Of a stretch of 64,000 nucleotides of DNA, positions 1 through 64,000 are shown piece after piece; position 1 is the stretch's first letter; each line of letters begins with the position of its first letter. Made by a program: the position numbers and the translations under genes. A model generated the notes under the pieces. The model ran no database searches, was not told the DNA's origin, and saw only the letters and a list, made by a program, of their open reading frames with translations. The DNA lies in contig CAJFCJ010000007.1 of the NCBI GenBank assembly GCA_904063045.1, positions 3,665,404 through 3,729,403 on the forward strand, in the 5' to 3' direction. This stretch comes from Dimorphilus gyrociliatus. Taxonomy: Eukaryota; Animalia; Annelida.

Positions 1-971
1 TCGCCGTTTTCACTTTATTCTTTACCACAATACTAGTCGTTGTTCCACGTCTGTGCACCGCGGCAACACCCTGTTGCATCTGTTTGCATAATCAGTCTAA
101 TTAGGTTTGCATATTTATAGATAAATTTTTCTCTTTCTTATTTTTTCATAAATAATGATTATTTTTACTAAGATTAATAATTTGACGTTCAGAAGCTAAA
201 CAAAGAGAGAAGAGCGCTACTGTAGTGTACTTAATTTACGGCTAGCCTACGGCAACACTCCAATCAAGCGTGATTAACATCATTTTAAACATCCCTTTTA
301 CTTTACTCTCTTCATCTAAATGCAGTGTACCATGTCAGTGTACACACAAATATACTAGTGTGTACAGTGACTTGTCTATTATTGTATACACACGCGCTCA
401 CTGTTCCTTGCGGTTGTTTGTTACGCAATATAAGGAATAAATAGGCGTCGGTTCAAAGAAGACGATCGCTCATCCTGACCGTCAGATGTCGGATAAACGT
501 CGTGTTCTTTGATATGACAAAAATTCATTAAATATGCACAACACAATATCTTTATAAAGACAGCTTAGAAGGATATAGTATATATTACTACATATTTATT
601 TATACACAATGCTTATTAACACTGTTTATATAGATTATTTTTATTGTTTATTATTATAAACAATATGTATTTCTCATGGAAATTTGTGTTAAATTGAAAT
701 AACAACCGCATTTGATTAACTTAATATCTATTATGTCAAAGGGTTTTTTTATCATATATAAGCACATTAAATCTATGGCTGTAGGTAGATATAAATATGA
801 ATACAAATACATAAAGTAAATCAATTTCTTGTTTTATATATATAAAACCTGGCTGGATAAGAGAGTTCTTGGAAAAAGAAAACACTTTTACGCACATACA
901 CGCACACATATATTCTATCTATATATATATATTAAGATATAATATGTACAATAGTGGTAAGAATTGCTTAC

Positions 972-1802
972 TTGCGACATTTGTGGATGAATTCCGTCGT
1001 TGTGTTCATTTATTGAGCCAGTTGCTGGGGATACGCCGACGTTAGGTCCTGTAGCTACTTGATCAGTACAGTAACCAGAGTTCAGCGGAACTTGTATATG
1101 GGTATGTTGACAATCCACAGTCGAATTGTCCGTCATAATATCAGGAATGTCGAGGTTGGCGGGCGGAAATTGCGGGGTGCAGTCTGACTGCAACAACTCT
1201 TCCAAAGACCCATACGGTGGCAGATCTTCCACCTGAACTACGGCGTTCATCTGTTGTTATATAAAAAAAAGAGGAATGAAAGAGATAGAAGAGAGAAAAA
1301 AAGAGCAATTAATCTGAATGTTTTCTCTACAAATTAAATTCCTCGTGCCGACAATAAATCTGGCGCCGAGCCTGTTTTTTTTAGGACACTTTTTATGGCA
1401 ACTATACGTTTATATATAAACTAATAAATACATAAATAAATATTGAATAAATCTGTAATATGTTAAGTTTTATTTGTTATGATAATCAGAAGCGTGTTAG
1501 GAGATGATTAACCTAATTAAATACGAAGTCGACTGAAAGAATTCGCGTGCGTCTAAAATAGAGAAGGCAAAGGAAAATTTTTTTCCTATTTAATCACGCC
1601 AGCCGTCGCCGATCGATAATCAATCAATTTATAAAGCCACTTCGATAATCCTTTAACAACTAGAAAACAGTAATGGAATTTAACGGAGATAATCCGAATA
1701 GAAAATATTTTTAGTGGAACGTTCCGCATATATATTTTATAGGCGCGCGCAATTTGTCAAACAATAATAAAAAGGTCGTGAGACCGACCAGATGTATAAA
1801 TC

Positions 1803-1852
<50 letters not shown>

Positions 1853-4102
1853 CAGTATATTCATAAGCTTATATTCCAATATACTCTATTTTCAAATATA
1901 TATTTATATGTATATATATATATAGTTATTAAACATGATATTATTTCATTAGTATATTAAATTTATCGCCTTTACTAGCATTTACTATTTATATATACAT
2001 ATTACATTATTAATAGATATCCATATAGTGCATAATATTAATTAAGGTTATACTAAGGTTAAATGAACACACGAACCTGTTGTTGACTATATTGATAATC
2101 GCGAAACATTGCTGGCATACGATGAGGCATACAGTACGGTTCATAACGGACAGAATGCATAACTTTGATATATTAAATCCACTTGTTCCGCAACGATTGA
2201 CGGTTCTGCCGATTCGCTACTTCAGCGCCACCTAACGATAGGCGGAGCTAAACGAAATGATTCAACCAATCAAATTCGACGAGTGTATCAAACGTAATAG
2301 TACTAAAAATTGTTCCTAACGGTAACGCGCGCATCCCTTTTCATCTTGTTACGTCACGATGACCGTCAGCTGGACACTTACTTCAAACAACAAATGCGCT
2401 ACTATACGAAGAAAAAAATTTGGGAAACAACCTTTGTTTGCCTTATGATTAGGCTGACAAAATGAGATTTGTGTTGCGCCCCTCTCTTCCCATTATCTTG
2501 AAAGATGGCATCGTCGTTCATTTCGTCCAGCCTAAATGGATTTAATGCACGTCCTCGTTGCCATAGAAATACGCGAAATGTCCCAACGATAAGCCGTACA
2601 TAGTTATATTGATTTATAGTTTGATTGCGCTGTTTGTCGTTGACTGATTGAAGTACGGCATCGAAATTAGGACTATTGTTCCGTGTATAGCCAAATATTA
2701 TACATAGGCAGTCATTTTTCTTTCTTTGCACCGTAAATATCGATTGGTAATGAACAGCACGCAAACAGAACGTAATTAACAGTTGTCGTTCTACAGATAA
2801 AAAGAGTGAAAAAAAGAAAAAAAGGAGTGAAAGAAAGAAAGAAAGAAAACGAATAAGAGAGAGAGAGAGAGAGAGAGAGAGCGAGTGAGAGCGAGAGAAG
2901 AGAAAGCGCGCGCGCTCTAAGAGTGAGAGAGAGAGAGAGAGAGACGGTAAGAGGGAGAAAAGAAAAACATCTACAGAAACTCTATTAAAAAGACTTTTAT
3001 AAAGGACGCAAAACAGAATTAGTAAAAGGGAACTTTAAAGAGAGACAGACAGACAGAAACAGAGGGGACATGTCATAAATAAAGACATACAGTAAAATAT
3101 AGACTCCAGTTGAGGGGGTTAAGAGAAGATATGTAGACAGAATGAAATCATACCGACGCGATATAACGATCATATTTCATACGTATTTTACGCTCTGAGC
3201 TAAATACATTTCTCTATTTACTCACTCAATACAAAGTCAATAATATTAATAGTATAACGCGAAACAATGTTTCGCTAAACGAATTTGTAATTAGAGACGT
3301 TGGGCGCGAAAAACGAATCTAATCGCTTTATAATCTCGGTGTTTAATTCTCTTCAATTAGGTCGATATTTAGAAGAAGACGAATAAAAGGGCGAAATGTC
3401 GTCAAGTTTAAATACAATAGCCTCAAATTTTACAAAGCAAAATATTGTTGCAAATTCCAACACGCACCTGCCAGAGGCGGATAACACGGATTTTTTTCTC
3501 CTAAATAATTCTTTGCCATCCTCCTCTTCCAACCCCTTTTTCTTTCAAAAAAAGAAATATAACTCTCCTATTAAATTCAATAATTTCGAACGTTTCAACA
3601 ATAAAAAATCTCGGAATAGTAATATTGATATCAAGCAATATATCGTACGTCGTCTCCTTCATTCAACATTGACACTTCCTAGTCGCATTGAAGCGTCAAC
3701 AAAGTTTTGAATAGTTCACACAGCGTGAGTCCAATATAAGCCTTGTATAATAATTTCAATGAAAGCCCGACCAATTAGAAACCACGTGACCCTCTAACCC
3801 TTAATATGCCCTATGCGCATCATTTTGTCGACATTCTACGGGTTTTCTTCAACTTTTCCAACAACGTAATCAATAAATTTTGCTTGCAATACAGACAAAC
3901 AGACAAAACGCTACAACAATGGGCGAATCGCAATCATATAATAGTCGCATTCAATAAGCAAACGCAATAATACCGAGCTGCTCTTTGCATGCAAATTCAA
4001 TAAAACAAATTGTATTTTAGTTCTAATTAATCTGATAGATGCGTTATTAAATTATACCTGGGTGAACGGTACGGAACCGGGATCCGGATTTTTCGTGTTC
4101 AT
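972..4102 (-). CDS. Unidentified protein, partial (5' coding exons; the gene continues toward or beyond position 1)
   Basis: Exon 972-1250 (MNAVVQVEDLPPYGSLEELLQSD...HPQMSQ) is bounded by a pyrimidine-rich acceptor (aacag|ATG) and a donor (caa|gtaagc). A phase-compatible upstream exon 4058-4128 (ctgcag| ... ATG at 4102, MNTKNPDPGSVPFTQ|gtataa) joins in frame. A probable non-coding first exon ends at the donor aag|gtaag at 6619. No domain recognised. Confidence 0.45.
1804..1844. repeat. (TA)n microsatellite
   Basis: Pure TA run read directly from the sequence. Confidence 0.95.
2856..2944. repeat. Compound (GA)n microsatellite
   Basis: Two GA runs interrupted by gcgagtgaga...gcgcgcgcgc. Confidence 0.9.
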
Positions 4103-6779
4103 AATAACTCCAAAATAATTGCCAATTCCTGCAGGACATTTAAAAAAAAGTAAATAAGAGATAAAGAAGGCATGACGTCACAGTTCATGAATAATACCAA
4201 TCGCGCGTGCTGGCGTGACAAACTATTTCCCCTTAATTACTCTACGACGTCATAAAAGAGAAGCCAAACAACCTTAAACGGATTGCAACTTGAAACAATC
4301 CGAAATAAATCACTCGAACGCATTCTTCAGTCTTCGAGAGAGCGACCTTCGTAAGTTATATATACCAGTAAAAACGGAAGGTGAGATAGGAGAAAGGAAA
4401 TCTTTTGACATGACAGCCTGCCGCAATTTTACCTTGCTATTTGGACAAGATGATTGCGCAAATAATCATTTCAGAAGGGAGTGAGAGAGACGTTTCTAAA
4501 ATTGCGCAACAAATTTTTTTTTTTTTGCGTCGCTACGGAAAAAAATGACACATTAGTCACGACGCTCAAACATCTCTGGAGACGCTGTTTAACTAAACAC
4601 TTCATTACTTTATGTCATTCTCTACAAGTCTATATCATTTATCTTTTATGAAGGAAAAAATCTCATATTCGATCTAGAAATCGTAGAAAAAGAGATAAGA
4701 ATTATCATTTTTCATTTCTTTATTATATACAAACTAATAATTGTATTAATTTCTTAAAAAGTATACGTATAGCGTCTACGAGCTTTGGAAGGAGAAGAAA
4801 AGAGACTGAATGCAAGTACAAAGCAGATGAATGAGGAATAGCGAAACAAAAAAAGTTAATCATAAAGACGAAAGCAAAGTCATCTTAGCGGATGAGTTTG
4901 TTTTATACATTTTGACAAGAGTATATGCTTATTTAAATAATTGTGTATAGCATACGTGCGCATATCTAATAATGTGTTTGTGGGGGCTAATCCCGTAGCA
5001 AAGTTGTCACCTAAGGGTCACCTTCGACAGATGCGACTCTTTCATATCAGGCGTCCGTCCCGCAATATGTTTAGAGAAAATTCCGCCTTGTAAGTTCATA
5101 ATTTTCCGCCTGAAGGGTCGTCGTACAGATAAATTACTTGTACGCAGTAAATGGAAGGGCGAAGGAGAATGTTCATATCTACAAACAAGCGAAAACGCTG
5201 ATTGCTAGTGACGTCGAGTAGCGTTACTGATGGGTTTTTTTCGGCTAGGGCCGCGTCACCTTTTGACCATCTCATCATTGCCGTATACGTCTATCGCGGC
5301 GCGTCACAAATAATCAACACCAATCATCTATCAATCACTAGACGCCCGACGTTCCCGCGTTTTATATGCAATTAGACGCTACTTTCTTCTTACGTCCGAA
5401 TGATATGGATTTTCGTTCATCGCATACCTTCTAATGTTACACAAGGAGAAGAATCGATTGGCAGATTAAAGTTTGCAATATAAAAAATGAGAGTTTGCTT
5501 GATCAAAGCATTCAGAGTATAGAGTTGAAGAACACAAAGAGCTTGATGATGTAAAAGAACAAAGCTAGAGTCATCCGGTTTGAGTTCTTTGAAGGTGTGC
5601 TTATCAAAGCCGTCTAATACACGCTTCTTTTGATATGGATAACGGCTTCTAATGTACTCATTAAGTCATCATTTTAGCACTAAACAACGCCGTTAAATGC
5701 GCCATAATCTCACCTACCTACATATGTTCAAAAATTTACTTGAAAAGTGTGTTCAACCACCGTCTGAGATTGACCCCTCATAAACTTTGCCCATAAATAG
5801 CCGGTGTATAACTACCAGTCGTCGAACAATAGCATCACATTAGCTAATTACTTAAAGCTTTCGCGCGCACTAATCACTGCCCACTTCTCATTTTACCATA
5901 GGTTTCCCATACCGCTTCATTACACATCGTCCCAAATTAAGAATACGTTTGTATTTGTGCTCTGCCGAAGGCTGTTTATGTTCCTTCTCACTCACCATCC
6001 GTTCAAACACAAAAAAATCAAAGAAATTGTCGTATTTCTTTTCCATTCAAGCTTATAAAATATTCATTCTCCTTCGTCCAACCGCCGTGAAATTGATAAA
6101 GAAAAGCGTCGTGCGCCCCTTAATTACAGGCCACCGTCGATGGGCAACAATTGAAATAGAATGTTAAAAGCCGGCTCGACCCCATAACAGGTGGCTAGCG
6201 GCGGATCCCTTTTACCTTTAAATTAAGCCTACGGCAACTAAATATCTTTCTAGATATATAGATTAGATAAAAGTGGATGAGAACACGCAATAAAGTGAAC
6301 AAATCGCGCGTCAATCACCCTACTCGACTCTTCCGTATCACGCGATCGAGCAATCGCATTAGAATTGCGCAACCGGCAATACAAACTCGTAACATTTCAT
6401 AATCGATACTTTATCTTTACGGACATGTAGTAGCGAGTTACGTCAAATTGTCTAATGTAGTAAATATGCAAATTAGTCCAAACGAAAAGTTGCCCGACCG
6501 ACATGAGACGCTCACTCACCAGATGGCGTGCAACCACGAGGATCTTCCGAAGTAATCACCTCATTTCAGATAACTCTTATAGCTGAATTTTACGAAGAAA
6601 CGTTATAAAAAAACTTACCTTTATATGGTGTCACTCTGTGTTTTCTTTAATAGTTACTCTGTTCTATGTAAATGTATTTTGTTTCTATCGTCGTTCTGCT
6701 TGCTATTACTGTAGACGGGTTAAAGATCCGTCCTGGAAACCAAACCAGATAGTCTGCAAGCAGAAACCGTAACCAGTTT

Positions 6780-6860
6780 TCAACACCGGAACTTCGTCAC
6801 AGGATGTTGATAACTTTTAGCGCATGCGCAATGCGTGGCTGAACGGGAAGGTAGCCTACG
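6780..6860. promoter_or_regulatory. Probable bidirectional promoter between the unidentified minus-strand gene and RAB3IP
   Basis: ETS-like CCGGAA (6786-6791) and a perfect NRF1-type palindrome GCGCATGCGC (6820-6829). They lie between a minus-strand first-exon donor (6618) and a plus-strand 5'UTR intron of RAB3IP (about 7017-7068). Confidence 0.55.
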
Positions 6861-7144
6861 AAATTTTTTAAAATGGATTTTCTTAATAGCCTTTAGATGT
6901 CTAGGCCCCGTTGGAATATTAGCTAATCTTAAATAATTTCTTCATATTCTATTCTATGCAAAAATATTCTGGAAATCTTTTCTCATAAAAAGAATAAGAA
7001 GACAAAAAAATTAAGGTAAACTTGGTACAGGCAATTAGGCAATGCGCACGACTTTATTTAATCAACAGGTGAACGCAGTCGCTTTAATTATTGCATGCCG
7101 CCTTTTCAACGCACGCCCGCCCGCATGTTGTAAAGCTCTCTGTG

Positions 7145-8866
7145 ATGGATGAAACATATAATGAGCAAGTGTGCTGTATAAACCCACCTGTTGAAACAAT
7201 AATCAAAACAAATATGCCCTCAAACCCTAACGATTCAATCGTTAAAAGGAAACCGATTGGTTTAGCAATCGATAATGAATCGTTCGAAAAAGTAAATAAG
7301 CATCGACGTAGTTCTGTGCCAACCACGCCCTCAGCTCCTGACATCGTCATAACGAGTGCAATGAATGGTGGAAACGACTCTTCGTCCGAGTAAGTTCTAC
7401 AGAAAGAATTAATTAACGCATGAATTTTTTATTCAATATCCACAGGCATGAACAACGCCGACCCAGAGCTAGAAGTTCATCCGTCCAAGTTGCGAGCGAA
7501 GTGTCCAATATTGAGTTACGTGAAGAGCTTATAGCTGCTCGCCATGAATTGGAACGACGAATAGCGAAAAATGAAGAATTAGAACGGGTTCAAGAGCAAA
7601 TGAATGGGGAAGTAACAGAGTTAACAGCCTCTCTATTCGAGCAAGCAAATAAAATGGTTCAGGAAGCTAATGTTAAAAGGATGCAAACTGAAAATGAACT
7701 AAAAGCCGCTAACAATAAAATAGAAATGTTACAAGCCGAAGTCTCCGCCTTGAAAGCCCTCGTAATTACTTCAACTCCAGCAACTCCAAATAAACACTTA
7801 CATCCTCAATTGGATGCATCAGCCCAAGCCTCTCAAAAACAGGCTACACCGAACAAATTTGCCAAGAAAAGTGGTTTTGTCAAAACTCACCGAAGATCGA
7901 CAAGCCATCATCAATTTACTCGTGATGAAATGTCAGCCGTTAATATTAACTTGATTAAGCCTAGTTCAGAGGCAAATAGAGAACAAAATGCCAATGAAGA
8001 AAATCGTAACAATGAAGATTGGGGTGTAAGTAATTGTTTATTGTTACGACATAAGATTAGCAATAAATTATTATAAACTAAAGCTACTTTATGTATAGAC
8101 AAAAAAAATAGTATACTAATTCAAATATTTATTAATAGCAAGCAAAAAATCAAAGTACAAAATGTGTTTTGTTCTAAATAGATCGATCCAGTATACTTTG
8201 ATGAGTTTAACAATTGGAAAAAATCTCCTAAATTAGACGATCGTAACACATTTCTCGGTCGAATTGCAGACGAAGATATTCTACCATGTTTAGATTTTGC
8301 AAACAATAAATTATCTCAAAATATACACTGGGTATGTTATTATTTATAGAGAGGAATGTTAAATGAGAATTTGAAAAAAAAGTAGAATTGCAATTGACTT
8401 TTGTTTTCCTTTCCTCCTTAGTCAATTAAGAAAAACACGATGGCAATAGAACCAGTACCGGACAGAAATCCCCTGCCCAGAATGTGTTCGTTAACTGAAA
8501 GGAATAATATTTGCAAATACAGAGTTCGGTTAGGAGATAACGAAGAATGGCATTATGTTTCCAAATTGGCTAGAAATAGGGTCATTATAGTTATTTTGAT
8601 GGCAATTTAACAGCCATTCATATCTTTAATTTTTTTTATAGATAGCCGCCGTTGCTGATTTCTACACTTACATTCGTTATATAACATTGGGCCTAGTGAA
8701 AAGTCAAGGTAAAATTTTATTATATAATAGATTTTATCTTCTTTGATTTTTATTGTTAGTAGTAACAAATTGTTTTTTATCACTTTAAACAGATGCAGAA
8801 ATGTTTCAACATGTAATGAAACTCCGAAAGCAGATGTGTGTTGCACGTTTAGGTTACACCATTTAG
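7145..8866 (+). CDS. RAB3IP: Rab-3A-interacting protein / Rabin8 (Sec2 family Rab8 GEF)
   Basis: Six exons in consistent phase: 7145-7389, 7446-8025, 8182-8331, 8422-8580, 8642-8708, 8793-8866. Contains the Sec2 coiled coil (ELTASLFEQANKMVQEAN) and the C-terminal motifs EDILPCLDF, CKYRVRLGD, VADFYTYIRYITLGLVK and MKLRKQMCVARLG. Confidence 0.93.
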
Positions 8867-9572
8867 AAACAGGCTTTATTATTAGAATACTCACATGTTT
8901 GTGCCAAAGTTTTTCTACTTAACTTCTTATTTCATGAGATAAAAAGACAAAATATGAGCTTTGTTTCCTTTCACAAAAGAATTATTAACTAGATTTTGCT
9001 AAAATTTTCTAGTCGTAATGGTGCGTAATCTTATTTTTTTATCAAAAAGAAACAGCATAAATTACAAACAACAATATTTTTTAGATAAACTAGATAGAAT
9101 TTTGTATGCTAGTATTTACTTAAAACTTGCTTAACCATTGGCATATTTAAAACAAAGTTAATAGCACATGTGTCGCATTATTGTCGATTAAACCATTGGA
9201 CAATTTCAACATAATGTACTAACCAAAATTTTTACATCTGCTCTATTCAAATTCGTAATCGTGTGAAGTCTCTTGAGTATGATTAATTAATTGTTCTTTA
9301 TGTAATCCAATTGTACTTTTTATTTCACTTTTTTTCATGAAAATTGAAGAGCCTTTTTACATTAAATAATGTTATCATCCTGTTACGAAAGGTCTTAATG
9401 AACTATGTCGAACTTAATGACTGCACTTTCCACCTTTTATATTACCTAATCTTGCCGCTATATTCGACTTTCATCTAGTTTTAAAAAGCATTTAGAGAAA
9501 AATTGCACAAATTTCGAGAAAGCATGTTAATAATGCTCTTCTTGGCAAGATTCGGGCGTCTTCGAGTGCCTT

Positions 9573-9818
9573 CTAAAGTGCCATCGAATGATCATTCTGC
9601 TTCATAAAAACAAGTTGGAATTTCAAAGCGTTAAAGATTTTGTGACTAAGCAAATTATCACCGTATTCTTTGCCTTTGCATGACAGGATAATTTCTCCCA
9701 CCTAAAGAAAACGATTCAATTAGACTATATTATATAATACAAAGAATGGAATTTAATTAACATTTTTTACCTCATCGTTTATTCCCAAACTCTCACTTAA
9801 AAAAAAGAAGATAGACAT
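9573..9818 (-). CDS. Possible 58-aa orphan ORF in two exons
   Basis: ATG at 9818, donor gag|gtaaaa at 9770, acceptor ctttag| at 9702, stop at 9573-9575 (MSIFFFLSESLGINDE|VGEIILSCKGKEYGDNLL...). No recognisable homology. Confidence 0.3.
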
Positions 9819-10005
9819 TCTACATCCGTTTTATAAGCATATCGACGTATTATCTAAGCTGAGTCATGATATTTTCAAACTTTGAATTACCCAATATAGA
9901 ACAAAACAATAACAATAAAAGAACAATACACTCAGGAAATAATAGAGATAAGGAGCTAAAAGGAAAAAAAAAGCAACTTATAAGTAAACAAAGAGACAGT
10001 ATATT

Positions 10006-10627
10006 ATGAATGTTATTAAATTAATAATAAAAAATCTATTCTATGTATTTATTCTATAGAAATTATGCTAATTAGATAAATTTATTTGCAGTCTTTTAAA
10101 GTAACATATAAGAAAGGGAATCAAAAAATAGAGAATTGTATTGCAGAGAAAACCATAGTTAATTTGACGCCTTGTATAAGGATTGGAGATTCAAAAGAGG
10201 AAATATTCTTTAAGGCAATGTCAGCTATACATATAACTAAAGATGATAAGGATAATAGATTGATCAAATTTGGGATGCCAGTTAGTTTTCCTTCTCCTCT
10301 GTTTGATATATTTTACATAAATATATATAAATATCTGCGTCATACAAACTAAATATATATTTATTATTATATTTTTTTTATGAACAAAATAGGATAATGA
10401 GTTCCATCTTAAATTTAAGAATGAAAGAGATGCTGAAAATTTCTATAAACTTGCCATTAAAGGTTACAATTACGTTTTCTTACGTTGCTGCCGATAGTTG
10501 ACTTATTTCTTTTTTTTTTTCTGTCCTATATACTATGTAAAATACAGACTCCGGGCCGACTATCACTTTTAGCTTTACCAATCTTCGTGTAGCTTGCTTT
10601 GATTTCTTCGGAGAGATAAAGGAATAA
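10006..10627 (+). CDS. Orphan protein of about 126 aa, possibly a PH-like fold
   Basis: Four exons with canonical sites and matching phases: 10006-10044, 10092-10280, 10393-10462, 10548-10627. The sequence is beta-rich and followed by a helix-like FKNERDAENFYKLAIK segment. The fold call is inference only. Confidence 0.6.
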
Positions 10628-11297
10628 AGTATTAGTTTCGCTGATTCCTTCGATAAAATGACTGCATTTCCATGTTTTTATTAGAAAACGAATATCCTAG
10701 AATCACATATCATCTTTTGGAATCTTTGTACATAGAGAACGTTGAATTTTGAAATCGAATCTTTAATGAATATCTTAATTATAATATAAATGTTCTAAAA
10801 GCTAACTTAGAAAACATAACAATAAAATCAGAATGAATATATGTTTATTATAATATTAAGCGTATTTGTTTGGAATTATTACCCGAAATTTAGATAATAA
10901 CCCTACTTTAGGCACGATTACTTCAAAAGAATAATGTAATTAGAGCGATAATATTTAATTCTTTACGTTACTCCCACTATGTTGACGATTCCCAATGGAA
11001 TCTTGTTTGAAATGGGAACCATTATAATCATAAATTAACTCATTTAAGATTTCAATAATTATTATCCCTCGTGAATCAGCATAAAAGAAAATTTGGATAA
11101 CTATAAAGATAAAATCCCTTTAGAATCCCCTAGAGTGGTGATTAGTTTTGGGAATTTAGCCAAAACATAATCTATCTTTTATGTATATTTAGATAGATTT
11201 TAACCTATTAAATTTACCTCTTGCTTTGTTTTTTTTTTTAAAAAAATATCTATAAACCATAAAAAAAAAAAATAATTCCAGTTATAAGAAAGCAAAA

Positions 11298-11403
11298 AGG
11301 CTCTGGAGGGATTCGAACCCTCGATCTCCTGTTTACAATATCTAGTTTACTTGTTGTAAATACTTTACTAGACAGGCGCTTTAACCAACTAAGCCACAGA
11401 GCC
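11298..11403 (-). tRNA. trnT-AGT: tRNA-Thr(AGT) with a 32-nt intron (11334-11365) at the canonical 37/38 position
   Basis: Perfect stems: acceptor GGCTCTG/CAGAGCC, D GCTT/AAGC, anticodon CCTGT/ACAGG, T GAGGG/CCCTC with a TTCGAAT loop. Anticodon AGT at 11369-11367. A and B boxes are intact, the discriminator is T, and an oligo-T Pol III terminator follows immediately. Confidence 0.93.
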
Positions 11404-11998
11404 ATGTTGATATTACCAAGTCAAATTTAACGTTTAGAAAATAACCTTTTAAATATAGATTCCACTTTTTATGATGTAAACATTTATACTTTAAAAAATA
11501 TATATTATCAAATAATAATAGATATAAGCCTATAATTATATAAATATTCAATAGGAACAATAGAGTGTTTATCTTCCTTTGTCTTTCGTTTGCCGCTAAT
11601 AAAAAAAGAAGCATTTTCTATAAACGTTATAAATATATATGTGCAAATGGGTTTTTTCTTGTTTTTTCTTGTTTTTACTTTTATCAAAGAAGAAGATTAT
11701 TTTAACTAAGAAACTTGATCCTTAATTAAATTAATTATAACTTATTAATTATGATAATAGCTTTTATTTAGAAACTGTCTTTGCCGGAAGCTTCAAAATA
11801 AAGAGATTTGCGTCAGGAAACCTTATGCTACGATATTGGAAGTAAGTTTGTTTTTTGTTCATCTCTCGTGCAATAATATTAGAAATTGGGAAAATTTCAT
11901 CTTCTTATTTCTTTCATGAATGAATTCTTTCTTTCTCTCTCTCTCTTTCTCTTGTCCTTTCATTCTCTATGTATCTGTTGTTTCTCTTTCTCTCTTTT

Positions 11999-12032
<34 letters not shown>

Positions 12033-14331
12033 ATTTGTTATAATAAAAAGCTAGCTCTTTTAGGCAGCTAATTTATACCTAAAGGCGTCTCTAAAATATA
12101 TGTAATGGCTAAAATATACAGTATATATTTTATACGGACATTTCTAAAGCCTTCTCCAAAAGCATGCACAGCAGCCACGCAAATACACAAACAAACACAC
12201 ATAAAATGTATTTGGGCTGATTCGAAAAAGGTTCTGGATAATTCAATAGAACTTATGTGACGTAACAATTGCCTAAAGCTTGGAATATTTTCTAGCAAAT
12301 ATTCAATATGTACTTCAATTCGTACGACTCTTAACCTTCTCGAAAGTCTTTCATCAACTTTTTAAGGGAAATTTCTCTCGACATGTCGATTTTATTATTG
12401 TTTGATTCCAAAGATTCCATAAATCTCCAGGGTATTTGCGTATTCCTTTATGTAAAAATAACAAGAAAATTTTCTATTGACTCCAATATAATAAGCTGCA
12501 TTTTATTATCGCTTAGCCTCTTTATGGCTTCACCTTGAAACTAAATAAATTATACGCTTATCATCGTCTAATTCGATGAAATTTTCACCTATTCTTAACA
12601 TCTATTTTGATCTCATTTAATTTCTATATATAAACCGATTATCCCCCTCAAACAACGTTACATTAAAGTCTAAAATTACTCTCTAGCAGTTCTAGAAGTT
12701 TTTCGTAATCCTCTCTTTACAGACAAAGTTTAATTAAACTTGCTAAGAGAATTACTGACCCTTTTCTTTCTTTTTCTCTTTCTTGTCACCTTCTCCCATA
12801 CTTTGTTCCTACCTCCCCTCCCCCTGCCTCCTTCATTCCTCTCTTTCTCCTTCTCTTTCCCTTTCTACTTTTCTATTTAATTCCTTCCCTTATTCTTTTA
12901 TATTTTATAGGGATTATATTTTCTATTTTCTTTGTACTTCCTTTTTTGTTGGCGGAGAACATACTACGCCATCTGTTATGTTAAACACGTACTATTATTG
13001 TTATATAAATAATTCAAGAAAAGCATTTAGATTAATGAATGAGATCCATCAGATGTTTACTCTTTATTGTGAAATGCGTTCATACAAAAGACGGGTAATA
13101 GAACATTTCCCTATGACTTTTCTCAAAGAACATCCTACTCTTTTCAGCGAATGTGTGTATTGTATTGAATACACTTGAAAAGAAACAAGTAATCTTCTTT
13201 GAACCCTTTTCCTCCCATTCCTTCCTTTATTCTTTTCTCTTTTCAGTTAGATTTCTTTAATGCAATACTAAAAAGAAAGGTGGATAAACAAGCTTTCATT
13301 AATCAAACAATGACTGTTACTTTCAATAGATTTTATATTTATAGGCATTTTCCTTGTAAATTTCAATCGATATAATCCTAGATGTGCATCTTTTGTTCTT
13401 TTCATTTGTACTTACTTATATGAAGATCTTACCTGAAAAATATACTCTTACATCGCCCAAACAGATCTTTTATTGAAAGCCTGTTGAAATTGAAATATTT
13501 ACTTACACGCGAAAGAAATCAAGATCATCTGGAACTATTTTTCTTCTAGATGCAAAAAAGGAAATAGAAACAATCCTACTAGCTATCAATTTCTAGATAA
13601 CTATAGAAACTGAAATTCATTATGACTACAAAGTGCCATAACAAATAAGCTAGAAGGTTTTATTAAAGATCAGACCTAGAAATTAAAGTCGGCAGAAAGG
13701 TAGATAAAAGAGTACTATATAGTTGTGTAATATTTAAAAACTGCCTAATAGATCTTTTTCTCTATTTTCTCTTTTTTCAAACAATCTTTTGTTTTTTATA
13801 ATTCCGCTTCTTTTAATCCATATTTAGTAATTCTATTATGAAAGATGTTATTAATAACTTTTGTTTGATGTCTCTATTTGCATGACTAATATGGGGAAAT
13901 TATGTATATACCAAACCGAATAAAGTCGAGTATATATAAAAATTATATAGATTATTTACACCATAGATGTTAAAAACATACAAAACTATAAATAATCATG
14001 TTTTTCAAATAAAAACTACTTCATCAGCAAAAAAAAGGCTCTCTTTTAACATGAAACGAAAAGATTCCTTCCGTTAACTTCCGTTGTTTATAATAGAGAA
14101 AAACAACCTATAGATTAGTGTATATATATGAAAAAAGCTATAGTATATTAACTTTCATAATAAATACATATTGCTTAGTAATGTTCAATTGTATAAACCA
14201 ATTATAATGACTTTTGTTATAAAGAAAATGATTCCAAAGCTTATATTGGCCTACAAAATGCATTACTTAAACCTTCTATGTGAAATAGAAATAGGAAACG
14301 ATAGGATCTAGCTTTATTTTGCCGATTATCT

Positions 14332-14507
14332 TTCACGTATTTTAATAAAGACTTTATCAGGAATTATGTGAACGAACGTGAAGCTTAAATAACGTGAAAA
14401 AACGTGAATTAACGTGAATATATGGGAATAGCTAGCAACCAATTATCGCTTACTATTTCCCCTTCACATTTTCACATTTTCACATGTCATTAATGTATAT
14501 TCACGTG
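14332..14507. promoter_or_regulatory. Cluster of ACGTGAA/TTCAC motifs upstream of the BCL11-like gene
   Basis: AACGTGAA at 14375, 14391, 14401 and 14411; the reverse form TTCACGT at 14332 and 14500; TTCACA three times at 14463-14484. Confidence 0.45.
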
Positions 14508-14603
14508 TCGCGTTATGTGAGGTAGAAAGTGTGCAAATCAGACTCACATTTTCTTATAACCTGATAAGTAGGAGTCGCTATTTTCATTAAAATTTAGCAA
14601 ATT

Positions 14604-16325
14604 ATGGAGGTTTTGGCTGCACAAGGTCAGTAATTCATAACATATATATTATATAAAGTCAAACTCTACTGAAAGTTGATGAAATCATTAAATGTTATAA
14701 ATGATTTTTATATTTTTTGCAAAGTTTTTGTTATAGAGTAGGCTGAGTTTTCACAATTCGAATCGCATTTTCAGCAAAGTGTGATTTGTTTCTATTTTTA
14801 ACAACTATAGATAAGATAATAATAGTTTTTAACGTTTTTTCCTTAAACAATACCCTCTTCTGTTAAAAATTATGACTGGTAGGATCTTATATATATTTTT
14901 ATAACTAAATCTGCTTTACGAATTAAGGAGATTAATAAAATAAATAGGCAATTTGCTTAATTTTATTATAGTTTTATAGGATTGAATTGACAATGTAGGT
15001 CTTTCGTTTCAACTACTACAAGTTATAATACTTTTAGCAGATTACCTCGTATGCGGAGTTTGTCAAACCAGCTTCTTCCTAAGTGATATGGCCTATTTTA
15101 TCAATCATAAACGCTTCGATTGCGATAATAAGGAAAACGCTCAAAAAAATCTACAATGTTCAACTTGTTTGAAAAGTTTTCAATCTCCATGGTCCTTACT
15201 AAAACACATTCAGAATGCTCATAATCTTCAAGTATATTACGAAGGAATGGATAGTCTGACTACGGATAACGTACAACAGACTGTAAAAACTCATAATAAT
15301 GCCATGAAAGATATAATTGAAGAAGCTGTTAGTAGTTCAATACAGTCTCTAACAAACTCGTCTGTGGCTACATCATCTACTATTCAACAACCAATATCTA
15401 ATACTAACCAGGAGAAAGTTCAGGAGAGTGGAAATTGTAAATGTAAAACTGCAGAAAAAGTTGATTGTAAATGCTGCGAGAGCAATACTGTAACTACCAC
15501 AGCAGAGTCTCCAAAATCAGTAACGGAGGAAGTGGATATTAATTCAAAAGTATCTTGTTTGAGAGTTACGTGTTGCTGCTCAGAAAATGGTAAATGCCAA
15601 ATTGATACGGTTATGCAGAAATGTTGCTCATCAATCGTTCCAAAGAAAAGACCAAGGCATTTTATGAAACATCTAGAGGAAAGACAGCAAAACGAGAAGG
15701 AATCAACGGGCATAAAAATAACCGCTCCCGAACATGATGAACTATCACTAACTACAAAAGATACTCAAATAATAGACATAAACAGGTGAGCAATAGTAAT
15801 GAGCAATAAATTAATAATTATATGAAACAAAGTAAATTATTTCAATTATTAGTGTAAGTACGAAAAAGAAGAAATTAAATGGGAATAAAGCATTTATGTG
15901 CGAAGTGTGTGGTGAAGGTTTCAATCAGCGCATCCATTTAAAGAAGCACATGAGCAAGCATACCGGAATAAAACCCTACAAATGCGATCAGTGCAACTAT
16001 GCAACAGTCGAACGAAGCCATTTAAAAGTTCATAACAGGATTCATACAGGTAAGATAAAATTTAATTACTTTCATTACAGTCTTAATTAACCTAGTTTTT
16101 ATTTGTCTCTTTCTTTAAGGTGAAAAACCATTTAAATGTAACCTTTGCGATTATGCAACCGCTCAAAACTCAACTTTAAAAATTCATATGAAGAGACATC
16201 ATAGTCAAGCAGAAACGAATATAACTTCAAACGAAAATCATCAACAGCAGTCAATTACTATGTCTCAAGATTCAGACTCGTTGGAAGATCTATTAATGCT
16301 TTCCGCTTCCCTTTTACCAGCCTAA
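14604..16325 (+). CDS. BCL11: BCL11-like C2HC/C2H2 zinc-finger transcription factor
   Basis: Exons 14604-14625, 15041-15785 (NAGNAG acceptor), 15853-16049, 16120-16325. The N-terminal C2HC finger [28 protein letters not shown] and the finger [28 protein letters not shown] match BCL11A/B ZnF0 and ZnF1. Three C-terminal C2H2 fingers have TGIKPY/TGEKPF linkers. Strict orthology is uncertain because it has fewer fingers than canonical BCL11. Confidence 0.75.
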
Positions 16326-17177
16326 TTTCATAATTATTTCAAATAGATAATTCAACATTAAGATTTTGTCATTAATATTTTTGAAAAGTTTAAAAAACTA
16401 ATTTAATTTGAAATTTTAATATTTTTATTAAAAAATTTATTTTTGATTCTAAATTGAAATTGAAAGAAAAAAAAAGAAACACTCTATCAAATTGACTTTT
16501 TCTCTAAATTTAATTATTTATAAGGTTAAAGAATAAAGAATAAGTGAGAGGGAAAGATTGACTGACATTCTTAATATATACCGTAAATCTATTGAAAGTA
16601 AAAAAGAAAAACGTTAAGCAAATAAACGTTTTGCAGTCTGAATGCCAGAAGAAATTGTACAGCTAAAATAATAAAAATATTTACGTTCGTTTAGGGTACA
16701 AGATAGCGGGAAGAAAAAAATACCTCATGTACGCATATGAACCAAAATATCTCTTATCTTCATCTTTTCCAAACGTTCTTTCCCTTCATTATTTCTCTTC
16801 CTTTAAAAGTAAAACATTAATAAACGTATAGCATTAAACTTCTCCCTTAAGGTGGTTCTTTGAAATTCAAAGTGTTTAATACAAATATATTACCAAATAT
16901 CTAAATTAGTTCTTAGAAAAACGCTTAAAATTCGCTTTTATTCTTCTCGCCTATTGGAAAATGTTCTTTTTTAGTCTTTTTATAGAACGTTTTTATACTA
17001 TAATGTTCTCGTGTAAAAAGAAATAGAACGTGAAGAGATAAAGATTTTTTTCTTGAGGTAATTAATTTAATCATTTTAGAGATTCATTTTAAGAATTTCC
17101 TCTTAAATAATTAATGTGGAAATAACTCTTCTCCCAACCTCTTAAAATTAGCAAAATGAGTGGGAATTTATTGTGTG

Positions 17178-17191
17178 GTTTCTATGACAAC
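17178..17191 (+). promoter_or_regulatory. RFX X-box upstream of PPP1R42
   Basis: GTTTCTATGACAAC fits the X-box consensus GTHNYY-AT-RRNAAC exactly. It lies shortly upstream of a non-coding exon whose donor (acg|gtaag) is near 17411. Confidence 0.7.
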
Positions 17192-17655
17192 CAGATACAA
17201 CAAAGATAATAATTTTTGGTAGTTTATTGGAACTATGTCACACGAATTAGATTGTATTTTCAATGTAATTTGGGCGTCTTTTTAATTTAATACTGTTTTA
17301 TCAAACAACACATTCTCCCACGCAAGTAAAAATTAAAAGGATCACTTAAACATACGTCATAAAGTTGAATTTTTATTTATCAACAATTTGATAATCTTTC
17401 ATTAAAGTATACGGTAAGAATTTTAATATTTTTTTCGTTATATATACTTATATATATGAAAGAATTATTATTCGATTTTTAAAAAAATGATAGTATCTTT
17501 CTAATTTCAACAGGTATTTTTTAATCGTTTTCTATAGTCTATTCGGCATGATCATACATGCTATTCATTAAAACATTTCTACAATTTTAACAATGTAACT
17601 CTTTATTTTCAAACGTTTAAATGTAACTTTTCAACTTTTTAGAATGAATTAAAGA

Positions 17656-20159
<2,504 letters not shown>

Positions 20160-22925
20160 GCAGGTGTTGCTGCCTTTTTAAAAGATGTTTCCTGTATATT
20201 TTTACTTTTTATCGTTTATTGTTTTTAATTTCTTGTTTAGAGAATTCTTTATTTTTTACCTATTCTATACCTCTTTTGTTTAATAAATACCCCCTTATTT
20301 TTACAGAAGTTCTCAACCTAGATGGCCTAAATCTTTACCCCCACTAAATATGGATTAAATATTTTAAATTCCGTTGTAATTAGTTTTTTTAATCATTTTA
20401 AAAAGCTTATTTTTATTTTATGAAAAACCCAGTAATCATGCTTGATTGAAGATGATTTTTTTTATCACATCATTACTCTCTTTGTTACCACTCCTGCTAC
20501 TATTATGATCTTTTTTATGTACTATTGCATATAAATAATAATGGATATCTATATATCTATATACACGTGTGTTCATATAGATATATTAATATATATGGAT
20601 GTAGAAAGAGAGAGAGAGATACATCTTTTTTTTGCTTTGATTCAAAAAAAAAGAAGAAAAGAAAGAGAAAAGAAATTGTAGATAAGATAAAACTTTTCTT
20701 AAGAATAAGGTTTTTTATTTTTGATCTATTCATTAAAAAACTTGACCCACTTTTTCCCTACTTTTTTATTGTTATAAAATTGAAAGTAATAAAGAAAGAG
20801 AGAGAGAGAGAGAGAATGAAGAAAAAAGAAACACACAAAATTTAATAATCCTTTAGATAAACTTAATAAAGAATATTGAAAAATTTAACAAAGAGTTGTG
20901 AAAATTGTCAAAATAGATAAAACTATAAGCAAGAGATTAGTTTTACTAACAAAACATATGTTTTAATTATTAGAAATTAATGAAAAAATTAAGAAAAGAT
21001 TTATCTTATCATCATTTATGATTCTCTCTTTTTTCATCTTAATTTAATCAAAATCTTTAAATATTATTTTACTAATTCAATATTTTAATAAATATTTAGA
21101 TACAAGAATACCATGGGAACTTATTTTCACGATGATAATAGTAATCCGGTTTCGGCGGAAATATTTAAAACTACACAAGATAGCTTACCTTCCACAGTTA
21201 CCATCACTTTGGAATAGATGCCATCTTAATAGTTGTATTACTAATCGTTATTTTTTTTAAATATGTATGCTATTATATATATATATATATTCATTGTTTT
21301 CCATACTATGCTGAGTGATAATTAAAACTAATAGGCAGAGATTAAGAGAGAAGGAGAGTAAGGGGGAGAAGTGAAAGAGATTGATAGATAGATTGAGAGG
21401 TAAAGAAGGTAGTACTTCTTTATTTTTCTTATTCCATCCAAATATACATTGTGATATTTTACAACGTAATAAAATATCCATCTAACTCTCCTCCCTTCTT
21501 AATTTCACTCATGCTGAGAATTACAATCATTTTTTTGACTAGGCTAAAAAAACTTATAATTTTCAATTTTGTATTCTTATTAAGAAACAAAAGAAGCATA
21601 ATCATAAATAAGTCTACCACGATTGTTTACAATATTGAAGCAAGTATTTGTTTATTAATGATTTATTATTAATAATAATAATAATTTTAAAAAAAATGTT
21701 CACTTGTTTTATTTTTAACTAAGAGGAAACGTGAACTTGTCAGATGGCAAAATTGTCCACTAATGTTTTAAATATTTTCCTTTCTTTTCTCTTTATCTTA
21801 TTATGTAGTCAGCAGAAAAGTAGTGCTTAGGAAAAAGTTATCTTTATAGATATCCTATGACAAAAGGTCGTATGGCTCTTTTTCAAATAGTACGTAAAAG
21901 TGATAAAACCACTTAAAATTAACCTATAGATTATTTATTAATTATAATGATAGAATTGAGAAAATAGAGAAAGAGAGATAGATAGATAGATAGAAGAATT
22001 AAAAGGATAGTAAAAAACCGAGATTAATCAGTTTTACAGTTACCCAAAGTTCAAATGTCTCCACAGTGTGTTTCTAATTTTAAAGTTCTGAATGGAATGT
22101 TTTTGTGATGTCCTTAAGGAATTTATGTATTTGCTATCATGAGAATATTATTGAAAGAAAAAGTTTGAGGCTATAGATTAGCTAAATGTACGAGGTTAGC
22201 GTGAGAATAGCGTGAATGTTCTGCTTCGTGAGTTACGGGGTGGGGGTAAACGATATTCTTTAAATAATGGTATAGTGATTTTGTTGTACCCCTATATCAA
22301 TCAGGGGGAAGTGATAGGGCGTAGGTGACGCCACTCATGTGTATAATAATACAACTGAAATCTCTTCCTTTCAACTCCAACCTTACCCTTTTCCACCCCT
22401 ACACCAATCCTATTTTTTCTTTTTTTAAACTAAGCTCATTACAATCTAACGACATCTGTAGTTGAAATTGGCGATTAGGCTAATAAACACATGTAAATTA
22501 CACGCACGCATGCACGTACAATTGAATAGAGTATACAATCGTCTAAGCAGGCCCAAAGAGAGCCAAGCAAATGCTTTCGATTGGCGATCGTTCTGGAAGT
22601 AATGAAGAATCTTATCTAGGCGCCAGTTGTCAACCTTTTCCAGATGTTGCAAACTCCTCTACGCCTAATGCTTTCCACCTGCCGCCCAAACATTCGTTAG
22701 CGCCGTTCGGCTCAGTTTGCATCTTTTTCGCCGCCGCTGAGTACGCAACATCTGTCGCTTATAGTGAACAATTAAAAATTCACACACATCTACACTAACA
22801 TCATAAGAGAACCGATGAGAATTTTAACAAATGTCCGTTTTTGTAATAAATATGTTCCGTATATATATTTATATATATTATAGCTATACTTATTTCTATA
22901 TATATATACAGTATATGCATATACA

Positions 22926-22926
<1 letters not shown>

Positions 22927-22969
<43 letters not shown>
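22927..22969. repeat. (TA)n microsatellite
   Basis: Pure TA run. Confidence 0.95.
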
Positions 22970-22971
<2 letters not shown>

Positions 22972-23639
22972 CTACATTTATATATGTAATTAATACAAAT
23001 TGTACATATATATATATATATATATTAATGACGTACAAATATACATAAGGTTTATCAGTAAATGCTCCACTCTTCGGTATTGCGTAATTAAAATTTGTAA
23101 ACAAAAACAACTTCAGTGATCATATACTACCGAACAGATGTATTTAATGTAGAATAGTTTTTTTAGTGCTTTTATTACCAAGTGTTGTACTTTTAAAAAT
23201 TTGCCCTATCATATGAAAATTGCGTCAGAGTTACAAGCCTGTTTTCGAGTGTTATCCACGACAGGACAACGACGCCGCTTAAACGATTCGACGCCCCAAC
23301 GCAGCTGCCGTAGACGGCGCGCGTCATTCGCACGACTTAACGGAAAATAGTATATATGGTTTGTTTTACCATTCTTGTCCTTTTCCCTCTATCTATCTCT
23401 CTAGCTATCCAGCTATCTATCTATCTATCTATCTTCTTTTACAAATGGTCGGTGTGTTCCTAGCGTGAAGAATTCAATAGTTTCTGCTATAAAATAAATA
23501 TATTCGCATATGGATTTAACGTTTATAATTTTTATTCACGTCCTTGTTCACGAGTACGTACTTTAAAAATGTATACATGCACATCTGTACTATATACCCA
23601 CATAAATAGTTATTTATACGAATATAGTACATGCTTACA

Positions 23640-23644
<5 letters not shown>

Positions 23645-23678
<34 letters not shown>

Positions 23679-23769
23679 AGTATATATTATATACACTATA
23701 TGCATGTACAGAAAATTTTGGATATATGTATGCACAGTCAATAGGTATTTTGTAACATACATATATACT

Positions 23770-23845
<76 letters not shown>
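23645..23845. repeat. Cluster of (TA)n microsatellites
   Basis: TA runs at about 23645-23675 and 23773-23845. Confidence 0.9.
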
Positions 23846-23847
<2 letters not shown>

Positions 23848-24130
23848 CTTATACGAATATAAACTTAAATATTATATAATTGTAAAACATCAGGTTACTT
23901 TTAAACCAGATCTAAAGCACAAGCCGCGCGACATCTATACGCTATGCATATGTATATATAAACATTTCGATATACATAAATATATATATATACATATTCA
24001 TCTTGCCTTTTTCCTTTACATAAACCGAGACGGTATATAATAACAATATCACAGATTCAACAGAAAAAGAAAACAAACCGAAAATGGGTAGGGCGAGGGT
24101 CGTCATGGGAGAAGGGCAGGGCAAGGACTA

Positions 24131-24159
24131 GAAGAAGAAGAAGAAGAAGAAGAAGAAGA
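24131..24159. repeat. (GAA)n trinucleotide repeat just 3' of the nervy stop
   Basis: A run of gaagaa... about 50 nt downstream of the minus-strand stop at 24209. Confidence 0.9.
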
Positions 24160-24208
24160 TAAAGAAGAAATAGAAGGAAGGAGTGAAGTTAAGATGATAT
24201 ATCCATCG

Positions 24209-25863
24209 TTATTCAACAGCGCTAGATGGCGTGGGACTCGATGTCCTCGACTTAGGACGAGGCGTTTGAGAATCTGCTGTTGCCGATGCGATCGCCTGCG
24301 AATGTCGGGAAACGTTCGATTGTCCGCAAACTCTGTGGTGTAATTCCCAGTCTTTGTGTTGACAGAACGCACCGCAATAACGGGCAACATTGCAGCCACT
24401 GCACGTTTCACTTGCCTTTCTTCCGCAATTCCAGCAGGACTGTTGGCGAAAATCGAATCGGTTGCATTGAGTGATGTGACCTTCACCGCTTACCTCATTA
24501 GATTCTTCTTGTTGATTAAGCATGGTGAGTGCGTCTTGCGTCGCTTGTTTGCGAGCGTCGGCTAAAGCTCGTTCCAGCTTTACCCTTTCCGCGTGAACGA
24601 GTTCTGAAGCTTTGCTTTCGGCAGCCGACACTGCCTTCTGTAGTTCCGCTACCGCTTGACGTTTCACTTCGTTTACGGCCTCTTCCGCTCTTTTCTTTAC
24701 ATCAGCCACTCGCTCCTCTGTCTGCCTGAGTATCAGAGGATCGACCGTCTTCTTATCGATATCCGATCGTCGGAGCCATGCAAAGAGATCTTCTCTCTCT
24801 CTGTTAACTCTTTCTTGAAGGCCAGAGACCGCTCGTTTTGTCTTATCGACCATATCGGAGAGGCAATGTAGCATGTGCTCAACATGCTTGAACTCATCTT
24901 CGAAAATGTCGTGGCGGGCGTTGGCGAAGAGGGTATCTGTACAGGGGTGATGTCGAAACGCTTATCACTTATTCATAGTAACAAGTTGCATTATGGTGCG
25001 CACCTGCGCCAGGTGTTGGACAGGTGTTACTAGCACCTGGCGCCCTTATGCTCTGACGTCACCGTCGAAATTCCGTCGCTGACGTCAAACACCTATACGA
25101 CACTTACTGAACGAACCCATGCGACGCTCACGTTCCACTCGCTCTCTCATCTGGCTCATTTCTCTCTCACGCAATTCCCTTGATAGACTTATGTCCTCTA
25201 GACGTATTGGTCCTCCTCCTATAGGCAAATTGATGGAAGTAGGCGATGAATTGCAGTGTCGTTTCGTCGACGGCGCTTCTTCTTTCGTCTTATCAGGCGA
25301 CGGCCGCTTGCCATTTTCGTTTAACTGTTCAACTACACTACCCTCCAGACCGTCTGAGAGAAGGACGTGATGGTGTCGAGCAAAATACTGCTGGGGCGTC
25401 TGCTTTGCTAAGGAAGCGCACTGCGCCAATTCCCTCTGCAGTAGGGGCAGGTTGGCCTGTTTTTGTTTTTCGTAATCGATTAGAAAATGCCTGCTTAAAT
25501 AATTAACAAAAATGTTCTTTTCTACTTTTTCTTTTTCTATCAATTACCTTTAAGAAAGGTATAACAAATGGTCTTAGTGGGAAATTGGTAGCCTCCTGTA
25601 GTTTGTTGTGAAATTCTTCTATGGACAGATGCGAGTTCTGTGATAATAGGGGGTATGGAGTAGGTAAATACAAAATGTGGATGTTTATACATAACTACAC
25701 ACATATATACTCTTATGCATATACAGTTATATGTATACATATATACGTATATCCATTTATGGAAATTTTCTTAGTAACTGTATCATATTTTTTATCCCAG
25801 GTATATTTTTTTATCCAGATGAAAATATACCTTTGTTATTATAGCCACTATAGTCCTATCCAC

Positions 25864-25899
<36 letters not shown>

Positions 25900-26213
25900 C
25901 TGCATATATAAATATATATTCTATTATAAGCCTACATATGAGAACGTACAACGAGAGCCAAAACGAGCGATCGAACACGCTCTCCAATTTCCGGTGAAAT
26001 ATCGCTTCCGAACTGCTGAAGGGTGGTGAGGAAGCGCTTGAGCTTGCTGAGTTGCTTAGCTCCACAAGCGGGAGGCAGCTGTTGATTAGCACTAGTCGGC
26101 TGTCCAGAGGATGACGAATGAGGCGGAGTGGGAGTTCGAGAAGGCGGACTGGAAAGAGGTCGAGAAGGCGACGACAAAACGACGGTGGCGGTGGGCGCTG
26201 GCGATTCGGGCAT
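24209..26213 (-). CDS. RUNX1T1: Nervy / MTG8-ETO (CBFA2T family) transcriptional co-repressor
   Basis: TAFH/NHR1 ([27 protein letters not shown]...[30 protein letters not shown]|[10 protein letters not shown]), NHR2 ([22 protein letters not shown]), NHR3 ([20 protein letters not shown]) and MYND finger ([37 protein letters not shown]). The ATG at 26213 follows an acceptor, so an upstream exon may exist. Confidence 0.95.
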
Positions 26214-27090
26214 GCTGTTTACAATGAAAAGATATAGCGAAAAGAAAAAAAAGAAAGAAAGAATAAAAAGAGGCCGACTTGAATAAACAGAGTTTATAGA
26301 AAGCGGGTAAATCTCTAAAATAAACGCTCACTCTCCCACTCACTCTCCCTCCCCTCTCTCTCCCTGCTTCTTCTAATTCCTATCTATTTCTGCTTCTCTC
26401 TTCTTCCTTCTGTCCCTCTCTCACCATATATACTTTTTTTATATTCATACATATATATAATATATATAGCCTCATTTTCTTTTCTCCTACCCTTTCTCTC
26501 TTCTTCTCCTCTATCGCTCTTGTTATATCTTTTCTCACACTCTTCTCGCTTGAATGATTTTCTCCTTTCTTTACAGCCTTCGAAAGCTAGACGTCTCCCG
26601 GACGACGTCGATTGATTAGACGCATTCCGTTATAGGCGTGCGTATAAGTCGAACCAGTACCCACACGGGCGCCGATTAAAGCCAGCTGCTACCACCCACA
26701 TTTTCATCGTTCGAAAACGCGGGCCTGGCGCTGCGGGCGCGTAAAAGACGTTCGATAAGCAACAACGAAAATCTCAAATCAAGGGCTACGAGAGGGAGAA
26801 AGAGGTTGCAAATTAAGAAGAGAATAAAGAATAGAACAAGAGAGAAGAAAACGGAGAAAAAAAGAAATCAAAGTATAAAAAATAAACAAAAAAAGGAAAG
26901 ATTAAGGAAAGATTAAGAAAATAAGAAGAGAGGTAATACGTACAGTCGTTCCGTGCACTTTGAGACGCGTATATTACACACACGCGTTCGATTTCGTGGA
27001 ATAGAATATCAATATCCGGTAAAGAATCGAAATATTCGAACGGAGCGGCGTTCGACAATCGTCTGCCGCGTCATGTATGGCGGCAACCAC

Positions 27091-27747
27091 CAGGTGGCGC
27101 TTTATGAAAATATTGTGAAATTCTGCCGGCGCGAGATAAGCGCGTACGTTGCCCGAGGCGTCTACTTGCCTCCGTTCGATAGCGTCTACCAGAGCACGTG
27201 TAGACGGCTGATATAAAGCAGCTGTATTATAGATCAATATATAAGCAGGTGTTTCGTGAACCACCCTTCCGCTGCCTGCCTGCAAAGTTTTTCCATTTTG
27301 CAGTTGATCGCGTGTCGTCGTGACTGGACGGAGGCCGATATGATATTCGAACACCAGCTGTGTACTCTGGCGGAGTTCGGCTCGTAAAAGAGGAAAAAAT
27401 CGAAGGGCGGCATACTTTACAAACATAAACAGGTGCTAAGCGACACATGACTAGCTCAACGCCCATCCCGCCCACCAGCTGTTGTTCAGCTGCCTTGCAT
27501 AAACTGGGAGCCTGCCAGGTGGCCATCTATTTCATTATTCAAGCCTTTCCGACGTTCGATAAAGATCTGCCGCCGTTCTCACACTAGTCCGATACGCGCG
27601 AATTAGGTGCAGGTGGCCCGTCCGCCCAACGTCTAATGGTCGACGCTAGATAGACGCAATCGGCAGATGCGTCTAAAAATCCGGAAGACTTGGCGCACGT
27701 GTTGTGGTGTTCCTGGCATTTGTTTAGCACGTGCTACGTCGCAGCTG
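27091..27747. promoter_or_regulatory. Dense E-box cluster with a Su(H)/CSL site upstream of nervy
   Basis: CAGGTG x5 (27091, 27246, 27430, 27516, 27610), CAGCTG x5 (27219, 27355, 27476, 27487, 27742), CACGTG x3 (27195, 27696, 27728), and TTCTCAC (GTGAGAA on the minus strand) at 27576-27582. Confidence 0.65.
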
Positions 27748-28306
27748 CCGATCCGCACGCGACCATAGGCCTAATTACGCGAGAAATTGCATAAGAGGTT
27801 ATGTGTTTATGATGAAAAAATTATCATTTTTTTAAAAAGAAAATTTAATAAATTAAAGAGCAAATTTTATTTTGAACTCGAAAGTGTTTAGGGAATTTTC
27901 GACGGGTAGTAACAGCTTTTTCATCCTCGTGTTTTTTGACGAGAAACAGGTGTAAAGTTTGTTTTTCGTCTTTTCGCCATGTTGACAATAAAGAGAAACA
28001 CATTGCCTTTTATGAATTTATACTCGGTTGCAGACGAATCAAAACCGATTTTCGTTTTTTTTAAATAAAAAACGCGCAAGTCGCCGATGAAAACCACGTG
28101 TAGGAGGTCAGATATTTACACGTTCGACTCAACTTAAAAACTTCCCCTTTATACGAAACACGTGTGGAAAACTAGGGAGAAAAAAAATGAACATTGCTCT
28201 CAGCTTTATTAAAAACCCAAACGAAATGCGACGTGTATACTAGACATCTGGCGTTAAATGATGCCCTACACAGATGTGCAACATTATTAGTTCGCAGTCA
28301 CCGACT

Positions 28307-30759
28307 CTATTCTTCTTCTATATTAACGACGTAGATTTTATTCTCCACCAGTAACACGATCGCTTTATCCAATACAACCATTCCCTCTATATTCTCAGTC
28401 TCTTCTAAACTGATAACATGCTGTTTAGCGACGGTGGAACAATTAGAAGCTTTCCTGTTTCGAACTGTACTTGGAGTAGGTTGCCTATAGATATAAATGT
28501 GTCGAACACAATCGCATAGCACTGCATATCGGCAATTGGGGCTGCAGGAAGAGTATTTTTTATTCCTCTTTGACGCCGACACGTAGCCCAAGGCATTAAA
28601 TGTGCCATCATGATGCCAAGGAATATCCAATGTCGAATCGATTCGCCAAATAAGACCATCAACGTCGTGCCGAATGCACAAGCTCGGAAGTTCATTACGG
28701 ACAGGTGGAACTGAAAACAGGTGTTGATGACTGCTTAAATTTGCCTGCGGAAGAGAGTGAGAGAGAGATCTGTTTAGTTTAGCTTGTAGTACAGGCAAAA
28801 AATGCGGCGGCGCGATTAATCAAACCTGATGAGTGATGTTGTGACTATCACCGTCTATTCGAAGGAGCGCCGACGTTTCTTCCGGAAAGAAGTCACATTC
28901 TTCTAATTGTTGAGAATTGAACGGTTTATTTTCCCCCTTGTCAGGATCCGGGTTCTATTCATTAGGAAAAATTGATGTAAATATCGACCAAAATTAAAAG
29001 TATGACATTGCTAACATGAAAAGCGGGTATTTGTTAAAATATTGAGGGCAGACTCGAGATTCTTATCGATAGCAAAAGAAAAAAAATGCACCTGTAGGTT
29101 TGATGTTAAATGGGCTAGCCTTTCATGTATTTCGGCAGCTTGTTCGGCTGAAAAAATCCTTTCTCCCCTATCATCTCCAATGACAACCTCATTCCAGCAA
29201 TTGTTGACGCATTTGCTAAGCGTCACCTCCAACCTATTCGACAGTCGTAAATGATCGAATAAAGAAGAATGTTAACAAAAGTAAAAGAGGAGAAAATAAG
29301 TGTGAGAAAGAAAACTAAATAATTGACGTACTTGTTATCTACAAGCGTCCAAGTGCTCTCATCCGGTGAGACGCTTTCGTATAAACTCCCTTCTAGTATT
29401 GTAGACGTGTTTATTCTTAGTAAAATATCTTTTTTTGCTATGGTACATTCTACATCGGATTTAGTTATGTCCTCAGGGGCACAGACGGTTACGACGACTT
29501 CTTCAGTGCTCTGATACCAGTAATAGGGCGGAATTGCTTTGTCGGCTGTTTAACCCGAGTAATTCGTGTTAAATCACTTAACGTCGTGAAAATAACGGTA
29601 ATTATACTTACTCGTTTCGGCGCCATCTGCAGCATCGTTATCGTCAACAATCGGTTGCAACGAATCGTACACAAACTGCGGTGGCCTTTCAGCCGATACG
29701 TACAGAAAATTACCAGCTGTACAACAGTAATCCGGAAAACTTTGACCTTCAAGCCTCCTAGTTCTAATTAAATTCCAGTTTTCTCTTTCGTCTGTTCATA
29801 TTCACCCGTATTACACATTTATGATTTTCAAATTATAAAGTTTTTCCTTTATTTTTTTAACCATAAAAGTTTAGGTAGGTAGTGAGTGTATATGGAAACT
29901 CTATTTTAATCTAAATATACCTAGCTCAAAAGTTAACCAATTGTAAACAGTTCGAAATTCCTCTTCGCCTTTAACCGATAAAAGAAGTACGCTAAGTAGA
30001 GTTCGTCCATTTTCTTCATAAGTATGGCTGTGTTCAACCTTCGATGATTCTTGCTCACCTAACGGTGAACCAGAGTAATGGATCTGCGATAAGCGAAAAT
30101 ACAAAACTCATAAATTATATATTAAGGAGAGGGAAATGTTTTCAATTACCCTCCACAGATCCATATCATTATCCCTAGGCCCGGTTTTAATGATATAAAG
30201 GAAGCCTGTACCGTCGGCCAAAACCAACCAGTCTTGGCTAAAAACACTAAGGGTTACGTGATACCGACCGTCCATCTGCCGTCTGGTTCTACTTTCCGGA
30301 ATTTCGAAGACGGAATACGGTTTTTGTAAAGCGCCCGAACACTGCATATATATACAAACCCTAACAGTAATGAAAAACAGAAAAAGAAGAACAGCTGACC
30401 AATTGAACGTTTATCTTGTAAACTTTCCAAAGCTTATCGATTGCAAATATGACGTTACTATTGAATGGGTCCGCAATGAGATGATTGAACGTAGCGAAAG
30501 CTTTCAGGTGTTGATAGGAGTATTGATTTTGATTCAGCACTACTCGGTCAATTTCTAGGAATGTAAACAGTAGGAAGTGACAAGTATTGTTAAAGAATTG
30601 CTTTTGCTCGTATTCCCAATACAAACCTGATTCCAAGCACGTGCTATACTTGGGGAAAGCCTCTAATGACAATTTATAGCCATCGAAGCTAGAATCAAGT
30701 AGCCTTCTGTCTGGGCTCAAAGAAACAAGTTTGCCGGCCTTTCTTTTTTTCGATGCCAT
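28307..30759 (-). CDS. NUDCD1: NudC domain-containing protein 1
   Basis: Start MASKKRKAGKLVSLSPDRRLLDSSFDGYKLSLE. Internal motifs WLVLADGTGFLY and EVVIGDDRGE..AAEIHERLAHLTS. C-terminal CIRHDVDGLIW, TFNALGYVSASKRNKKYSSCSPNCRYAVLCDCVRHIYIYRQP and VAKQHVISLE. Multiple short introns. Confidence 0.93.
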
Positions 30760-32435
30760 TTCCCCAATGCTAAAATGCAAAAACTGATTAGCGAATTAAT
30801 ACGCAACGGGATACAAAAGTGGGCTCCAAAAGAAAAAAAATTAGTGAACAAATGCAGAATAGGAACAAAAAGGGTTTCACACCATTCGTCTAAAACGGAG
30901 CGAATTCGCATACTATAGGCTTATCAAACGACCACAGACGCTTCTCCTTACGACAAACACCCTTCAAAGCCCAGAAAAAGCCCGTAGAATTTATAACACA
31001 TACGAGACGTACTAAGAGCATATCATTAACAAGACCGTCCCTTATGGGTGCGGACGTGAGAAAGTCGGGTACAGCTGTGTCGACGTCGATTTCATTTACA
31101 AATTTCGAATTGAGATTGCGTCCCATCTGTACGAAATGAATGAGCGCAGAATGTCGCAGCTTTTTTATTCTTTCAATAGCATTTCCAGCCTTTAGCTAAC
31201 TCGAAGTAAGCGCACCGTCAATCATTCTATGAGTATAGTGCGCGATGGACGCTATAATACAATTAGGAAAGCGGTCACATCAAAGGAGGTTCTTGGACTC
31301 TTTGAAAGGTGACATCTATCGGATTTGTTAAAATGAGAATTCTTCAACTTATTATTAGGTTAAAATGTTTCTCTTAATCAATCATAAGACATCAAAGAGA
31401 TGGCGAAAGAGAGTAGTAGTGATTTTTCCCCATACACTAATATTTATCACGTGTTCAATATCTTTGCTCAGCAAGCATATCCCTATATAATATATCTGGT
31501 CCCATACCTTTAAAAAGATTTCAAAAGCGTAACTTCTACTAAAATCCAGAGGAACAAGCAATTGCTAATTTGTGATATAATAATCAACTATTGAAGAAAA
31601 AGTGTTCATGTGTCCCGGTGATTCGTCAGCATCAATGCCAAGGACGAATTTCGTTTAAACTCTTTCAGACAAAAATTACGCATCTTTCTTTTAGTTTGTC
31701 TCCATTTTCTGCCATATTCTTATTTAATAAGTTCATTAAGCATACCATCTGTATTGACTTTTAAAATCATACGAACATATCTCCATTCCATTTCCGGTTT
31801 CAACATAACTCACAAAGTATCAGAATGGACGTCAATTTAAGATATTTTGCCACTGTAGTACCATATATCTTATGATTTTATGCTTAAAATCTTAAACTCC
31901 AACTACTAAATATGAAGGGAGAAGAAAGCTAAACTTTTAGAAAAATTTTATTTGCTAATGAATTACCCGCTGAAAGTAGAAAGTGAGTAAAACTCACTAA
32001 TACATTAAACTTATTTAAGATCTTTTTATTATTTTATTGAAAAAATAGAATCAACAGCTTTTAAATGAAGTTATTGCTACTTCTTTGCAAGACTCAGATT
32101 TGGTCTATACAACGAAGAAGCAGCTAATTTAGAAACTAAAAATATTGCTATTTCTATTTTATATCATTCCTGTTTGGATATTTTTACGATAAGTTTAAAC
32201 TAAGTTGCTAACTTCTACATTATCTATCTAATATTTAGTGTTATTACTGACCGTCGTTTCAAAATTAATTGGCGCTTATATGACGAGAATATTTCCGTAC
32301 GAAATGTTTTATTTGCAATTTTAATAAGAATTTAATCTTTCAATAGTAACTAGTCCGTTGATATTTTATATATGTTCGAATCAAGGTACGAAAATACTTT
32401 TAGTTTGGTAATAGAACCGCAGTAAATATAACAAT

Positions 32436-35400
32436 ATGGCGCCGGCCAAGACAGAATTATTGTTTATCGACACATTTTCTCATAGCTCATCAGATGTATG
32501 TCTCAATGCACCAATTAAATGAAAAAAATAACTTGATATTTTATTTTTGCAGGCGATCAATTTGGATTTAATACAATTCATAAGACCGGTGGTAGTTAAA
32601 GAAGTAAGAGTTATTCCGCTTGGTACTCGGGTCCAAGCCGATATACCGGGAGGCATTCGTTTAGGGTAAGTAAAAGCTTTTAGCCTCAAAATCGATTGTA
32701 AAAAGACATTATAACAGTGCAACGAATCCTTCTCAATTCGATTTGGATATATTTGTAAATAATTTGAAGGAACAGACCTCAACATTTGAAAAATTCGGAA
32801 AGTAGGTTTATCATGTGCGCTTTTTATTACCACTTTAAATTTATCACCTCTTTGCAGTATCAAATATAAAGCAAATGTAAATATTCTCTTCGAAGCTGAT
32901 GGAGAGGTTAGAAATGTAGAATATTAGGACAATTATATTTTAAAAACGATCTTAATGCTGTTTAGCCTATACCAACCGATGGCTTGGTAATTCGGGGTAT
33001 TTACACGACTATAACATTGGCTGTCTACGGAAATGAGACTATTCAAACACGATCCGTATCACCGCCTATTCAACAACCGAAGGTTAGAGCCCCTGATGTC
33101 CTCACCACTCGACCTGTTGGTGGAGGAATTAATCGTCCAGATAATTTAACAAAGCCACCCATTGATCTACCTGGGGTCAATCAAAAAGTATCAGAATGGC
33201 TCTCAATGGCCCCTTCACCTCAACCATCCCCAACCAGACCCATCTCACCACACAATAATGATCAAAGGCATGTAGCATCCACTGCTGTCTCCCAAAATGC
33301 TCAGTCTTCACCTAATGATCCTCCACCATCAATACCAATCGAATCTACTGGACAAGTTCATGATCCCAGGGCTTCTAGAGCCCGAATGGAAGAGGCTATG
33401 CCAATTACAGTTGTTACAAGTATGCGCATTGGTAAAACTGAGCCTGTTCCAAATCCAACACTAAACGAAGTAACGGACGATACGGAACCGGGAGAAATTC
33501 CTGAGGATATCGAAATGGTCTCAGTAAGTGCATTATCAGACCGCTTTTTTGCTGTTTTTCTAATAATAAATTAATTTATAAGGATGAAGAATGTCAAAAA
33601 GGCTATGAAACTATTTCGTCCGGTGAAGATAATTTATCAGATTTAAATGGTGTTCCATCCCGTAAACAATTAACTGATGTAAGTTACCATACAAGTAACT
33701 AATTATAATCTGTAAAAATACTGACATTTAACTATCAATTGTAGATGGACGTAAGCGGTTTAGATATTGTTGATAGCGAAGGATGGACCTATGGAGTTGC
33801 TAGTTTCAACCCTTATCAATTTCAATTGGTACCCCTTGAAGCATTTTCAGATCCGGCTCTAACTCCTCATGAAATTGCGGTACATAAGCTAAATGACAAC
33901 AAATCATTATCCTGCCAAGAGGCTGATAGGATATTACAATATATCCAGAAAACTGAAGGATCTGACGCTGATTGGGTAGATCGTATGGAACAGGTTACAG
34001 ATATGTTAGTTCCTGGACTCGCCCATCTTATGATAACTGAATTCAAAAATCAAGTTTTGGATTGCTTGTGTGAATGGGCATTAAGAGGATTAGACACTGA
34101 TTCGGCAAGTCGTCAACCTGTTACTCACATGGTCCGACATTTAAAAGCTGGTATTCGATTGTGTGGAGCTCTTTGTGCATGCCATGATGATATTGCGTTC
34201 CGTCTATTACATCGCGACGTACAACATCAGCTTGTGCAACTACTCGGTAGAAGGGAAATGGCGTCGTCGATAAAATTGTTAATTCTCCGTTCTTTAGATC
34301 AAACAACAAGGGTAAAAGATGGTCTTTTATGGTTTATTGGTGGTCATCCAATACAAAAGAAAGTTGACAAATGCGTTTACGCTGAGCTAATTGAACAAGT
34401 TATTGATGATAGACATGATCAAAGAGTTCTTAAAGCTCTAAGTGCTTTATGCAACAAATTAAATTTATATGACTCTCTCCACGCTCTGAATGATAATGTT
34501 AGACTAACAATAGCTCAAACTGAGGAGGCTTTACAAAAAGTTGTTGATAAAGAAGATGAAGAATTTATTATAGAGCCCCTGCAAGACGACGTTGTTCAAA
34601 AAATTGTTACCTGTCTTGAACATATGACAAGATCTCTTATTAATGCGAGATTTACTCTTTCTCAACCATCAAGAATTCCAATTCGAGAAGTTTTATACGA
34701 AGTTCATCTACCCTCTCACGATCCCCTACCAGATATTTTAAGGATTTTCAATAGTTCTGGAATTCTAAAAGCTTGCAACGTATTACTGACCAGTCCATCC
34801 TGTACTCAACATCCGTCTATCATTCTTGCAGCAAAGAAACTTATTGAACAGTTGTGCTCCTCACAAGCTGGATTACTATTTCTTGCATTCAATCCGGATC
34901 CTGTTAATAGTCTAATTATGAGTATTTTGCAAAGTGTATCTAGGGACGATAGTGAAGAATCGATGAGCAATTCATTTGTCTTACACCTAGTTTATCATTT
35001 GCAAAGTCTTCTATATGTAGATGAATTAAAAATGACTATATCTCGGGGTGGATACGTACTAGGAGTCTTACATAATCTTTTTGTTCTAACTTTGTCCCCT
35101 ATTGGAAGAGATGCAGTTGTTCGGGTTTTGGGTTTGGAAGATAACCTTTTACCGCTCCTTCAACTAGCCGATATTGGCGAAATAGATAAAGAAGACGTTG
35201 AACTTAAAAAGAAAGCTATACTTTTACATTATGTGTTTAATTTAATTTTACTCGTTCTAAGACATTCTACCAATACCGCATCACTACTTGAACGTCATGG
35301 ACTGTTGTTAAATAAGCTTTCGAAAAATGAAATGACGATCATGCCAAAAATTAATGAAAAGATTCACGAAATGTCCGAATTCTTATCACCAATATCCAGC

Positions 35401-37845
35401 ATTCTTGATAAACCAACGTCCTTGGAAGTTTTACCAGTTCTATTAGAGCAGATGAAACATCTAGTCGATGATATTGAATGTACAATACCAAAAGGTTTAG
35501 TAACTATTTTACGACTTTTACAATCATTTCTTGTGCAACCAGTCAATAACGAATGGCCAGTTCAACTTGTTTATGAGAGGGCAGTGGCCGAAAGTCAGGG
35601 AGCAATACATTATCTTGCAAATATTGTACAAAAATGTGCAGATATCACAAGAACACCTTGGTTAAAATGTATACCTCTTCAACCCAATACGAAGACGCTA
35701 ATAATATCAACTCTAACGACGGCCTTGTCATCGTTAACCGCTTTACTACAAAAGACGATTAAAGCTCGGGGACTAGACTTTAAGGATACCACAGCAGTTG
35801 AAAGTCTATTTAACGCTCATGCAGTGTTCTGTTCTGTTACTCCAAATGGACACTTGAGCAAGGAGCAGCTGGATATACAGGAATATATAGTTGCGTGTTT
35901 GGCAGCCTACACTCAACCTCTCATTTGCGATAACAAGGCTGTTTCTCAGTCTGTTTGGACTGGAACTCTGAAAAATTTATTAAAATGGATGCTCACAGCC
36001 CCATATACTATTCTGTCTGGATTAGTATTACTCAGCGAATTATTACCTTTACCATTGCCAATTCAAACAAAGAAAAATCTCGAGAAGGATGATCAATATT
36101 TAATAATTCAACCTAGAAAATTATGCAGTGCCCATTTACTACCCTTGGACGAACAATTACGCGATGTTGTAAACACTTTAGCAGTGTCCAGTTGTAGTCC
36201 TTTACAACACATTTTGAAAAGGGTGTGCTGGCAGCTATCAGATTTAACTGCTCCATCTGCATCTGTAATGGCAACTATTGTTTTAGATCTGGTAGCAAAG
36301 ACTATAGATGATTCAGGAGGTTTATCTAATTCCAACTTAGTTCGCGTTCTAGATTTATTAGTCTTCCTTGCTGATAAGCCATCATTTAAAGCAGCAGCAA
36401 TTGCACTACTTAATGAGGAAACATACGAAAACATTCTGAGAAAGATTGCGTCACTTCTCAATGTAGTTGATGAGCAAAATCGTTGGCATAGCGTTGTTCA
36501 GGAGGCAATAATTGGTGTTTACCAGTGTCTATGTGACTGTGAGGTATCTCTACTATCGTTAGATCAACACTCAGTCGCCGAATGTGTATCAAATTCTTTG
36601 CCATCAAAAAAGCACCTTTATATTATCATTGAAAGTATATTTATGCATATTGGTTCGCCAGATCAAAGTTATACCAGCGTAATACCATCTTTGAAGACTT
36701 TATATATTTTACTTGAACATGACTTTGGACTATCTCTCTTACACGAATATCTCGCTGAAAGAGACAGTAGCGTTTTTTATGTTTTGTTTGACCGAATCAA
36801 TGGAACTTTTAGTAAAGACAGTCATGACCACATAGCAACGCTTACAGCTGCTGTGGAAGTTCTCCATATGATGGTTCAAAATAAAAGGAAAGATATCATA
36901 ACGATCAACAGATTAAAACTTATGCTAAACTGGCCTAAAGAGATGCATCCTCTTGACGATCTCGAAAACCTACTATCAGCGCAAATAGAAAAACAAGATG
37001 AAAATTTGAGAACTCTCCACGACGCAATGAAAGATCTCGTTTCAATTTTAAAAGAGGAAGATATGAGTAATGAATGGAAACCAGTAGAACTTCCAAATCC
37101 GCTACCTTTGCACGAACTCTTTAACTTGAGAACTGTCTCCATGTTTGCTGAATCAGATGAGAATAGACTAAGTGACACTTTTTGGTTGGCAACACCCATG
37201 GGAGGAGAGGGAGAGAGAGAAACTGTTCCCGTGAATTTAATTGAAATTGTTAATGAGCATTTACCTGATGTCAAACTGAAGGAGGAGCTAATGAAGGATA
37301 CAGATGTTGCAACAGCACGTAGAATTCGGGCTCGTGCTCCTCGCCGTCAAATGGATATGATTAATACCAGTAAAACGCAAGGATCTAGTAGAGGAGCTTT
37401 CGCTGCCCCAATGAGAGGAAGGGGATTTGCAAGAGGCGCAAGTACTCGTAACGACCTATTTCGTTCAAGGCCACCAAATACTTCGAGACCGCCATCTATG
37501 CATGTCGATGACTTTATTAAGATGGAAAATTCTGAAAGTGCTCCAGATGATGCTACTGTAATGCCTCCACCTCCAACAATAACTACTACTCCCGACCGTC
37601 CGAGATCAATATATCCTGGACCATCATCGGTTGGCTCAGGGTATCGACGAGAAGATCCACAACAGTGGAGATCAAAGACCTACGCATCATCTGATTCAAA
37701 TCACTATTCATCGATAGACACTCGGAACTTTGGGCAGAACTATTTGTATAACAAATTCGTAATTAATCCACAAACACAGACGCCTAATTCACCGTATAGC
37801 CGAAGAACAGATGCTCGAAACTATATGCGTCCTGTTCCTAAGTGA
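32436..37845 (+). CDS. VIRMA: Virilizer / VIRMA (KIAA1429), scaffold of the m6A methyltransferase complex
   Basis: The N-terminal VIR_N domain spans six short exons (ELLFIDTFSH, VVVKEVRVIPLG, FDLDIFVNN, TDGLVIRGIYTTITLAVYG). A single 4.1-kb last exon (33745-37845) contains ELLPLPLPIQT and the C-terminal DLFRSRPPNTSRPPSMHVDDF. Confidence 0.95.
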
Positions 37846-37917
37846 AAATATTTTATGGAATGTTCTTTTTTTTATTTTACAGTAAATATATAAATTTTTT
37901 GAAACAAATAATAATCA

Positions 37918-39230
37918 TGAACAGAGACACTAAGCGGCAGGATTCGTCCTCATCAGTTCCAGATCACTTTTCATCATATCTTCGACTAGTCCCTATCAAA
38001 AAAAAACACATATAGTATTCAACCTTTCGCAATCCTTTACGACTTACTTCAAAATCGAACTTTGGTTTCCAGTTCAATTCTCTCCTAGCTTTTGTAGAAT
38101 CACCTTGAAGGTATTCAACCTCCGTTGGTCTATAGTACTTCGGGTTTACGTTAACTCTTATTATGCCAGTTCCCTTTTCTTTTCCAACCTCATCAGCGCC
38201 CTCACCTGACCACCTAAAAAATGAAAAGAGTAGAAAGAAGGTCGACTTTCCTATGTAAAACTACTGACTCAATAGATTTACCAACAAATTTGAAAGCTGC
38301 CTCAACAAATTCTCTAACACTGTGAACTTCTCCCGTCGCAATAACATAATCGTCACTATTATCTTTCTGTAACATCAACCACATAGCTTCAACATAATCC
38401 TTTGCGTGTCCCCAATCGCGCTTTGCGTTCAAATTGCCTAACGAAAATGACTCCATCAACCCCAGATGAATTTTCGCCACTGCTCTTGTTATCTTTCTCG
38501 TAACGAACGTTTCTCCTCTTCTGGGTGACTCGTGATTGAATAGGATACCATTCGAAGCGTGAATTCCATAAGCTTCTCTGTTGTTGATCACAGTCCAGAA
38601 GGCAAATTGCTTTGCTATTCCGTACGGAGACCTTGGATAGAATGGTGTGTCTTCATTTTGCGGTATTTCTCTCACTTTTCCATATAACTCACTGGAAGAA
38701 GCCTGATAGAATCTAACCTTTTGAGTCAATTTACAGGCTCTAATCGCCTCAAAAACACGTAGTACACCCATACCGTCCACGTCGGCTGTGTATTCGGCGA
38801 TTTCAAAAGATACTTTAACATGACTTTGAGCGCCAAGATTGTAGATTTCGTCTGGCTGAATTTCATTAATTAGCCTCATCAAACAGGAAGTATCAGTTAA
38901 GTCACCATAATGTAACTTCATTCCTTTTTTAACGTCGAAATGGGAATTATAAATATTGAAATGATATATTTAACATTCAAGGACTTACTTCCTTCCTGGT
39001 GGATTTTAGGATCATCGTACAAATGAGTTATTCTCCCTGTATTAAATGAACTAGAACGTCGTATGATGCCATGGATCTGTGATAATGTAGATTAGCTGCA
39101 TTCATTATTAGCGATGAGTAATTTTAGTTACCTCGTAGCCCTTATCGAGCAGGAATTCGGCTAAATAAGAGCCATCTTGTCCACTTATTCCCGTAATAAC
39201 GGCAACTTTTGACTTAACAACAGGACAACT
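37918..39230 (-). repeat. Left arm of a 1313-bp near-perfect inverted repeat (partner 46671-47983)
   Basis: Paired coordinates sum to 85901 throughout, so there are no indels. A line-by-line manual comparison found only two mismatches (39220 vs 46681, 38220 vs 47681), and the introns are included in the identical tract. Confidence 0.93.
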
Positions 39231-39262
39231 GGTATCGTCCAAAGAAACTCCTTTTGATGTTT
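37930..39262 (-). CDS. GMDS: GDP-mannose 4,6-dehydratase, copy 1 (first coding exon not located)
   Basis: [104 protein letters not shown]; stop at 37930-37932. The exon starting at 39262 follows a phase-1 acceptor, so the ATG exon lies further upstream. Confidence 0.95.
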
Positions 39263-40397
39263 CTGTAATTGTAATTAGAGAATGTTGAAAAATAACTTTT
39301 CTAGTGGCTGATTATTATATAGAGAGGATGAAAATAGAACTAAACTTTTCCCTACTAGAAAATGACTATGTCCATAAATTGGGTCTACTATTCCTTTTAT
39401 TAGGGTACTTTAATGTTCGCAAGGATTATAAATATGTAATACAGAAGGGATAGTCTATATCTATTCCTGATTTTGTACAGTCATTTTTTACATGTTAATA
39501 ATGTCGTTGTAATAATTGTTGAGACAATGTTTTTTTAACAAATACAATATTTATAGTCAATACTTGAATTATTCAACAAGTATAAGGAATACGGAAAGTG
39601 TTTAAGGCTTTTTAGGAAATGTTTTGGTATTATTTGCATATTATCCTAGTTTCTATCCTACTTTTTTAAGTTGGTATTCGCAATGTAGGTGGCTAACCAC
39701 AAACAAAACGTTAATCTTATACGAAACAAAGTATATAAAGGAATAGCAAAATAACGCCAAACCTAAGTATAAGTAGATAACAAAAAAGAAGAAATGATAA
39801 CTTGAAAGACGTGTTAGAGGTGACGGTAACATAGCTAAATGATTATAAATAAATTTTGAATTGAGCGATAATATGTTGAGGAACGTCTCAAGTGTTATTC
39901 AGTAGTGTCATCTCAAGTTAAAATGAAATATTCATTTATTTATCTATTTAAAAAATGCTTTAAAACACTAATACTTTTTAAATTGTTTTTATTTGAAAAG
40001 AATGCGTGTATGTCAAATATTTCTGCTTATATATATTGCCAATAAGCACGCTTAAGCTATTAGCTCTCGATGTTTCTACTATAAAGAGTAGGCAACTTTA
40101 AATAATTATATCGTAAATTTCTTTCCCAGACAATAAACATTATATAAAATGTCAAATAGACAGTTGTTTTCGTTTGCTTGAAAATAAATTGGTTAGAAAG
40201 AGTGTCAAACCGATTGATTTCCAGACACAACTCAGGTTTTTGCCTACGACATCCCCCAGAAAGAAAACTATAGACTCGTCCGCCTTATAATAAAAGGCAG
40301 TCTCTCTCTCTATTATTCCTCATCTAACTCGAAGAAACACCGTCCCTTTTTCGATATCAGAGTTAAGCGACCCAAATCGACAACCTAAGAAAATATC

Positions 40398-41488
40398 ATG
40401 TCTTCAAATTGTGGTAAGTGATATTTCTCTTGCAATCTTTAAGAAACATTTGGAAAAAATCGGCTTTTTCTAAAATGATGTTGGGCTTGTTCCACGTGAC
40501 GTCAAAAATTTAACGTTACTGCGTATTATGTTAAACAGCTGCAAGTGAAGGTCCAAGAGAAAGGGTATTAGTTACCGGAGGAGCCGGTTACTTAGGATCA
40601 ACGTTAGTTCCAATGCTCTTAAACCGAGGCTATGAGGTCACGGTATTCGATAGACTATCATGGGGCGTTAATCCTTTACTACCCGTGGCTGGCGACTCAA
40701 AACTACGCTTGATTCAAGGTGACGTCTGTAACGAAGAGGAATTAGCTGCGGTTATGAAAGATGCCGATGCAGTTATCCATTTGGCCGCCATCGTAGGTTA
40801 TCCCGCTTGCGAGAAGGATCACGAATTGGCAAAGAGGGTAAATGTTGAAGGTACTCGAAACGTAACCAAATTGCTCGCCAATCGGAAAGTAATTTATGCC
40901 TCCACTGGTTCATGCTATGGGGCTGTCTCGGGAGTATGTACCGAAGACACACCAATCTCTCCTTTAACGTTGTATGGATCAACCAAAGCTGAGGGTGAGA
41001 GATTATGTCTTGAAGCTGGGGGCGTTGCCCTGCGATTGGCTACAGTCTTTGGCGTTTCTCCTCGTCTTCGTTTAGATTTACTAATTAATGACCTAACATA
41101 CAAAGCTTTAACATTGAAAGAATTCGATCTTTATCAAGGGCATTTCCGTCGTACATTTCTTCATGTTAGAGATGCTGCTAGGGCTTTTATTTTTGCTCTT
41201 GAGCATTTCAATGACATGCGCAAGAAAGCCTACAACGTTGGAGATGATAAAATGAATATGTCTAAAGAAGAAGCCGCTAAAGTCATTCAAGATGAAGTGA
41301 AAAATTGTAAAATTACACCTAACCACTCAGGAGAAGATAAAGACAAACGTGATTACGAAGTCTCTTATCAGAAACTCTGCTCTCTAGGCTACTCATCAAC
41401 GATATCTGTTCAAGATGGCGTAAAAGAATTATTAAAAATTCTACCTCACATGACTCCTGAAGAAGCTATGAAATGCCGTAACGTCTAG
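40398..41488 (+). CDS. Extended-SDR NAD-dependent NDP-sugar oxidoreductase/epimerase, resembling the bacterial GDP-D-glycero-D-manno-heptose dehydrogenase (Cj1427-like) family
   Basis: Exon 1 40398-40413 (MSSNC, phase-1 gtaagt) and exon 2 40539-41488. Rossmann TGGAGYLGS and catalytic YGSTK (YxxxK). Family-type motifs [47 protein letters not shown] and [12 protein letters not shown]. The family assignment is from memory of Cj1427 and needs an HMM/BLAST check. Confidence 0.85.
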
Positions 41489-41809
41489 AGGCATTAAAAT
41501 AAGTATAAGGATAAAACACAAGTCTCAGTATTTCATTATATGAAGAAAAAAGTCTACAAATTTTGTCATAAAAGATGAAATATTTTTGTCTTATGGAAAT
41601 TAAGATATAAAAAACGAAAAAAATACAACTAATTGAAATATTCTCATATTAATTGGAGTTGTTACTTGTTACTATTTACATGGGTACAATATTCATTCAT
41701 TACAATACTTTAGTCATTTATCTATGACTCATTAATTCACGTGGAAAAATCTCGCTCTTATCATCTTATAAGACATATGTTACAGAATACTACATTCCTA
41801 TTAAGCCCA

Positions 41810-42850
41810 TAGCAGCATCATTTTTCATGGTACAGGAGATTGTGTAATTCTAAATGATGCTGAGAAATGGAACTTGGAAATCCCTTTACTCTTTTCTATC
41901 AAATATAAAACATCAATAATACTATCAAACATGGAAGAATTAGGTCAATACTTGTAAACATACCAATTATTATCGGCTTATCTTGATATGGCTCTAAATG
42001 AGTTTTGTGAAATGAAACAAAAGACAAACAATATATTCTACTCCATGTTGGAAGAGATATTGTAAAAACTCGATAATTTGCCAAGAAAAGTCGAAAAATG
42101 TTCCCAATAGCTTTCCTTACCCCTCCCTCCTACATATTTGACATTTATCTTTTCCATTACAAATTTGTTTCGTATTGCTTTTACAAAATTAACAACATCT
42201 GCCATATAGGAAAGTTCCACTTGGCCATATAGCTAAAAAAAAAGTTATAGATAAAATGTGTAGTTTATTTTATGGAGTTAACGAAAAAAGGCAAACTATC
42301 TGTTTTTACAGTAAGCCTTTGTAATTTAACAGTTCATTTCACCGTATACTCGCATGTTTTCCTACTTGGTATTGAATATTCAAATCTATTTATATATTAT
42401 GTTGAATATACTCGTTCTATCCCATAAACGTTTTATTATATTTCCGTTTCTTACTCTAAATCTTTTTTTCAAGTGATAAACATGGAATACTTAAGCGATG
42501 ATTACTATGTAAAGAGCTTGTAATATACTCTAAAATGGCAATTAGATACGCTTTTTCCTCTTAATTGTGACATTTAAATTAAAAAATCGATAATTAAGTT
42601 TCAAATATATGAAATGAGAAAAAACACTATCAAGGCACGCATTATATGACCTTTTGACCTTAAAATGTTGATTTCAACGACCCTTAGTTGAACAATTAAA
42701 GACTTTTGGTATCTCGTCTACCAATTGATAATTATTCAAACATTTAATTTTACCAGATGAATCCAAACAATCCCTGTAATCCTTTTTTTAATTTCTATAG
42801 GAATTTTAATCCTAATCTATAATCTATGACCATATATAGATGTATAAATA
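41810..42850 (-). pseudogene. Decayed copy of the 3' part of the mosaic receptor gene (source about 48881-50110), same orientation as the source
   Basis: Matching blocks, e.g. tagcagcatcattttt (41810) vs 48881; ctacatatttgacattt...aggaaagttccacttgg (42120-42224) vs 49228-49322; acaattgataattattcaaacatttaatttt (42721) vs 49984. Has stops, frameshifts and deletions. Confidence 0.85.
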
Positions 42851-42863
42851 TATCTATATATAT

Positions 42864-43059
42864 CAGAGTCGTGTTGAAGTATCCTTTGAAATAGCCCACT
42901 ATGCGGCTAAGAGGCTGATGATATGAGTGTTTTGAAATAATTAAAGCCTGTAAATTAACTCACAAAGTTAGACTATATCAAGCTCCTTCCAGTGAATTAT
43001 ATGGAAAAGTTGGAGAAGTCCGACAAAATGGAGACACACCATTCTATCCAAGATCTCCG
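42864..43059 (+). pseudogene. Decayed GMDS fragment (third copy)
   Basis: Aligns to 47073-47276 and reads QSRVEVSFEIA...[38 protein letters not shown] with a frameshift/deletion and a stop. Confidence 0.88.
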
Positions 43060-43109
43060 GCAGGTTAGCCAAGATATTTGCGTCTTAGACAGTCGCGCTG
43101 AGATATGTT

Positions 43110-43770
43110 GGAGAGACCGTTACTTATATTATAAAGTGGACGAGTCTACAATCCTTGAGCTTGGGGATGTCCTAAGCGCAAGCCTGAGACATATTTTCGA
43201 ATATATCGGCTTGACATTGGTTTTAACTAATCTATTTGCAAGCAAAGGAAAATAACTATCTATTTAACATTTTTTATAAAGTTTAATGTGTGAAAGAGAA
43301 ATTTATAATCAAACTATTTAATGTTGCCTACTCTAAAATAATAGAAAATCTAATTCCTCAAAGCTAATTGGCTGAAATAATTCTTAGCAATTGACATAAC
43401 TAAAGACTATCTCACATATAGAAATCGTTTTCAAATGAAACAATTTAAACAAAGTTATAGTTTCAAAGTGTTTTCTAAATAGATAAATAAATGATTATTT
43501 CATTTTCACTTGAGATAACATTTCATATGAGAAGTTCCTTAACGAATTTTCGCTCAATTATGAAGGTTAACGATTTACCTATGTTAATGTAAACTCCAAC
43601 GCCTTATCAACTCATCTCTTATACCGTTTAATTATAATTAGGTTGCATATTATTCGCCTTCCTTTATATACTGTATTTTAGTAATGATAAACGTTCTAAT
43701 CATAGTTAGACTCCTCAACTTGAGAATACAAAAGTAGACTAGAATCAAGGAACATATCTAAATAATGCAA
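43110..43770 (-). repeat. Decayed inverted copy of the GMDS1/SDR intergenic (shared promoter) region about 39620-40310
   Basis: Reverse-complement matches include tagactcgtcc (40271 vs 43138-43148), gacatcccc, ttatttaaagttgcctactct, taaatagataaataaatgaatatttcatttt and ttcctttatatact. Confidence 0.8.
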
Positions 43771-43965
43771 GTGAGATTATCTTGGATTTAAGCACTGAGA
43801 TAACATACTAATATATACACGAATGTCAGATGCAAATGATTAAAAAAAATAGCCCTAATCGGTACTCACTATGAACATGTAATGAAAAAAAAAAGACAGC
43901 TGGCTATAATTCTATACATCTCTTAATGACAAAGCCTGCATGATTCACGATTCAATCGATTGTTC

Positions 43966-44395
43966 AAAACGATTGGAAAATGCTCGTTGAAATAGGAAAG
44001 ATATTGTTAATTTTTTAATACTAAACAACTAATTCTTATATATATTTAATTGTATATAACGACAAAAATAATAAACTTCTTACCGTTATTCATCGCTCAA
44101 ATATTACTGGGTAGTTAATGAATAAAAATCCAAATTTCCAACGTATGCTTAATTGATCTTTTTAATTTAACAAGCGTAGGGAATGTGTTTTTTCGTAAAA
44201 CAATAAAAGATTAATCGAACGCCGAAAATTATCTTCAAAATATAATCTAATTAGTTGGTACGGTTCCAAAAAAATTACCAAAATTTATTATCCTTGTTGT
44301 ATCTTGTTGTCATGGAAACCCCTCAATAAATTTCTGTTCACTTTGCAAATTTTCAGACTGCAAAGAATATTTATGTTCACATTAACTATTTAATG
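43966..44395 (-). repeat. Inverted copy of the PPP1R42 promoter and non-coding exon (source about 17100-17531), X-box retained
   Basis: Colinear reverse-complement match that includes the donor (cttaccgt) and the X-box GTTGTCATGGAAAC at 44306-44319. Roughly 75-85% identity by eye. Confidence 0.85.
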
Positions 44396-44699
44396 AAACA
44401 GAGGGTAGCGTCTATTATTTTCTGTTTATTCCAATCAATGAAACGTTAAATAAAGAGAGCCATGACAACACACCAACGCTTTCAGCTACTGTGAAGGTTC
44501 TTCTTAAGATTGAAAATACCAGGATATGGATTATCTGATTCAAAAATAACTATTTACTGATAAACACCCATGTATTTGGGCCAAACTATTTGCATTACAA
44601 ATTCATAATTCATATCCAAACACAGGCTCATAATTATCACTTTAGGCAAAGAATAGATTCTCGTAACTATATCAATCATGTTCCTAATGTTAGCGATTT

Positions 44700-45066
44700 A
44701 GTTTGTAAAAGTATTGCCTTCAGATTCAGTACTACTCACCACAAACAATCAGTTGGATGAAACGCCTATGTGGGTCATGTTGAATCCAACAAATTTGAAT
44801 CTATTCTTTTGAAAGATAAGTGTAAAAGTCTTATTGAAACTCGACTTTTAACTATACAAGATATTATTGGTAATAAGTCATTAACAAAACTGAAAGTTGT
44901 CTGAATTTTCAACTTAGGGAAGCTAAATTCAACGTTTTAAGGATATATGAAAGCTTATTACATGCTTTGGTTGAATATTTCTCATTTTATGTATGTTGAA
45001 ATTCTATTTTAGTTATATTTCCAAATGGAACTTTATTAAAAGATGAGCAATGTCAATTTAGAAAAA
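44700..45066 (+). pseudogene. Decayed inverted fragment of the mosaic receptor gene
   Basis: 45020-45066 (ccaaatggaactttattaaaagatgagcaatgtcaattt, PNGTLLKDEQCQF) matches the CPSGTFLKDGRCQFC exon near 49290-49325. Weaker similarity upstream (SIAFRFSTTHH vs TLAFRLVTTTH). Confidence 0.55.
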
Positions 45067-45077
45067 CTTCTGTTTTG

Positions 45078-45297
45078 TACTTTTTCTCATTTTAATGCTT
45101 CAAGATGTTACGGCATTTCACGGCTTCTTCAGGAGTTATTTAGGGTAGAATATCTAAAAATGTCTTTGCTTCCTCTTGTACCGATATCGTTGATTTGTAA
45201 ACCATAAAGCATAGTTCCGGCTTAGAGACTTTGTAGTTACTTGTGTCCTCAACATATCCCTGGATGTTTAGGTGTAATTTTGTAATTTTTCTCTTCT
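45078..45297 (-). pseudogene. Decayed inverted copy of the 3' end of the SDR oxidoreductase gene
   Basis: Reads ...YKVSKPELCFMVYKSTISVQEEAKTFLDILP*ITPEEAVKCRNI versus the intact [44 protein letters not shown]. Premature TAA at 45140-45142 plus a frameshift; 3'UTR similarity at 45078-45100. Confidence 0.9.
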
Positions 45298-45305
45298 TAG
45301 CAATA

Positions 45306-45430
45306 CATTTTGAAAAGAGTGTGAAGCATCTATGCTATTTAAATCTTTCATCGGCTTCAGTAACGAAAACTATGGACAATTACAGAGGTTTATCTAATTC
45401 CAACTTAATTCGCATTCTAGACTTATTAGT
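45306..45430 (+). pseudogene. Decayed VIRMA fragment (source about 36210-36362)
   Basis: HFEKSVKHL...GLSNSNLIRILDLLV versus VIRMA HILKRVCWQL...GLSNSNLVRVLDLLV, with an internal deletion. Confidence 0.88.
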
Positions 45431-45440
45431 AAACCAGGTG

Positions 45441-45510
45441 GAGTTATTCTTTCTGCATGGAATGAACTAGAATGAAGCCTGATGCCATGAATAGTCTGTG
45501 ATAATGGAGA
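45441..45510 (-). pseudogene. Decayed GMDS fragment (fourth copy; source about 39025-39091)
   Basis: gagttattct...aatgaactagaa...gatgccatg...ctgtgataatg matches GMDS1 and reads IHGIRLHSSSFHAERIT versus [17 protein letters not shown]. Confidence 0.8.
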
Positions 45511-45527
45511 TAGGTTGTATTCTTTGA

Positions 45528-45710
45528 GCTATCATATCAATATTCAACCTAACCATTCTTTAGTTCATTCTAAAAAGTTGAAATGTTACATTTAAACATT
45601 TGAAAAAAAAGAGTTACATTGTTAAAATCGTAGAAATGTTTTAATGAATAGCATATTTGATCATGCTGAATAGGCTATAGAAAACGATTAAAAAATACCC
45701 GTTGAAACTA
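45528..45710 (-). pseudogene. Younger inverted copy of the PPP1R42 5'UTR and first 10 codons (source 17500-17684)
   Basis: About 11 mismatches in about 183 bp by manual count. ATG GTT AGG TTG AAT ATT GAT ATG ATA GC is retained (ATG at 45556) and runs into the GMDS pseudo-fragment. Confidence 0.92.
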
Positions 45711-45763
45711 TAGATCTATTGTGAATTTTTAAAATTAAATACAGCAAAGTCTATTTTAAAGTA

Positions 45764-46670
45764 TACAAGATTCACGACTTTTCAACCTTATTGTTCTTAA
45801 GTACGGGGAAGATGCTTCAGCGAGAGGCCAAAGTTGGCTAATTTTAATGACTTTACAATTATAATTTCGACTTATTAAACATTGCGAAATTCTTCTTCTT
45901 ACAATCTAAATAAAAAAACACAATAACCATATTGCTAAATACACATAGTGAGAACTAAAGAGTCTACCAATGAACACAATAGATGACCTTATGAACTTGA
46001 AAAGTTGATGCCAACGCCCTAATTTGAACAGTTGAAGAATTTTTGTGTATCGTCTAACAATTGATAATTATTCAAGTATTTAATATTACAAGATAAACCC
46101 AAATAATATCAGTAGTCCTTTTTTATTTCTATAGGAATTTTACTTCCTTATCTAAATGATGAACTTTGCATAGAATATCGACAAGATTAGCTTAAATCTG
46201 TCGCATCGAAGACTGAATACCTTAGCGATTAAAAGTTTTTCTAGTAAAAAAAAAAATCGTTATACTTCCGTTTTGTCAATACTTAATGTTAATATTATCT
46301 GGTACAGTTTTCAAATGAGTTTGAAAAAGAGATCTTTAAATTACCTATCAATTTAATTGATTTTGCTATTGGAAAGCCAACAGATGGCAGAGTTTCATTC
46401 CTTTCCATAATGGAAAAGGTAATTTTAGATGTAATATTTTAACTATTCTAAGGCCTATATCCTAAAATAGCCTTCTTTAGGGCCAATACTCGAAAATGAT
46501 TGATCGCTTTATTGAAACTAACCGTGCACCTGTAGGCTTTACTATTCAATTCAAAATGGCCTATATAGGCGTTATCATTTGACAGATTGCTTCGTGGCAA
46601 CTAGTCGTGCACCTGTAGCAATACTATCACAGTCTAAATGGCTAATAAGAGCGTTTCTTCTGACAATAAT
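45764..46670 (-). pseudogene. Second decayed same-orientation copy of the mosaic receptor gene (source about 49600-50510), ending in an 83-bp tandem duplication
   Basis: tacaagattcac (45764) vs 49602; gtctaccaatg; ttttatttctataggaattttac; cagatggc; ccaatactcgaaaatga. CGTGCACCTGTAG is repeated at 46523 and 46606. Confidence 0.85.
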
Positions 46671-47971
46671 AGTTGTCCTGCTGTTAAGTCAAAAGTTGCC
46701 GTTATTACGGGAATAAGTGGACAAGATGGCTCTTATTTAGCCGAATTCCTGCTCGATAAGGGCTACGAGGTAACTAAAATTACTCATCGCTAATAATGAA
46801 TGCAGCTAATCTACATTATCACAGATCCATGGCATCATACGACGTTCTAGTTCATTTAATACAGGGAGAATAACTCATTTGTACGATGATCCTAAAATCC
46901 ACCAGGAAGGAAGTAAGTCCTTGAATGTTAAATATATCATTTCAATATTTATAATTCCCATTTCGACGTTAAAAAAGGAATGAAGTTACATTATGGTGAC
47001 TTAACTGATACTTCCTGTTTGATGAGGCTAATTAATGAAATTCAGCCAGACGAAATCTACAATCTTGGCGCTCAAAGTCATGTTAAAGTATCTTTTGAAA
47101 TCGCCGAATACACAGCCGACGTGGACGGTATGGGTGTACTACGTGTTTTTGAGGCGATTAGAGCCTGTAAATTGACTCAAAAGGTTAGATTCTATCAGGC
47201 TTCTTCCAGTGAGTTATATGGAAAAGTGAGAGAAATACCGCAAAATGAAGACACACCATTCTATCCAAGGTCTCCGTACGGAATAGCAAAGCAATTTGCC
47301 TTCTGGACTGTGATCAACAACAGAGAAGCTTATGGAATTCACGCTTCGAATGGTATCCTATTCAATCACGAGTCACCCAGAAGAGGAGAAACGTTCGTTA
47401 CGAGAAAGATAACAAGAGCAGTGGCGAAAATTCATCTGGGGTTGATGGAGTCATTTTCGTTAGGCAATTTGAACGCAAAGCGCGATTGGGGACACGCAAA
47501 GGATTATGTTGAAGCTATGTGGTTGATGTTACAGAAAGATAATAGTGACGATTATGTTATTGCGACGGGAGAAGTTCACAGTGTTAGAGAATTTGTTGAG
47601 GCAGCTTTCAAATTTGTTGGTAAATCTATTGAGTCAGTAGTTTTACATAGGAAAGTCGACCTTCTTTCTACTCTTTTCATATTTTAGGTGGTCAGGTGAG
47701 GGCGCTGATGAGGTTGGAAAAGAAAAGGGAACTGGCATAATAAGAGTTAACGTAAACCCGAAGTACTATAGACCAACGGAGGTTGAATACCTTCAAGGTG
47801 ATTCTACAAAAGCTAGGAGAGAATTGAACTGGAAACCAAAGTTCGATTTTGAAGTAAGTCGTAAAGGATTGCGAAAGGTTGAATACTATATGTGTTTTTT
47901 TTTGATAGGGACTAGTCGAAGATATGATGAAAAGTGATCTGGAACTGATGAGGACGAATCCTGCCGCTTAG
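46638..47971 (+). CDS. GMDS: GDP-mannose 4,6-dehydratase, copy 2
   Basis: In-frame ATG at 46638 ([35 protein letters not shown]). From 46671 it is essentially identical to copy 1, with the same four internal introns; stop at 47969-47971. Confidence 0.93.
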
Positions 47972-47983
47972 TGTCTCTGTTCA
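46671..47983 (+). repeat. Right arm of the 1313-bp near-perfect inverted repeat (partner 37918-39230); spacer 7440 bp
   Basis: See left arm: two mismatches, no indels. Confidence 0.93.
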
Positions 47984-48057
47984 AGATGATGTTTTGTTAG
48001 AAAAAATTTATATTTCTACTTTAAATTAATATAGAAACATTCCGCAAATATTTAAAT

Positions 48058-48522
48058 TTTAGAACTAAATGCAAACAGTTCAGAGCATCTGTTCTTTGCT
48101 TAAAATGTTAATTGTTAGTCTATGTTTTGGGAATGAATTACGAATTTGTTATAGAAATTGTTCTGCCCAAATATGTGGGCGTTTGTCGATAAATAATAAT
48201 TCGAATCAGATGATGCATATGTCGTTGATCTCTTTTGTCGTTGATGATCTTGTTAATATCTTGAACTAGACGACGATTTTGAAATTTTGTTTTTTTTCTG
48301 TTTTGTTTGATTGTAAGTTTTCAAGATCTTGAAGAGAATGCATCTTTAATCTAGAATAGCAATAGCTTTAGTCTGGATACATTTATGATGTATTTTCTTG
48401 TATTTTCAATCTTAACATGAAGAATTTTTAGAGTTGAAGTATACATTTCTAGGTGATCTTGATTGTCTTTATTAAGGTTCCATTAATTCGGTCAAACAGA
48501 TCAAAGAAAACGGTTTTATCTA
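48058..48522 (-). pseudogene. Decayed inverted copy of the VIRMA 3' end, continuing the GMDS inverted duplication
   Basis: gagcatctgttct, aattacgaatttgttat..aaat.gttctgcccaaa and gaatcagatgatgc match the reverse complement of 37680-37845. 48455-48522 (gttccatt.attcggtcaaaca) matches the reverse complement of about 36770-36830. Confidence 0.88.
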
Positions 48523-48584
48523 ATTTTTTAAATAATAAAATGAGAAAATATAACTACTACTGTCTGAACATTAAACATGTTGAT

Positions 48585-48663
48585 GGAAATTATTGGGTGG
48601 TTTCTATGACAACCAGATGAAATAGTGGTAATATTGTTTCGTTAGTTTATTGGAACTATGTCA
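48585..48663 (+). repeat. Third copy of the PPP1R42 X-box promoter core
   Basis: A 34-nt block (2 mismatches) containing GTTTCTATGACAAC (48600-48613) and a perfect 21-nt block TAGTTTATTGGAACTATGTCA match 17163-17240; the spacer between them has diverged. Confidence 0.85.
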
Positions 48664-48860
48664 AGAAGTGCAAATATCTTCATGGCATGAAAGAAAAATT
48701 TACAGGTAGAACAAAAATTGAAGTATTTTTTTGATGTATTGATTTGTGTAGTCATTCTATGGGTGTGGTATTGATTATTTATGAGTTATCCCATGACTCA
48801 TTAGTGCATGTGTAAAAATTCTATTATTACCTTAATATATCAGAGATAGATAAAATATGA

Positions 48861-51800
48861 TTAAATTAATGTTGATGCGATAGCAGCATCATTTTCCTGA
48901 TAAAGGGGATTGAATATCCCTACAGATTCTGAGAAAAGAGATCTTGTTAGTCCGTTTAGTTTTTTCTTCCAAGCATAGAATGCCACTAATACTATTAAAC
49001 ATAAAAGAATTAGGCCACTAGAAGTAGATACACCAATAATTAGTGACTTGTCTTCATCTGACGTTAAGCTGTTTTCGTAATTTGATTCATCTTTAGGATA
49101 TGGAGGAAAAAAGAAAAAAGAAACGATGAAAATAGTTATACTGTATACTACTCTTTTTAAGAAGAGTTTATTATAATAATTCATACTTTGACATGGAAAA
49201 TCCCAAAACGTTCCCACAGGACTTCCCCTACATATTTGACATTTTTCCTCTCCATTATAAATTTGTTTTGTGTTACTTTTACAAAATTGACACCGTCCGT
49301 CTTTTAGGAAAGTTCCACTTGGGCAAACAACTAAAAAAGTATTATAAATAATATTCGTAGTTCATTTAATATAATTGATAATAAAAGGCAAACTGTTTGT
49401 TTACCGCATGTTTTTGTATTATATAATTCCATTTCACCGTAGTCGCATGTTTTCTTAATTGGTATTGAATATTCAAATCTAATGATATTTATGTTGAACA
49501 AACTCGTTCCATTCCATAAACGATATGTTATACTTCCGTTTTTCACTCTAGTTTGAAAATCTTTTAACATCATTTCTAGATCATCCAACGTTTTAATCGA
49601 TTTACAAGATTCACAACTATTCAACAGTGTTGATGAGGAGTGTGTCGTAGTGACCAGCCGAAAGGCTAAAGTAGTCGATTTTTCAAGATATTTCAAATAT
49701 AATTTAGAATTTTGCAGCTGATCTTCAATGAGTGATAGAGTTAGACTATCTAAACTATAATTACTTTCTATAAAGTTTGTAGTAGTATACTCTAAAGTAC
49801 CATTCGTTATAAATTTCTTATCTTTGACAGCTGCATAGAAAGGTGATGAAATTAAACTTTTGAAATACATGAATTATTAAATAAATTGTCTACCAATGCA
49901 TGCAATAAATGACCATATAGGCTTAAAACGTTCATTCCAACGTCCTTTAGTTGAACAGTTAAAGATTTTTGGTATTTCGTTTAACAATTGATAATTATTC
50001 AAACATTTAATTTTGCAAGATGAACCCAAACAACTCCAGTAACCATTTTTTATTTCTATAGGAATTTTACATCCTAATCGAAATGATTGACCATATATAG
50101 AATATCGACATGTTTCTTTCAAATCTGTTACATCGATGGCTGAATAGCTCAGCGTATAATTCTTTTTCGGTGAAATAATAAATCGGTCAATGTTTGGTTT
50201 TGTCAATGATTTAATACCGATATTATCTTTTATATTTACAAACTGAGTTTCAATGAGTTTCGTACCATTTTCTTTCAAAGGTATATATCTGTCTTTTGGA
50301 CAGCCGACAGATGGCGGAGTTGTATCTATTTTGGAGAAGAGACAGGGTAATTTTAGAAGTTTATTTAAAGTATATTAAGGCCTAAACCTTAAGGTAGGCT
50401 TACCAACGACCAATACTCGAAAATGACATATTGCTTTGTTGGAAGTAGCCATGAACCTGTAGGCATTACGATTCCATACTAAATGACCTACATCCGGAGA
50501 GACATTAACATTCAAAGATTTACCAAGGGATGTCGCGCGTAAAAAGCTTTTTAAGATCGCATAATTCTTTCCTTTTTCCGTATTTATCTCTTTCGTTTCC
50601 GTTGGACAATTGATAAATTTGACTAAAATACCACGAAAATCATCATATTTTATTTGAAAGTGTGTATTAAAATGCATTTTACCTTTGTCGTCTAAACATT
50701 CAGGACAACATTGACCCTCTTTTTTAATAGACTTATCGCAGTTGAGCGGAAGGCATTTTTGAGTTTTGCACTTAGTTTCGTAGTATGAAGAATGACCGGA
50801 AGACGTACACGTACATATTGTACAATGATCAATTTTAAACATTTCACTTTGCTTATAGATATTTCCGTTATGCAAGCAGCCAAACTTTGATTTAACTCCA
50901 TCAGCGCACCTCTTTCCGCATGATGAACCTAAACAGCATTTTTGAAGAGGTGGACAATCATCATCTTTCTCGCATTCTTTATTCGAACAATTCACTTTTC
51001 CTTCAGACGGACAATTCCCAATACGATCTGTGAAGAATAATGGAAATTTAATTGATGTTCTAGTCCGTGATTTCCACTTTAGGCCTAACCTGTACAATCT
51101 TCGATTTCCTTTAACCAATATTTACCGGACGTGCAAGAACAGCTAATTCTATCTGATGAATCGGTACTGCCTGCAGGACAGGGAGAACAAACATCCGGTC
51201 CTGGTTTAGACTTGAACTCGTTTTTCTGACATTCTTTTTTTTTCATCATAAAGATTCGTATTGTTAAAAGGGAAAAACTTAATAAACTTTTTATTTTAAT
51301 AGAAAACTATAGGATTACATTATTATATTATTAACTTTTAATAGAAATCATTATTGTTTAGTGTCTCTTTTGTTATGTTTTTAGAAAATTAATAACTTAC
51401 TTATACAATTTCCGTTTCCGGATGAAGTATAACCCGGTTTACAAATACAAGATGATATTTGTTTATCAATAATTCGACCACAAACTGTATTTTGTTTTGT
51501 ACAATTTTTAACGCAAAATTTCCATGGTTTCTCTTCCCAATTAGCTTTATCAACGCATGTACTACCATCGTCCAACAGATGACGACCCCCTCTACAAGAA
51601 CAAACCTCTTCCCCTAGGACATTTTTACATATATCCGTACATTTATGATTCACACCGCACTTAGTATGCGTAACCTTTATAGAAATTTGATTAGGCCCTA
51701 TTAGATATTTTACGATAGTTTTGGTCTTTCCGGTTGAAAGGTTCAAACTTTGAATAGAGGGAGGTGTTTGCGTTGAGAAATATAATATACTTTCTCGATT

Positions 51801-54800
51801 CATACATGCTATAGATGTTATATTAGCCAATTTCTCTGTAAGTTTTACTTGTCTACAACCAATTTTAATTGAACTGGAGCAATTCCAGAATTTATGAAAA
51901 TTATTATTTTCAACCAATATAAGATCATCTCCGTCGAAGCACAATCCACGAGGATCGTGAAAGGCTTTTTGATAGACTAACGTTGGCGTTGGTTTGTCAT
52001 CCTTTAATGATACCTTCCATATATTGCTCTCTTTTCTATGTTCAGTATAATACAGATAATTTCCACTGGAATCTATAGTAAGACTTTCGGGATCCTTGAC
52101 AAGATCGACAAAAGTCTTTTTCTGTTTTGTAACTAGATCAATGAATAAGATACGATGATTAAGGGAATCGGCGCAAAATAGACCCTTTCCATCTGCAGTA
52201 ACTATAATCTGCTTAATCAAAGTGCCCTTTGAAATGAGTACTTCCGATTGTTTACTAGTCATGTTTGTTGACTGCAGCGAACCTCTGAAAAAAACAAAAG
52301 CAAACCAATTCAAATTGCAATCATTTAATGTTTTCAAAAAGAGGAAGAATTGTTCTTTTTTAACCTCTGAAGGTCAGTAAAGTAGTAGGTATCTTTAACA
52401 ACGGCTACAGCTGAATATGATGAAAGTACTGGATTCCCTCTGATGATATAGTGAGGCTTAGACGTTTCTCTTAAAGATGATAAAATTATTGATGATTTAT
52501 CGGCGAAAACTATGAAATCTTCTGATTCTGTATGATAATTATACCGTATGTAGGCTTATGCATTGTCTATTGATTATATAATTACCTTTGCATGAACTTT
52601 TATCAGTTGACAGTAATTTAGTATTGTAGCCATCACAATAACACCTCTTTGTATTTTTTGTATCAATTTTCAAGCAGATATCGCAATTCTTAAGTGTACA
52701 AGATGTATCTTGAATAGGTTTTGATTTCATATTAATATACAATGCACCCATTGGTTGTGTAATATTCTTTAGTACGGTTGATTGTTCCTTTAAATATCCA
52801 TTTTTATCGAGTTCTATACGTTCAATTGAACGACTATCCCAATCTGATACGTATAAAACTCCATTACCATTCCCAGTTAATCCTAATGGCGCTTTTAACT
52901 TTAATTTAGTTATTCCTTTAAGTATCGCTTTACTTCCATTTGAAATTGTTAGGAAGTATACACTTCCTGTATGCCATTTGGTCGTAGCAGAATAGTTTGA
53001 ATCGATAATGAATATCCTGCCCGAATTTTCAATAAAAATTCCATTCGGATTATTGAAAGTCGTATTTGAAAAGACAGTTGTTGAATTAGATCCATCTTTA
53101 TTCGATTTCATTAGTCTACCTTGATGATTCCGACCGGTATAGTATAACTGACTATAGTAGGATATACATAAAAAAGAAGTTTTTATAGGGGATAAGGAAG
53201 ATAACTTACTCTTTGTATAAGAATATAGCAATTGGATTGGTGATCTTTCTACTTATTGTTAATTGTTTATCCCCATTCGTCGATACTGATTCTATTCTGT
53301 ACAATTTGCGACTTCCATATTTTTCCATATTTATATTAGCCCTATTTGTAAAGTACAATCTCTTGTCACTGTTATCAAATGCTAGGCCTATTTAAATAGC
53401 GGATTAATGTAAAGAGTTTTTAAACAATAAAAGTAACATAACCATTGGCACTTACCATCGACTATACCTATGGAATGTTTGTCCGATGTTAGTACAACCT
53501 CTCGATTTTGACCACTTAGATGCGCCCTTAAAACGACTCTTTCGACTATATCACTCCAATAGACCATCTTTTTTTAGTTAGTTTTTCATAATTAATAAAT
53601 ATATTAAAGTTGTCTTGGTGACAAAAGCGAAAAATTACCTTTTCTTCCTTGTCGAAAGTAAGGGCAACCGGTCTGACTGATTTAGAGATAATATAGCGTT
53701 CTAGGGGATTATCAGGATCAATGTAGCCAATTTCTCCCTGATCGGCTGAGGCAAATATCAGAACTGTTGTTGGATCTATACATTTGCTCTTCTTCTTGTC
53801 TAATACTTTACCACCTGTCGAGGGGCAACTACAACGATAGGTGGAGGATGATGTTAGTAAGCAAATGTGTGAACATTTATGTTTTCCAGGATTACAAAGT
53901 CGCGATAGAGAGGAACTTTCGTCTTTTTGTAATTGAGTTGTAATTCCAAAATTGCTACCATAATGATCAGAGACAGTACTGTATGTAGATTTCAATAGAT
54001 CAACTTTAATTAGACCAACATTTGATACTGTTACATATGCAAAATCAGAGTCAATAATTAGATCAAAAGCTGGATTCTCTGGTAATAGAATTTTGGATAA
54101 TATCTTTCCACTTGTTGATAGTTTAACAAGAAGATTTGACCATCCACTAACAATATAAATGAATCTATTGAAAAATTATGAAAATATTGGCCATTAAATT
54201 CTAATATATACTATAAAGTATTAAAGAGATTTTACTTCTTGGCTATAAATATCCCATTTGGATTTTTAATAATATTTAAAGATGATACTACGATCTCCCT
54301 TTTTGAACCATCCAATCTAGACCTTTCTACTACCGATCGAACCGAGTCGGTCCAATATAAATAACCTTCTTTTAAATCGGTAAATAAACCTCTTGGAGAT
54401 AAAAGATTATAAATGGGAAATTCTCTCCTTAAACGTCCATCGTACGATGCAACATTAATCTTTCTTCTAGCAGAATCCGTCCAATAGATATTCTTTGAAT
54501 TGCCGTTAACATCAATAGATTCTACTACTGACACTAAAATATAAAAACAATAACCATAATATAGTATATAATCTAATTAGTTAAGTGCAAAAGGAAAAAA
54601 TAGTAGACTGTAATGCCTATGTAACTAGAGAGGTGATTATTCTGTCTAGGCTGAAATACAGTATATGCATTTATTAAATGAAAAACATAAAGTACAATAT
54701 ATAGCAATATAATTAAAGAAAAAATAGTAAATTTAGACAACAAACCATCACTTATTATCTTTTTAACGTTAATTAACGTTAATTGATTAGATGTAACCTT

Positions 54801-55128
54801 TAAATCTGCCGAGTAAATTCCTTTCTGTTCAACAGCCGAATCGGACCAGAATAATTTATTATTTTTCGGATCTACGACAAGGCCGATAATAAAACCGCCC
54901 AACTGTTACGTAATTCATGCCACATATATATATATATATATATATATACTATATACATTATTAATATATGGATATATATATACTGTATAACAGTATATAC
55001 CATACCTTCTTGTAGACACTTCTACTACTAGTTGCATCGTCAACTGAATAGAGAATATCTGTTGAATTACTGTAGAAAATGCCTGTTTGTGTTTTTACAG
55101 CATTGTTATAATTGACAAGAGAGAATTC
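48861..55128 (-). CDS. Single-pass mosaic receptor: several YWTD beta-propeller/EGF modules, EGF, WAP, VWC, HYR-like, Sushi, GCC2/ephrin-receptor-like repeat, TM and NPxY tail (5' end not resolved)
   Basis: YWTD-type motifs (LFWSDS, IYWTDS, LYWTDS, LYVSDW, LYYTE) and EGF modules (CSHICLLTSSSTYRCSCP, CTDICKNVLGEEVCSCRGG). WAP (CEKDDDCPPLQKCCLGSSCGKRC), VWC (CLHNGNIYKQSEMFKIDHCTICTC...GQCCPEC), Sushi (CKIPIEIKNGYWSC...CKIKCLNNYQL) and CPSGTFLKDGRCQFC. A hydrophobic TM (LIIGVSTSSGLILLCLIVLVAFYAW) followed by KKK and IFNPLY. Confidence 0.85.
54926..54952. repeat. (TA)n microsatellite (intronic)
   Basis: TA run in an intron of the receptor gene. Confidence 0.9.
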
Positions 55129-55781
55129 CTAAGAGATTAATAGTTAACTTATGTATAATAAAAAGATAAAAAGAATTGAAAAGTACCATATCTATCACAT
55201 ATTACAGAAGATATAAAGATAGTATAATATAATATTCCTTTAATCATCCTTTAGCGACACTTTCTCATACTTTCTCTTAATTGAGAAATGAACAAATTTT
55301 ACCTATATTCCTTATTATAGGCCTAAATAACATTGTTATGCGATTCCATTACCTTTATAGTTTTTTTTCCCTTTCTTAAGTACTACATAGGATATTAACT
55401 ATATATAAAAAAAAACGACTATAGGCTTTAAAGATTTATTAAAGTTTTATTTTATTTAAAGAGAAATATAAAGAATGAAAGAAGAAAATAAAAAAGAAAA
55501 GCACAATTTAATCTAAGTTCTATAGCAAACCGAGAGAATTCTACTCACGTAGATAGCGAACTAATAATAATTGCTTAACGGACTTGATTCTGTTTTTGTT
55601 TTGAAGCTTGTAAAGAACAAATGCGATAAACGGTATATGTAAATATCTAAATAAGAGAAGAGAAGAAGAGAAAAAGAATAAAGAATATATATATATATAT
55701 ACTGTATATATATATAAATCTTTCGTGTTATTAATGTTTTTGTCTTCTTATTTCTTCTTATTAATTATCTTTTTGTATTGT

Positions 55782-56748
55782 TTAGAATTTTCCATCGTTT
55801 GTTACATGTCTACGATTTCCGAATGACATTCCCGATTGGCTTGCGCCTTTGTTAGTTCCACTAGAATTCAGCGGTAAAGCACTTTTACTTTGATCCAAAA
55901 CTTCTTGACTAAAGTTTCTTTGATTTTTTGTAGCCTCTTTTGGTCCAAAACCTGGTCCACCTTTACTTTTGGCTTTTCTTGCTAAACTTTCAAGGCATGT
56001 CATAACTTGAACCATATTTTGTTCTTCGTACAAATCAACAGTTTCGAATAGCTCGTGATCGGGGACACCATAATTTCTGCAAAATTGTATAAACATATTG
56101 ATAGCTTCCATCTTCTTGAAAGCCATGGTAGAAGGTTTAGCATATTTAGCAGGTATGGCATTCTCTTGAATTGCATTAGCCAAAGTAACAAGAATAGTGC
56201 CATCATTGAACGCCTTTCCAATGCATGAAGAATCTGCAGCCTCCGGAAAAGAATTATTATTCCCAATAAGTTCTTGCATCCAATCTAATACTTTTTGAGC
56301 AGCAGCAACATCGTATTTTTCGGTAAGCTAAAAATAAATTATGGAATTAGAGATATCGAACCAGATAAAGTTCTCACAATGTATAAGGCAATTCTATAAA
56401 CGAGACACTACGTCAGTTGTTAGTATAATCGATTATTCTATATAGTAGAATTCATAATAATTATTAGAATATTATTATACTGTATAAAGGTGTGGATATA
56501 ATGACACGGGGGAGGGGCGGAGGGGGTGTGTTATTGAGCTATTTCTTCTCCCAAGATTTTAAGTATGGGAGAAACATACTCTCTATATAGCATAGCAATT
56601 CTTTTTTTTTCGAGAAAAGCGACCGTTTATTAAACGATAAGTCGTATAGCAAATTAAAAAAAAATCAAAGTGCAATAAACCCCACCTTTCTTTGAATATC
56701 GGCTGCTATGCCTGATTTATCTGCTCTTCTTGAACTAGGACTTGCCAT
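55782..56748 (-). CDS. Transgelin / Mp20 / myophilin-like calponin-homology protein
   Basis: Exons 56686-56748 and 55782-56327. CH domain (DGTILVTLANAI, FKKMEAINMFIQFCRNYGV..ELFETVDLYEEQN) and a calponin-like repeat (GTNKGASQSGMSFGNRRH). Confidence 0.92.
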
Positions 56749-57087
56749 TGTTGAATAAGTCTTCTCGTTTTCGTTTCTTACTTCAAACTAAACGTTTGAG
56801 ATTAAATACTGATTCTATAAGTGAATCTGTCGAGCGGGGGCCGCAATGTGTCCGGATTCCGTTAGGCCACTAATCACGTGTCATAAATTTTTTTTTTTAA
56901 TTTTTTTATGTTCTTTAATAAATATTCTCCTTGACAGATGGCACTAGTAAACAGTTCAATAAGTTTTACTTTTTAAATTTTATTTTATTTAGCTTTTTTT
57001 ACAAATTCAATCAATTCATTAACAAACAATAGAAATATAGTTATTAATTATAGATTTTCGATAAACTATTTACAACGTTCTTTCACG

Positions 57088-57923
57088 TTATAACAATTTA
57101 CACGACTTTCGGTATCTTTTAAGCTTCTTATTTTTTTTCTTTTTGTCGGGGGCACATTTTCTATAGAATAAAGGTTTAGGTGTGAGTAATTTTATTGACC
57201 GGATATAGCTTTAATTAATACCTGATGTATCTAACTAGAGAATAGAAGGCTTCTTCAACGTTTATAGGTGGATTTTTCGCACTAGTCTCTATATAGGGTA
57301 TCTGTTGGAAGACATTTTGAAAATGACAAGAAATTTGAAGACTTAATGTTTACATACCGAAAATTTATTGGCCAGCTCTACGCCGTCTTCGATGGAGACT
57401 TTTCTAAAGCTATTTAAATCGATCTTATTAGCGACTAGAATCATCGGAAATGAGTCGGTGTCCTTAACGCGAAGAGCCTGACTATGAAACCTCTTGATGG
57501 CTCGGAAACTCCTCTCATCGGTAACTGAGTAGACCAATAAATAGCCGTCCCCCTGACTCATATATTGCTCTCTCATAGCTGAGTACTCTTCCTGGCCGGC
57601 CGTGTCTAGAACTGTAAAAATCAACTAGGTTAACTAGTAACGGGCTTAATTGAACACTAATTACCATCAAGGACACAATTTTCTCCGTCAACAACTGCGT
57701 GTTTAACATACATATCTTCTATTGTAGGATCATACTCTTCTACGAACATTCTTTGGAAGAACTAGAAAAAAGTTCACACTTATTTCTGGTTTTTTGGCTA
57801 TTTACAACCAACTAAACTTACTTGGATAGTTAAAGCAGATTTACCAACCGCGCCGTCCCCTATAACTACCATCTTATAAATTCTAGCGTCTTCGTCGTTC
57901 AACGCTGTAACAGATTTCGACAT
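57088..57923 (-). CDS. MRAS: M-Ras (R-Ras3) small GTPase
   Basis: Five exons. [67 protein letters not shown], a polybasic tail and the CaaX CKLL; the signature residues match M-Ras. Confidence 0.9.
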
Positions 57924-58193
57924 TTTCGCACAGCAGTCTGTTTTATTCCACGTCTCAATTGCCTGTATACACTTATCTCTTCTTTTTATAACTATCCTGG
58001 GGCTCCAGGCACGATACCACTGCTGCTTCCCTAGATTTTCCGGCGTGTTTTGCAATATAGTTTCCAAGCAACTATTGTTTTGAATAATGCATAATCAAAT
58101 TTTATTAAATATTCATGGAAATGTTGAAAAACTAAATTCGTAATCTCTTTTGTGTTTAATTTTACGAGAAATCAAGTTCTCTTTGGAAATTTC

Positions 58194-58212
58194 AACCGGT
58201 TAAGGACCGGTT
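58194..58212. promoter_or_regulatory. Tandem Grainyhead-type sites in the MRAS/BRAP divergent promoter
   Basis: AACCGGTT (58194-58201) and GACCGGTT (58205-58212) in a very AT-rich 650-bp interval. Confidence 0.4.
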
Positions 58213-58577
58213 TAAAAAATTATTTTTAATTCAAAAGACATTTAATAAATTAGAGTATAAGAATAAAACAATATTATGAGCTTTAATAAACTTTTTATAA
58301 AAGTACGAAAATGCGTTTTTTTAGTTTCGCATTTATTTATTTTGCACAAAAAAGATTAGTCTTTGTAACCTTTATCTCAAGTTTAATAAAAATGCACACG
58401 AACAAGAATTTTATGCCAATAAAATTTTTATAATTGATGTTTTATTTGCTATCAATTAATATGCAATTTTAACATATTTAGCTGAAAACTCTTTACAGGA
58501 AGTTGCAAGTTTTTGCGCAAAACCTTATTTTCGATGAAAACTTCTTTCTGTGGGGAAGAAATTTGCTATGTTTACAA

Positions 58578-60723
58578 ATGAACTACCCCATCTCAATCAG
58601 ATTTGAAATTACCGAGGGTAAAAAAAGCCTTTTAGAAGATATTCGATATACTGGTAATTATTTGAGATTTCAAAGGAAATAAATATAAATTTAATTGCTT
58701 TTTGTAGCATCGAATTATAAGCCTCCGCCAAGTTTCCATGGTTTAACTTACGCCGAAGTCACATCGAATACAATTGTTGATCAAAAAGAAAGGGCTAATT
58801 GTTTGGGTTATCGGACACCTATTCAATACACAATTGAAACGATTTTAGGTAAATAAGAAATGTTGTTTATTTCATAAAAATTACGAAACCTTACGTAATT
58901 TGTAAATCATGTTGGGAATTAGTAATCGCTATTCACACTTTTCGGATTCCAGTTCCATAATGACAATTTACGTTGTTTAGGTGAAAATATTAAGGAAAGT
59001 ATGGAAAAAGACGAGAAAGATAGTTGTACAGGAAATGGTAATGTCTCGGAAACACCTTCGACTATAGACACCACTAGTCCAATCAATCAAACCATACGTT
59101 TCATATATGGTAACCCTTCAGTGGAAACTTTTGAGGGAGTTTTACACATCTATAAAGATAACCAGTTCGTCTATATTCTTTGAAAACAATATTCTAAATA
59201 ATAGCCATATTATTGAACAGGAAAGCTGAAGATTGTTCTAGTTCTTTAATTTTAATGATTGCTGTCCCAGCTACTAAAACAACACAAGATATTCTTCAAT
59301 TCCTTGGACCAGTCTCGTACGTTTACTACTGATATAAAACCTTTATTTTTAACAAAAGAATAAAAAATATTTAAATTCCCACTGTAGTATTAAAACTATG
59401 ATTGGAATTTTCTTTAAATCCCCAATAAAATTTTATACTTTACTTTTTTTTGTCACTTTTTAAGCTTTTTTTTATTAATAATGTCAACAGGCTTTGGTTA
59501 GAGCATATACGAATTATTAGGGACTCTACTCCTAATCAATATATGGTTTTAATGAAATTTAGAAATCAGGTAAATATTGAATTGTAAAATGTTTGAAATT
59601 TTAGCTTAACACGAATATTCTATTTCATTAGAAATATGCGGTAGATTTCTTTCAAAATTTTAATGGAAAATCTTGGAATTCACTTGAATCCGAAGCTGTT
59701 CATTTATTGTATACATCGGCTGTTGAGTTATTAACTTCGTCAGAAGGAGGAAGTCTACCTGTTGTTGGTACAACTGAATTACCGACTTGTCCAGTTTGTT
59801 TAGAAAGAATGGACGAGTCGGTTGATAGTATATTGACTATATTATGTAGTCACTCTTTTCATGGATCTTGTCTTGTGAAATGGACTGATACTTCCTGTCC
59901 CGTTTGTAGATATATACAAACACCAGAACAGGATCAAGAAAGCTTGTGTGTACAATGCGATGCCAGACAAGACTTGTGGATTTGTTTAATATGCGGTCAT
60001 GTAGGATGTGGAAGATATTTAGAAGGTCACGCCTATGAACACTATAAATTGACACATCACACGTATTCCATGCAATTAGGAGCAAATCGAGTTTGGGATT
60101 ACGCAGGCGATAGTTACGTGCATAGGCTTGTGCAAAGTTCTGGAGATGGAAAGATTGTCCAAGTCATGAATGAGAGTGAGACATCTGCTGATGATAAAAA
60201 TGATGCCTTGCAATTAGAATATACTTATATTTTAACTAGTCAATTAGAGACTCAGAGACTTTACTTCCAAGAAAAACTAGATCAGATTGAAAGTGAGAGT
60301 AAAAAGCATCAAGATGACCTTAAAGAAGCTTTTAATAACCAGGAAAGAAAACTACACGAAGTTTTAAATAGAATGGATAGATTAGAAAAAGAAAAGAAAA
60401 GTTTAGAACAGAAAAATGCTAGTCTTTCAACACAAGTAAATCGATCAAAAAAAGATCTTGAAGAAGAAAAGCAGTATAATCTCTGTCTTCGCAAAAATCA
60501 GGACGAATGGAGTAAAAAATGTGCAAAACTTGAAGAAACAATTAAAAGGAAAGATACTGAAATACAAAGTTTAGAAGAGCAAGTCCGTGATGTTATGTTC
60601 TCTTTAGATGCTCAAATGAAATTAAAAGAGGAAGCTACAGAAGAAGAGCTCAGATCTTCCTCGATGAGTGTAGATGCTTCAGCACCGCAGCGTTCTCAAC
60701 GCCGTAAATCACGTAAAAAATAA
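58578..60723 (+). CDS. BRAP: BRCA1-associated protein (BRAP2/IMP) E3 ubiquitin ligase
   Basis: Start MNYPISIRFEITE. GNPSVETFEGVLHIYK and IRIIRDSTPNQYMVLMKF (BRAP2 domain), RING (CPVCLERMDES...CSHSFHGSCLVKWTDTSCPVCR), ZnF-UBP (LWICLICGHVGCGRY..GHAYEHY...RVWDYAGDSYVHRL) and coiled coil (LQLEYTYILTSQLETQR). Confidence 0.95.
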
Positions 60724-62232
60724 ATTACCAATATTTGAAACATGTTAAAGCTAAGTATGCTTGTAAATATTTCCTCAAGTTCTTTTAAGTTTTTTAAAGG
60801 GCATGAAATTCCGTATAAACTGCTGTTATTTCAAGTAAAATACTTAAAAATACACTTGATGTTACAGACACTAATTGGTCTATTTTTCTCTTTTCACCTT
60901 GTTTTTATCACAGTATTTTTAGTTTTGTTTTCTCCTTATTATCATTTAATGATTGTATTTAATTGATGGTAAACAAAATATAAGAATATATTATATATAA
61001 ATTATAAACAATATATAAATATACTCAAACTAATCAACTATTGTAAACGTATCAATTCATCCTTATATATTTCCTTTTTATTTAATTAAATCTTTACTTT
61101 TACATCTTTCAATTAACTTATTGTTGGCACGAAAGGAATGAAACACATAATGGGATATAGAAATATAGAAAGACTCTTTAAAAGGAGTCATTTTAAGATT
61201 TTTTAACAAGAAAAGTAAATAACGTCTGGTGGGAAATTAATCTTTTTTAATTTCACGATTCATAACTTTGGTTGGTTCCATTAGTTCGAGTATTCGATTC
61301 ACTTTCTTCCGATTATTTATAGTATAAGAAATATTCTATAAAAAAGAAAACGGCCTGCCTTCAATTTCTTTAACACGCAAATGGTGTTATCAACCGGAAG
61401 AGAAGGGAAAGTTTCGTTAACTCCGCAGGCGTTTAGCGGGAATGCCTAATTGAGGTGCTAAATTTTTATCTATGTGTTTTAGACTTTGCAATACACTACC
61501 TAATTTACTAGTTTTTTTGCGTTAATTACTTGACTATTGATCACTTGAAAAGTTTTCACTTAAGAGTTTTGAAACCTCTTTATTTTGTCTGGGTCACTTG
61601 AGAAAAACACTGGTGCGTAACGTCCGAAGCGTTAATTAACATGAAAGCTTTTTTGTAAACAATCAGATTGTATTTTTATACTTTTCAATATATTGAATTC
61701 CCTAAGCCTCATCTAAAAATATAAAGAGATAACTTGTTATTTTGAACGCGCGAATGAGCCTTTTTGCAGTCTAACATTCTTTAAATTTTTCAAAGGAACT
61801 TTTTTACGGTGGTCGCTGAAATAGGCCTAACTAGTAGCAGACGTTAATCTTTTTAGCGAATGCGATATACTCTAAATGCTTGACTATTTCAACACAATCA
61901 AAATGGAAGCTAACTGTCAGCCATTTTGAAATGTCTAAAGATTTCTAAATCTCAATATTCCTATGAATAATATGGCCGTTGGCTGACCACGGGACAATTT
62001 ATTCGAAAAGAGCCATTGCTATTAAATTAACTCTATTTATTTTTATTGATTTAACTGCATAAAAGGCGAATTTTCGAAGTCTCAGAGCCCTGCTCCGCAT
62101 TTTCACCCAAGTCTGACTCATTAGGATTAATACAAAAATTGAACAGTCTATACAGCTTCCCTACAAATTTGAGGGGAAACAAGTTGATGTTGAATAATGT
62201 ATGAGTAACGTTTGCTAGTAGACGGCAAGATT

Positions 62233-63451
62233 ATGGCCTCTATGCCTAATGGCGGCTTACGATTGAGCCGTTCCTCAGATCAACTATCCAGTCCATCGCC
62301 GATTGAAGATAAGGATATTGAGAGTACTTTTTCAAGAACAAAATCTAGCAGTGAAACACATATTTGCCATAAGGAACCATCGTCTTTAACAGTAAACCTC
62401 GAAGAGGTCCACATTGGTTTGGAACAAACAGTCACTGTATCATTTGATATCAGAGAGGAAGTTGCCAGTACCGATTGGATAGGATTGTTTTTAATAGGTG
62501 TCTTCTTTATCTATTTTTCTTTAGTTTCATTCTTCCGCTTGACTTATCTCTTTTATATTCTTAGATGAACCCGATCTAAGCGGACACATCGATCATAAGA
62601 CGAGAGGGGGACACAGTAGGCAGGATAGGTCAGGTCAAGTGTTTTGGTGTTTGGATTCTTTAAAATCACATTTTATAGAATGTAAGTATTGGCATTTAAC
62701 AAAACCAAAATATACCTCTCAAAGCTTTTTAATAGAATCAGAGCCTTTATTTACATAAATACATATTTTATATATATATATGTTACGTCAACAGCCGTTA
62801 CTAAAGTGTGTTTCAAGTATTTCAACGGTGTAACGGGTGCCTTACAAGCGGTCAGTCAAGTGCTTATTGTCCATAATAACAAGGTAAGGAAATATAGCTT
62901 GATCAGGTTAATAGGTAAATAAATTATTTTCTAAAATTCGACACTAGGGGACCTTTAACCCCGCTGCCTTCCTTTGTTATATTCACCAAAGGAAGAAAGA
63001 CGAAAAGTGACGGCAGATGTTTATTAGTTGTCACGCCATCTATGGGCTTATCATATTATCCATAATAGTGTATATTTTATTTAATTTAAATGGTTAATAT
63101 AGTTGTAAAAAAAACTTGTAAAATAACTTACCTCTCTTGAAGTCCTTCCGGTAGTCGATAAAATTCTAATTAACCGTGTTTTTTTTTTTGTTATGTTAGC
63201 ATTTGGTGAATTATATCGATAAAAAAAGAGTGTATAAGAGGAGTAAAATAAAAGAGGGAGGGGAAGGGGGGCGGGGAGGAGGGGAATAATCGTATAAGAT
63301 ATTAATATGAAAGTAGCCTAATATAATTTTTGTATTTAAACAGGCTGAAAATTATCCTGGTAACAATGAACAGTCGACAGCTGCCGACCCTTTAAACCAT
63401 GCTTCATCCCCTTTAATTGATTCACAGAATTTTGTCAAATTTACAGTATAT
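62233..63451 (+). CDS. HECW: HECW1/2 (NEDL) HECT E3 ligase, 5' part; the gene continues beyond the window
   Basis: Exons 62233-62497, 62565-62681, 62794-62884, 63343-63451. HECW_N domain motifs FDIREEVASTDWIGLFLIDE and TKVCFKYFNGVTGALQA. The start codon is tentative. Confidence 0.85.
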
Positions 63452-64000
63452 GGTAAGAATTTGATATATTTATTATTATTCCTGTCGAAAGGGGGCTCTA
63501 TAAATGTAATGAGACAGGAAATTATTGGTTTTTATGTACATTTGAAAGGGAATTTAGCACCTTACATACTCTATTTCTCGTTTTCTTGCTTATAAATCTT
63601 AATTAGTTGCTTTTTTTTATTTAAAGTTGCGTGAGCTTTAAACATCAATAATCTGATTCTTATCGGGTCAATTCTTGCCTCACTTCTTTTCCCTTTGATT
63701 TATTCAACCCTCCGCCCTTTATCGATTTCCTCGCTTCGCTTCCGATAACGCCTTGTACCGTTAATCCTGCTTTCGAAAGAGGAAAGGGAGGGGTATTAAG
63801 AAAGAGGCGATCGCCAACCGGAAGTCGGAAGGGTAAATTGATAAGCGAAAGGAGTTTTAGAACAGGAAATGAGGTCGAGCGTGTGCGAAGCACTCAAAAG
63901 GAAGTGTAAAGTATATAAATGTATGACCAGAGTCCACTATTCGACCTGTCAGCGTCGCCGACAGGAAACGCTTGGAGTACTCAAAAGAAAGGGCAGGGAA

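Follow-up and report, generated by a model that had tools for sequence, protein, structure and literature searches.

A Cj1427-like extended SDR gene of animals and its head-to-head pairing with GMDS in dinophilid annelids

The analyzed window, a 64-kb stretch (64,000 nucleotides) of the genome of the annelid Dimorphilus gyrociliatus, contains an extended-SDR gene at 40398-41488 on the forward strand, accompanied by GMDS1, GMDS2, and decayed pieces of both gene types (Table 1). The SDR gene is real, and its 321-aa product is identical to DgyrCDS6541, a protein deposited without a name. The intron was absent from a transcript-like 1133-nt contig of a relative (L085), which showed the exact join between the positions corresponding to 40413 and 40539, and 63% of the 31-mers sampled from 40300-41600 were present in an RNA-Seq run. 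The dN/dS values of 0.025 and 0.020, obtained in the two comparisons with estimable dS, indicate strong purifying selection. The initial annotation was right to treat it as a genuine animal gene. The GC content of the gene is similar to that of its surroundings.

Table 1. Positions of the SDR and GMDS genes and of their decayed copies in the window.
Feature	Positions	Strand	Remarks
GMDS1 (DgyrCDS6540), first coding exon	39763..39832	-	Hydrophobic 23-residue N-terminal extension; the deposited 390-aa protein maps here
GMDS1, exons 2-6	39262-39132, 39076-38989, 38923-38269, 38213-38048, 37992-37930	-	GT..AG; the whole exon set reproduces the deposited protein exactly; Pfam GDP_Man_Dehyd 1e-104
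Shared divergent intergenic region	39833..40397		565 bp, flanked by the start codons of GMDS1 and the SDR gene; candidate for a bidirectional promoter
SDR (DgyrCDS6541), exon 1	40398..40413	+	Codons 1-5 and one base; ATG, then GTAAGT donor; spliced translation equals the deposited protein
SDR, intron	40414..40538	+	125 nt, GT..AG, phase 1; same position and phase in the dinophilid relative L083
SDR, exon 2	40539..41488	+	Rossmann motif, Thr128-Tyr151-Lys155 triad, C-terminal substrate domain, stop codon; Pfam Epimerase 4e-35
Decayed inverted GMDS exon 3 fragment	42863-43081		blastn 75%; tblastn 76% over 46 aa
Decayed inverted copy of the GMDS1-SDR intergenic region	43111-43766		blastn 69%
Decayed SDR 3' end (about the last 70 codons)	45066..45313	-	tblastn 47% over 70 aa; blastn 76% over 231 nt
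GMDS2 (DgyrCDS6542)	46638-46769, 46825-46912, 46978-47632, 47688-47853, 47909-47971	+	Five GT..AG exons reproduce the deposited protein exactly

GMDS1 (reverse strand) and the SDR gene (forward strand) are divergently oriented, and their head-to-head pairing, proposed initially, is real. The proposed spacing of about 1.1 kb should be corrected: the coding sequence of GMDS1 includes an additional conserved exon at its 5' end, which places the start codons 566 bp apart. Exon 2 of GMDS1 has no in-frame ATG, and in the dinophilid relative L083 the open reading frame, length, and TTAG/GT donor of exon 1 are conserved, with 11 of the 23 residues identical. The corresponding start-codon spacing in L083 is 549 bp, and the order VIRMA, GMDS (-), SDR (+) is kept in this relative (L083, L084) despite saturated synonymous divergence. 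Conserved blocks of the intergenic region, for example, 39860-39920 and a TATAA-like stretch near 40285-40295, are shared by L083 and the decayed copy. The interval of ~0.55 kb probably serves both genes as a bidirectional promoter.

The locus had been regarded as a candidate animal GDP-sugar cluster, and a survey of the linkage in other invertebrates argues against such generality. No GMDS gene was found within 10 kb on either side of the SDR ortholog in Ptychodera, Saccoglossus, Mercenaria, Lottia, Nematostella, and Clavelina (6 of 6 animals); in this respect these orthologs differ from the Dimorphilus gene. Among the animals sampled, the GMDS-SDR pairing is lineage-specific and occurs in dinophilids only.

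The second intact GMDS gene predicted 5 kb away was present: GMDS2 starts 5.15 kb past the SDR stop codon. It lies inside one arm (46653-48029) of an inverted repeat, the other arm of which occupies 37872-39248; the arms have 17 differences per 1377 nt, only one of them within 46682-47983. At the corresponding position of L083, no counterpart of GMDS2 was found. The decayed copies of the SDR, the intergenic region, and GMDS noted previously do exist. Each piece is inverted, yet the pieces follow one another as in the original, with VIRMA fragments in between, so the copying of an intact module as a unit is not demonstrated. GMDS2 and the decayed fragments form a scrambled, lineage-specific patchwork, best explained by inverted duplications and rearrangements that took place later, within the D. 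gyrociliatus lineage.

A phmmer search of solved structures with the SDR returned Campylobacter jejuni Cj1427 (PDB 6vo6/6vo8) as the best match with an E-value of 2.7e-61, followed by the next structure at 1.7e-16. The AF2 model of the SDR (pLDDT 94) was aligned by Foldseek to Cj1427 with TM of 0.90-0.96, rmsd of 1.5 Å, and 39-41% identity, versus TM of about 0.8 and 27-28% identity for C4 epimerases. The likeness to Cj1427 proposed in the initial annotation is thus borne out at about 40% identity, and all four motifs listed there are found in the 6vo6 alignment. The SDR contains the Rossmann motif TGGAGYLGS (GxxGxxG) and YGSTK. Across 42 family members (animal, bacterial MAG, and unlabeled metagenomic sequences), Thr128, Tyr151, and Lys155 hardly vary, and Arg171, Arg183, Asp185, Asn189, Arg210, His214, Asp217, Asp274, and Arg276 are invariant in the same set.

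At the position of the dehydratase Glu, the SDR has Ser130 (ASTGSCYG) and Cj1427 has NTNSGYG, while GMDS carries the catalytic Glu (ASSSELYG). The SDR scored 63 bits with the Pfam model GDP_Man_Dehyd, compared to 351 bits for a true GMDS, and TIGR01472 was not among its NCBIfam matches. A second GMDS-type dehydratase was rejected on the basis of the Glu replacement and this difference in scores, in agreement with the initial reading. No NCBIfam model reached its cut-off for the SDR (galE TIGR01179, 94 bits versus a cut-off of 262). Weaker structure matches included GalE (1e-8 to 1e-4) and UXS1 (2e-6), and GDP-fucose synthase was missing from the 60 matches listed of the 69 solved structures with E < 1e-3. 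A housekeeping GALE, UXS1, or TSTA3 enzyme was also rejected, since Cj1427 is a far better match and the galE model remains below its cut-off; the phmmer, NCBIfam, and Foldseek comparisons placed the SDR outside the GALE, UXS, and TSTA3 families. DgyrCDS6541 is best regarded as a functional animal enzyme of the extended-SDR branch represented by Cj1427 (MlghA).

Cj1427 is an alpha-ketoglutarate-dependent ping-pong C4 dehydrogenase (PMC10680097; PMC7949155), isolated with tightly bound NADH that is re-oxidized by alpha-ketoglutarate (PMC10680097). The animal SDR shares with it the extended-SDR fold, the Rossmann motif, the Thr-Tyr-Lys triad, the lack of the dehydratase Glu, and four long, nearly identical C-terminal motifs. 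On the contrary, the animal gene has an intron and a different genomic context. Its neighbors are VIRMA, GMDS, and Sushi/VWC/WAP genes, and neither heptose-nucleotide genes nor Cj1430-/Cj1428-type partners, including any 3,5-epimerase or C4 reductase, were found in the window. The extended-SDR fold is common to the SDR and its physical neighbor GMDS, whose catalysis likewise begins with the oxidation of a GDP-manno sugar at C4.

Among the bacterial genomes found, the closest was that of an Oligoflexia MAG (L003), which encoded a homolog with 53% identity (tblastn). The Cj1427-like gene of this MAG is directly followed by a GDP-fucose-synthase-like gene (1e6u, 2.5e-49), and an RMD-like enzyme is also encoded nearby; no heptose genes were recognized among ORFs of at least 150 aa in about 5 kb upstream and 6 kb downstream. 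In L004, the neighbors were GmhB/HddA/HddC-like genes, a C-methyltransferase, and an Fcl-like enzyme, while L093 and L094 contained DegT aminotransferases, and heptose-nucleotide genes were not recognized beside these two homologs either. Each partner enzyme beside the bacterial homologs is a consumer of a 4-keto sugar. The proposed role of the animal enzyme is similar to these operons in that an oxidase provides the 4-keto nucleotide sugar on which a tailoring enzyme acts downstream. Unlike the animal SDR, which has no such tailoring enzyme beside it, the operons are prokaryotic and include varied partners.

The animal homologs belong to one clade comprising cnidarians, molluscs, echinoderms, hemichordates, tunicates, and dinophilid annelids. 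Monophyly of this clade received SH-aLRT support of 96, and the branching within it is similar to the species tree. Every named animal among the best 120 matches was a cnidarian, mollusc, echinoderm, hemichordate, or tunicate. Orthologs, including those of Ptychodera flava, Mercenaria mercenaria, Biomphalaria glabrata, and Montipora capricornis, were 59-65% identical to the SDR in the multiple alignment (61-68% by BLASTP), and the bacterial genomes found by tblastn showed at most 53% identity. In five of the six other animals sampled, one exon holds the entire coding sequence. RefSeq names already label the animal family Cj1427-like, so this likeness is not new, and no enzyme assay of any animal member was found in the literature searched. 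These comparisons indicate that the animal Cj1427-like family is old and vertically inherited in marine invertebrates rather than newly acquired. A family characterized only in a bacterial capsule pathway has a strongly conserved branch across these animals, on which no experimental work was found.

Of the horizontal origin considered possible initially, only an ancient transfer remains, since the monophyly and species-tree-like order of the animal clade contradict a recent one. Recent bacterial transfer or assembly contamination could be suspected from the bacterial origin of the nearest characterized relative and from the single-exon coding sequences in five other animals. Nevertheless, it is extremely improbable: the SDR has a spliceosomal intron, sits between animal genes, matches its surroundings in GC content, and falls inside the animal clade that tracks the species tree; the arrangement recurs in the independent assembly of a relative, and the identity across animal phyla exceeds that to the bacterial genomes found.

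The locus as a whole is best explained, with moderate confidence, by a Cj1427-branch enzyme of an old animal family that is predicted to perform C4 oxidation of a GDP-sugar and is paired with GMDS in dinophilids. By homology, DgyrCDS6541 would most likely bind a GDP-linked manno-type sugar and oxidize its C4 with a bound nicotinamide cofactor without C5-C6 dehydration. A partner enzyme would then take over the resulting 4-keto sugar. The gene structure, the selective constraint, the family membership, the spread across animals, and the synteny are direct results, while the GDP-sugar substrate, the C4 oxidation, and any functional coupling of the SDR to GMDS are inferred. Since the substrate of Cj1427 is a GDP-heptose and we know of no GDP-heptose pathway in animals, the substrate of the animal enzyme is a guess, and this enzyme probably feeds an unrecognized GDP-sugar branch.

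One candidate product of this branch, and the most attractive one, is GDP-L-galactose. The SDR could produce GDP-4-keto-mannose, which TSTA3/FX would 3,5-epimerize and reduce at C4 to GDP-L-galactose for L-galactose-containing glycans. The chemistry parallels that of Cj1427, Cj1430, and Cj1428, the SDR has oxidase-type residues and no dehydratase acid, and the Oligoflexia homolog directly precedes a GDP-fucose-synthase-like gene with no heptose genes recognized nearby. The animal groups named among the best 120 matches, a list rather than a presence/absence survey, are also in line with this route, and alpha-L-galactans are documented in sea urchin and ascidians (PMC3366676). However, both GDP-mannose as a substrate and the use of a 6-hydroxy 4-keto sugar by TSTA3 are putative, and no report of L-galactose in Dimorphilus was found. 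We consider the route unlikely. The family offers one candidate route to GDP-L-galactose in animals that could be assayed with two enzymes. The broader idea that the Cj1427-like enzyme provides animals in general with the missing initial step of GDP-L-galactose synthesis, acting with TSTA3, and that the dinophilid GMDS pair marks a regulated fork between fucose and L-galactose, is speculative and rather doubtful. If true, the GDP-L-galactose reading would account for the occurrence of L-galactans in sea urchins, ascidians, and snails.

The SDR could alternatively work as a reductase, its bound NADH converting the GMDS product GDP-4-keto-6-deoxy-mannose to GDP-D-rhamnose or GDP-6-deoxy-D-talose. 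The head-to-head position of GMDS across 566 bp, kept in a second dinophilid, would suit this reading, as would the tightly bound NADH of isolated Cj1427. The Cj1427 homolog was earlier named WcaG, and a 2011 title in the reference list of PMC7949155 presents WcaG as the reductase in the pathway to GDP-6-deoxy-manno-heptose. Cj1427 was subsequently reassigned as the C4 oxidase (PMC10680097; PMC7949155). The reductase role is made improbable also by the lack of GMDS pairing in six other animals that keep the SDR ortholog and by the tightly bound cofactor, which allows one turnover unless a second substrate recycles NADH. Moreover, D-rhamnose and 6-deoxy-D-talose are, to our knowledge, not animal sugars.

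The adjacency to GMDS could also be incidental, with an SDR substrate unrelated to the GMDS pathway and the arrangement reflecting compaction and retained dinophilid synteny, and we regard this as a serious, although not the leading, possibility. The six animals without GMDS within 10 kb of the ortholog represent four phyla, and the bacterial relatives occur in varied sugar-modification clusters. The flanking VIRMA and Sushi/VWC genes keep their positions in L083 just as well, and positional conservation is therefore not specific to the GMDS-SDR pair. On the other hand, the SDR and GMDS are both predicted to bind GDP-manno sugars, and the intergenic blocks are conserved between the two dinophilid species. 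With a few dozen GDP-sugar genes among ~14,000 genes, a rough estimate of the probability of such a neighbor by chance is well under 1%. The GMDS-SDR pair of dinophilids provides a compact natural system for questions of co-regulation.

The protein encoded by the SDR gene belongs to the Pfam family of NAD-dependent epimerases/dehydratases. Its best match among all PDB sequences was Cj1427, the C4 oxidase of the Campylobacter jejuni capsule pathway (6vo6, 6vo8; E 2.7e-61), and the next one was UDP-glucuronate 4-epimerase (E 1.7e-16). The AlphaFold model (mean pLDDT 94) matched Cj1427 with a TM-score of 0.90-0.96, an rmsd of 1.5 Å and 39-41% identity, as against a TM-score of about 0.8 and 21-28% identity for C4 epimerases and 4,6-dehydratases. 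Every Cj1427-like motif named in the initial annotation is visible in the printed alignment of the two proteins; the assignment is sound, and the observation as a whole proved largely right. The likeness is already known, as the family carries the Cj1427 label in RefSeq. No NCBIfam model reached its cut-off for this protein, and the clusters matched in a protein atlas were all generic epimerases of bacteria and phages. The catalytic triad consists of Thr128, Tyr151 and Lys155, and Ser130 occupies the site of the catalytic glutamate of GMDS. A second dehydratase was rejected as an identity for the SDR, as was membership of the GALE, UXS or TSTA3 families. Cj1427 is described as a ping-pong C4 dehydrogenase that holds NADH tightly and uses alpha-ketoglutarate to re-oxidise it; the epimerase Cj1430 and the reductase Cj1428 act after it in the pathway (PMC10680097; PMC7949155).

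Features of the window and gene neighbourhoods of Cj1427-like oxidases in bacterial and metagenomic contigs
Feature	Position	Strand	Description
DgyrCDS6539	33745-37845		VIRMA (virilizer homologue); 1366-aa ORF, 100% identity to deposited D. gyrociliatus protein
DgyrCDS6540		-	GMDS1, 390 aa; deposited annotation
GMDS1 first coding exon	39763-39832; L083 about 9959-10028	-	Start of deposited protein; ORF, length and donor conserved in L083
Intergenic blocks	39860-39920; 43500-43560; L083 10050-10110		Kept in both species, recognisable in decayed copy
DgyrCDS6541		+	SDR, 321 aa; deposited annotation, nameless entry
SDR exon 1	40398-40413	+	Spliced product is DgyrCDS6541
SDR intron	40414-40538	+	125 nt, GT..AG; same place and phase in L083
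SDR exon 2	40539-41488	+	Spliced product is DgyrCDS6541
DgyrCDS6542		+	GMDS2, 367 aa; deposited annotation
Oligoflexia MAG (L003)	7998-10870		Apparent three-gene operon: Cj1427-like oxidase, GDP-fucose-synthase-like enzyme, RMD-like reductase
Nitrospirae MAG (L004)			GmhB/HddA/HddC-like heptose genes, oxidase, C-methyltransferase, Fcl-like enzyme
L093, L094 (MAG assembly and metagenome contig)			Oxidase paired with DegT aminotransferases

The SDR gene is under strong purifying selection and appears to be transcribed. A transcript-like contig of 1133 nt (L085) from a further, third source, with 96% protein and 87% DNA identity to the SDR, lacks the intron and is joined exactly at the predicted junction, thus resembling a spliced mRNA. 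In one RNA-Seq metatranscriptome, 63% of the 31-mers sampled from positions 40300-41600 were present. The dN/dS ratio of the window against L085 was 0.025, and that of L083, a genomic contig of a related dinophilid, against L085 was 0.020; synonymous sites of the SDR were saturated between the window and L083. In Ptychodera, Mercenaria, Nematostella, Lottia and Saccoglossus (L001, L002, L086, L088 and L089) the coding sequence of the orthologue consists of one exon. In the ascidian Clavelina (L087) it is split, with its parts extending across about 5 kb, and in the dinophilids it has a single short N-terminal intron.

Both genomic contigs of the related dinophilid, L083 and L084, have the order VIRMA (+), GMDS (-), SDR (+). 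Immediately after the SDR in these contigs come the Sushi/VWC genes, whose place in the window is 49.2-52 kb. The sampled dinophilids thus inherited the head-to-head pair from their common ancestor. GMDS was absent within 10 kb of the orthologue in all six other animals (two hemichordates, a bivalve, a limpet, an anemone and an ascidian). The animal GDP-sugar cluster proposed in the initial annotation is thus a real pair in dinophilids but not a general animal feature, and the pairing is lineage-specific. Start codons of GMDS1 and the SDR are separated by 566 bp in the window and 549 bp in L083 because GMDS1 begins in an additional conserved exon; exon 2 of GMDS1 contains no in-frame ATG. The first exon, with 11 of 23 residues identical to L083, adds a hydrophobic stretch of 23 residues (MLPSPLTRLSSYHFFFFVIYLYL) to the N-terminus of GMDS1, which is absent from GMDS2 and from the third GMDS. 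The extension might serve in targeting or anchoring of a normally cytosolic enzyme. The intergenic region contains blocks conserved between the window and L083, for example AATTGAGCGATAATA..TTGAGG and CAGTAGTGTCATCTCAAGTT, which are candidate promoter elements.

The two GMDS copies of the window (46682-47983 and 37918-39219) had one difference in about 1300 nt, and the arms containing them (37872-39248 and 46653-48029) differed at 17 of 1377 positions. The 3' end of VIRMA, co-duplicated with GMDS, retained an identity of about 72-76%. Near-identical GMDS bodies next to a diverged VIRMA end fit gene conversion, and suggest that it may be ongoing and limited to the GMDS gene body. The older fragments comprise a piece of GMDS exon 3, the intergenic region and the 3' end of the SDR, each inverted but placed in the original order, with VIRMA pieces between them. 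Duplication of the SDR-GMDS module as a unit, as initially claimed, does not agree with these fragments, which are individually inverted and interleaved with VIRMA and form no single clean copy; they record repeated rearrangement. The patchwork at 41800-48600, made up of GMDS2 and of GMDS, intergenic, SDR and VIRMA fragments, is missing from L083 (11655-12300). This stretch, GMDS2 included, is a later gain of the D. gyrociliatus lineage.

DgyrCDS6539 to DgyrCDS6542 are consecutive in the deposited annotation. A single uninterrupted 4.1-kb exon supplies 1366 of the 1686 residues of the virilizer homologue. The other large ORFs of the window carried Sec2p, MYND, Sushi, VWC/WAP, calponin and RING domains, and no further sugar-nucleotide enzyme or glycosyltransferase was found among them. 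A third GMDS, DgyrCDS14633 (P0420), is located on a different scaffold, shares 90% protein identity and starts directly with MSKVAIITG; it may be the general-purpose GMDS copy or else a haplotig.

The best 120 database matches had 61-68% identity to the SDR, and the named ones among them came from bivalves, gastropods, hemichordates, sea urchins, a crinoid, corals, an anemone and tunicates. Animal sequences formed one clade (SH-aLRT 96) in a maximum-likelihood tree of 104 sequences, obtained by a quick search without bootstraps and not including Cj1427 itself (the contig scan by query peptide patterns did not return C. jejuni). Cnidarians were placed outside the bilaterian group, within which deuterostome, mollusc and dinophilid subclades were recovered. 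The immediate sisters of the animal clade (P0135 and P0143) were mRNA-like contigs from marine metatranscriptomes, and beyond them lay bacterial and unlabelled representatives with 40-50% identity. The clade, its branching order and its sister sequences indicate that the SDR gene is old in animals. Of the horizontal origin considered in the initial annotation, recent transfer is excluded, as is contamination, by an animal-wide clade with the SDR inside it; a bacterial origin is possible solely as an ancient event.

Cj1427-like genes of bacteria and of prokaryote-type metagenomic contigs adjoin enzymes consuming 4-keto nucleotide sugars. These neighbourhoods agree with, and support, a general mechanism in which a C4 oxidase would generate a 4-keto sugar for use by a partner enzyme; the comparison shows that the sugar differs between members of the family. 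The closest bacterial genome found was the Oligoflexia MAG (53% identity to the SDR). Its apparent operon, with no recognisable heptose-nucleotide gene among the nearby ORFs scanned, suggests a bacterial route that would start from a GDP-hexose. To our knowledge, TSTA3 is the sole animal enzyme acting on 4-keto GDP-sugars, which makes conversion of GDP-mannose to GDP-L-galactose by the SDR and TSTA3, one of the products initially proposed, a chemically reasonable guess. Literature searches on manno-heptose dehydrogenase, on L-galactose with galactogen and on Dimorphilus with fucose gave nothing useful. The biochemistry of the family in animals is readily testable. Alpha-L-galactans are documented in a sea urchin and in ascidians (PMC3366676), and both groups carry an SDR orthologue.
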